This document shows, piece after piece, positions 1 through 64,000 of a stretch of DNA of 64,000 nucleotides. Within the stretch, counting starts at the first letter, position 1; the number at the start of each line of letters is the position of its first letter. The notes under the pieces are model-generated. The model did no database searches, was not told the origin of the DNA, and was given only the letters and a program-made list of their open reading frames with translations. A program made the translations under genes and the position numbers. This DNA comes from Octopus vulgaris (taxonomy: Eukaryota), in contig OX597817.1 in assembly GCA_951406725.2 (NCBI GenBank), forward strand, positions 45,012,001-45,076,000, written 5' to 3'.

Positions 1-261
1 TTGATACTTGTATATCTACGGTATTCTGCCAGACCTTCAAGTCTACAATGTGCTTTAATGTCCCTCTGATGTCTACTTGACCGTATCTATCTGTTGATGT
101 GCCTTGATACTTAAGAATCATAATATCTAAATTGTATATCATTGTTTCAAAGTGTTGTCTATAGATAAGTGAAATGATACGAACCCATTTGAGTGAAGTT
201 TTCGTATTGTATGTAAAAGCCTTCATTGTTAAATTTTCCAAAGACACAAGGGGTATTACCT

Positions 262-1141
262 ACAGTTAGAAATCCAGAGAATCTGCCTCTCATGATATGA
301 TTGCCATTACTGGCATTTCCCCTGTTATTGTGTGGCCTTCTAAAAACGTTTTGGATATTTCCGGGTCTGGGGTGTTCGTAATGGATGTACTTTTGGTTCC
401 TTAATGTGGGTTGAAATCTACGGTCGTGGTTTTGAATCGAATTCCTATGTGTTGGGTTGGAGCTACGATTTTGGAATGACTCCTGTGTGGGCTGGGAACT
501 ACGGTGTCAGGTTGTCTTGTGTTGGAGGGTGCCTGGATTCTTTTGGTAAAGATATGTGTTGTCTGTAAGTTCTGTTATTATTGTCAAAGTTTGGTGTGGT
601 GTGTGCTTGAAGTTTTGCGATTTGTTTTGTTTGTTGTAGGTGGGGTGTGTGAGTTTTAATTTTTTTTTCAAATATGGGTTACTTGCATGATGTTCGCTTT
701 TGACAAAGCTATACACGCTTACTCCTATCAAATACAGTATACAAATTCTTTCTGTATAAATAATTATAGAAAATTATGATTTCTGATGAACTTATATTAC
801 AGCCTATTTTGAAAACGTTTATGTAAACTGTTTAAAATCAAAGACTCCTTATCATTTTCTTATCATTGTCAGTGACTCTTTATGATTGTATGTTCATTGG
901 TCTCTGGCAGCTACAAAGCTAGTTCTTTCAGTGCGGATGTTGAGAAAAATTAGGTCATCTACGTGGAGGCAGCATATATTCGATAATTGATCTCTGATAT
1001 GAGAATCAAAGTAAAGGATATTAAAACAAAAATCTCAGCTTATATCGGAATTCCCGTCTGATAAACCTACTTAAAGCTATAACTGAATCCAACCACAGTT
1101 AGAAATCCAGTGAATCTGCTTCTTGTGATATGATTGCCATT
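262..1141 (+). repeat. 47-bp dispersed direct repeat (262-308 and 1095-1141)
   Basis: ACAGTTAGAAATCCAG(A/T)GAATCTGC...TGATATGATTGCCATT occurs twice. Confidence 0.85.
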
Positions 1142-1933
1142 GGTGTATCCGAGAAAATCATTGATCTGCGGGCGTTTGCAGACTACTCATCCAATGGCTG
1201 GATTCTTGCATAAAATGTCATTGCCTCAGTCTACAGGGATCCCAAATGAATCTAATGAGATAGTCAATCTCAGTTTCTAACTAGTTACGCCAGGAACCAT
1301 TAAGCATATAAGATCAGGCACGATAATCGAATTACCGAATTTGCCCTGGTTTACCACCTGACATGCACTCGAAGTAGCTTCCTCAAACCACGACATGATG
1401 AGGAAATTTACCGAATCTGGTGACACGTGAAAGAGGAACATGAAGCAATCAAACCAAAAGTTGGCCGGATGTAGACACGTTTGGAATATAAACAAGAATG
1501 CGGAACACCTTGTAGATCATCATCAGTCTAAATTGGTTATAAATTCTTGCGGTTCAAGTTTATGAAACTAGAGTCACTTTTCTGACTGCTACGTTAAAAC
1601 TATTTATTTTGCTTTCATTGCTAAGTCAAACGTATTTAATTTCACTCTACAATTTTGTTCTTAGCATGTCTCGAAGAAGAGTTTTCGCAAACCCATCGCA
1701 AACAGAGTGAATACTCTGATGGTCTATTCTCTCTTAAGAAATTACTTGCAATGATTTGAGGCGGTCGCATCAGGTGGTATTTTTTTGAACATGCGTTTAA
1801 ACATATTTAAGGTTTTGCTGGGAGTTATTTATCATCAGCAAACGTCTAGGAAGACACATAGCTCTTCAGTACAAATATGTATATACGTACGTATATACAT
1901 ATATATGTATGTATATATATATACGTACGGACG

Positions 1934-2007
<74 letters not shown>

Positions 2008-2244
2008 CACATACATAGATATATGCATACATATATACACATATATATACATGCATACATATATATACACGTATTTATAAGCATACGGGTAAGGTTTGAG
2101 AAAATTTACTGCATAGGGTACCCGGTCTAATAATCATAAATATGGAATTCGAATAATTGTGCATATACTTATATAAATACGTGCGCGCGCACAAACACAC
2201 ACATGCACACATGTATACAGGCACATATGCACACACAAGCACAC

Positions 2245-2285
<41 letters not shown>

Positions 2286-2391
2286 GATATATAGATATAC
2301 ATCATATATATATACATATAGATATATAATTATGCACCATCAGTTTTTAATATATTTGCACGCTCACACACATAAACATATATACATGCAG

Positions 2392-2423
<32 letters not shown>

Positions 2424-2448
2424 ATATACATATATATATATGTGTGTG

Positions 2449-2485
<37 letters not shown>

Positions 2486-2749
2486 CATTGATATTTATAT
2501 TGGCGTATATACAGAGATACACCTATATATATATAAACATTATATTCTTTTACTTTGTGCGCTTGAGCGTGTATATTCACTTCCTATATTTTTCGATCAT
2601 CTGAATACAGTTTTGTATCAATATAGTTCATGTGTGTGTGTGTGTGAACGAATGTGAGTGTGTGTGAGTGTGTGTGATGTGAGCGTGCGTGAGTGTGTCT
2701 GCCTATGCGTTTGTGTATATCTGTGTGCGTGTGCAGAAATACCATGTGT

Positions 2750-3170
<421 letters not shown>

Positions 3171-4176
3171 GTTATGCTTGAACCAATACAGTAAAAACCT
3201 GAAAATCACATGAGCAATAAGAAAAAAAGATATAGACATCTCCCTGTTTCTCATCAATATCATCTCCCACCACCAACATTATCATCAATATATTGCGCAA
3301 AAACAAAAGCAACAATATAACACCAACCTTAACACCAACCAATACTACAACAATAATAACACAACAACAATAACAAAGTAACCATTAGAAAGCAAATACT
3401 AAGTGAAACAACAACAACAACAGCAAAAGCAAGCATAAAGTTATAATAGAAACTTCAGTTGAAGTGCGATGAGCAAACTTGACGCCTTTCTCTCTCTGTG
3501 TATTCAGAATTAAACAAGCAAACTGCTGGTCAGGTTTTCGTTTCACCTCTCCCCGCAGCCCCAGCAATGGCTGCCGCTTTTAATTCTCGCTTCCGGCCTA
3601 ACGAGTTTGCTTTCTTTTAAGATCAACTATCGATCGATTCCTATTGATTTTGGCTGTTGGCTACAGCGGCCATGTCTCTTGCTAGTGGCCTGGAACACTG
3701 GCGTTCCTATTTGTTTACTTTCTCTCTTTTTTTCTATCGTTCTCTATCGTTCTCTCTCTCTGTATATCCGACCCGCCCGCCCGCCATTCCCCCCCTCCGA
3801 CTCCTTTGTTCGTTCTATGTTTACTTTTACCACCAACGTCAACATCGCCAGCATCATCACTATCTTCACTGCTATAACAGCAGCATCTCCACCGCCATCA
3901 TCAACCCCAACCCTCTCCCTCTTCATTTTTGTCGAAGTATCTACAGCCATATTATGTTACTTTCTTTTATCGCTATCACTATCGCACGCACACACGCACA
4001 CACACACACATACATACGCACACACACACACACATATATATGTATATATATATATATGTATATATATATACACATATATACATATATAATTATGTGTGTG
4101 TATCTACATATGTATGTAAGTATGTATGCATATATATACTATATATATATGTACACATACACACGCGTATATATCA

Positions 4177-4218
<42 letters not shown>

Positions 4219-4692
4219 AATATATATATATATATATATACATACATATATACATGTATACATATACATATATATATATATATGTATGTATGTATATATG
4301 TATACACACTGATAAACAACATATTTATAACACACAATCGCATATATACACATACAGAAACACCCATACACGTATATACACGCATACAGATGTATATAAT
4401 ACATATGCATGTATATGCTCATAGGCAAACACTCAGTTTTGTGTCTATTTGTATTTACATTTTAATTCTTTTATTCTTTCGATGCTTAGACTATTGGACT
4501 GCGGCCATATGGAGCATCGCCTTCCAGATTGTCGCTTCACATCACCGCAGTACTTATTTCACTTGCTACTTATTTCATCAGGCTGAATTTTAACGATTAC
4601 CTAAGTTTCAGGCCTGTTACTACATTGGATTTACACGGTGTTCATTCAAACACATATACATACAGTAAAAGCACTTAACAATTCAAACATAT

Positions 4693-4751
<59 letters not shown>

Positions 4752-5935
4752 CATATGTATGTATGTATGTGTGTATGTATTATGTATGTATGCATGGTAT
4801 ATTATTCTACACCAGCTAGAGTAATTGTGATTTCTGCAGACAGCCAGTGAACAGCTCGCTTTTCTTACCATAATTTTTCTTTATTCTCGTTCCGGTCGTT
4901 GCATCAACGTTCTTCGAGTTTCTCTTACGGTTTCTTCCCATGTTTTCTCATTGACCAGCGTCCTGGTTTTTTAAATGCGTATCAGAGTATGCACCGACCT
5001 GAGAGATTGCATGGAGTTATATAACCTGTTATATAAAGCAGCCAAATTATTGTATCTCACCAGCATGTAACTATTGGTAGCTCTGTTTTAAATTTTGCTC
5101 GTGTGTATATAAATATGTGTGTGTGTGTATGTGTGATGTCAGTTGTGAGGACTCCCACAAGGCCTACTGCTAATATGGCATCTGGTACAAACTATTGTAA
5201 TGTCTATTCGTAGGGAACTAAACAAGCACCAGCAACAGACAAATATTGTGAGGAGGAATGCTAGAATCTCGGTAAGACTAGAAGCAAAGCGACGGATAAA
5301 ACAGTGAGTTTTCAAATGCTGTCCAGGAATAATATTGATACTCAAATATTCCGGCTACGTATCAGGATCAGTGGATTTTAAGCATCACATCATTTTACCA
5401 GAATGTCAAACTGATTATAATACCGGATACTTGAGCCTGTGGCTCATATTGACACAAGGCACGTCGGCTCGGTTTGTCTCTTATATTATGTCAGTAGTGT
5501 GGATGGGGCCTATGAAATATCGTGTAAGCCTTATTGGGAGTAAAATCTTGCACAGGCATTACTTTGCCAGTGACTATCATACACATCGAAGGTTCAATAT
5601 CTATAAATTATAAATGATAATGTATTTATACACACAAATGCACATGCTATTTCGTTGATTAGGCCTATCGCCTATCGCAATCTTGTTTTGCATCAAGGAT
5701 TCTGTGGGAAGTAGTTGTCCAAATATGAATTATATGATTATCTACAAAGGAAAACAAAAGTTTCACATAGACGATAGTGTCTGACAAGTGTTTAGTAACT
5801 CTTTGTGAAAAAATATAGTGTAAAAATATACACAAAATAAGCATAAGATCCCCGAAGTTTCTGTTAAATATATTTTTAACGTAAATACTAAATTATGAAC
5901 ATTTAATGCAGGGATTATTTTGTATGTTATGAAAG

Positions 5936-6100
5936 ACGCAGGAGTGGCTGTGTGGTAAGTAGCCTTCATACCAACCACATGGTCCCGGGTTCAGTCCCAT
6001 TGGGTAACACCTTGGGCAAGTGCCTTCTACTATAGCCTCGGGCCGACCTAAGCCTTGTGAGTGGATTTGGTAAACAGAAACTGAAAGAAGCTCGTCGTAT
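5936..6100 (+). mobile_element. SINE family A, 5' half (tRNA-derived head); interrupted by the PLE
   Basis: GCAGGAGTGGCTGTGTGGTAAG...GGGTTCAGTCCCA (A/B-box-like)...CCTTGGGCAAGTG...GAAACTGAAAGAAG; homologous to 17010-17175. Confidence 0.85.
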
Positions 6101-6111
6101 ATATGTATATG

Positions 6112-6142
<31 letters not shown>

Positions 6143-6293
6143 TGAAATGGATAAATGAATTATCTTGTTACGGATTATTCAAAATTTAACCGATACCTGG
6201 GTAGCAAAAATCACAACAGAAAAAGCACGATTGAGGTTACGACCATGGGGAGTCGCAACCGTGCCTTAGTGCAGATAATTGAAGTTTTATATA

Positions 6294-6696
6294 TTTAGTG
6301 AAGGGAAGAAATGGAGCTGAACGAAGATTCTACAAAATTCCTTTTTTATTATTTTCTACATATGTTTCAAAGGCTGCAAATTTCCAAATTCGGATTGAAT
6401 AAGGATAACATTTTGCAGCTTTCTCTTCAGGAAAATCCAGGAATTTAAATCTCCAAACAAATGCGCAGCAAGCTATTCGAACAAAGCGCTCCCTAGGAGC
6501 CCATGGTATGGCACAAAACTGTCTCTCAATGTGCGTTGACGTCAGGGTGGGTGAAGGCCGACGAAAAAGTCCGTTGGAATAAATCGAGGTCAAACTGCGG
6601 TTAAATTTGGTAGGGGAAGAATTACAGAAAACCAAAGGGTGTGAATATATTCTGTATAACTAATGTTAATGAAAGCTATCTTATTTGGGTGTGAGA
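6294..6696 (-). repeat. Left arm of ~403-bp inverted repeat (inverted pLTR)
   Basis: Reverse complement of 8297-8698 with about 5 differences by eye. The twin ORFs 6330-6635(-) and 8358-8876(+) share near-identical translations. Confidence 0.97.
6351..6436 (-). ncRNA. Type I hammerhead ribozyme (minimal, palindromic stem III)
   Basis: Minus strand reads ATTTTC-CTGAAGA-GAAAGCTGCAAA...TTTGCAGCCTTT-GAAAC-ATAT-GTA-GAAAAT. Stem I is 6 bp, stem II about 11 bp, the cleavage triplet is GUA, and ACATATGT is palindromic. Confidence 0.85.
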
Positions 6697-6750
6697 CAAC
6701 ATTCTGTCATGAGGATAGGGCCGGCTACAATAACATAAATAATTTAAGTA

Positions 6751-7168
6751 GTGAGGAATGTCGAAACAAGTACATCTAGAATAAATTTAGGTAACATAAA
6801 TAATTTGCGGTCCAGGGGAGGCCATAGTAAGCCAAAACCTATTATTCAACCTAGAAATACCCACCTTAATGTCAGAGTTGACTCCCCGACCCAGTACAAA
6901 AACAGGAATAAATATATTTGGTTTGTAATTCCCTTTGGTAAACAAATAAGATCTAATCTACCTCTGCAGTTTCGCCAAGCCATTGCCAGTAATTTTCCCA
7001 GAAATTCCAGGTATTACGCCACTGTTAACTCACACGAAGTTAGGATAGCCTTCTCCAACACTAAAAATCTCTCACAGATAATTTCCTCCCATAACAATAA
7101 GCTGCTAAATAAGACCCTCTTACCCTCGTTCGGTGACGCAGCTCCGTCTAATGCCAGAATAACGCGCA

Positions 7169-7205
<37 letters not shown>

Positions 7206-7989
7206 TAATAGAACCGGCACAGAGATTAGCAATCTCCATACCAGCCATGGAGTTAATAATAGGAATAAGGATAGGAGCAATGGTGACGACACTAACGTTA
7301 GTAATGGTAATAGGGATGAGAGCACTGTCCGAGTCATTAATGTAGAGAGTCCCATTAACACTTTTAGCAACGGTTTTGACAATAGTAGCATTACGGACAT
7401 TAGCAATCACAGTGATCTCAGTGTCAGGGAATATACAGGTGATATTCCATTAAATAGTATTGATAATGGGGTGTATAATGTCGAAGACAGCCGCAGTTCT
7501 CACAATCATCATAGTAATAAGAACGCCGTATTAATATCGGAAGCCAATCCCAATAGAATAAGGTTCTTATCTAGTAATTCCAAGATTAAAAATGCCATTT
7601 ACCAATGCAGAGTTTATACTGAATCAGATGTCTACTTGTATATCGGAGCGTCATCATCAAAATTGGCCGTGAGAATATCGAACCACTTCACAACATTTCG
7701 CGATTTTAGAAAACAACACGCGACCGGACTAAGTAAATTAATCTGGCGTTTGAAGAACGCGAATTCAGCATTTAGACTGGAATGGTCGATTTTATCGGTG
7801 TCTGTACCGTTTGATAGAGGCAAAAGAATCTGTAATCTCTGCAACTCTGAACTTTTTCACATTTTGTTCGCCCGAGGGCAGCTAGTTAACGCGATTTTGC
7901 AAAACTCTTTTAGATGTCCCCACTGGAGGCGGCACACATTTTCTTGCATACAATTGAAGCCTAAGATAATTAACACCTTGATGTCCTAA
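6751..7989 (+). CDS. C-terminal part of PLE polyprotein: post-RT segment, Asn-rich linker, GIY-YIG endonuclease (no in-frame ATG at the start, RT core absent)
   Basis: 412-codon stop-free ORF. RNKYIWFVIPFGKQIRSNL...VRIAFSNTKNLSQIISSHNNKLL resembles the PLE post-RT segment (IIWFNPP...SHNKKIL type). NAIYQCRV..YLYIGASSSKLAVRISNH is the GIY-YIG motif. The end reads LSKLIWRLK...LEWSIL...CNLCNSE...LVN...RCPH. Confidence 0.85.
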
Positions 7990-8296
7990 CAAAAGAAAAA
8001 AATTTAAGAAAAAAGTTTTGGAAAAAATTTGGAAAAAAATTTTGAATTAAATTTGTAAGGGGAAATTACTCCCCTTTTAGCGTATGATCTGCTACTTTTT
8101 TTAGAAACAATATCAGGGATTATACTCCCCTTGTTTGACAAGTCATCTGTATATAAACTGGCCACAGACGAACACACAGATACAGGCTTTTATCAGCCGC
8201 TTGACCAGCAATATCTGCAATATATGTTCCCTCTAGCTGCTTCCTAACATACTGCCACACATACATAGGCGCACACACACATACCTGTAGGTAGTT

Positions 8297-8696
8297 TCTC
8301 ACACCCAAATAAGATAGCTTTCATTAACATTAGTTATACAGAATATATTCACACCCTTTGGTTTTCTGTAATTCTTCCCCTACCAAATTTAACCGCAATT
8401 TGACCTCGATTTATTCCAACGGACTTTTTCGTCGGCCTTCACCCACCCTGACGTCAACGCACATTGAGAGACAGTTTTGTGCCATACCATGGACTCCTAG
8501 GGAGCGCTTTGTTCGAATAGCTTGCTGCGCATTTGTTTGGAGATTTAAATTCCTGGATTTTCCTGAAGAGAAAGCTGCAAAATGTTATCCTTATTCAATC
8601 CGAATTTGGAAATTTGCAGCCTTTGAAACATGTGTAGAAAATAATAAAAAGGAATTTTGTATAATCTTCGTTCAGCTCCATTTCTTCCCTTCACTA

Positions 8697-8698
<2 letters not shown>
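8297..8698 (+). repeat. Right arm of inverted repeat (sense pLTR)
   Basis: Matches 6294-6696 in reverse complement and ends at a (TA)n tract. Confidence 0.97.
8557..8642 (+). ncRNA. Type I hammerhead ribozyme in pLTR
   Basis: ATTTTC-CTGAAGA(8563-8569)-stem II-GAAA(8625-8628)C-ATGT-GTA(8634-8636)-GAAAAT. Confidence 0.83.
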
Positions 8699-8742
<44 letters not shown>

Positions 8743-8754
8743 CATATATATATA

Positions 8755-8978
8755 TGTGTGTGTGTGTGTGTGTATGTTTGTGTGTCTGTTTGTCCCCCCA
8801 GCATCGCTTGACAACCGATGCTGGTGTCTTTCGTCCCAGTAACTTAGCGGTTCGGCAAATGACACCGATAAAATAAGTACTAGGCTTTCAAAGAATAAGT
8901 TCTGGGGTCGATTTGCTCGACTATAAAGGCGGTGCTCAAGCATGGCCGCACTCAAATGACTGAAACAAGTAAAAGAAT
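8755..8978 (+). mobile_element. SINE family A, 3' half
   Basis: TTTGTCCCCC..CATCGCTTGACAACCGATGCTGGTG...ATGACTGAAACAAGTAAAAGA; homologous to 17265-17495. Confidence 0.85.
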
Positions 8979-9492
8979 ATAGAATTCTTGAGGAAGTACT
9001 ACTCATTTAAAGAAAAGAATAATAACGATTTTGTGAAAAGCTCCCTGACATAAGAATGTAAAATGGAGCTGTGAAGCTAGCTAAATACCGGGAATCTATA
9101 AATTCGATGCTTGCGAATGATAATTACAGACATTTAACCAAGCGATTATTAGTATGAAATTCTTGGTATGGTGCTATATTCTTCTTGGGTCGTTGATAAT
9201 AAGTTATATATCGAGACATTTCTTTTGAACAAATGTCTATATGGAATACAGATCCATCAATACATCATATATTTATATATTATATACGACTATGTAATAT
9301 ATGTTTGGATAAATATAAATAAATACCCAGACTCTCAGACAAATATTAATGTTTGTCTATATGTCAAGCTATATTTATAGAGAATTTCAGTATTTTAGAA
9401 TTACTCAATAATTTTTATTATATGTTTATTAAATTTTGCAAAAGGAGTGATTATGTGTTCCTATGTCTTGGCATGCTGTCCTTCTTCGGACT

Positions 9493-9532
<40 letters not shown>

Positions 9533-9534
<2 letters not shown>

Positions 9535-9710
9535 AGAGTTTACGAAAATACAAAAGACAATGACAGGTGGTGTACAAAACAAACAGATGTATTAGTATAA
9601 CGCTCAGGAATAGAAAATATCTTTTTTGTTTCGAGCCTACACTCTTCTACAGAAAGGGACACAGAAAAAACAAGGAGAGAAAAAAGTGTGTTTAGTGACT
9701 AACGCTCTAT
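9533..9710 (-). mobile_element. Short TA-flanked element with degenerate HHR-like motif (9621-9656); same family as 59917-60100
   Basis: Shares CAAACAGRTGTATTAGT and TCTTC.ACAGAAA with 59917-60100. Minus strand reads CTTT-CTGTAGA-AGAGTGTAGGCTC-GAAAC-AAA-AAAG. Confidence 0.55.
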
Positions 9711-9743
9711 CTGGGCATTTCGCCGATTTTGTGGTTTTCCAAC

Positions 9744-9788
<45 letters not shown>

Positions 9789-9820
9789 TTGGAAAACCAC
9801 AAAATCGGCGAAGTGCCCAG
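9711..9820. repeat. Near-perfect 110-bp palindrome: 35-bp arms around (TA)n
   Basis: CTGGGCATTTCGCCGATTTTGTGGTTTTCCAACAT (9711-9745) versus its reverse complement at 9786-9820, 1 mismatch. Confidence 0.93.
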
Positions 9821-9981
9821 TGTCCATCACTCACAAAAGGGATTCAAGGTGAGTTACCTCTCAAGTCTATGGCTTTGAAGTATTTTAACAACCGGGTCTT
9901 AGAGAGTATATGTACTACACCACACTATTGCAGCACCGGTAAATACACGAAATATATCCGTTAAATAGATGTAGGTAATAA

Positions 9982-10033
<52 letters not shown>

Positions 10034-10973
10034 TACATACACACGCACACACGCACGAAATATGATATGATGTTAGCGGTCAATATATATATGTATGTGT
10101 GTGTGTGTGTGTGTGTGTGTGAGTGTGTGTGAGTGTGTGTATGTGTGTGTGCATGCGTCTGTGTGTGTGTGTATTTAAATGTATACAATGTCTTTGATCA
10201 CAATCTGTACACTTAGTGCTTTCCTGGGAGTCAGCAACATTAAAAGCGATCGCATTAAAACCTTGTTCTGAAAATAATAGAAGCATAATAGGAAATTAGA
10301 TAATAATGTATTAGAAACTGCATTTGCATTTCACTGCATTTGTGTTCCGCCCTTTGTATTGTTCACTGAGCAGATTTACCATAAAATATGAAAGAATCAA
10401 GGGTTTAAGTCGAATATACTTCATTTAGAGGGAGAGACATTACGTAAATTGTTATCACCTTGGTCGCAACATAAAGAACGGGGAAATTTAATAAAGGAGT
10501 TAGATCAAGTGAGGTTGAAGAATAGAGCGGAATGCAGTGAAATGCAAGAGACGGAGAAAAGGATGCGCATGATAACACAGACGCATATTCGAACAGGTTG
10601 GGAGAGATGACGCGTTTAAATGAATGTTAGAGCGAGTTTACGGGGAAATGAGAAAATTAAGGACTGGTCAGGCTTGTAAAGTTGTAAATGGCTTGTGGGC
10701 AGAGAACGGGTAGGCGGAAATATATAGTTGTGGAATGCGACAGGAGATAAGGAAATGGTGGAAAAGGAAAGAGGAACAACACACACACACACACACACAC
10801 ACATATGTGTATACACAAGCACTGCGTATATACCGTATATATGTAACATTCCATGTACAGGATATGTTCAAAATTGCACAGATTATATAAAATTCCGCAA
10901 AGTGTTCCAAATATGTATGTATGTTTATAAACACATATAGATACAACAGAAACGATAAAATCACACGCCATCA

Positions 10974-11397
10974 GGTGGTGAGCTGGTAGAAACGTTAGCA
11001 CACCGAGAGAAATGCTTAGCGGTATTTCGTCTGCCGCTACGTTCTGAGTTCAAATTCCGCCGAGGTCGACTTCGCCTTTCATCCTTTCGGGGGTCGATTA
11101 AATAAGTACCAGTTACGCACTGGGAGTCGATGTAATCGAGTTCATCTGTTTGTCTGTCCTTGTTTGTCCTCTCTGTGTTTAGCCTCTTGTGGGTAGTAAA
11201 GAAATAGGTATTTCGCCTGCCGCTACGTTCTGAGTTCAAATTCCACCGAGGTCGAGTTTGCCTTTCATCTTTTCGGGGTCGATAAATTAAGTACCTGTTA
11301 CGCATTGGGGTCGATGTAATCGACTTAATCCGTTTGTCTGTCCTTGTTTGTTCCCTCTATGTTTAGCCTCCTGTGGGTAATATAGAAATAAAAAAAC
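10974..11397 (+). mobile_element. SINE family B (tRNA-derived, Nin-domain-like), internally duplicated
   Basis: GGTGGTGAGCTGGTAGAA...GAGTTCAAATTCC...GCCTTTCATCCTTTCGGGGTCGAT..AAGTACCAG, with the body present twice. TSD core ACACGCCATCA at 10963-10973 and 11408-11418. Confidence 0.85.
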
Positions 11398-12361
11398 CCA
11401 TAAAAATACACGCCATCATAATATAACAGAAACTGTTTTCGAGTGTGGACGAAATGATGATAGAAGGCAGAATTTGAGGAAGATTTGAATTGTAATATTT
11501 AGGTTTTAAGGCTTTGTTATATGAAATGAGAACTCAGCAACCTACAGTATTCAATTACTCTAGACACAGGGAAAGTACACACATAGGGTTGTACAAGAGA
11601 GAACTACATGCCTAGAACTCCATATTCTAAACACGCTTGGTCTTTGAATTTATATCGACATCATCAACAGCAACAAAATTAGAAACAGACGATAAATCTG
11701 GTAAATAATCACAAGTCACTCCCTGGCGTTTGAAGAAAGAAAAGTACACTGAACAATGCAGTGCACAAAAAGATAGGAGGGTCATAGGTGAAATATTGAT
11801 AATAGCTTTCCTTGATCAAGGCAGACTTGTGGCTAAACAGCATGAACAATTATGAAGATATCACAACGCTCTGCGCTAAGGTTACGCTGTGGTCAGCTAA
11901 ATGGAATTTTATACAAAGCTCATTCTAATATCCAGATGATAGCGATATGTAAATAAGAAAAAAATATTATGATATTTCTATATTCGAATTCAGTATACTA
12001 TCATCAGACGAGATATGATATGACGTTCGAGGTTAAACTTTTTTGGCAGGAGACAAAGATAAATAACTTATGATGATATATACGAATTATTTACAAATTA
12101 TATGCGAAAATAGCCGATAAAAGAAAAAAGAATATAGATGAAAATAACAATTATATTGATATCTGCTAGAAAGATATCTACTAGATCTCCATTGATATTT
12201 GCATTGTGTCCTTTTGTTTGACCTTTGATATCGTTTTTCCTTCCTCGTATGAACAATGAACAATGAATTAGAGAAAAATTTATCATTGAACATTTGCATG
12301 CACTCTGTAATGTACACACGCATGTATGTATGTGTATGTACATGGAAATACATACATACGT

Positions 12362-12409
<48 letters not shown>

Positions 12410-12519
12410 GTATAATATATATATATATGTGTGTGTGCAAGTGTATATATGTATGTATATATATATATATTTATATATATATATAATACATACACATAGA
12501 CACACACAGACACAAACAG

Positions 12520-12608
<89 letters not shown>

Positions 12609-12857
12609 TATGCGCCCTTTTCAAGCCTAGCCAGGCTCATGGGCTTGGTTTTCCGGTTTCTATGGCGTATATGTCTTTGCTTGCAATAGCTGGTTCTTTT
12701 GGTCAAACTATGGTGTCTCCAGCTGCTTCAGATCCCAAATTATCAAAAACTGTTAAAATGTCGTACAGCTGTTTTGCTATGGAATGGCGAAACTCTTCTT
12801 TCGTTTTCTGAAAAAGCAACGTTTTGAACTTACGAAACTTAAGCACAATAGTAATGA

Positions 12858-12913
<56 letters not shown>

Positions 12914-12921
12914 TTATCTAG

Positions 12922-13014
<93 letters not shown>

Positions 13015-13814
13015 ATTACGTACGGTTCCACGCATAGGCTGCTCTTATTTCTTTTTATGAATACTACTGATATACCTCTTTCTAATAGCGTCTTACACCT
13101 TCAAATTTATATTTGTAAGCATTATGTATCATCAATAATCCTGATATTTGAAGTCAGTTACGATTCAATCATGTACAACTTGCACATGATGATCTTGAAA
13201 ACGGAGACTGATTCAAGCTCATGAACTGAGCGAGGGTACTCGTCTTACTATCCCATAACTTCACTCAAATTTTCTCAGCACTGATTCATACAGGCTATTA
13301 ATATGTTGGTCAATTTAAAACATGTTCTATGCTTAAAGGAAAACGTTTAATCCTATACGCTCTACCAGATGTGTAACTGTTTATTTTGAATTGCTTAATT
13401 ATCAAACTGATTCGAATTTTGGTACAAGCGTCATAACCGGATTAATTACACTAAGTAAAAACGTGTATTTTCAGTGATCACTGAGAGGAATCTGATGATA
13501 CATCGTATATGGGATGATATAATACTTGATATATGGTAAGTTATGGGGAAGGAGTCGTGATATTTTAAATCCAGCGGAGCCCACATATTTCCAAATTTGA
13601 ATAATTAAGATTTATTCAAGTTAGAAAATCTAAGAGAAAAATGGCAGAGCAGAGGTACACAAGTGTACTTCTAAAAAAACCGTAACGACGAATGGTAGAG
13701 TTATTCTCGATAAGATTTAAATTGAATGCTTAGAGAGACAATGACGAATACAGTAAAGATTTCTATTATGTCTGCCGCACATGTTGTCATATATATTCCA
13801 TTATTAAAATATTT

Positions 13815-14120
13815 GTGGAGGCGAAATGTCCCAGTGGCAAGGGTAGCGGACTCGCGGCTGGAAGATCGCGGTTTCGATTCCCAGACCGGGCGTTGTGTGT
13901 GTTTATTGAGCGAAAACACTTAATGTTCCACGAGGCTCCGGCAGGGAATGGTGGCGACCCCTGTTGTACTCTTTCGTCCCAACTTTCTCTCACACTTTCT
14001 TCTTGTTTCTTGAGTAACGCTGCGATGGACTGGCGTCCCGTCCAACTGGGGGGAATACATACACGATAGAAACCGGGAAACTGGGCCCATGAGCCTAGCT
14101 ATGCTTGAAAAGGGTGCATA
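13815..14120 (+). mobile_element. SINE family C (tRNA head, V-domain-like GCGATGGACTGGCGTCCCGTCCA)
   Basis: B-box GGTTTCGATTCC. Homologous to 58117-58365(-) and to a 3' fragment at 12611-12672(-). Confidence 0.8.
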
Positions 14121-17009
14121 AAAAAATTAAATTAAAATGTTCAAATTAAAGTTGTTACCACAAGAAATCCGTCTGTACAGATATGGAGTTGGAAGGGTTT
14201 TGATGATATTGGAATTTTGACAGACGTTAGTTCAGATAGAAAGCTCTAATGTAATAAATATATTTTTAAATAAATGAATACACCCAATCTGTTTATTTGC
14301 TGAGCATTAATGACAATTTAACCTACCAAATGAATTGTTTCATAATATGTTTAAAACGAATACAGTTGATACAGATGTTACATTTTGGCTAGGTGTTCAC
14401 ATTTGGCAGACATTATTAGGAAATTGAAGATTGTTGCTTGGCAAAGAAAACTTAAAGCCCATTAATACTGCGGTTATTTAAATCAACTCTCAAAAATATA
14501 ATTAAATGGTATCTCAGAAGCAAATAGTATAAAAAAAACCTGGTAATGAAGCATATAAATGTTCTTAAAATATTTAAGGAATAATAAAAAATAATGGTTG
14601 TTAGTTACCTGTTTCATATGCATATTTTTTAATGAATGCAGAAGCTCCTTTACGGACTTCCGACAGTTAAGTGAACTGAAGAGGGAAACATTATGTCTCA
14701 TGCCCGGAATTGTTGCAAAATGCAATAGTATTAACATCCGGACATGTCAGTTGTTCGACAAATGTATTATCTGAATAGCCATTGTTAATCTGGATCCTAT
14801 AATATTACTTGATTTTTTCCGTTTTACAAACAGCTTCTTCCTGTATTTGAGGGCTGGGGATATGCAAATAAGTGTCATATTTCTCTCAACTAACACAAAG
14901 CAACACTCTATGAAATGACACTATTTACCATTCAGGAAAACATTGGTTGCTTTATGCAACGGAATCTCTGTGTATTCCAATCCTGTGAGAAATGAATGTC
15001 ACAGGTAAATGTTTTTGAAACCGTTGTAAATGGGATATTTGTTATCCGAATTGGATTTATGTCTGTGTAATAGATGGTTAATTCAATGCACGTAAATATT
15101 CCTAATGGTCAGCTGAAGAAAATGGAATGTTCTCCAAGATATCATAAGTGTTTGTTTTACTCCGTGCCTTTGGTGTTATCTGTAGATCTAAGCAATACAA
15201 CTTTTTATGCTATATTGTGGATTGATTGTCCTGTTACACATTATTAAAATATAGATTAAATATATATATATATAATGTATTATCATTTAATAATAATCTA
15301 ATTATTAACTAGACCAATAAGTACCACAATAGCTATTTACTGAGTATGCAGTGCTCCTCTCTCTTTAGACATCGTAAATATTCTCTCTATTTAATGACAG
15401 TTTAAACAAACGGCAACAAATCTTGCACTGTAAAAGTTTCATTACAAGATATTTTGAAATGTACCTTCTGAAAATGAACGTTTTGATAATGCCCGTCTTG
15501 GTAATGTATTCGAAGAAAATACTTAGATATCATTCAAACACATTTGAATGTAATCTAATTATCCTTCAACTCAATCGTTATTGAAATAAGGCTTACGAAA
15601 CATAAAATAAAGCAATATTAAAAAAAAATAACAAGCGTTATAATGACGAAACAATAATTACACTTTCAACTGTACAACCCTGTTGATATATTACTATGTT
15701 GATATATAGCACTGTTGATATATTACTATGTCTTAATTAGGAAAACCGATTTGCTTTGAAGTAACTGTCACAGACATCCAAGTAATATAATTGTAATGTC
15801 TTATGAGTAGAAACTTTTACATATCTAATGTATCTTATCGAATACACTCTAACGCTATTGGTATATTTAATATATCGTTCATTAAACATCTCTGTTGAAA
15901 GCAATTTGATAGCGCCCGTATATATCATGAATAATTAATGAAATGGCATTTAAAATATGCCACGAAGAATGTGTTATGGAAGTGACTGGTTTATACCATA
16001 TACTTTTGCTTCAAACGTAGACATATTTAATTATATAACGAATTAAGATATACAGGAAGAATATACATTTTTTTAATATAGATTTCCAAGATGTGTACAT
16101 AGCCACAAATACATAAAGTTTAATGCAATTGGCTCGTTTTATATTACTGTTTCTTTTTTCTTATCGACCGCAAAGTGATAAAATGTAAAAGTGACCGACG
16201 GAATTTACTCTTAAAATGTCGAACAAATGTAACTGATTCCCACGAAAAGAAGTTTTATTCTTCCAATATCATTTACGTCGTTAGTGTAGTTAATATTGTG
16301 GAGCTGCAGAGATTGGTTCGGCTTCCACAGCAAGAGAACACCATTGATGCAATCTCCTATGCAAAGCATTTAACTTTACTGAGTCTTTCAGCAACAACAA
16401 GCTACTCAATTTCCTATGATAAATATTTAAAATTTTATATCTAGCTAAGAAGAAGATGAGTTGACAGAATGGTTACAGCAATGAATTATAAATTACCTGC
16501 TATATATTTGTTATTCAACGTTCAAGTGTTACCTGTCTCTTTTTGGTTTTCATAGCTTCACAGTTGAAGAAATAATCACATGTAATGTGCTGGCATGATA
16601 CCTTTACATATAACAAATTTCTACACAAATAATCCTCCTCCTTATTTAAAAGAAATTCAACCCAGAACGGATATCCGTGTGAAGGAAGATTTCATCGTAC
16701 CAAACCTATGTACATTCCTCTCTTGTTAAAGCTCTCTTGATTTCTCCATACGTACGGTTCTTCATACAAACTGTCATTTCATGCATTTTGCATATATGGA
16801 AACTTGTTCTCAGAATAAGGAAATCGATACCAAAATGGATGAGAGCGTGAGCAACTGACGATAGATGATAGCAAATAATGCAAAATACAATGTTTGGCAC
16901 TTTTAAAGTTTTGGTTCTTGGTTCTTCCCGATTTAGAAGACTTATTATCAAAGACGATTCCCTGACATAGGGTCGTGTTGCTATTCTATTGTAACTAAAT
17001 ACCCAACCT

Positions 17010-17174
17010 AGGCGTAGGAATGGCTGCGTGGTAAGGAGCTTGCTTACGAACCACATAGTTCCAGGTTCAGTCCCACTGCGTAGCACCTTGGGCAAGTGTC
17101 TTCTACTATAGCCTCGAGTCGACCAAAGCATTGTGAGTGGATTTGATAGACAGAAACTGAAAGAAGCCCGTCGT

Positions 17175-17264
<90 letters not shown>

Positions 17265-17495
17265 GTGTGTGTGTGTGTATAAGTTTGTGTGTCTGTGTTT
17301 GTCCCCCTAACATTGCTTGACAATCGATGCTGGTGTGTTTACGTCCCCGTAACTTAGTGGTTCGGCAAAAATGATCGATAGAATAAGTACTAGGCCTACA
17401 AAGAATAAGTCCTGGGGTTGATTTGCTCGACTAAAGGCGGTGCTCCAGCAGCGCTGCAGTCAAGTGATTGAAACGTGTAAAAGAGTAAAAGAGAG
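17010..17495 (+). mobile_element. Full, uninterrupted SINE family A (head-(TA)n/(TG)n-tail)
   Basis: tRNA-like head, central microsatellite and AGTAAAAG tail, with an approximate TSD (aatacccaac / aataaccaac). Confidence 0.88.
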
Positions 17496-19410
17496 AATAA
17501 CCAACAATTTGACCAAAGGCTGTTTCAGATGCGTACATTAACTTAATTCCAAGTTGTATTTTTTCTTCTGTACATAGTCCAGACAATTATTTTATGTCTC
17601 TGTTCTTCATTAAGGTAAGAGATGATTTGATGCGGATTCTCGAAGTTAGACAAACTGCATCAAGTTTCTGTTACACTCATATTAACGTACAGGCGGAATG
17701 TATGAATATGTTCCCCAGTTCTTGATTGTAAACATCTTAAACCATTCATATCGTTGCAATACTCATAAAGGAATCAAATGATTTTATAAAGTTTTATTTA
17801 ATTTCATACACAATCCAAGAATTTCTATTTTGTAATACCATAACAGTTAATAATTGCATTGAATTTCTGGGTAAAATATGACTTGAATCTCCAGGTGGTT
17901 CTCCTCCCCCACTTTCACACGCTTGTTAAATTAATTTATATCGTACGAAAAATGACATTTAGACATCTGTAATGATGTACACGAGATCCGATAACATAAA
18001 TATCAATGCCGTAGGGAGAAAGTTGACGAGGTTCTATGACAAATATTGGGCTTGAGAGAAAATGTAATTAAAAAATGTCATTGTTGCCCTGATTTAGGTA
18101 ACATATTGATGTGGTTGTGGTGACACACTTTAACACTAACTCATAGACTGAACATTACCATATTTCCGTTACGAATATACATACATACACACTTACACAT
18201 ACTAACACACACACACACACACACAAACACACACAAGCACACTTATAGCCATTAGTTGAAATAGTATTGCTCCATACTTACTTTACTGATATAATAGTCA
18301 TGTCATTCAGTATTCGAACACTCATCATCCACCCTTTTCGATATTTTGCAAGACTTCCTCATTAAACCGGGGCTTTTACTTGTCTTTTTAGGTGTCTTTA
18401 TTGTAATGTATCAAGTAGTCGTTGATATTTAGTGTCATTCATTTGCGGAATTGATGGAAGTAAAGATGAACTACATATTGATGGGAGAAAGCACTGCAGA
18501 TCATATAACTTTGAACAATTAAGCATCAATGTTTTTAGTGTTCACCGCTGCAATTTTTACTGGAGTTAAATGAAATTTTGTTAATGAGGTTCAAAGTATC
18601 CATTGAAAATATTTTCTTCTTTATTAAGGAGGGAAATATATGAAAGGAATTTTGATAAATTAAAATAATGTTATTAAGCCAAATTATTTGTATGACGTTT
18701 CCTTTTAATTACAAAATACTAAATGTTAGGACAACAATCCAACCACATACCACTTTAAAAATTATTTGATTACTCTTCTATATTAAATGCCACGATAACG
18801 GTACAAAATGCTATTAAATTAAGATAATGGGCATGCTTTTTTTTAATAATTTAATTAAAGTTAATTCTAAATTTATAATACACACTAGAGAAGGAAATTT
18901 GTGTTACTGTATTTTACAGAACCAGAGTTCATGTGGCAAGCTACCAGAAATTTTATGACGGAATCTTAAGAGTCTTTACATATCTTCATGAAAATGAAAG
19001 ACTTTTGTTCCAATTTAAATGTAAACACTGTGACCTCAAATTTTTGGTGTTAAACAATGTAGTCCAATATTCATAATGAGTAATAAACGGCATCCATTCC
19101 TGTCTCTGAAATGCAGTGGTCATAAAAGTTTGCTAAACATACCGAAGTTTATCAAAGGTTAATTTTTACCTTTTATGAAAATACATCTTTGGATCATTTC
19201 TAAGAAAGAAACCACCAAAAAGTTCAAGTATTTAAACTGGAAAATATAGACGGGAATAACTGCAGCAAAGTTTCGTGTTCTGTGAGAATTTGGAGCAGAT
19301 CTTCAGTTCGGTGTTATCAAGATCTCTTGGTACATCAATTTTCACTGTATTTCCCTCTCCACAGTGCATACAGAGCGTAATGCAGAAATGGTGTCAGGAT
19401 GATGGATATA

Positions 19411-19635
19411 AAAATGCTCATTAAAATATTGGGCACAAAATATTACAATACATATATACATTCTTTGATAATAATAAGAAAATGTTAAAAACAGTTTACA
19501 GAAAAACATTTTTGAGAAATTATTAATTTCTCAAAAATTTTTTTCTGTAAACTGTTTTTAACATTTTCTTATTATTATCAAAGAATGTATATAGGTATTA
19601 TAATTTTTTGTGCCCAATATTGTAATGAACATTTT
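19411..19635. repeat. ~225-bp near-perfect palindrome (arms ~111 bp), plus a third partial arm copy at ~19660-19725
   Basis: Centre is GAGAAATT-ATT-AATTTCTC at ~19523. The arms TATTGGGCACAAAA...AAACAGTTTACAGAAAAA mirror each other. Confidence 0.92.
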
Positions 19636-19842
19636 AAAATTTTCCCGATACTTTTCCTTGTAAACTGTTATAAACATGTTCATATTATTATCAAAGAATG
19701 TATATATGTATTTCAATATTTTGTGACGACCAGTACCTAACACAACAAAGCTTTTACATGTTACTTTTGACAATATTTTTTCTAAAGAAGTATAACTGGT
19801 CAAGTGAATAAGCATCTTTTAAAATTGCATTTCCAAACCTTC

Positions 19843-19919
<77 letters not shown>

Positions 19920-20743
19920 CATACATATATACATTCACACCTACACATATATGCATATAAACATACACACGAATACATATATACACATACATATATACAA
20001 ATATGCATACACCTACAATACAGGCATACACACACAAACACACACATATACATACATATATATATTGACATATGTGCACATAAAAAAAAATATATATACT
20101 TCATAACGTATATACGCAAACTTTTAAAAAAGCTGTCAGGTATATATATAATTTTAAAATGTTAAAATAAGGAAATTGCACAATAAATTAATATAACGTA
20201 ATTCAATGCGTGAGTAAACAATAAAAATAAACTTCATCGAAACTGAAGCTTAAATTTGTAAAACAGTCGAAGGCATTCTTAAAAGTGAAGTCGAAACATG
20301 CACAAGCATCGTAGTACAAATTAACTGATTTTTATAATAATTGATTTTAATTGAATATGATTTTAATTGTTATTTCATGCAACCGGTTATTGTAAAGACC
20401 ATTAGTTGAAAGGACCAATGAAACAAAACGATTTTCAAATGTATAATTATCAACGTAATTGTATTTCTGCATATGACTTTATCTTGCTCCGTTCTAAACA
20501 AAACTATCCGACGAACGGGGATGTCAAACTCTGCGAAACAGTTTTTTGTGGTATTTTTGCTGCTTATTCATAAAGCCTATTTCTCTACCCTCTGGTATTC
20601 GAATATTTATTCACCGTTTTGCATTTATGCGCTTACTCTGGTATATATATATATATGTAGGTCCCGGGTTGAGTCGGGGTTAACCACAGTAAATAAGGTA
20701 CTCAATACATAGCAGAGTAAATTAATATTTATGCATATATGTG

Positions 20744-20791
<48 letters not shown>

Positions 20792-20793
<2 letters not shown>

Positions 20794-21165
20794 TTTTACT
20801 CATTTCAGTCATTTGACTGTGGCCATAATGGACCACCACCTTTAATCGATCAAATCGACCACAGGACCTATTATTTGCCCGCCTAGTACTTATTCTATCG
20901 ATCTCTATTTGGCGAACCTCTAATTTACGGGGACGTTAACACACCAGCATCGGTTGTCAAGCGATATTGGAGGGACAAACACAGACACACAAACATATAT
21001 ACCCACATACATATATATGACGTTTCCGTCTACCAAATCCACTTACAACTCTTTGGTTTCCCGCGGCTACAGTAGAAGACACTTGGCCAAGGTGACACGT
21101 AGTGGGACTGAACTCGGAACTATGTAGTTTGTAAGCAAGCTACTTACTACACAGCCACTCCTACG

Positions 21166-21168
<3 letters not shown>
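20792..21168 (-). mobile_element. SINE family A (short central microsatellite, no insertion)
   Basis: Reverse-complement homology to 17010-17495. Confidence 0.85.
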
Positions 21169-21204
<36 letters not shown>

Positions 21205-21207
<3 letters not shown>

Positions 21208-22600
21208 TTTGTACTCGACGATAAAGGCACTTCACTCTCGAAATGCACACTACATTTTGATATGTATTAACAGCAGGCTATCCAATCGTTCCACCAATTT
21301 ACTCCATCAAGCAACAAAACTTTACAAGATCCTAGTCATTCAATGGGCTCAAAATGGTTTAACTTTAAAACAATAGACATAACACGGGGAGTAATCTTAT
21401 TGCGTCTTACTGAAAATCGTCTGCAAATAGAACCTTCTGCACACAGATACCTACCACAACCACTCGGAAAACATGCCCCACTAATCATAGTGAGACCATC
21501 AATAAATTATTTTCGCAACACATAGATATATCATTGAAGAATGCAGTAACATTTTTAGAAAAAAATATTATAATGGAACAAGTTTAACCAAGAAACAAAA
21601 TCAACATTTTGTTAATTCAATAACAATACAATCCTAAACATAGACACCTCGAGGAATAAATTAAACAATATAACTATAGACGCATTAAAAAAAACATATC
21701 CCACGAGGTAATATATATATACAACTCCAATTACACATCAAAAAACCACCCTCGTAAAATAAAAATATAAAAAAAAAACAAACATAAATTCGTGCAACAA
21801 CTCATCGCATACGTAGTAGAAATGAAGTTAGCAAGAAATGGAAAACCCAACAGAAAAAATGCAGAACAAAATAAATCACAGAAAACTGACTACTTGTAAG
21901 CTGTTTTTTATCTCTTTTTTGTAACTAACATGAGCTATAAAGCAAAACTGAAAGCAGTATATGGACCAATTAGTAACATCATCACCATTAACAAAGAACA
22001 ACGGTTTGAATACTGCTGTGGGGAAAAGAAAAAATTCAGTAATATGTCCACACTGGAAAAAAAATCAATGAAACGCCCGCTTCAGACATCGCACATAATT
22101 TATCAACCAAAAAACAAACATATAGAATGAGGGAACAAAAAGCGAAAATATACACCTTCCAATCTGACCATGATTTTTACGCTTTCCTTCCATTAGAAAC
22201 GGAAAAAAATAGGAAAAAATCTAAAGCTGAAAAGCATTACTGCTCATCCATTGATACAAATACACGTAGCAACACTGCGAAATTGTCGGAATCACGAAGG
22301 TTTGCCAAATAGTCTCGATTTAAACCTCAATAAAAATTCCAAGTAATATCTAGGTATGGACACATTCTTCAATAATCTAAACGACTCCTCCACCATTCTT
22401 TGTCGCAACACAGATTCTGACCTCCACACTAATAACAAATCTTATACACCGAATGGTATAGTTTCGCAGAAAGAATCCCGTTCCCATGAAAATAATGCTA
22501 ACAACTTTCAGCTCTTCACTCCATTTGTGTGTCACACTAAGCCTCAGTAATTTCAGATTGCATAATCTAATACTAAATATAGTAGAATAGTAGATTTAGT
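21205..22600 (+). pseudogene. Possible decayed non-LTR ORF1 (gag-like) relic; similar-looking tracts at ~1-720(-) and ~32850-33700(-)
   Basis: A/C-rich strand bias, KLKAVYGPISNII (RRM-like) and EYCCGEK...ICPHWK (broken CCHC-like knuckle across a frameshift). Confidence 0.25.
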
Positions 22601-22769
22601 GTCCTGACCAGGCTTATATTTCTTCTTATATGCTGTGACCAGCGCTACATTGCAAGTTTAAATATAGATTCGATAATGCAGAAATTGGAACATATCAACA
22701 TACACACACACTCTCCATCCCTCATTCTCTCTCTCTGTCACTTTCTCTCTGTCTTTCCTTCTCTCTCTC

Positions 22770-22808
<39 letters not shown>

Positions 22809-23185
22809 ACGTAAGTGTCTACATCTACAGACGAACAATAGACTCTGCCAGACAGAAAATAAACTGCATTTATCGCAGTCCATATCACTCAATCAGGGGT
22901 TACTGACTCATCAACACTAGGATCCCAATATCTCACAAAAGTGTGGGGAAGAAGAAGGGTGCGAATATGAAAAATTAAGTGCATTATTAGTATATACTCC
23001 TTAAAATATACGGCCCGATAGACATATTGTAACCAGCATGTCTCTCTCTCTCTCTCTCCATTTCTGTCTGTCTCTCTCCGTATATATAAAGATATATATT
23101 TATATATATATATATAAGAATTTTTTGCGTAATAAGATAAAAAAAAACAAGGATGTATAGATATTAAAGCATCAATAGCTAGAAT

Positions 23186-23237
23186 GGCTTACAGCTGTTT
23201 CTAGGATATTTATTAATAATATCCCTTCATCGGAGAT
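23186..23237 (-). ncRNA. Hammerhead-like motif (CCGAUGA core variant, weak stem I) in a ~180-bp TA-flanked element (23117-23294)
   Basis: Minus strand reads ATCT-CCGATGA-AGGGATATT..AATATCCTA-GAAAC-AGCT-GTA-AGCC; ACAGCTGT is palindromic. Confidence 0.68.
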
Positions 23238-23321
23238 GGTGTGAGAAGATAATTAAATCATAGTTAGTATAGATGTGATACAAAATAGAGAGTGATATAT
23301 ATTTATATCTATACACATACA

Positions 23322-23354
<33 letters not shown>

Positions 23355-23401
23355 TTATATATATATATATACGTATGTGTGTGTGTGTGTATATATATAT
23401 A

Positions 23402-23608
23402 GTTAATCCAAACAAGAAAACACACAAAAAACAAAAAAACACAACAACGCGAGAACGTGGAACAAATAAAGTATTATTGGATGCTCAGGAAAGAAGGGAA
23501 GAAGGAGGTTAAATGTTACGAGCGGAGCTCTTCGTCGGAAACATAGGAGAAGGAAAGATCCCGAGAAGGGAAGACAGAGGAAAAAAATCGCCAGGGGTAT
23601 TCACGGTG

Positions 23609-23610
<2 letters not shown>
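23402..23610 (-). mobile_element. Short TA-flanked element with degenerate HHR-like motif (23507-23542)
   Basis: Minus strand reads GTTT-CCGACGA-A-GAGC-TCC-GCTC-GTAAC-ATT-TAAC. The layout resembles 9533-9710 (GTATTA..GCTCAGGAA). Confidence 0.5.
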
Positions 23611-23660
<50 letters not shown>

Positions 23661-24556
23661 ACCGATTTATGATTATGCATAAATATATAAATTGTACGAC
23701 AAGTGTCAATAATGAAAAAATGCAAAAATCCTTAAAACTATTCTAGAGGATTTATCGAAGGAAACCCTTAAAACACGGTTATGCACAAAGCCAATTTTAA
23801 AGAAAAAATAAAGAAGAACTAAAATTCTATCCGAAAAACATAAAGTATATTATAAAATCAGCCATAGCTTTTGTTGTTATGTTTTGTCACAAAGTATATG
23901 ACGAGAATTCGTTTATTTACATTTTTTAACATGCTAGAGAAAACAATTTAGAGAAGAAACCCATTGTTTATTTTACTTCTATAAATACTGTTATATCAAA
24001 GCTAAATCCCATTATGAAAATATATTCTGTTTTTAGACGAATGCCGTTGATACACTTTTTTGGATTTAGAACATCAGCTATTAATAATATATTATGTTAG
24101 TTTATTTTGATCTCAGGAGAAATAAACATTTATACATTAGTAATTGGACAATAAAAAAATGATATATCAAACGATACAATTCTGAAGTAAGTATTAATAT
24201 ATATTTTCCTTTATGACGCTGCATCACAATATTTGATACTTTTCTCTGGTGATATCATTGGTCGGAAGAGCGATTCTTTTGGAGCACATATGGACTATAA
24301 GCAGCCTCAGAACATATAATTGTGCGTTTCTAGTAAGCCGTATTAAATCGTTCCGTATAAATATTGCTTTCTCGTTTTTCAATGCTTCTCGCGTACACGT
24401 GTATTCATAAATATACGTCCGTCGCTCAAACAGAAACGCTCGCACACATTCTCACACACAAATATACACACATTCCCAGACGCATGCACACACACATATA
24501 TGTATGTATATATGTATGTATGTACGTACGCACGTATGTATGCGTGCATGTATGTA

Positions 24557-24602
<46 letters not shown>

Positions 24603-24627
24603 TTCTCTCTCCCTCTCTTTCTCTCCC

Positions 24628-24684
<57 letters not shown>

Positions 24685-25392
24685 ATACGTATAGACATGT
24701 ATGCATAAGTATATGCATATGCATTTTCAAACATATATATGTATATATGCATATAGATAGGTAGGTAGCCAGGTAGGTATGTGTGTTTGTGTGCGTGTGT
24801 GTGCGCGTGCCTTCATATATATATATATATTGACACACGCGCCTACTTGTAACAGAAAGAGCATTGATAAAAGCTTGTAGATGAACATCTGCTGATTGAA
24901 GCCTCTACTATTCATAAGCCAATGAAAGAGAGTACACTTGCTTAATCGGATCTCCATACGCTAACTTTTCATAGGTTGAGACGAGTTATGCAATTAATAT
25001 TCATATACGATTCTATTGTGATAAATAATAGAGCGTTACTAGAATATAAAATGGATCCAGCGCAATAAATATGTAGAAACTGGTTGTCTGCGATCAACTT
25101 TTCTTAGCAATACAACTCAACGATTTTCTCTTTCATCATTTTTCGAGCCGGTTGTTTTAAAATAACGCATGATAAATGCTCGTCTGATACGGAACGTGAA
25201 TTACACATTAAATATCTTGTTGAGATGTGTCCTGAACAGCTTTACACGTTTCTGTTTCTCAAGCGACAAAATTTACAATGATGCAATCTATTTAAGTATG
25301 GGAAGTTATGTCTATATCTTTTAGATGTGTTTCTATGTCTTGAGATACAACAAGGCAGCGAAGTGAAGTTTATTCTTTCCACATACTTGGAG

Positions 25393-25527
25393 GATTTCAA
25401 ATATTCATTGTACCTTCTGATCAGTTATTTCTATTGATTTTTCAAATATTCATTGTACCTTCTGATCAGTTATTTCCATTGATTTTTCAAATATTCATTG
25501 TACCTTCTGATCAGTTATTTCCATTGA
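25393..25527. repeat. 45-bp tandem repeat, 3 copies
   Basis: TTCAAATATTCATTGTACCTTCTGATCAGTTATTTCYATTGATTT starts at 25396, 25441 and 25486. Confidence 0.95.
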
Positions 25528-25529
25528 GT

Positions 25530-26420
25530 GTTTCCAGCTCACATCCCTTCTACTTACGGCAGCCTTAGAGAAGCATGGTGCTCTCACTAGGGCAGCAAGT
25601 CTAGGATGACGGCAAACATTTACTTTCTGTTTTGTGTATGATGCTGGAAGCGATATTTTGTCTTTTTTAGCTGCAACTAATTAACCTTAATGTTATACAC
25701 GTTGAAGAGCTTATAATATTTTTCTATAATCGGAAAGTGGTACATTACATGAAGTACGAATTTCCATGCGGTATTTATATGTTATTAGGGGCATTGAACC
25801 AGATTGCTTTCTGCTTTTTGACTCTTCCGGAATGTGAGATGAAAGTGGATGATCCGTGCTAACTTCTTGTAGGTGAGTATGGAACGTCACTTTAATAGAA
25901 TGTAATTTGTAGATTATCTTGCTTATATCTGCTGCCAAACCTCTAATTAGCAGAAGAGGAAGATTAGATTTCTTATGGGGATATACACATTTTTGTGCAA
26001 TGACTTCGCTAAAGTTCTGATAGTAGTAGTGATTACTTGTATTCAGCTGTATTACAATATCATGGATATTAGATATCACTAGCTGGGTAGTAATAGGTTT
26101 CTTATAAGTATGGCGTATTTTCTTTTTCTATCCGCGGGGTGATCATTCATAATTTGTGTGTACTTCTCAAGCCATCATATCTGTATTGACATCCATAACC
26201 GCTTATTAAACAGAGATCTTCAGCTTTCATATATCATCTTCGAAATTCACCCAACCATAGCGTCTAGTGCACAGCGGGACTTCATATTTTTCTTTTTTGT
26301 CACCAGAAGGAATAACCATGATACATCAAGCACGTTATAGGGCTCATTAATAATCTAATGTCACATGTTCTGTATTGCCATAGACTTTAATTACCAGGAC
26401 TAATATCTTCGATGATCGGT
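25530..26420 (-). pseudogene. Decayed Penelope/Poseidon-type PLE (RT thumb, linker, start of endonuclease)
   Basis: Minus frames give DHPADRKRKYAILIR (HP..KR thumb motif), LIRGLAADISKIIYKLHSIKVTF (cf. YIKGLSEKISRILKKHNIKVVF) and RKQSG...SCNV. Confidence 0.5.
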
Positions 26421-26557
26421 AACGATATTTCATAGGACAAAATCTTTACTAATGATGAAGATTTGAATGAGAACAAACTGATTAATGACTGTTTACTTAT
26501 TCGTACACGTTTTCACACATACACATATAAATAAAGCTGAGCCCCAAATAACTGTAT

Positions 26558-26775
26558 ACTCTTTTACTCTTTTAATTGTTTCAGTCATTTGACTGCGGAT
26601 CATGCTGGAGCACCGCATTTTAGTGGCGCGAATCGACCCCAGGACCTTTTCTTTGTAAGCCTAGAAATTATTCTATCGATCTCTTTTGCCGAACTGCTAA
26701 GTTACGGGGGACGTAAACACACCAGCATCGGTTGTCAAGCGATGTTGGAGGACAAACACAGACACACAAACACAC

Positions 26776-26819
<44 letters not shown>

Positions 26820-26824
26820 GTATA

Positions 26825-26871
<47 letters not shown>

Positions 26872-27298
26872 ATCAAAATAAAATAAAAACATGATGCGAA
26901 GGATTCAGCGGTACATATGTTTCGGGCCTTTATTAGACAGATTTATAACAAAGCATAATGTATGTCTGTGGCCTTCTTCAGCCGCGCACAACAGCTTCCA
27001 CAAGGACATGTGTTACATCAAAAATTCTTGGTTGGGGATGCAAATCCTCTCGTTCACGTACGACATAATGCGGCAGCAGCATAGAATTGAAGCGTCCATC
27101 TCTTTCTTCTCTCAATGTAGAATCATATATATATATATATACATATATACGATGGGCTTCTTTCAGTTTCCGTCTACCAAATCCACTCAAAAGGCTTTGG
27201 TCGGCCCGAGGGTATAGTAGAAGACACTTTCCCAAAATGCAAAGCAGTGGGACTGAACTCGGAACCTTGTGGTTGGTAATCAATCTGCTTACCACACA
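26558..27298 (-). mobile_element. SINE family A carrying a ~255-bp HHR element (26870-27125) in its TA tract
   Basis: The tail at 26558-26810 and the head at 27148-27298 match 17010-17495 in reverse complement. Confidence 0.85.
26908..26985 (-). ncRNA. Type I hammerhead ribozyme
   Basis: Minus strand reads GCGG-CTGAAGA-AGGCC...GGCCC-GAAAC-ATAT-GTA-CCGC. Stem I is 4 bp, stem II has GGCC/GGCC, and the ACATATGT palindrome is the same as at 6351-6436. Confidence 0.8.
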
Positions 27299-28632
27299 AT
27301 TATTAGTGTTACACTTCAATGATTTATACATTGGTTAGATTTATTTCGACTTAAATTCTGAATTTTTTGAGTATTTTGTTCCAACAAAGTTGGTACCCAT
27401 AGCACTTTCCATGTTATTTATTGCTTCGAAAAATGATGTTATTCTGGTGAATGTAAGACGACAGCACATTTTCTTACATTTTTCCCAGCTGAATACTTTC
27501 ATATCACATTTCTTATAAGCGAAGGCTATACTGGTCACAGAGAATATTGTATTTTTAATAATACCCGATGAAGCGAATACTAGAGAATATTTCACATATT
27601 TTGTTTATAGAGTGTATCGGACACGGAACGAGTTAATTAGGTAGGTCGGTTTGTAGGCTCACGATTTGATATGGTCGAAAGTCAATTCAGCCTATTGTGG
27701 GGTCGGCTCAGCTTACTACTGGAGGCAAATAAGCACCCAAATCTTACACACAAACCTTCACATATACACATGTAAGCAAGTGCGTGCATATTTTCGTTTT
27801 CAATAATTGAGATACCACTCTAAGTACTAGTTTTTGTAGCAAAATATAAAGAAATATAAGCCGCCGGTCCCGTGTTTTTGGGAAGAAGAAAAAAAGCAAT
27901 TGGCTCATTTCCCTCATCTTGAAGCGCATGGAATCACAAAGACAAAATTTCTATGGGAAGAGACGGCTGCATTACTTCTGATTTTATTTAATCTCAATAT
28001 AGTAGACAAGAAGATAGTGGATTAGGAACCGAACCATTAAACTTGTGATCATATGAAGAAGAACTTAAAACAGTTGGTCATATGCCTCTCTATAGTAATA
28101 CAAGAGTACACCAATGCATGCATATACAAATATATACCGAATTGTAAGTGCACCACTCTTCACTCTCTCGTAAACAAAGCTAAGTATACAAACTCATCAA
28201 TCAATTGCATATTTGAAACGGACAAGCACATAAGCACGCATACACCTCTCTCACACAGATACCCACTCAAGTAACTTATTTATTCAAGTTTCTTTGTTAG
28301 AAGGCACACCGCCCGTGACTGAGGCAGTGATGCAGAAGAATTTAGCAACCTTGGTCGCATTCCGACTTTATATTGTGTTTCTTAATTTAAAAGACCATAA
28401 CGAATCGTAAAATAGAAAATGAACGAACAAAAGTTTGTCACAATTTTGACATTACCACATTGCATTCTCTACAATAAATAATTCGAGCAGGATTCTGCCA
28501 TTTATTTCTGAACCAGCTGACGGTCAGTTACATCTTCAGTGTTGAATCTGTGTGATAAAATTCGACATATTCTCTACGTGCTATATTTCTGTATTTTCAT
28601 CGTTAACGCACTAAACAAAAACAACAGCAGCA

Positions 28633-28634
28633 AT

Positions 28635-28665
<31 letters not shown>

Positions 28666-28950
28666 CCACCATCGTCATGGTCATCATCATCATCATCGTC
28701 ATCGTCATCGTCATCATCGTCATCATCATCATCATCAAAATCATCATCATCATTATCGTCGTGGTCATCATCATCATCATCATCATCGTCATCATCATCA
28801 TCATTATCATCACCATCATCATCTTCATCATCATCATCGACATCGTCATCGTCATCGTCATCATCATCATCATCATCATCGTCGTTGTCGTCGTGGTCAT
28901 CATCGTCGTCGTCGTCGTGGTCATCATCATCATCAACAACAGCAACAACA
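28633..28950. repeat. Degenerate (CAT/CGT)n trinucleotide microsatellite
   Basis: About 320 bp of ATC/GTC repeats, giving the poly-I, poly-M and poly-D ORFs. Confidence 0.97.
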
Positions 28951-29199
28951 ATACGGGCAGCAATCGCTACAAGAAATACAGTTACCAAGTAAGAGTAATA
29001 GTTGTTAAAGAATGCAGATAGAACTTCAACAGTATTCATAACGACTCGTGAAGGAAACCTTAGTGTGGTTTCACAATTTATTAGACATAGAAGCAACATT
29101 TATTCGAATAATACTAATCCATTCTGAGTTGTATAAGGAAGCAATGTGGACCTATATAAAGATAAAAGACAGGATAATCCCCGCTGGAAAATCATCGAC

Positions 29200-29630
29200 C
29201 GTAAGTTTCCTGGTAAAATACAGCGCTGTGGATAAACAATAAAATTCATAACGAATATTTCATCACAATCCAGTCTTCCCATCAGACAGCTAAAATTACA
29301 AGTAAGCGATATATTAAAGGCCAATATACAATATCAAAACTCATTTAATATACACAATACGCACTTGTGGAAGTCAAACATATTTGTATAAGACTTAATA
29401 AACAAAATTTAGCAAGGTGGTATATAATTCAAAGAGAAAATACCTCTACAGCTTTCAGGTGAAAATAAATTAATCCTCCTTTTGGGAGAGAGGTTGAAAC
29501 TGTAGAGAAGGATAATAGAACAAATTTGACATAAATTTACAACGATCATAGAGAGAGAAACATCTAGGTACATATATCAAGGGAAAGAATATTACAAAGT
29601 CATTAGGACTCAATAAGAACTGGAATATAT
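29200..29630 (+). pseudogene. Possible very old PLE GIY-YIG remnant
   Basis: HLIYTIRTCGSQTYLYKT at ~29341-29395, and a downstream KSLGLN resembling the terminal GLN motif; multiple stops. Confidence 0.3.
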
Positions 29631-30973
29631 CTGGTATTGACGAATTAAAATACACTCCATTCATAAAAGACAGACAAAATCCTATGATAAAACATATCTC
29701 AATAACAATCCATATAAAATTCTCTACTCATGCACAGTAAACAAGCTGGCAGAATGTTCTTACAGGAATCATAAGTGTGTGAATGGACAAACGGGAGCGG
29801 GTATATAAATAAATAGAAACACAGGTACCCATATTCATATATACTAAATACTGGTTTCAAATTTTGGCACAAGGCCAGCTATCTTGTGGGACGAGTAAGT
29901 CACTTACATCGATCCCAATGCTCGAATGTTACTTATTTAGCACGAAAGTATGAAAGGCAATGTCGACCTCGGTGGAATTTGATCTCAGAACACAAATATA
30001 CACTAAATATTTTAAAAAAAATAATCTTAAAACGAATCTAATTAAAACATCTGGATTTAGTGTGTGGTTGGCCTCAATAGCTAACTGGGTTATAAAGACC
30101 GTAGTTATAAAGTATTTTGATGTCTTTCATCCTTCAAAATTTCATCTCTTCTGAAATGTACACAATGTAATATTTGCAAGGATATTTCAAATAAAATAAC
30201 TGGGACCCTTGTTAGTAAATAGGTCGCAGAGGCATGGCGAACATTTGGACATATATATAAAATGAGAAAGAATATAACAGCATTCTGAGTTCATAAACGG
30301 TTTCAATGGAATTTTCCACAATGTAACTGCTTTCATTTTAACTGTCATTTGCCAAGCCCACACAACTTCAAAAATTACGAAAAATTTCTTTAAAACGTTT
30401 CTCTCTATAAACGTTAACTTCGGTCAAGTTTACTATGGGCTAGTTATTTCTTCTTACTATTTAAGGCCACTTCATATGCAGCGGTCTTTAACAAAACTTT
30501 GTGACTTGGTTTTCAAACTAATGGCCTCTATGGACTCATCTTAGAAAATCTGAATACGTAGGCAACATAAAACCCGAGGGAAATGTCAATATGTCGCATT
30601 CAAATACGTTATTAGCTGAAGGACCACCTCAAAATATTTTTTCAAGAGAATTTATGTAGCAATTCTTCACTTGCTTCTTGTTCTAAAACCTCGTTGACAC
30701 TTCTAGAAATATTTTACGTGACATTATTTGCCTCGCAGATATTCTTGTTTGTCTTCAGAATATACATTGTGTCGCTGAAAAAGAAAAAGAGCAATGCTTT
30801 AAATAATAGATTACTCATGTACGTACATCACGTTATCTGATGAAACCGAGTAAATAATACAATGCATAAATTGCGATAAAGACAAATTCTGTATCACGTA
30901 ACATTTGAATACGACCGAGTACGAGGATAAACGATGAGACAAAGCTGTACAGAGAGAATGTCAAAAAGAATTA

Positions 30974-31360
30974 TCTCTCTATATATAAAGCTGAACTTGT
31001 CTGTGTATGGCAGGTTTGGTAGCCTTCAACTAACACTATCTCCTCCCAGTCCCTGCGGCGCAAGTTGACCAAAATTGAGAGTCTGATAGAAGAATGCTTG
31101 TTCTTCATTCCTTACTAGATAAAATTCAAATCGGACCATGTTAATGCCAAAAATAATTTACATCAAAAAGATACTTTTTTTGCTATGAAAATCCCTCTTT
31201 TTTTACAATTTTTGACTGCTGTGTCGCCATTTTTCGGTGTATTTCCACCAGAAAAATATTCCCTTAAAGAGAATATCAAGCTAAATAATGCAAAAGTTTT
31301 ACTTTTCAAAAGTTCCAAAGGGTCGAAACAAACCCGAGCAACGCCGGGCGATGCTGCTAG
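30974..31360 (+). mobile_element. Non-autonomous Helitron-like element
   Basis: Starts A|TCTCTCTATATATAAAG. Ends with the GC hairpin CCCGAGCAACGCCGGG about 8 nt before a terminal CTAG (31357-31360). No TSD. Confidence 0.72.
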
Positions 31361-32273
31361 GATAGAATTAAAGTTACTTTAAGAGAATTGAAACCCGTGA
31401 CTATAATAACAACTATTACAACTAAGAAAAATATTTAGCTTGTTGTACATGTTAAAATTGTTTCTCGATACGATAAAAGGGATTACACGGAATGTGATTC
31501 ATTAAATAAATGTATTGAATTAGAAGGAAAGCATTTACAAGAGCATAAATCAAACAAAACCCCACAAAGCGAAATGTATTTCAATAAAATCTTTCACAGA
31601 AGGGTCTAGTTATGGAAAGTGGAGTGGTTAAAGAATCTCGTGAATGTGAATTACAAAATATTTGCCCTTTTGGGTAATTCGGTCTATGGTTCGTTTCAGT
31701 TCCATTTTTAGCAAATTAAATAAGTTACTAAGGCTCAGCTTAAATTACCCAAGTATATAGTAGATAGTCACTGTTTTCTGTTGACAATAAGAAATATCAA
31801 AGAGGAAAACAACCTTTCCACTCACACACACACACATACATACATAAACACACACACACAAATAATGATTATGATGATATTCGGAAACAAATTACATTTT
31901 ATTATTTCGTGGGAGTGTTTTGCTAATAAGTATACGTAAATCATGGAAACATACAAGTAAGCTTATCGCACATTGGTTATTCAATGTCCTTGAAAATATA
32001 GCTAAATATCCTTGAAATCGAAATATACCGTAGTAAAGGAATAAGAATAAAAGATATGATGTGGTTTTGGATAGACTGAATGGATCAGATAGTGTGGTAT
32101 CACATCGATCAGATAACGTATTATTGGATTCATACAGAGGAACTTCCGGGTTGTAATCCATGGTGAACAGTGAATGACGGAGGAATTAGATTTTATTATA
32201 CTGCTTTGTGTGTGCGTTTTGTGCGTTTATTATTCTATTTGATCGTGTTCAAAAACAATGTATAAAACTATCA

Positions 32274-32688
32274 AGACGGCGAGCTGGCAGAACCTTTAGC
32301 ACGCCGGGTAAAATGCTTTGCGGTATTTCGTCTGCCGTTACGTTCTGAGTTCAAATTCCGCCGAGGTCGACTTTGCCTTTCATCCATTCGGGGTCGATAA
32401 ATTAAGTACCATTTATGCACTTGAGTCAAAATAATCGACTTAATCCCTTTGTCTATCCTTGTTTGTCTCTCTATGTTTAGCCCCTTGTGGGCAATAAAGA
32501 AATAAGAAACGTTAGTACACAGGGCGAAGAGCTTAGCGGTATTTTGTGATTTTACGTTCTGAGTACAATTTGCGCCGAGGTCGACTTTGCCTTTCATCCG
32601 TTCAGTACCAGTTGCGTACTCGAGTCAATCTAATCGACTGGCCCCTCCCCTGAAATTTTGGGCCTTGTGCCTAGTGTAGAAAAGAATA
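32274..32688 (+). mobile_element. SINE family B, dimeric
   Basis: High similarity to 10974-11397. Confidence 0.85.
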
Positions 32689-34056
32689 TGTAAAATAATC
32701 ACACGGCACATTCAATACTGTGAGGTACGTGTAATTATAACAACTTCATAATGGATTCGTAATTAGTATGAAGTGAAAGGAAACAGATGTATTTCTGTTG
32801 CAATGTACTTGATTTGAGAACTGTTCAATTTCGTGGTATTCATTAGAAGATGTATTATGTCGGGAAAAATGTTTTTTTACATAGACGACTAAGTTGCTTG
32901 TATGAAGTATGGAACAGGTTTTTTTTTGTGTATCAGCAGTATTTCATTGTCAGCTACCCACGAATATTTCAGATGATAAGCAAGTTATCGTGTAAGAAAT
33001 ATCTGATTGCCAGAGGTCTTATGCTCGCTCTGAACTTGCTAATGTTTCATGTGTAAAGTTGCCATTTATGATTAACAATGATTCTGAGACAGCAATTTCT
33101 AGCATCTTTTAGTTGAGTATTTTTTATGAGTAAACACATAATGTAATGGTTTTGTTATTTTCTATATGTATCTGTGGATTGTCACCCGTTGAATAATAAT
33201 GCATTTATTATCTCCAATGTCGAGGATGTTTACGAGATATTTGTTGATATAAGCAATGGTGTGTTTGTCATGTGTTGATTAGCATGTGGATAATGCCATT
33301 GTGCGGAAGAACAAATAGGTGACATACGGGTTATATGTGCGTGTGATTGTGTGACGTCGTAATAGTTTGATAGTCATTCCTATAATCATCTGCCTTATGT
33401 TTTATCTGATTGCAAACGGTGATTGCCTACTTAGTCATATAATGTCTGATTTATATAGATGTTGAAGTAAGGTATTTCTTTGAGAAGAATGTTTATAGAG
33501 TCCAGGAACAACAAATTCTGTACTAAATGCCTTAATATCAAATATAGGAATATTGCTCGATATCCCATTTTCAACAGACCTTTCCACTTAGCTACAATTT
33601 ACATTTATAGCAACATGATGATAAAACATGTGATGGCTTGTCTTATGGACATTTTTCAATTCATCTTGTAAGTATCAGTGATAGTATCTGCTCTGAATTT
33701 GTTTGTGCAGATAATTCTGCTTTTTAGTGCCAAATATTTATCCAATATTTTTTCTTTTAAAGAGGTCTCCACGTTTTGGAAAGGGATCAGTTAATTATAT
33801 TTAACTTATAGGATTAGAATTTACGACAATGTTATCCATCGTAAGCAATGTGTATATATACATTCTGTTATTTGTTTCAAGTATTTGACAGCGGTCATGC
33901 AGGAGCACCGCCTTTAGTCGAACATATCCACCTCAGGACTTAGCTTTTGTAAGCCTGGTACTTATTCTCTCACTAAGTTACGGGGTCGTAAACAGACCAG
34001 CATCGGTTGTCAAGCGATGGTGGGGGACAAACAAACATACACACACACACATATAC

Positions 34057-34129
<73 letters not shown>

Positions 34130-34134
34130 TATAT

Positions 34135-34696
34135 TTATATTGTATAGAGGGCATTATTACACATAAATGCCTCACGCTAAGAGGGACATAAGTCATTACT
34201 ACCAAAATTTAACTAATCATACCCAATGCAGCTCCCGAAGCAAGACATTTAAAAAACTGAATTTAGTTCTATATCACCTGTGATTTCACAATTAACGTAT
34301 CAAATACGTATTTTGTTCATCAGTAGAACAGATTCTGAACACATCATAAATAAACAATCAACATACCTAGCGAAGCCAAACAGACATCTGCTCCCCTCGG
34401 CGAAGCACATGGAAATGTTTATTCATCATATATTCGGTAAATGGCGGGCTCTTTCGAACTGCATGTCGGTAGGAAAAGTTTTTCTTCGGAATAAATTTAA
34501 CAATTAAGGATAAAATCTTAATAAGGAATCTTAACAAGAAATTATCAGGTATTTAGCGTGAAAAACCTTATAAGAGAAAAAATTCGAAAATAATTTTTTC
34601 ACTTGAAAATATTTACTTATATTGTATAGAGGACATTATTACACATAAATGCCTCACGCTAAGAGGGGCATAAGTCATTACTACCAAAATTTAACT
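34135..34696 (-). mobile_element. Non-coding 482-bp unit with 80-bp terminal direct repeats and a hammerhead (retrozyme-like or non-autonomous PLE)
   Basis: 34135-34214 is repeated at 34617-34696 with 2 mismatches. It contains an internal HHR, has no credible ORF, and is flanked by TA sequence. Confidence 0.75.
34266..34329 (-). ncRNA. Type I hammerhead ribozyme, canonical core
   Basis: Minus strand reads GTTCTA-CTGATGA-ACAA..ACGTAT-TTG-ATACGT..TTGT-GAAATCAC-AG-GTGATA-TAGAAC. Stem I is a perfect 6 bp, stem II is two helices, stem III is ATCAC/GTGAT, and the triplet is AUA. Confidence 0.92.
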
Positions 34697-35779
34697 CAGT
34701 TCGAATGTATATATATATATACATATATACGACGGGTTTCTTTCAGTTTTCGTCTACCAAATCGACTCACAAGGCTTTGGTCGGCCCGAGGCTATAGCAG
34801 AAGAAACTTGCCCAAAGTGTCACGCAGTGCGACTAGACCTGGAACTATGTGGCTGGTAAGCAAACTACTTACCACACATCCACTCCTACGTGCACGTTTA
34901 TATATTCACATTGACATTCATATACGTTCATCGGTGTGAGTGTATGTATGGCTATATGTGGATATGTGTGTGTGTGTGTGTGTGAGTGTGTGCGTGTGTG
35001 CGTGTGTGTGTGTGTATATGTGCGTGATTATATATTCATAGTTGTCAATGTGTGTCAATGAAGTCTTTCAGTGACTGATAGATATTTTCAAATCATAGCA
35101 GAAACATGGAGAGAAATTGATGGTAGGTTACATATTAACATCCCATATTATTTCGTGTCTTTCATTCAATCTGGGTTTTCAAATAACTGTGTGTCTGAGT
35201 AGGTTATTTCGCCAATATTAGTAATACACGCACTGATTCGATATAATTTATATAATGTTAGTCAATTGATTAAATATCTAACCGACTAGTTAATCGAAAG
35301 CATGTTTAATGTGCTGGTGAAAAAAATCAATCGATTGTTACTTTGTCAAATTCCTTTCGTCGCTGTTCGCAGCATCATCAAGGGCATGCCCTCTCTCTTG
35401 AAGGTCTGCGTACTTTTTTTCTGTATGAATAATCGTGTATGAACGTCGAAATATTCCTTTGAAATATATATTAACGCAAATAGCTTTGGAAACATATCAT
35501 ATATTCTTGGTATTATCTGCATTTCGTTGAAGTCAACAACCTGGTAGCATCGATCGCACGATAAACTGCCTAGGGCCATTTTGTCAGGCTATACATTTCA
35601 GTTAAAAGTGTGATGAAGTAAGCTTTGCATTTCATCATTTCGGTGTCGATAAAACAAAATATGAGTCAAGTACTGGCATAGATGGAATCGACTGATCCAT
35701 TCCTCCAACATTTCAGAGACATGTGCGTTTAGTAGTAGCGATCATTATGCATTTGGTTCCTTAAGGAAAATATGTGACA

Positions 35780-37092
35780 CCTACACATATAGTTAACATC
35801 TACACATATAGATTCGCACACGAACGCACACATACCTCTACACATATTACCCTCCACACACACAACCTTCCACACACAATACACACTCACGCAACGCACA
35901 CACTTGCACAAATATACAAACACACACACACATACACACATACGCACAACACACAACGCACAAACATGCACACATATACACCCACGTACACACGTACACG
36001 CACATATACTGAGAGAGGGTGCAATAGAGTGACACACAAAGATAGGTACACACACATTTATTCAGAGAGAGAGAGAGAGCGACTGAATGACAAAGATAGA
36101 CACACACACACACACGCCCACACGCGTGCAAATACACGTATATAACGTTCCAACTGCGCCTACGTACACAGGCCAACAACACGCACACACACAACCGCAT
36201 TCATTCATTCACACAGCCACACCCACTCATTCACACACCCTACAGACAACGCGCCCACTCTCCAACTCACTCCCCTCTCCATCTCCCACACATAAACACA
36301 AACACACATACGCACACTCACACCCACACTTACCCATTTACACAGCCATACCCATACATTCGCACACCCTTCAGAGAACGCACCCACACTCTACTTCCCT
36401 CTTCTCTTACTCTCACGCACTTACAAACACATGCACACGCACGCCGCTCTTTCAATACATCTCAACGGTTCTAAAGCAAACTTATGAGGTCAGCGGTCAG
36501 TCATGGCGACTGGCTGGACAAAGGTAGTTGGACAGGAGAGTTAGGAAGACAGGAAGGTAATAAAGTGTACGTGATGCCAAAACTAAGGTGCGTGTGGGTG
36601 TGCGCATGTAAGAGTGTGTAAATGTGCGTGTGTTGATAGGAGCTGGTGTCTTTGACTTGTGGATGTGTGTGATTGTAAGTCTGTGAGGATGCAATGTGTG
36701 GGTGTGTGGATATGGTGTGGGTGCTTGGAAGTGGTCAGTGCTAGTGTGTGCGGGATAGTGTGAGTGGTGTGATTTTGGGGGCCTGGGATGTGGGTATATG
36801 AGTGAAGAGTGTTGTTTTGGTGTGAGGATATGTGGGTAGGGGTGGGGTACGTGGGAGTGAGATGTGTGGAGATGGGGTGTAGATGGAGAGGGCATTGATG
36901 AAGGGAGAAGGTGGGTATGAGTGAAGAGAGGAAGCAGGTGTCAGATAAAGAGAAGAAACGAGTGAGATGACGAGGGGATGGGGAGTTGAGCCCATGTGGG
37001 GCAAAGGAGCGAAGACAGAAGATTAACTCCTATTCATTGCAAAGAGGGGACTCCGGTGGTCCCCTGCGCAAAGACAATCCTATATAAATAGA
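35780..37092. repeat. Low-complexity domain: CA-rich (35780-36460) switching to GT/GA-rich (36570-37010)
   Basis: Sharp strand-asymmetry flip around 36480-36540. Confidence 0.7.
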
Positions 37093-37525
37093 TACAGAGA
37101 GAAAGAGACAATGAGTGATGTAGACATGTGGGTGTATATATCAAGTCAATATTATTTGTTTATATATGCAGTTACAAATACATGCATGTGCGTGCGAGCG
37201 TGTTTGTATGTGCGTGTTTGTATATGTAGTTAATTTGGCGGATATAACTCCACAATTAACCGCATGTTTAATCTTTACTCCGGAAAAGGATCATGCGAAC
37301 GAATGCCGATTGCACCATTTTCATATGTTCGTATGTATATGTATGCACGCACATACACACACTCACACACACCCACACCACAGAAACATAGGCACACACA
37401 CAGATGTATTTAATGCACTATATATTTTTACATATAATATATGTATATATATATAAAATAACAAATGAGTAACTGCTCTATACTTTATAGGGTATGCTCT
37501 TCTCCAGATTTATGATATTGTAACG

Positions 37526-37584
<59 letters not shown>

Positions 37585-37634
37585 TTATAAATGTACACAT
37601 ATATGTATCTGTAATATATAATTATTTATCTACT

Positions 37635-37682
<48 letters not shown>

Positions 37683-40600
37683 AACAGCCACACATGTATA
37701 TGCGTGTGTATAGTTAATTTTCCTTTTGATTGTGTATGTTTTTATACATGCGAGTTTTATAGTTATTTGTAAACATGTGCGTCTCCCTTTTAAGTGTCGA
37801 CAGGCATATATTTAGAACAGCACAATTTTAAAAGTAAATATATTTTGAATATATTTCACTATTGTCTTTAATGCGTGTATTTCTAATTTGGTCATAACGA
37901 AGTAACAAATTATAATTCTCCATAATAAAATGGTCAATCAGATGCGAAGTTATAATGAGTAATTATTTCAATGGTATTTTATCTCTGTAATTTTGTTTGA
38001 AAATATGAATACATTGTTAGCAAATATCAATACTAAAGAATAAATTGGAAATTTTTAATCGATATACATTTGTTTCATTAGGAAAGATATGGAAATATAT
38101 TTGTAATAACGTTATATATGATATTTGATTATATTCCTATATTCAGGCACGATATTCATCCATAAATGCAATTGAAATTTAAAGTACAGATATGTTAATG
38201 GGAATCCGTTGGTTTCTTCTACCGAATAAAAAAGCTTACTAAATTATATAGCATGTGAGCAGTTGAGTAACTTAATAATCAGGCAGAATTGCCTCCGCGC
38301 TGTCTGAGATAAAGGCGTACATTTGAACTACATGGACTCTTATTCCGATGGACTACATTCGAAAGGATCTGCATTTACCAAACTTTCACAGAAAGACTGC
38401 ATGGGCTGTTTAGAGATTGACATAGGAATATTTAGATGAAAATTTGGCGGATCGAACCTTGTAAATTATGATTACAAGAAGAAATTCTTAACTACGCGGT
38501 TACGCCTGTTATTTTGCTTGGCTACGTTTCTCTTTATACGAGCACATTATTTTTTTCGCGCATGCATTTAGACACACACACACATAAACACACATACACA
38601 AACACGCACATACCCACACACAAACACACTTACAGAAAACACACGCGCGCATACATACATATATGCACACACACACACACACACGCACACGCACACAAGT
38701 GTGTGTATGTGTGTACGGAGTCTCAGCTAAGAATACTAATCAAAATATTTTGGAAGTATTTTCAGCTCTAATGCTGTCCGTCAAATATAATATAATGAAT
38801 ATATTTGCAAAATATATGCGTTATACTGCTGAGATGTACAAGGTGAACAGTGAAACCATTGTAATTGATAAGACCATTGATATTTGAAAGAAGAACCTTT
38901 TACTTTGTTTAACTGAGAGCGTTTAACAATTGTAATTAGCTTTTCAGGTTATGGAATTATGCGTAATTACAAGGACAAGTTTGGTGAAAGGGAACGGTTG
39001 ACCAGGGAGCGTCTGTTGCTGGAATTGTTCTTTATTTTATTACATCAGCTGGATGCAAAACAGGGCTGATCTCTCCGCAATTCGAACTAAGAATGTAAAG
39101 TGTCTGAACAAATACAGTAATCATTCAAACACCACTAACAAATTTCATATGTACTTAGATACTTACTACTACTAAGTAATTGAAAAGACATTTTTCTTAT
39201 ATGAAACTTGGCAAATTATATTTGAGATTATGTAAGTGTGATACGTGAATGCCCTTATCTAAGACTAGCATATCCTCGGTGAAGTGTATAGGAATCAAAC
39301 GAAAACTACAGTAGCTTCGTAAAATAGGATTCTCCGGAATATTGGAGTTATCCTACCGCACTAACCATAGAACTGTACCATATTATACATCGGGGGGACG
39401 TTTTGGTGCTTCAGAACCTCTTCTTGGTATTCTAATTGTTTCAAATTATTTTTTTAAGGCTGCAGTATTTTATATCAAAACTGTATGAGAGCACACGACT
39501 CTATAGCCTTTTATAAAATTAATTTTCCACGTACACAACGACTAAGCTACCACATGGTAATTAAATTGTCAGCAAAGTAGAAGATGGCTACACTTGGGGT
39601 CGTGATGTATGCGAATCTGTGACATAGAACGGTCAACGTCAGTTCCACAAATATAAGCACCCATTAAGTAACATAATTAGGAAACTAATAACGATTAACA
39701 CTATCGTAGCAGTTGTGGTGACGTCAGTGAATGTTCCTTATCCAAACATAAAGAAAATATATAAATGAATATAAAGAATTTCGAAGTATGAATTTAAAAA
39801 GAAAACTGTAGAAATTTGTTTGGATTCAGAAACATTATATGCGATTTTCTTGTAATATTTCTGAAGATATTTCAAGCGTAGATGGATTAAATTAAGTTGG
39901 TTTTATCGTTGATTTTATCACGATATTTGTTATTGAGGTTGTTGTGGTTGTTGACATATTTATATGTGTATATATTTTTATTTTGCTCACTTTTTAGAGA
40001 TATCGTCTTAATACTAATGGTATATTATTGGAAGATCACAGAAATGTTTAATCAATGGAACATTCAGTGGAATCATTCCTCGTCTCCATTTGTGAAACTT
40101 TCTTAGAAGGATTAGAATTTTCGATCGTTGCAAATAAAATCGATAAACAGTTTAGAACTGATATGACACGAAATAACAAACGAAAAAAAACAAAAACACA
40201 AACAAACAAAAGAAGAAAGGAAATACAAATGAGACGTAATTAAATAACAGAACAGTGCGTTATATTTTTTGTTTGTTTTCATCTCAAATAATGATTTTTT
40301 AAAAATTTTGCATTCATTTTCAATAAAGTTACCAAAGAAATATTGGTCATCATAATTGAATATTGTTAATGACAATGATGTTCAATTAATTAAGGATTTT
40401 AATTAGTTACTGCTCCATAATTAGCTGATATTCTGTCGATGATATTTCTAAATGACAAAATTGATGCGTTCTATGAAGTTTCGAGTAAAATGTTAGAATA
40501 TCCTTCATTGCGTGGTTACATAACTTACAGTGACTTCGTACAACCAACTTGAATAAACAGCATAGAACTGTCGTTTTTTGGTAATTTATTGCTACGAAAA

Positions 40601-42940
40601 TAATTTATCTCATCTGCTATACATTAATAGATCAACTATTCCTTGTACTTCAATGATATATTTTTTGCTTATTTTGAAATTAATACAACGTCGATGATCG
40701 ATTTACATGTATATATACTACAAAGCAAACGGGAACTGAAAGTTTCATCTGTGGTATATTCAAATTTTTATTTTATTATTTTAACAAAAAAAAAAAAAAG
40801 AAAAGGAAGACAGATTTAATGCATAAATAGTTGAATACTAATTTAAGTTTTAACGTATGTTTAAGAAGAACAGCATACCATTCACTCGTGAGAATCTCAA
40901 CAGTGATAGAAGAGCCAAGCATAAATGTCATTTGCTTAGATTTACAGTTTCTCCTGGCGGTTTATTCAACCAATGATATTTGAATAACTTATATGTGGAC
41001 ATTGAAGTTCCAGTAGCAACGAAAAGTATAAACGCTTATAAAATATATAAATATGTTAAAGCAAGCAGTCATAATAATTTCCCAACGAAACTTCACTTCA
41101 GATCTAGTCAGTGACTCTAAGTAGCATACCAAATTATACACCAAACTATCAAGTAAATTTGTACGTAGAAAAATATATTAACTGCCGCTTTTTTCCTTAA
41201 TTATTTTGTCTTTATGTGTACGTGGATATTCGTATGTAACTTTTAACACATATAACAATCGATTCTATAATGAATTCACGTTGAATAACATATAGATCCT
41301 AATTTCTGACAGGAATAGCTGGAGGAAAAATGTATTACATAAATACATACGTACGAAAGTGTGAATTTGGTAAAGAAAAGGTTGAAAATCATGAATAAAA
41401 AAAATCTAAAATACTGCCTCCTGAACAACACTACCGTACACATTTAATATATGTGCAATTTAATGGTGTTGAAAGGTATGCTGTATTTAATATTAAACGC
41501 TAAAGACATCCTCCATTTGATGTTAAATAACAACATTCTTTAACATTAAAAACAGCATATCTTTACTGGAATTGCACATAAATTTCTTGAAGTAATAATT
41601 AAGTTACACTAATTATTTTCGTCATAGTATATCACTATCAGATGCAATATCAAATTAGTACTATATACATTTTACGTAGTTTGGTAATATAATATCTATG
41701 CATGAGTTGTTTGTAAATGATCACTCAATATTTAATATTTTCGTCGTGTGTCTTCTTTCATAAGAAATTAACTTTTATTCTAAAGAATGGTCACATAGAA
41801 TATCGTAATTACTCCACCATTAGGAAATATTAATAAATGTCTGAACGATTTTAATAAAACTTTCCTGAAATCTAATATTTATTAAATTTTCTAAAGGTAC
41901 CATCTAAGAAATGTTACATACAGGAAATTATTCACATCAGCCGTTGAAATGCGGTGATATAGTCTTATAGAAAGTAATCAAACGAAAGGAGCAATAAAAA
42001 TATTAATTTGCGAAGTCGAAACCATTTCGGATGTCAGTCCTTTAGAACTGTACATATATCATTTGGAAATTTATAACGTACTGCATTTCTCAGAATATTG
42101 ATTGGAATTAGTCGATTCACGGGATAGATAAAAAAGAAATCGTCCAAGTATCCAAGTATGTAAGGTAATATATTTTCATCCACTCAAATGGTAATCGTAA
42201 CAGATTGATGAGTAGGACACGTTCTATATCGCCTTTGCAAAAGAGCGGAAAGCGTGATTCATAATATTGAATAAGATGCAAAGCTTTATAGTATTCTGTA
42301 GTAATATCATCTATCGGAAAAGGTTAGATAAGTAACAGAACTTGTGTGGATCTAATACTTTCCAAATGAGCATCATGGAAGTTTGAGCTGGGGCTTGTCT
42401 ATAAATGAGAATCGAAACGTCGTACCGGCTCTTTTCAGAAAGGTTTCACACTGGTAACGAGTCGTTTAAAAATAATCAAAAAGAAAATAAATTATAAGAT
42501 ATTTAGAACTTGATATGTTAATTAATAGTGGACCGATTTCTATGAACATTAAAGTTGATATTATCAAGAATCACATGGGATACGTATCTGATGGAGATAG
42601 ATGAGAAAATTAAAATGCTCTTAAGAGGCTGCAAATGAGTTTAAGATAACTACGTAACAATTCAAAGGAAAGGTAAAAGATCAATTGCTACAACTTTCAA
42701 TGAGACATTCATATGATTTAAAAGTCAGACATTAGGTTTCTTAAATGATTTTAGTAATATACATGGTTTGAATTTAGACAGACACACTCACGAATACACG
42801 CACTGAATCAAACACACATTTGCACACACATTAGCATAGAGAGAAACCACTAAAAATACACCACCAACGACACAAGCACAGGAAGACAACGAAACTCCTA
42901 CAAGCAGAAATATGTTTCTTATTGTCTCTTCAATCAACCG

Positions 42941-42994
<54 letters not shown>

Positions 42995-43143
42995 TACACA
43001 TTTATACATCTGCAAATTTGTATGATATACATACATACATACATATATATATATGTATATATATATATGTACATATATATATATATATATGTATATATAT
43101 ATGTATATATATGTATATATATATATATGTATATATATATGTA

Positions 43144-43188
<45 letters not shown>

Positions 43189-43974
43189 TGTGTATATATA
43201 TATGTGTGTATGTGTGTGCGTTTGTATGTCTAGGTATGTATGCGTACATACATTCATGCATAATTGATATTCACAGACTCATCTGCGGACACACTCTCAT
43301 CACGCACACACAAACATGTATATATCGAGGCTGGTATACCCATGCATACATTTGGTCTTAGTGCATTTAACATTTCATCTTATGTATGAGTTTGTAACCT
43401 TGTCCATTGTTACCTCATATGTCATAAGCAGCAGAGTGGAAACATGTCTCAGCAGATATAAAGAGATAAATAGAAGACGATACGGAGAGAAAAGATTTCA
43501 ATTGAATTCACTCAAATTTATTACCAAGTGTTGAAGAATGTGAAAGCAAAGAGGGAGAGGAGGACAAAGTGATTTGAAGGCAATGAAGCAGCAGAACTAG
43601 AAATTCAGAAAGCAACAGATAGAATGAGCCAGACGAGTTGATTATCAGGTTCAAAATGGACGCTGTTTAACAGAAGATGCAGACAATTTCATAAAACTTA
43701 TACATTGAAAGGAAAATGTTTTAATATCTCGTAACATCCATACTCACCGGCATTTTATTGACTTTTAATCAAGATGTTGCATAGCTGGAATGAGAATCTT
43801 CATTAAATGGAACTATCGAAGAATTTTCGGGTAGTATTATGGAAGGGACAGAATTACATTTCCCATATTCACTAGATGTTGTTAAGAATCTAACTAGACT
43901 CCATTACTTGTTTTTATCTCTTATCTTCGTTCACCACACACACACACACACACATATATATATCTATATATATA

Positions 43975-44005
<31 letters not shown>

Positions 44006-44063
44006 ACATACAAATATAAATATATATATACAAAATTATTAGTATGTATATGCACATATAACC

Positions 44064-44122
<59 letters not shown>

Positions 44123-44722
44123 TATATGGGCATACTTACATATATTATGCATATATATATATTTATATATTTAAGTATATACATGTATGTATATATAGGT
44201 ATACATATGTGCATTTATATACAATTATACATATAAATATATATATGTATATCGATCATGTATATCGATCATGTATATCTATATATGTAAATCTATTTAT
44301 ACATACCATACACATAACGTGCATACGTGAGTATGTGTGCATGTTCACGTGTGTATTACTATATTTTGTTACTTAAAGGAAAGGCTACATGTCTGTGTAT
44401 ATCCGACCAAATATGAATGCCCGAATGTGCATACATTTATGAATATAAGTGTTTGTTCTTATGTATGTATACATGACTGCATCTGTACGTATATGAGTAT
44501 GCAAGTTCACAAATTTAGGCGTCTACATATAAACCGTTGCGTACTTCAATAGATCCATGCATTTATACGTGCGTACATGTATGCTAATATACGTCCACGC
44601 GTCTGTGAATGCGCACACGTGTGTGTGTATGATTTTGCGTACGTAGATTATGCACTTGCTGCACGTACGTGTACAATTATAAGTGTGTTTCTCTGAGTGT
44701 GTATATATATATACACATATAG

Positions 44723-44788
<66 letters not shown>

Positions 44789-44819
44789 TACATATATATA
44801 TATATGTATATATATATAC

Positions 44820-44866
<47 letters not shown>

Positions 44867-45799
44867 CATATCTTTGTATATATGTATGCATGCGTTTATG
44901 TATATGTACGTATATATTTAGGAACGTATGTGTGTATACAAGGGGACATATTGAATTGAATATTTGAATCAAGTAATCTCATGATGACAGAGATATAGAG
45001 ATATATTAACTGTTGACCAGGGACAAATTTTAATCGGTTTTAACAGTATAGTTTCCTTTTGAGTAGGAGTTGATGATATCTCTCACCTACACGTGCTTTT
45101 ATCTCTATAGAGATATTAATTTAACGGAGCAAAGTTAAAAGTTAATATGAGAACTAAAGCAATGACCCCCGACTGTATTTATAAGTGGAATATAGAAAAT
45201 TGATGGTTGAAGTTATATATATGGTTGTTATCGATGTGGTTTCGTTGATGTTAGCGATTACACTGCTGACAGGAATATACGGTTAGAATCGGAGTTGGTT
45301 AGTGAACTTTTGTTCCAAGATTTTGTGATAATATTTTAATTTCAAGAGATTGTTACAGGTTTAATGTCATCCGTATGGCGACCAAGTCACAGATACAAAC
45401 ACATGTGCATATGTACATCCGGATCATACACATATATATATTTGTAGATACATATATATGTACATGCACGCATGTAGTGTAGTATGTACGGATTTGTATA
45501 TGTGTGAGCTTATTTGCGTGTTTGCCTTTATTGTTCATCGCTAGATAACATGTGTATCTGTGCTTATGTCCTTACAACCTAGCGATTCGGCAAAGCAGAG
45601 TTGTGTGAAAATTACAGCACAAAAATGATTACTTGTTTTGATTTGAATGACTAAAGCAAGCAAGATGATGTAGCCTGACCGCAGTACATTGAAACAAAAA
45701 GTAGAGGTAAATAATAACGACGTACGCCCCTCACACACACAGACATACATCCACACTCACACATACAGACAGAGACACATACATGTATGTGAATGCTTG

Positions 45800-46445
45800 T
45801 AGGAGGGTGGGCCGAATAGTTCATAGATTGACTATGACGTAGTGTTGCTATAGTTTTGAAAACCTGCATGAATTTCAACCCATCTTCCCAATAACGTTAT
45901 TGTCTTTTGCTTGGTAAGGTGGCATCTGATTATATAAGGAAGTTTACAAAAGCAATTAGTGACGTCTTCTCTTGAGAACGGGCGAACTTTGGCATCATGG
46001 TGTTACATAGTATCTGCAGAAAAGAGGTTTATTCCCCAACAATATCTATGCTGATATGGTTGCTAAATCAACAGATAATACTCTAGCTTTATCATGAGCA
46101 CAAAAGTGTGAAACTAAATTCAGGATCGGTAGGAGAATCTTGAAAATGATACAGGGTCTGGATGTCCTTCAACTGTCATCAGCGAGAAAAACAGTGATCA
46201 TGTTCACCACTCGGTGATGAATGACAGGCGCTTGACAATAAATCAAATAGCCAATACTTTCAGTATATCCCATGAGAGAGTTGAAAAGAAAGTTGCGCGT
46301 CAAAGGTTTCTGCTTGGTGCGTGACACGTTTTCTGACATCTTACTGAGAGCGTATCAGACTGATCACATCACGAGAAAATCTTAACCCCTTTGTTTCCTT
46401 GCTCCATTAAGGCAGATGCTGCTGGGTTTTTTTTAAACGTTTCCT
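45800..46445 (+). mobile_element. Tc1/mariner (mariner-type) remnant: TIR-like end and N-terminal transposase
   Basis: NLENDTGSGCPSTVISEKNSDHVHHSVMNDRRLTINQIANTFSISHERVE...KVSAWCVTRFLT matches the mariner HTH and WVPRLL region; stops and deletions present. Confidence 0.85.
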
Positions 46446-47215
46446 AATGTTAAAGTGGATGTACAGCTTATCATTTGCTACAAATACTACTTTTATCATA
46501 ATCAATGTTGTACACACTGCCAGCCATTTGTGACACCAGTGACTGATTAATACTGTTTTTTTTTCTGTATTAGTAACGAGGAAATTTGGTTAAGCATAAG
46601 CTGATTGTGGATACTTACAGCTGATGACATGAAGCATGCAGTCCCGACTTTAGTGTTGACATTTTCCATTGGCTTCTGATATTTTTGTGAGATTTTTTAT
46701 TAGCACCGATGAAACTTTGCCTGCATGATAAACTAAAATCTAGTTCAATTATAGTCCAATAAACACGTAGAATGGGCCCGCTAGGGAGGGTGGACGCTTA
46801 TACGATAAAATGAGAAGGGTGTAAACATTGTAAATGTGAGGGAAATGCGGTGGTATAGTGAGTGTGGCTGATACCAGGGAAGGAGAGTACAGTGTTGTGT
46901 AAGCGACAAATATGGAGTGGCAGTGGGATATTAACGTTAATACAGCTGTCATTCACGGATATACACGTGACGCTGCGTGCATACTTTCGTAAATACATTG
47001 ATACATGCATGCACACACACGCACACTCATACACAGACTACAGACACACGCACACACAAACATGTGCATACACATAGCTAACTTTTAAAACGACGAGAAA
47101 GAGCAGAAAGGTGCGTGTGAGGAATACATAGCTTGAAGGAGATGGGGTAAGTGGCTTTTCGGATGTTCATCGCAAAGAAACACTCACAGAAACACAAACA
47201 TACATGCATACATAA

Positions 47216-47295
<80 letters not shown>

Positions 47296-47906
47296 GCGTA
47301 CATACATACATACATACATACATACATACATACATACATACATACATACAAATGTCAACTATATACCATTTTAAACTAGTGATTACATGTGTGCGCGTCT
47401 TGGTGTTTGTGTGTGTGTGTGTGTGTGTACGCGTGTGTTTGTATGTTAAATATGATTTTGTTATTTATTTGTTCCGGAAAAATTGCAGAAAAATGTTGCA
47501 GAGGTTTAAAATTTAAGCTATTTACCCAATCAGAGAGCAGGATTCGGAAGCTGGCATTAATTGTATGATAGGGGTGTACCACAAAATGAAATCAAAATTA
47601 TTACGAGGAGGAATTTTTATTAAACAACAAACGAAAGCAAGACATTACGACAAGAAAAGTTGTAAGAGCTTCTGAAGTTTTAATAAGTTTTAATGAATAA
47701 AGTCATGTGAAACGGTCGAACAGACATGTAAATAATTTAAAAAGGAAAAAAAAAAAATTGTCAGCGAAGCATTTGCGAAAAATTGCACAAATCTATCCTG
47801 ATCAAGAGGCCTATCTCTCGGGGAAAGTATGGTCTGACATGAAATAACAAAAAAATTATGACATTCTATTGTAAAATTGTCTGGGAATGACGGGCTATAC
47901 ATCTAG

Positions 47907-47984
<78 letters not shown>

Positions 47985-48131
47985 CCTGTCTATCTGTCTG
48001 TGTATCTTACTATCTATCTATCTGTCTATTTGTCTGTCTATCTACCTATCTATCTATCTACTTGTCTGTCTCTCTATCTAGCAATCCATCTGTATGTGTG
48101 TATGTGTGAATGTATATATGAATGTATGTAC

Positions 48132-48186
<55 letters not shown>

Positions 48187-48799
48187 CGAGTGTACATACA
48201 TTGTGTGTGTGTTTTTGGCGATTAGGCAGTGTTTTTAGATTGTCACTTTTTGTTCCGTCTCCCTGCGCTCTGAGTTCAACTCACGTCAAGTTTTTATCTA
48301 TATCTCTTCCTTCAGTTTCAATAAATAAAACATCTCTTTTATATCTGAAAGAAATTGGCTGTGGTAAGACCCGGAGAGGAATAGATTCAGCAAGGCGGAA
48401 GGTCTTGAATAATATCCAAGCAATACGTTCTTGGACGATGCCATTCTTCCCCCACTTGTAGCTGCATTTCGGAGAAATATTTTGAAAGATGTTTGCCGGA
48501 ATACATATCCAAAGCATGTGCGCTACTATTGTTTCATTTCAGTAAGGAAAGCTTCTTATCTGCCTGCACATTTAGCGTCGTAGCGTCTGCCTTATGCTGT
48601 ATTTGAGATAAGCTACATTCTTCTGAATCACTTTTGCTCCGACGCGTACAATGCCGTTTTATATTTTTCCCAAGATCTATTTGAGTCAAACAATAAGCGC
48701 CACAAAGTGTAATAGCATATTAGCACTCACAATGTTCAAAATGTTCGATAACAGAAACAACAGACACCACCAATCATACAGTTTGCTGATGGTCCATTT

Positions 48800-50860
48800 A
48801 ATGCTTGTTAGTTTTGCTTCAAGAGTTTCTAGCGACCACCCTGTGTGTTCCGTGTCATGTATGAGTATTCAGCTTTCACAACCGACAAGCAGACTACTGT
48901 CTCTGGGTTGTCATACATTTTAAGACTTCTTGGAAAACATCCAACTTTGTCACAGCGAATCAAGTCAAACTAAGTCATACGGTTATCTTCTTTATTGAGT
49001 CTTTATCATTAAATTGTTTAAGTTTATTTAAGTTAAGTCTATACAGTTCGACAAGTTTCGTTTCTTTATTCATCCAGCAAAATGTATAATTCTTCTAAAC
49101 TGACTCTTACCTTGTTCCCAGTTTGAAGATGATTTTTCTGGAAACTTGCTTCGTCGTCTTCCATTAGGTGATTAATATTGGCATAAACTATTTTGCTAAA
49201 GAGTCTTTTCCCTACAGAAAAAGAGGCGCAGAAATCCCGAAGGGTTCCCAAAAAATGGTGCCTACACATAATGAAAATGTTAGCCATCGTTTTGGAAAAG
49301 GCTCCGCTGTACTTTCGGATTACTGCATTTTATAAATGTTCATGCATTGCTTAAATCATTTGAAATGTGTTGTTGTGGAATTTGAAATCCTATGTTATTC
49401 GCCACAAACCACCATGTCAAAATCAGCCAACAATATTTAACATCATTTAAGTTATAGGGCTGTCACTGTTCTTGACTGTGACCACGCAGTATCAACACTC
49501 AGATGACAAATATCTGCGCTGATATAATCCTTTGAATAATACTTATTCTTCAGTTCATTTAAAAGAACTCTTAATATTACATTACTAAGATGACGAAATA
49601 AATCAATGGTTCTCTTATTTTTGGGAATGAGTTTCACCAAGGATTGTATTTGTTTTTCTCGTGCGTTTCTATTTACTTGTGCAATTGCTTGTTATTGCCG
49701 GCCTTATTTCTGTCACATCCTATTTCAAGATGTAGCGTCACGCTCTCTTCTGTAGCACTATAATAATCCTAATTTCGCGAGTGTTAGTTCTTGCATCGCA
49801 TCCACCAGATTGGTGATATCCAAATTGTTCATAACTGTAACTTTTTATGTGATACTTAGGTCATCTTCTAAAAATAGCCATCGTCTTTTAATATCACAAG
49901 ATGAACATTGCTCTTGTCCTACCCTATATTCAGAAGTATTGTGAATCACTTTCACTTGATATCATTCATTTTCGTTCTCATGTTCTTATTCACAGCACGT
50001 ATTCAATTAGTTGCTTCCACATTTACTAATTTTCTCTTTAGACATCGTCTAGTATCACATAACGCTAGGATGTCATCGAAGACCCATAGTTGCAATTAGA
50101 TTTGTCTTAACATTAGCACTTGTAAAGCTTATTCATGAAGTGGTTACTTGATATTGTAGGTCACAGAACTGAAGTCAGAAACCCGGCTACTAACGTGAGA
50201 CGAGAGATTGCTGCAGCCTGTCGAACATTGAAATTATTCACTATGCATCTTAAATATGGAGTTCTTTGTTTATGGGTTTTTTTTCGGTTTAAAGTTGTTT
50301 GTCAACCTCAACATGTATTTACGAAAGTGACATCTGAACTGGGAAATGACAATCATAGTTTTGGCTTGGAATTTTAGAGATGGGAATATGAAGTTATGAA
50401 TGGTGGCATTTAGTGTACATCTTCTGTGGTAGTAAAGTGTTCATTTCTGCAGGTTTTCGACTTCCGAAAATTCTAAAAGTCAATTATTTCATCCAATATC
50501 CAAACCCACGGATTTTATGCATTATTGACCGATTTTGGTATTCAAAATTCCGGAGACGATGAAGATTGCTTTCTGATGAGATGTCTTGATATCTTTCATG
50601 ATGTCTTCTCTTCACTTGTATCACTGTCATATTCAAGAGTCAGAGCATACATTTGTATAATATATCAGGTAATGAGCCAACAGTACACCACTGTGCAGTA
50701 TGCGCCTGAATTTATTCTGCTTTCGGTGACGTTGAAGCGTCACCTCTTCTGTACCATAATTTCTGTCTTTCATCTGTGGTGAATTCTCCATATTCAGTTC
50801 ACCTATTTTCAACTATCTTAAATATTTCCCATGCATATTTGATATGTTCATGTGGTCCTT
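48800..50860 (-). pseudogene. Decayed RTE-clade LINE (APE endonuclease + RT)
   Basis: Collinear minus-strand relics: GEFTTDERQKLWY, IIQMYALTLEYD, IFIVSGILNTKIG (APE); RTIDLFRHLSNVILRVLLNELK and SVGKRLFSKIVYANINHLM (RT, decayed FADD); LLVGCES*IL (LLYGCESWTL). Confidence 0.72.
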
Positions 50861-50949
50861 TCTTCCTATTACAAGTGGCAACCGTACGGAGATAGGACTG
50901 TCTGTTTATGAAATTTAGTACTGTAGTTCGAGAAGACAACAGTTAAGTC

Positions 50950-51345
50950 AAATAAGCCAATACAATCATTCAACAGATGCTTGCGTAGTATACTTAAAAT
51001 TAGATGGCCAGGATACAAGCAATATGGATCTATGGCAAAGAACAAATCAAGTTTCGATTAGGGAGCAAATATTGAAGAAAAAGTGAAAGTGGATTGGTAG
51101 CAAAATTAGAAAAGACACACCAAATGTAGCGAAAAGTGCTTTACAGTGGAAGCCGGATGAATATAGAAGGAAGGGTAGGCCTAAGAACTCATGGCGTAGA
51201 TCAATACAAAAGGAACTAGAGAAAGGGGGACATTTATGGCAGAGTATAAGTACAGAAGCGAAAAATTATGCGACATGGAATTCAATTATAAGTGGCCTAT
51301 ACTCCGCACTGGCGGGTTAAAGGCAAAGACAGAAGAGAGTTAAAG
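50950..51345 (+). mobile_element. 3' end of an RTE-clade LINE
   Basis: FNRCLRSILKIRWP / SNMDLWQRTNQVSIREQILKKK*KWIG...ALQWKPDEYRRKGRPKNSWRRSIQKEL...SGLYSALAG* is a typical RTE ORF C-terminus. Confidence 0.88.
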
Positions 51346-54300
51346 ACGATGGTTGTTGATATCAGGGTCTTTGTAATTGACCCTTCACTAGTATCAACTC
51401 TGAAAAGTAATAGAGCAAATTGTGATCGTTGATTTCTAGTAAGTAAATTTTAAGAGATCTAGAAAATTATGCTATGACAGTGTGTCCATGATTGAACTTC
51501 ATTTGGCTGGGGTAAAGATTGGCGACATCCATCTCCTATACCAGTCTCCTAGCCGTTTATCAAGGTTGGCAGAGAAGCAAACGCAGTTACTGTGATGTGG
51601 ATGTGAAAAGTCTGTGAGTTAGAGATGAGTAAGTTGAGATCCAGTGTGCTCGTCCATACGAGAGCTGTTGCTATCAAACACCAAAATATTCTCTTCACGC
51701 GAATATCTCCAAACATTATTGACGGATACATTTTGACCCGCCTACAAAGCAAAGAAAATATTTTAACTTTTGCAGTAAAGAGTGAGAATTAAATAGCGAA
51801 GAACTGCGGAAGACATATCAGTTGTTGGCCAATCAATGAAATTGCTGAGATATATATATTTGCTATGACTTAGGAAATAACTCATATTACGATTCCTGTT
51901 CCCATAACGAGGGCAAACACGCGGTTTAATGATAATGGCGTTGTAAAATCTGTTCAGGTGTCAAGTATTAAATTCCTGGTGAGACAATATTACAATACTA
52001 ATGTGAGGAGACTGATATGTATTATTGCCTTTGTATTTTGAAGTGTTTGGCATTATTTATTCATTCCGATATACTAGGTTGATCTTGAAAAATAACCTCA
52101 CGTCAGCTCATAATCCAGAGGAAAATTGATTTATATAATTTTCACTTCTCTTTAAAATTCTTGCAACTTGCGTAGCTTTTATACAACTAGTCATTGATTT
52201 CTGCAACATTATATGATGACGTTGTTGTAATTTTATTGCTTTGATAATGGGGAAGGCAGGATAAGCCTGCTGAAGCATAATATGGTAAATAGGAATCAAG
52301 TTAAAATTTCAGTGAAACCTAAATCATGTACTTTAGTTATATATTGGTCTCATTTACTCAGAACTACTACATCCCTCTACATATTGCATGTTATTAAGCG
52401 GCATGTTGTTTGAGACTTGGAGAGAAAAAGCATTTGTATCTCACGCTTACCTCTCTCAGCCTTTCTACCACAACTATAGTAGCATAATGGCCTCTAATCT
52501 TCTGATTTGCTTGAGTTCATGTCCTCTGTACTCAGGAATTCCCGTCTCAATTCTCCTCACTTTATGCTTGTTTGGTGTAATTTCCCACATCTCGCACTAA
52601 CACCTGTACCCAGTCCATCCTTATCAGAAACCCTTCATTTATGACATCCTCCTTCATAGTATTTACACGCATCTTTGCACTTGCTTTAGAAGAACATTTA
52701 TGTTATTAATCTCTCTGGTTTTCAAAGGGTTTCCATAGGAATGGTAACTCTCCTTTCCATCCCTGGAACAACCGTCTGATCTTCCTTAGCATAATATATC
52801 CAGGCCTATGGTAACCAATCTTTCCTTAGTAATTTATGATATTGGTGTAGGATTTAAATAAGACTTTTCTACTATTTTTATTGTTCCAGTGACCTCACAG
52901 ACGTTGCACTTTTAGGTTCGAGCTCTTCTGCGTTGTATCTCTTGTAATAAATATTTACGTTGTTGCTTAGTTTAGGCGGCTCAATATAGCTGAAAGTTTA
53001 AAATGTTATCTTCGTCACGAAGCGATCACTAGTTTGATTTCACAATCACAACACGTTGAACATGTGTCTCGTTACGTGTCTTCGTGGAATGTGATAATTT
53101 GTGCCTGAAATTTGTTAAACAAAGAGTGTATGGAAGCTCGTTGGATGGATTGCACCTGAAATTTAAAGGTCCAACCATGTTATTGTTATTGTGGCATTAA
53201 GGTTCAGTGAGTCTACGGAAAACTCAGTCACTTACACGCTAATTAAATTCGTAATTCGGTTGATCGATAATGAACGCAATCTTGATCGAAAATTCTGACC
53301 GAAGTGACTGAGTCAATGTATTATCAGAAGCATTCTAATCGTGATCATCTCAGCTCTTTGGGGTTATACCGTATTACATTTTCAAGCATGTCCTTTGTTT
53401 ATTTAAGCCGCAAGCAACGGATTTAAGGGAGGTCTGTTTCTGAGTTCTACCAAGGACTTAGAAGTTTATATAGGATCCTTCGATAGTGTTCTGGCATTCT
53501 GATGTGCTGCATCAATGGTAAAAGTTTCAAAATTTCAAAATTTCATGTAGTGGAAAGAACCTGTGCATCGAGACTTGGTGCAGAAAAAATGTAATAATTG
53601 CATGCCCAATGATTCTTTATTTTCCATGCTTGTAGTGCATTCTTAGCATTTCTATATATTTCATTGGGACGGTTGGCTTTCAGAGACAGCTCTATGCCAC
53701 CGATACATTTTACATAGGGGAAAGACTTAAGCGAAGCGAACACTGCTAGATTTTGGAAATAGAAAATTTACACATTGAAAATCTGAACTTCATAATTGAT
53801 TTTTATACTAACAAATTATCTTTGATATAATCTAATAGAATACATTCATTTTATAATAACCAAATAACCATAGTCACGCAGCAACTGTCGAATGCATGAA
53901 CGTTACATTTTTCTTGAGGGATGAAAAACGAAGTCAACTCCGCAGATTTAGAACTCAGAGGATTCAGTTAGACCGGAGATAATAACCATTTGGTTCGAGA
54001 CTTAACGGTTCACTGCCTATGGAAAATATAAAAGTAACTGTGTAGAGGGTACTAGGTTTCTATCAACTAATTTCAAAGAAACGTATTGTGTAGTATATTG
54101 ATGATGGGCTACATATACATAGAGTAAAACTGGCAAATGGTTTAAGGATTACCAAAGACGTTATATAGTAGAATATATGTTTCTATTTCTGTTAATTAAT
54201 CAGTATCCAAACTTCTAAGCTGCGTTGTCGCTTACTTCATCCCTTTCCAATATTTTTACCTTACATAACACATATTAGGAACATATTTAATACAAGACAA

Positions 54301-55345
54301 TTAAATTTGGCGGAAGGTACTTTTTATGTTGTATTGTCCCCAATAATTGACTGGTACTTCATTTTGTCCATCGTGGAGAATAGAATACAAAGGGGACCAG
54401 GATGGCATTAAACCCGGAATTTATAGGGTCAAAAACGTAGGTGAATGTATTTTATGTCTGTATTCTAAGGACTTTCCTAAAAGCGCTTAGTATTATGCTT
54501 TCCTTTATTGAAATATTTGGCTAAAATTTCTATCACTAACAGGAAGCCTACATTTAAGAAAGAATGGTTTACTATATCTTCAAACATCATTTAACATTTC
54601 ACTTTATCGTGATTGCTCGACATATTTTAGAGATAATGAAATAACTCACATATGCCAGTATATGAACGTAAATCTGTTATGAAACATATTTTGTATGTTA
54701 CGAATTAAAAGCTGACCTTTGGAAAATTATGATACACTTAGAGTAAACCATATTTTAGATATAAAGACTTAATATGACCTCTGACTACTGTGTTCAATCT
54801 CAAGGGGAATATGTGATGCAACCGCGTTTTATTACAGCTACTTGTCAGTTAGACCGAAGATAATAATTGACAAATTGCAGCAATGCAGATTTCGAAATAT
54901 ATTCCATCGTACGGGGTCGGATTTAGCAAAATTCTGCTGATGGATTCGCACGTTAATTTCATTCCAGCAGAAAGATGGATAATAAGTTTGACAGTTCTCG
55001 TCTCTCATCTTGCATGAATCTTGCCAAATGACGGATATAACATCAATTACGTTTGACGTTGGAATTAGTGGAAGATTGCTAATACTAAGTAAATGCAGAC
55101 GATCGCATGCCACGCACAGAAGCATTGCAAATGCACATACTCACATACACGTGGAGAAAACTGCATGCCTCACCTACTACACATATACAGTGTAGTAATA
55201 CGAAAGTATTTCGTACAAATATCTATCTATCTATCTATCTATCTATCTACCTACCTATCTTCCATTCTTCCTTTTTGTTATTCTTTAAAACTATGCATAC
55301 ACACATACATTTATACGCACATGCATATATACATACTTACACACA

Positions 55346-55390
<45 letters not shown>

Positions 55391-55403
55391 AATATAAATA
55401 TAT

Positions 55404-55482
<79 letters not shown>

Positions 55483-55858
55483 CACGCACACATATATCTC
55501 GTAATAACTAAGATCTCAAATATACTACCGCATAGATGCACAGCATATTTCATTATGAATGTGTTCAATTATATTCTTATGATTACATTTACATACACGT
55601 GTACATACACTGTCTGAGTTATTATGAATTCGTACACATGTCAAATCACGTGTAATAATGGGTTGATCGGCAACCGGAAAAATATGTGATTACAAAATCA
55701 ACATCATATATTTAGTACTATTTTTTCGTTTATACATTTGAAAATAAATGTGTTCCTGCGTGTAATTGTTATTCAGGTATCCACACATATATGCGTATAC
55801 TTTCAGGCATTAGATATGTACATACATGTATATATACATATGTATATATACAAATGTA

Positions 55859-56930
<1,072 letters not shown>

Positions 56931-57479
56931 TGTGTGTGTGTGTGCTTTGTGTTTGTGTGTATGTGTGTCTGCGTGGGTGTGTGCACATGTTTGTATGTGT
57001 GTTGTGTATGTGTCTATACTTATATTTCTATAGACATGTATATTGTTGATGAAACCAGAATTCAGTTGCGGGTGGTCTGCGTGTGCGAGACATGAATTAT
57101 TTCGTAATAGGGAGAGAAACTACAGTAAAATTGTACCAAGATTAGGGTACCAAACAATTAAGATATAGTTCTTCTTCAGGGTTCGGATGACAGGAAAAAA
57201 AAATGAAAACTTCCAGGCTCCCGATCATTTGTTTGAGCGCTAGGCTGAAACTGATGGGGAACGGAAGGTAATGAGCTTGTTTACGTGAAGCTCAAGTTGT
57301 AAAAAATATGAAGTAAATGAGAGGAAGAGAGAAAATAAAAAGTAAAAGGGAAGAACGGTGTGGAGGAGGCTGAGATGGAAGGACAAATTCAGGTGAGAGA
57401 GAAACTAAGAGATATAAAAAGGGAGTTACTGAACTGAGTTTGGGCTGAGGAATAGAAAGAAACAATTTTATTTATGAAA

Positions 57480-57790
57480 CGTTATATATTCCCTCACCTT
57501 TAATGTGCGGTTCCATGATGTGCAAATATGCCACAAACTTGTGGAAATAAACTACTATTCCACTACAAAGTAAGCAATTGGCTAGTTTATTGCATTGGTA
57601 TGGGCAACGACAGGTTGGCCTGGCATATCTAGTACAATTCTTCGAATATGTTCATGGAAGTAATCGGCAAGGCAACAGTTACTTTCCCCAATGTAAAGTA
57701 CGCTGCAAGTTTTGCAGATCATGCAATGTATGAGGTTGGAAGATGAACAATAAAAGTTTGGCTTCATGATGGTTGCAATGTTCGTAACGA
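57480..57790 (-). pseudogene. GIY-YIG endonuclease remnant of a Neptune-type PLE
   Basis: FYCSSSNLIHCMICKTCSVLYIGESNCCLADYFHEHIRRI...PVVAH, cf. FTCTSSNVIYCI.C..C..LYIGETKRRL..RF.EH...PVA.HF. Confidence 0.8.
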
Positions 57791-58116
57791 ATATTCATTT
57801 ATACTTTACATCAGGTTTATCTATGCTGCCGAAATATCGAGTATAGCGCTCTTCATGTACAACTCATCCGGTCTACGTCGAAAATTATTGCTAAATGCTC
57901 CAGTTTCACAGTAAGCACAAAAATCTCCGGTTATATGGCAGCCCCACAAGTCAACATGAACAATGGTAAGCCATTCCATGCAACTTGATGCTGTTCAATT
58001 TCTATCAACGTATGCCATAAATTCATTTCCTTCCTTGATATACCAACATTTTTTGTGTTTCTTACTTCAGGCAAATTTTCCACGGATATTTTATATTTTA
58101 GTCCTAAAATAAATAA

Positions 58117-58365
58117 ATGCATCCTTTTAAAGCCTAACCAGGCTCATGGGCCCAGTTTCCCGGTTCCTATGGCTGATGTGTTCCCCACCTGGACGGGACG
58201 CCAGTCCATCGCAGCGTTACTCCTTTTTGCCAGCTGAGTGGACTGGAGCAGCGTGAAATGAAGTGTTTTGCTCAAGAACACAACGCGTCGCCCAGTCCAG
58301 GAATCCAAACCACAATCTTACGATCATGATGCTGACACCCTAGCCACTAAGCCACGCGCCACCAC
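58117..58365 (-). mobile_element. SINE family C
   Basis: Reverse-complement homology to 13815-14120, with an approximate TSD (atattttagtcc / atattttactcc). Confidence 0.82.
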
Positions 58366-59837
58366 ATATTTTACTCCCAGTTGACACTAATAATTTATTT
58401 TATGATTAATATATAGCACTCAACTTTAATACCAGAAACATCATCAAGACATTTTGCAGTTGCCCTTACGTTAGCTTTAACTTATATTCATACACTGGTT
58501 ACTATTAAACCATATTTTCTCCAGTCATTAAGCGAAGTATGAAGCTATCTAATTCTACCTGTCTGACTTCTTTTGGGAGGAGGATAGGCATCGATGTCCA
58601 TGTTGGTTGAGATAATCATTCTGTTACCATTAATCAAGTAACATTTCCACAGTCGGAATGGACTGAAATCTCTTGCAGCAGCTCTGATTCAAGTTTTCAT
58701 GGTAAATTTTATTAGTTGCACCAACTAAGCGTAATGTAGATTTGTCTTTGAAACTTGGGGGATAATGGTTATCTGGACCATTTTAACGTGAATAACTGTT
58801 CAACCAATAAGAAATTGTATGTGCTGGTCAGTGAAACAATTATTGTACTCTAAATTAAACTGTCTTGCCCCAGTTCAACCAAAAATAGATGATTTGTGCT
58901 TATCAATTAAATAAATATGACATTGTGAGTTATTTATGAAGATGTAATTCGAATGATCACTGGCTTCGAATAAACGAAACCCAGTGGCAATGGCGCAGAT
59001 CATTAGTTTTTGTAGACAACCAGCCACCGCTTTGTTTATGGGAGTAGTCTAGCGTTATGAATTAATTTTGTTTTCCTGATTGGAATTCTTTTTATGAAAT
59101 AAAATCTATTTATAAGCTTTGTTATCTAAGAAAATATATTTTCTGCTAAATCTACTAATCGATTATATAAGTTGGGTTTTTGCAGTTCATTTTACGGATC
59201 ACAATGGACCTTCAAGCACACCCTTGTTAGAAACCTAGTCCGTGACATTATAATTATAAGCTCATAGTCTATAAAGTTTAGTTTGTTTCTGAAAAAGCGA
59301 AATTCACCTAATAAGGCGTTAAATTTGTTGTTAATTAATTACCTCAAGATATAAACTCTGACTATTTGGTCACAAAATTATTGTCCGAAATATCGTGTTT
59401 TGTGTTTTTCATATTCAAAATAGGGCAGTTCTATCAAAGTGTTTGCTCTGTCACTTAAAACCATTTATGATTTACCTCCAGTAATACATGCAATATTACA
59501 GTAATTTAGTTTATAATACAAACAAGCCTGAATGAGGATGTAAGAAGCCAGTTTTCTAACTACCTGCTTTCAGCTGCAGTCTCTCAGAAGTGGACCATGG
59601 GCAAATGGCTTGTAATAACACCCCAGACCAATGCTTTGTGTGTAAATTTAGTAGACGGAAATTTTGTTGAAGCCTCTATATGCGTACACTAACAAACACT
59701 CATACACACTCACACACATAATTAAATGTAACTGAAAAGAAAGGGGTGTTACGTGATGATCCGTTGTTGTTGAGCATTTGGAAGACTATTGCAGGGCTCC
59801 AAGCAAACATAATGGTGAAATGCGCGTATGAACTACT

Positions 59838-60231
59838 ATATAAACCTCGGGCCGACCAAACTATTGTGAGTGGATTTGGTAGACGGAAACTGGAAGACAC
59901 CTGTCGTATATATACATTGTCCAAATTTACAAAAAAAACAAAAAAGACTAAGACAAGTGTAGGAACAACAAACAGGTGTATTAGTTTAGCGGTCGGGAGA
60001 AACGGAAATATCTTTTACATTTAGAGACTACGTTCTTCGACAGAAATGAATAAGAGGAAAAATGGAGAGAGAAAAACTGTGTAGATTTCAGCGCTCCATA
60101 AATACATACATGTATAAGTATATATATGCATATCTATCTATTTATCTATCTATCTGTCACTTTCTCTCTCTATCTCTCTGTATTCATATATATATATATT
60201 TATATATACATATGTATACACACAAACACAA

Positions 60232-60290
<59 letters not shown>

Positions 60291-60545
60291 CACATATATA
60301 TATATATGTGTGTGTGTGTATGTGTGTGTGTGTGTGTGTGTGTTTTACTTCGAATTTGTCAACTCGGCCCATCTCGTAAAGATCGGCATTGATTCGCTTA
60401 CGTCACCGTAATTTAGCATCTTGGTGTAAGCGACCTATAGAATAAGTACTTAAGTTTAGCAAAATTAGTATAGGAGTCAATTTGTTTGACAAAACTTTCA
60501 ACGCAGTGCCACAAATTGGCTACATTCCAACGACTTAAAAATAAA
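59838..60545 (+). mobile_element. Older SINE family A copy with insertion at ~59917-60100
   Basis: Partial head (CCTCGGGCCGACCAAA...GTAGACGGAAACTG) and a diverged tail at 60340-60545. Confidence 0.65.
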
Positions 60546-60897
60546 AATTATTCTACATTATCAGATAATATACGTTAAAGTCATTATGATACATTAGAAA
60601 TACTTAATATTGTATAATTGAGCGATATATCTTACTTTAGTTAGAATATTTATTTCTGCAATTTTAACTGATTTCAAATGTATTTCTTTAAATTGTATTT
60701 CACTTAGCTGCTTCCTAATGTCAGGTATAATTAACCTTTTCGTAATTATTGTATCGTGTTGTTACCTAATCAATCAAAGTTTTCCCAAAACATCTTTTGT
60801 CTCATATCTAGTCAAGATGTAAGTGAAACACTAACGACCATAGAAATAGTTGCGAATATAAGCAACATTATATAAACATATCTGGAGAGTGGTAATT

Positions 60898-61120
60898 AGT
60901 TTCAAATTTTGGCACAAGACCAGCAGTTTTGGTTATGGTGGTGGTGGTCGTCGGGGGGAAGGCAATTACATCGACCTCAGTGCTCGAGGTCAATTTTATC
61001 GACCTCGGAAGGATGACAGACAAAATCAACTTCGGCGGAATTTGAACTCTGAGCGTGCCACTGTCGAGAGGGTGCTATGTATTTTGCACTTCATGCTGGC
61101 AATTCTGCCAGCTCGCTCCC
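60898..61120 (-). mobile_element. Old SINE family B-related copy (others at ~29853-29995, 35600-35725, 61320-61445)
   Basis: TTTCAAATTTTGGCACAAG...TTTTATCGACC..GGATGA..TTCGGCGGAATTTGAACTC is the reverse complement of the family B core. Confidence 0.6.
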
Positions 61121-61499
61121 TTTTGGAGAGTAATATTTAAGGTATTTTAAATTCAAACAATGATATTTCTCTGATATAAAAAAAATTGATTAACGTAAAT
61201 AGTATCGGAGGGAGTAAGCTGCAAAAGGGGTAAACTGCAGAGGAAGTAATAATTCTTTACACTAATAAGCACTAAGATTGAACTTTTTACGAAAAGGCCC
61301 CGTCGAATATTCAACTGTTAATCATTTTATCGACTGCGAAAGGCAAAGACTCTATCTCTCCGGATTTTCAACTCAGATCTTGAAGCCAAGAGAAATGCCA
61401 CTATATATTTTGTCCGGCGCGCAAACTTCTCTTCCCCCTCGCCATTTTTAGTAATGCTAAATATTGAACTTACACATATTACTCCAACACACACACACA

Positions 61500-61596
<97 letters not shown>

Positions 61597-63438
61597 GTAT
61601 GTATGTTTATATATATTTATATATGTATACATGTATGTACGTATGTATGTGTACGTTACGCTGTAACGCGCTGTCGTCTGACGAAGTGACAATATCACAA
61701 TTAAAATGGCTTGAAGATATATCTTTTATGCACGTGCAGAATTATGGAAGAGTGAAATGTCTGCTAGGGATGTGACTGAATAGAATTGAACGTGAGAATG
61801 GCGTAGACTTTTTTTGAGAATGTAAAATGTAATTGTAAGATTGAAAAAAAAGAAAGAATGACAATAATAAGCAAAATAAATTAAGCAAAATGCAATGAAA
61901 AAGACTGCTATAAAACTAATTCAAATGAAATGGAATTATATGAGTTACACAAACAAATATACGTATAGACACATGATTCAGACGATGAATTATTGTTATA
62001 TACTAATATGCAAAATTGATTGCTACGTGCTTCTTTGGGATTTACGGAAAACCATTGAGGAAGCTTCAATTGATTGACTTACAGCACCTTCAATAGATGG
62101 ACCCTGGTATATTTAGTATGGACGGCAGAAGGTTGCTAGTATTGATACGGGTTGTTTCTTAATCATTTAAGAAGTATGTTTGAGTTCTAATGGTAGTTGG
62201 TTTAAATGCAAATTCCAATATTAATATTGTTAAGTGAAATTTGTTGATATTAAAATTTGAGATTTCAGATCCATGCAATCAATTTCAAGTGCAGGCTTTG
62301 CTTATTAGAAAAAATGCATATATTATTCAAAGACAATAATTCTTTGAATCAAAGAAGTGAATTAATGAACTTATGTAGGCACAAGGCTAAATTTAAAATG
62401 TCGAATATAAATATACCATATGGATAGAGTATATATTTTGTATTTTGATTTTTTGATTTTGATTTTGACTCTTGAGCGCTACAACGGACCTATAGCAAAG
62501 TCTTATTGTTTCTACATATATATTAGGAAAAACCTACAAACTTTGTTTTCATGTTATTGTATTGCATAAGATTACCTTGATTATTTATATTACCTTGATT
62601 ATTTATAAATGACCCAAAATAGGATGTTATATTTTATTTTATAGGTCTTTCGTATATATTTTTATTAATGCACCCATTTTTTAAAAGCAATGTTTTTTTA
62701 TAAAAAAAGCAATGTTGTCAAATTTAGAATGTTTATATAAGTTTGTGTATAGCAAAGCATATGTATTTGTAAGCATGCGTATCTGTGTATGTGTGAGTGA
62801 AAGTATGCTTGTGCTTAAGCACACATATACACGACGGTATGTATATGTATCAATTCAAACTTGTGTATGTATACAGGCCTCTATAGATGCCAAATAACAT
62901 CGCTACAAATTTTTTTCCCCACCCCTCCTCCGTTCCTTTTTCTCTCTTTCCCTTTCTTTCGTTCCCCCTCCTTGCTCAGTATATGAGAATTGCTACATAG
63001 ATGAATTTTAGCTTGCGTGCGAGACGGTTTGCGTGAATATATGTACACATGCTTTTATGTGTATAATTTAGATTCATATTCATACGTCTGTATATGTATG
63101 TATGGCGTTTACGCGCATCCTTTTGTGTATGTTGATATATATATGTGGATTTTAATATAAATATGTATTGCAGTATTCATAACAGGTTTAATTTCTATGC
63201 ATTAATTTGTACTGTCTTCATTAACGGCAACAGGTTTTTTCCTCGGTATTTTCCTCGGATTTTATAATTTTTATAAGTTTTTATATATATATACATATAT
63301 TTTTGACCTTTTTGTTTATCGCTCGAAGATTGACCGTTTTTTCTAAAGGGCCAATCAAACAAGTCCATTTCTTTTTAAAGGTGTAGCGTTTGTAAGAGTA
63401 TAGATTGAATTAATATATATGTTCCATTCTAGCAAAAA

Positions 63439-63476
63439 CTGTCTGATGAACGGCAACGAGAAACTCAGAGTAACAG
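63439..63476 (+). ncRNA. Minimal type I hammerhead near the end of a PLE-like 3' terminus (~63220-63580) abutting (TA)n
   Basis: CTGT-CTGATGA-ACG-GCAA-CGA-GAAACTCAGAGTA-ACAG. Stem I is CTGT/ACAG, stem II is a short GCAA tetraloop with an A.A closing mismatch, and the triplet is GUA. Confidence 0.75.
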
Positions 63477-63578
63477 ATTTTGTTGATTTTTCTGCTGCTT
63501 AAAATAAAGCATATTACTCTACCACTGGTATTTGAGTACTCTTTTTTCCACCTTGTTTCACATTTATGTGTTTACTCC

Positions 63579-63664
<86 letters not shown>

Positions 63665-64000
63665 TGTGTGTGTGTGTGTGTGTTTATTTATTATGCTTGT
63701 ATATATGTGTGTATTAGGATCACCGAAAACTAATTCCGCATTTTGTATAATGACTTAATGTCAGCATAAATATATTTATTCTTCCCAAAAATAATCGGCG
63801 TCTTTAGCAATAGCATTTTTCAACAACGAAACCAGTTTTCAGATTCCTCGATAAACAAACAAACAACCAGCAAGTAAAAGAAAAAAAACTGTTTCTTTCG
63901 AAGAAGAATTTATTTTGGGAAGTTGTTACGTTATTTTTCATGCTTTTGAATGTTTTTCCACTCACAAAGTGAACAAGTGACCTGAATAAGCGAGTATCTG

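Follow-up and report, generated by a model that had tools for sequence, protein, structure and literature searches.

The locus described here lies in a 64,000-nucleotide stretch of the Octopus vulgaris genome (the 64-kb window, to which all coordinates refer). It consists of an open reading frame (ORF) between two inverted copies of one sequence, set into a dispersed repeat, and comprises the following features.

5934-6100, plus strand: left half of a SINE-like dispersed repeat, the landing site; the window contains six further matches (73-86% identity)
6126-6142, plus strand: candidate for the left target-site duplication, C(AT)8, within the (TA)n at the centre of the repeat; an exact 17-nt match to 8699-8715, weak as microsatellite sequence
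6143-6293, minus strand: unique 151-bp segment outside the left arm; it may be an unusually long asymmetric 'tail' belonging to the inverted copy or may stem from an independent insertion that came first
6294-6696, minus strand: left arm, an inverted pLTR that duplicates the 3′ end of the element; 403 nt, with 98.8% identity to 8297-8698 in reverse complement
6351-6436, minus strand: predicted type I hammerhead motif of the left arm, from a descriptor search with shuffles; C3 at 6430, G12 at 6368, cleavage base A at 6357, helix III a perfect 8-nt palindrome
6697-6750, plus strand: first coding remnant past the truncation point, in another frame than the long ORF; 85% identical to residues 103-122 of the relative P0002
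6748-7989, plus strand: stop-free remainder of an RT-EN ORF, 413 codons from stop to stop and 412 from the GTG at 6751
6913-7113, plus strand: thumb-side conserved block (IWF..P..N..F..FP..N..S..N..II..HN of Hydra-type proteins), from tblastn and alignment with RT-bearing relatives, and by-eye comparison with Fig. S7 of PMC8557442
7114-7593, plus strand: Asn-rich linker in place of the CxCX5C zinc-finger-like linker; 160 aa (residues 123-282), 22.5% Asn, no Cys
7594-7947, plus strand: predicted Hydra-type GIY-YIG endonuclease (EN), with Y285, Y298-I-G300, R309, H313, CxxC 362-365, E368, N381 and CxH 390-392
7990-8296, plus strand: 3′ untranslated region without a left-arm duplicate, from the sequence; microsatellite matches only elsewhere in the window
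8297-8698, plus strand: right arm, the element's 3′ end (pLTR region), 402 nt
8449-8456, with a mirror copy at 6537-6544, no strand assigned: TGACGTCA palindrome, probably incidental
8557-8642, plus strand: predicted type I hammerhead motif of the right arm; C3 at 8563, G12 at 8625, cleavage base A at 8636, helix III distinguished from its left counterpart by one A-to-G difference
8699-8981, plus strand: what is left of the (TA)n target, then the SINE-like repeat's right half (8775-8981), with five other matches at 74-85% identity; candidate right duplication at 8699-8715

The frame of 413 codons compares with a longest frame of 187 codons in 2000 base shuffles. Judged by its sequence and predicted fold, its 3′ part is a GIY-YIG endonuclease whose catalytic residues appear intact. 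Y285, Y298, G300, R309, H313, C362, C365 and E368 are nearly invariant in an alignment of 61 rows, and between GIY and YIG there is a single Cys and no Cys pair. The last 130 residues of the ORF are modelled with a pLDDT of 87.2 and a pTM of 0.79; structure comparison of the EN model finds the I-TevI catalytic domain as the best match (Z 9.1, rmsd 2.4 over 89 residues), with T4 EndoII at Z 8.3. The Pfam GIY-YIG family matches the EN part at E 0.034, below the Pfam cut-off, and the whole ORF matches no Pfam family. Foldseek against the PDB gives nothing at E ≤ 0.001, its top rows being GIY-YIG enzymes at E 0.05-0.2, while a PDB sequence search with the EN returns one chance match (E 0.79). The ESM Atlas offers look-alikes at 0.94-0.96 that carry neither names nor taxa and so add nothing on host range; GIY-YIG occurs in 11% of the members of one set.

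It is important to point out that the frame is not endonuclease-only, since about 120 residues of RT-thumb-side sequence lie upstream of the linker. An RT core is found nowhere in the window, where tblastn with 10 RT-side queries yields one weak match, to the thumb-side block (6904-7029). The sole Met of the 6748-7989 frame is residue 412, and a frameshift near 6750, about 50 nt past the junction between left arm and coding sequence (6696/6697), separates the remnant at 6697 from the long ORF. A preliminary description of this DNA had reported a stop-free, 412-codon GIY-YIG ORF that lacks the RT core and is endonuclease-only; the length, the fold and the missing RT core stand, whereas the last term gives way before the thumb-side sequence. 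With no AUG, a frameshift and outward-facing pLTRs, the locus probably yields no protein through normal translation initiation.

A search of 1.84 billion representative proteins gave 2233 matches at E ≤ 0.001, of which the best 150 were listed. An RT catalytic motif is present in 34 of the 155 proteins compared; the longest have both RWK and DKT, as in the full-length homologues P0006, P0025 and P0037. The best relative, P0002, is a gene model of Octopus sinensis with 89% identity. Its residues 1-102 comprise RT motif 7 and the thumb and are 36-42% identical to RT-bearing Hydra-type proteins (the seven best of 61 other matches), residues 103-122 match window positions 6696-6755 at 85%, and residues 125-324 match 6751-7368, in another frame, at 89%. 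Because P0002 runs from the RT straight across 6696/6697, the window copy is 5′-truncated and its junction lies in the middle of the ORF. P0002 is itself broken, its frame being lost before the EN, and two further O. sinensis gene models of the same family on other contigs, P0007 and P0008, both start downstream of the junction. The junction is thus covered by one of the three named octopus relatives, P0002. It is probably unique. The last 23 residues of P0007 match 8396-8464 at 70%, so the order of EN followed by pLTR recurs in another copy. Recovery of full-length relatives, which the preliminary description had proposed as a check, did not succeed: none of 4568 candidates longer than 723 aa qualified, although the search was weak and overlooked the 727-aa P0025 as well.

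The arms differ by four substitutions (left-arm positions 6330, 6361, 6500 and 6595) and one indel (6342), a divergence of 1.2%, in agreement with the inverted repeats of about 403 bp and some five differences described before. The youth then ascribed to the insertion is reasonable at this divergence, but the divergence is uncalibrated. The 1.24-kb frame, still open and with intact catalytic residues, would also fit selection, though youth explains its openness. Three of the four substitutions are A/G in the pLTR sense, a possible hint of A-to-I editing, but three sites are too few (one in eight by chance). Within the 64-kb window, which contains no N, the element is present as a single copy. 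A blastn match at 23056-23116 is microsatellite only and not a second copy of the element. The translated arm shows a weak resemblance to RT-thumb sequence (E 0.018), which was rejected because it fails a profile test in which 61 of 500 shuffles score as well.

The element sits in a (TA)n tract, as one insertion in a window of which TA runs of at least five units make up 4.2%. The interrupted repeat, labelled SINE-like for its A/B-box-like motifs, yields no tRNA with ARAGORN. Six copies with both halves occur in the window; two have only microsatellite between the halves, and four, including this one, carry an insert in the central (TA)n. An exact duplication is absent at the arm boundaries (6294/8698). 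If the insert is taken as 6143-8698, it is flanked by the exact 17-nt duplication C(AT)8, which accounts for the C at 8699; duplications within microsatellites are weak evidence. The inserted block may start at 6143 and not at 6294. The segment 6143-6293 is absent from the five other two-half copies, has no other match in the window and folds on its minus strand with z -2.7; we somewhat favour a long asymmetric tail over an earlier insertion. The optional tails at one end of published PLEs are shorter, at 30-40 bp.

The marks of the Hydra clade, as given in section 11 and the Fig. S7 text of PMC8557442, are a C-terminal EN, no CCHH, CxxC/CxH around the catalytic E and N, a hammerhead and a (TA)n target. 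The window element lacks CCHH, has CxxC/CxH (C362/C365, E368, N381, C390/H392), a C-terminal EN order (via P0002) and a 3′ hammerhead, and lies in (TA)n; the CxCX5C linker is absent. Since this finger is a defining Hydra feature, we file the element as a Hydra-like variant and not as a member. The earlier proposal to place the EN among Naiad, Neptune and Poseidon does not hold, as all of these fail on domain order or CCHH and the EN is of Hydra type. Naiad was rejected because the EN is C-terminal rather than N-terminal, the CCHH and CX2-5CxxC fingers are absent and a canonical hammerhead is present; Neptune, Nematis and Penelope-Poseidon were rejected because their CCHH motif, which puts two Cys within the GIY-YIG core, is missing here (compared with sections 3 and 11 of PMC8557442).

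Hydra-1_Obim of Octopus bimaculoides (Craig et al. 2021, PMC8557442) resembles the window element in its C-terminal GIY-YIG without CCHH, its CxxC/CxH, its IWF block, a ctgaagag hammerhead and its (TA)n target. It keeps the finger CSCRIRNEC, however, whereas the window element has no CxCX5C linker, carries two low-complexity inserts (about 60-75 aa past the thumb helices and about 130 aa before the EN) and a longer stem II, and belongs to a family with an estimated full length of about 3.5 kb or more, compared with less than 3 kb. Judged by eye from the linker and the hammerhead flanks, Hydra-1_Obim is another family. The arrangement of the arms, too, has precedents: an inverted, 5′-truncated copy at the 5′ end is a typical PLE layout (PMC8557442 section 6). 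By its description, Penelope-13_HM of Hydra magnipapillata (Hydra clade; Files S1/S2 of PMC8557442) has an inverted 5′ copy and a hammerhead on both strands as here, although its inverted part measures 966 nt and host and family differ. In Adineta vaga, Pen2, Pen2a, Pen3 and Pen4 likewise include 5′-truncated copies between inverted pLTRs, with an optional tail on one arm, of about 31 bp (PMC3846280). Pairs of hammerheads on opposite strands have been noted, and most dispersed motifs ascribed to truncated PLEs (PMC4209133). Non-LTR retrozymes, non-autonomous PLE derivatives described in 10.64898/2026.07.22.740005, share hammerhead pLTR sequence without RT; they are tandem, direct and non-coding, whereas at the window locus the arms are inverted, an ORF remnant is present and there is no evidence of amplification. 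The likeness to TIR DNA transposons, an ORF between inverted repeats, is superficial: there is no DDE transposase, the arms are a duplicated, ribozyme-bearing retroelement 3′ end, and no duplication lies at the arm ends.

Both hammerhead motifs face outward; in each, stem I measures 6 bp, stem II is long and helix III is a minimal palindrome. A strict descriptor gives two matches in the window and none in 30 shuffles, and a relaxed one four in the window and one in 50 shuffles. Rfam reports a hammerhead neither at the gathering score (no matches) nor among the 26 matches at E up to 10; the identification therefore depends on the descriptor and on likeness to published PLE hammerheads. The motif ends 62 nt from the element terminus, and its ctgaagag core is that of Hydra-1_Obim. 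Minimum free energy folding does not give the hammerhead structure (z -1.8 and -2.0), which reaches -12.9 kcal/mol compared with -16.6 for the lowest-energy fold. Any single transcript of the locus holds one sense hammerhead, with the antisense copy upstream if it is read through. The predicted arm duplex amounts to -732 kcal/mol and that of the hammerhead segment with its antisense to -143; as both pairings are far stronger than the hammerhead fold, self-cleavage of read-through RNA is unlikely, and the ribozymes, predicted from their motif, would be inactive at this locus. One outward hammerhead per arm, transcripts that could self-cleave, and a duplex of about 400 bp in read-through RNA had all been put forward previously; the motifs and the duplex are borne out, but cleavage becomes doubtful with a minimal helix III and a duplex that buries the ribozyme. 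Minimal PLE hammerheads are thought to act as dimers, a single one showing no cleavage in vitro (PMC4209133), while that of an anole PLE needs a protein and is dispensable for insertion (PMC11167929). An AATAAA lies at 8643, directly past the predicted cleavage site.

The perfect CRE-type palindrome TGACGTCA noted earlier in each arm is indeed present at 6537 and 8449, but its significance is doubtful: the two are one site duplicated, a third occurrence lies at 39719, and the site is apparently not kept in P0007. Occurrences of 0.79 per window and 0.005 per arm are expected, and the motif is one of three perfect 8-nt palindromes in the arm. The residues at this position are PGAN in P0007 and PDVN here, which excludes the exact 8-mer in P0007 if the frame is colinear, so the CRE 8-mer seems to be no family constant. 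We regard it as unremarkable.

Taken together, the locus is very probably an ordinary, fairly recent, 5′-truncated Penelope-like insertion with an inverted pLTR, dead on arrival. Of the two readings offered in the preliminary description, that of a one-off truncation is upheld: P0002 has RT residues where the left arm sits here, and the layout is a published one (PMC8557442 section 6 and Files S1/S2). In such a scheme, the RT-EN protein of an autonomous copy elsewhere would nick the (TA)n tract inside the SINE-like repeat, and reverse transcription of the element RNA would be primed from its 3′ end. Synthesis would stop after about 2.0 kb, at 6697, in the insert just past the RT thumb helices; a second priming or a template jump would then append the same 3′ end, inverted, over about 0.4 kb (0.55 kb if the tail is included). 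These priming steps, which we infer, would leave two long arms in inverted orientation, both carrying the single hammerhead normally found at a 3′ end. Read-through RNA could form a 400-bp stem that buries the ribozyme and might become a substrate for siRNA or editing pathways; in transgenic Drosophila, siRNAs map to the inverted parts of Penelope copies that have undergone rearrangement (PMC3681739), and by analogy small RNAs might be produced from this locus.

The other reading offered earlier, an RT-less unit that propagates as such and mimics a TIR transposon, found no positive evidence, and its frame has no AUG. A non-autonomous arm-EN-arm unit could be copied in trans by a full-length PLE or, by way of its inverted arms, as a DNA element. 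The 413-codon frame is open, the EN residues are intact, the cis-acting 3′ end is kept and the weak search for a full-length member of the lineage found none (0/4568). We consider the unit highly improbable nonetheless, given that its 5′ remnant is frameshifted and without an AUG, that its junction falls inside coding sequence which continues into the RT in P0002, and that it is a single copy in 64 kb; in addition, GIY-YIG nickases are not known to act as transposases. Non-autonomous PLE derivatives and mobilization in trans are known (MRC1, PMC8557442; an NRPS case, PMC3846280; 10.64898/2026.07.22.740005), whereas a single literature search gave no report of an RT-less non-autonomous Penelope. 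A more elaborate version, in which an amplified arm-EN-arm derivative makes a zinc-finger-less GIY-YIG protein from a spliced or non-AUG start, nicks (TA)n and is copied in trans, is very unlikely too.

Still less probable is a functional RNA element, host-useful or selfish, that supplies self-cleaved ends or hairpin small RNAs under the control of the CRE. Its attraction lies in a near-perfect 400-bp stem, a hammerhead core intact in both arms, the AATAAA at 8643 and a CRE that is rarely expected in an arm. However, two CREs and two ribozymes amount to one sequence duplicated, and the CRE is a post-hoc motif that recurs at 39719 and apparently differs in P0007. The minimal helix III requires a partner where each transcript has one sense copy, and the hammerhead is not the lowest-energy fold; the in vitro inactivity of a single minimal PLE hammerhead (PMC4209133) and the protein dependence of the anole one (PMC11167929) point the same way. 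The probability that the inverted arm arose after insertion, by local inversion-duplication or repair, or that it is an assembly artefact, is negligible. The surroundings are rich in microsatellites, and repeats of PLEs are a known difficulty in assembly (PMC8557442 section 6), but the arms differ at five positions and share the element terminus, the window has no N, and the layout is the standard PLE product.

What sets the truncated insertion apart is its linker. The distance from HN to IY is 167 aa here and has a median of 35 in 88 measurable proteins, and the pattern CxC-x(4-9)-C is found in 119 of the 140 measurable EN-bearing matches (from the best 150 of 2233 listed). Of the 21 without it, four are of this lineage, and most others have Cys remnants or apparently faulty gene models. 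In an EN tree, the query, seven labelled relatives and P0139 form one branch with support of 100/99 that holds nine of 71 rows: the query, two named relatives, P0009, P0012, P0014, P0049, P0139 and P0148. Of 153 usable rows the tree takes in 71 (the 26 that are short or lack the finger and the 45 best-ranked with a finger), all of Hydra type, with 125 columns and a midpoint root; the comparison with Hydra-1_Obim and further published consensus sequences was made by eye, outside the tree. Across this supported branch the linker finger is lost, and an Asn-rich insert and a conserved Cys-free segment take its place. The segment at the end of the linker is identical at 25 of 27 positions in P0007 and 21 of 27 in P0008; conservation of the insert is lower (85/121 and 18/51, respectively). 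An RT catalytic core occurs in no member of the finger-less lineage among the best 150 of 2233 representatives, the RT N-terminal part (RWK/DKT region) being missing here and in all lineage members retrieved. Searches of the literature, including part of the supplement to PMC8557442, did not turn up this lineage, which may nevertheless be present in Repbase, Dfam or the repeat library of O. vulgaris (PMC13282606).

The zinc-finger-like EN linker has been tied, as a hypothesis, to (TA)n targeting (PMC8557442 sections 11 and 15). A finger-less lineage that lands in (TA)n would be a natural experiment on finger-driven targeting, one that a single insertion cannot settle, and we hold the odds to be even that an octopus Hydra-like PLE lineage has lost its linker zinc finger and still targets (TA)n. 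The value of the lineage is modest, while the layout itself, a standard Penelope product, is a trap for annotators, who could miscall it as a TIR transposon. Linker-finger loss is not described for the Adineta vaga elements in the parts of PMC3846280 available; their in-frame inserts of 460-554 aa, which separate RT from EN or the RT core from the thumb, are Asn-rich as here (25-30% Asn).

The central (TA)n tract of a SINE-like repeat present in six copies is a landing pad for PLE-type insertions, because four of the six copies in the 64-kb window carry a secondary insert in this tract and three of these four inserts contain hammerhead motifs. The repeat copies, the inserts in copies other than the one that hosts the focal element, and further PLE sequences at the far end of the window are as follows:

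5934-8981, 17010-17487, 20787-21168, 26565-27298, 33859-34891 and 55925-56932: SINE-like repeat with central (TA)n
26870-27125 (-): 256-bp insert in (TA)n of a repeat copy
34127-34705 (-): 579-bp insert in (TA)n of a further copy
56345-56628: insert in (TA)n of a further copy
62281-62420 (+): second Hydra-type EN, represented by a C-terminal fragment with CxxC, E, N and CxH (best E 7e-10)
63437-63490 (+): minimal hammerhead-like motif, recognized by eye, about 1 kb downstream of this EN fragment

The hammerhead motif of the 26870-27125 insert (C3 at 26981, cleavage base 26912) has in its helix III an 8-nt palindrome identical to that of the focal left arm; beyond this palindrome the insert shows no likeness to the focal arm, and it is probably the 3′ end of a different PLE family. 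The 34127-34705 insert combines 88-bp direct repeats (95%) with a hammerhead motif (C3 at 34323) and is a small non-autonomous PLE or else a retrozyme-like unit. The insert at 56345-56628 terminates in a hairpin (56472-56628) with paired arms of 54 bp, and the descriptor search of this insert found no hammerhead.

Read outward, the focal left arm runs into TATATAAAA (6288-6296, -) and then into a 151-bp segment. This is a TATA-box-like string, and for Adineta pLTRs a similar string has been proposed to be a promoter; at 6288-6296 it may equally well be target microsatellite.

The EN fragment and the hammerhead-like motif at 63437-63490, which the descriptor missed and which is followed by (TA)n at ~63580, constitute a separate truncated PLE. 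A weak match to the profile of Hydra-type RT motif 7 and thumb at 26091-25864 (-; 11.5 bits, E 0.0097) is possibly an old, decayed PLE remnant.

Decayed copies of the focal retroelement also appear as Octopus sinensis gene models: P0002, P0007 and P0008 carry host-gene annotations ('myb-like protein I', 'kinase dyrk1' and 'DDB_G0288805-like'), for which their Asn-rich inserts are the probable cause.

Further repeats in the window are a second dispersed repeat with an internal tandem duplication (10977-11395, 32278-32639) and an imperfect trinucleotide-type array (28556-28989).
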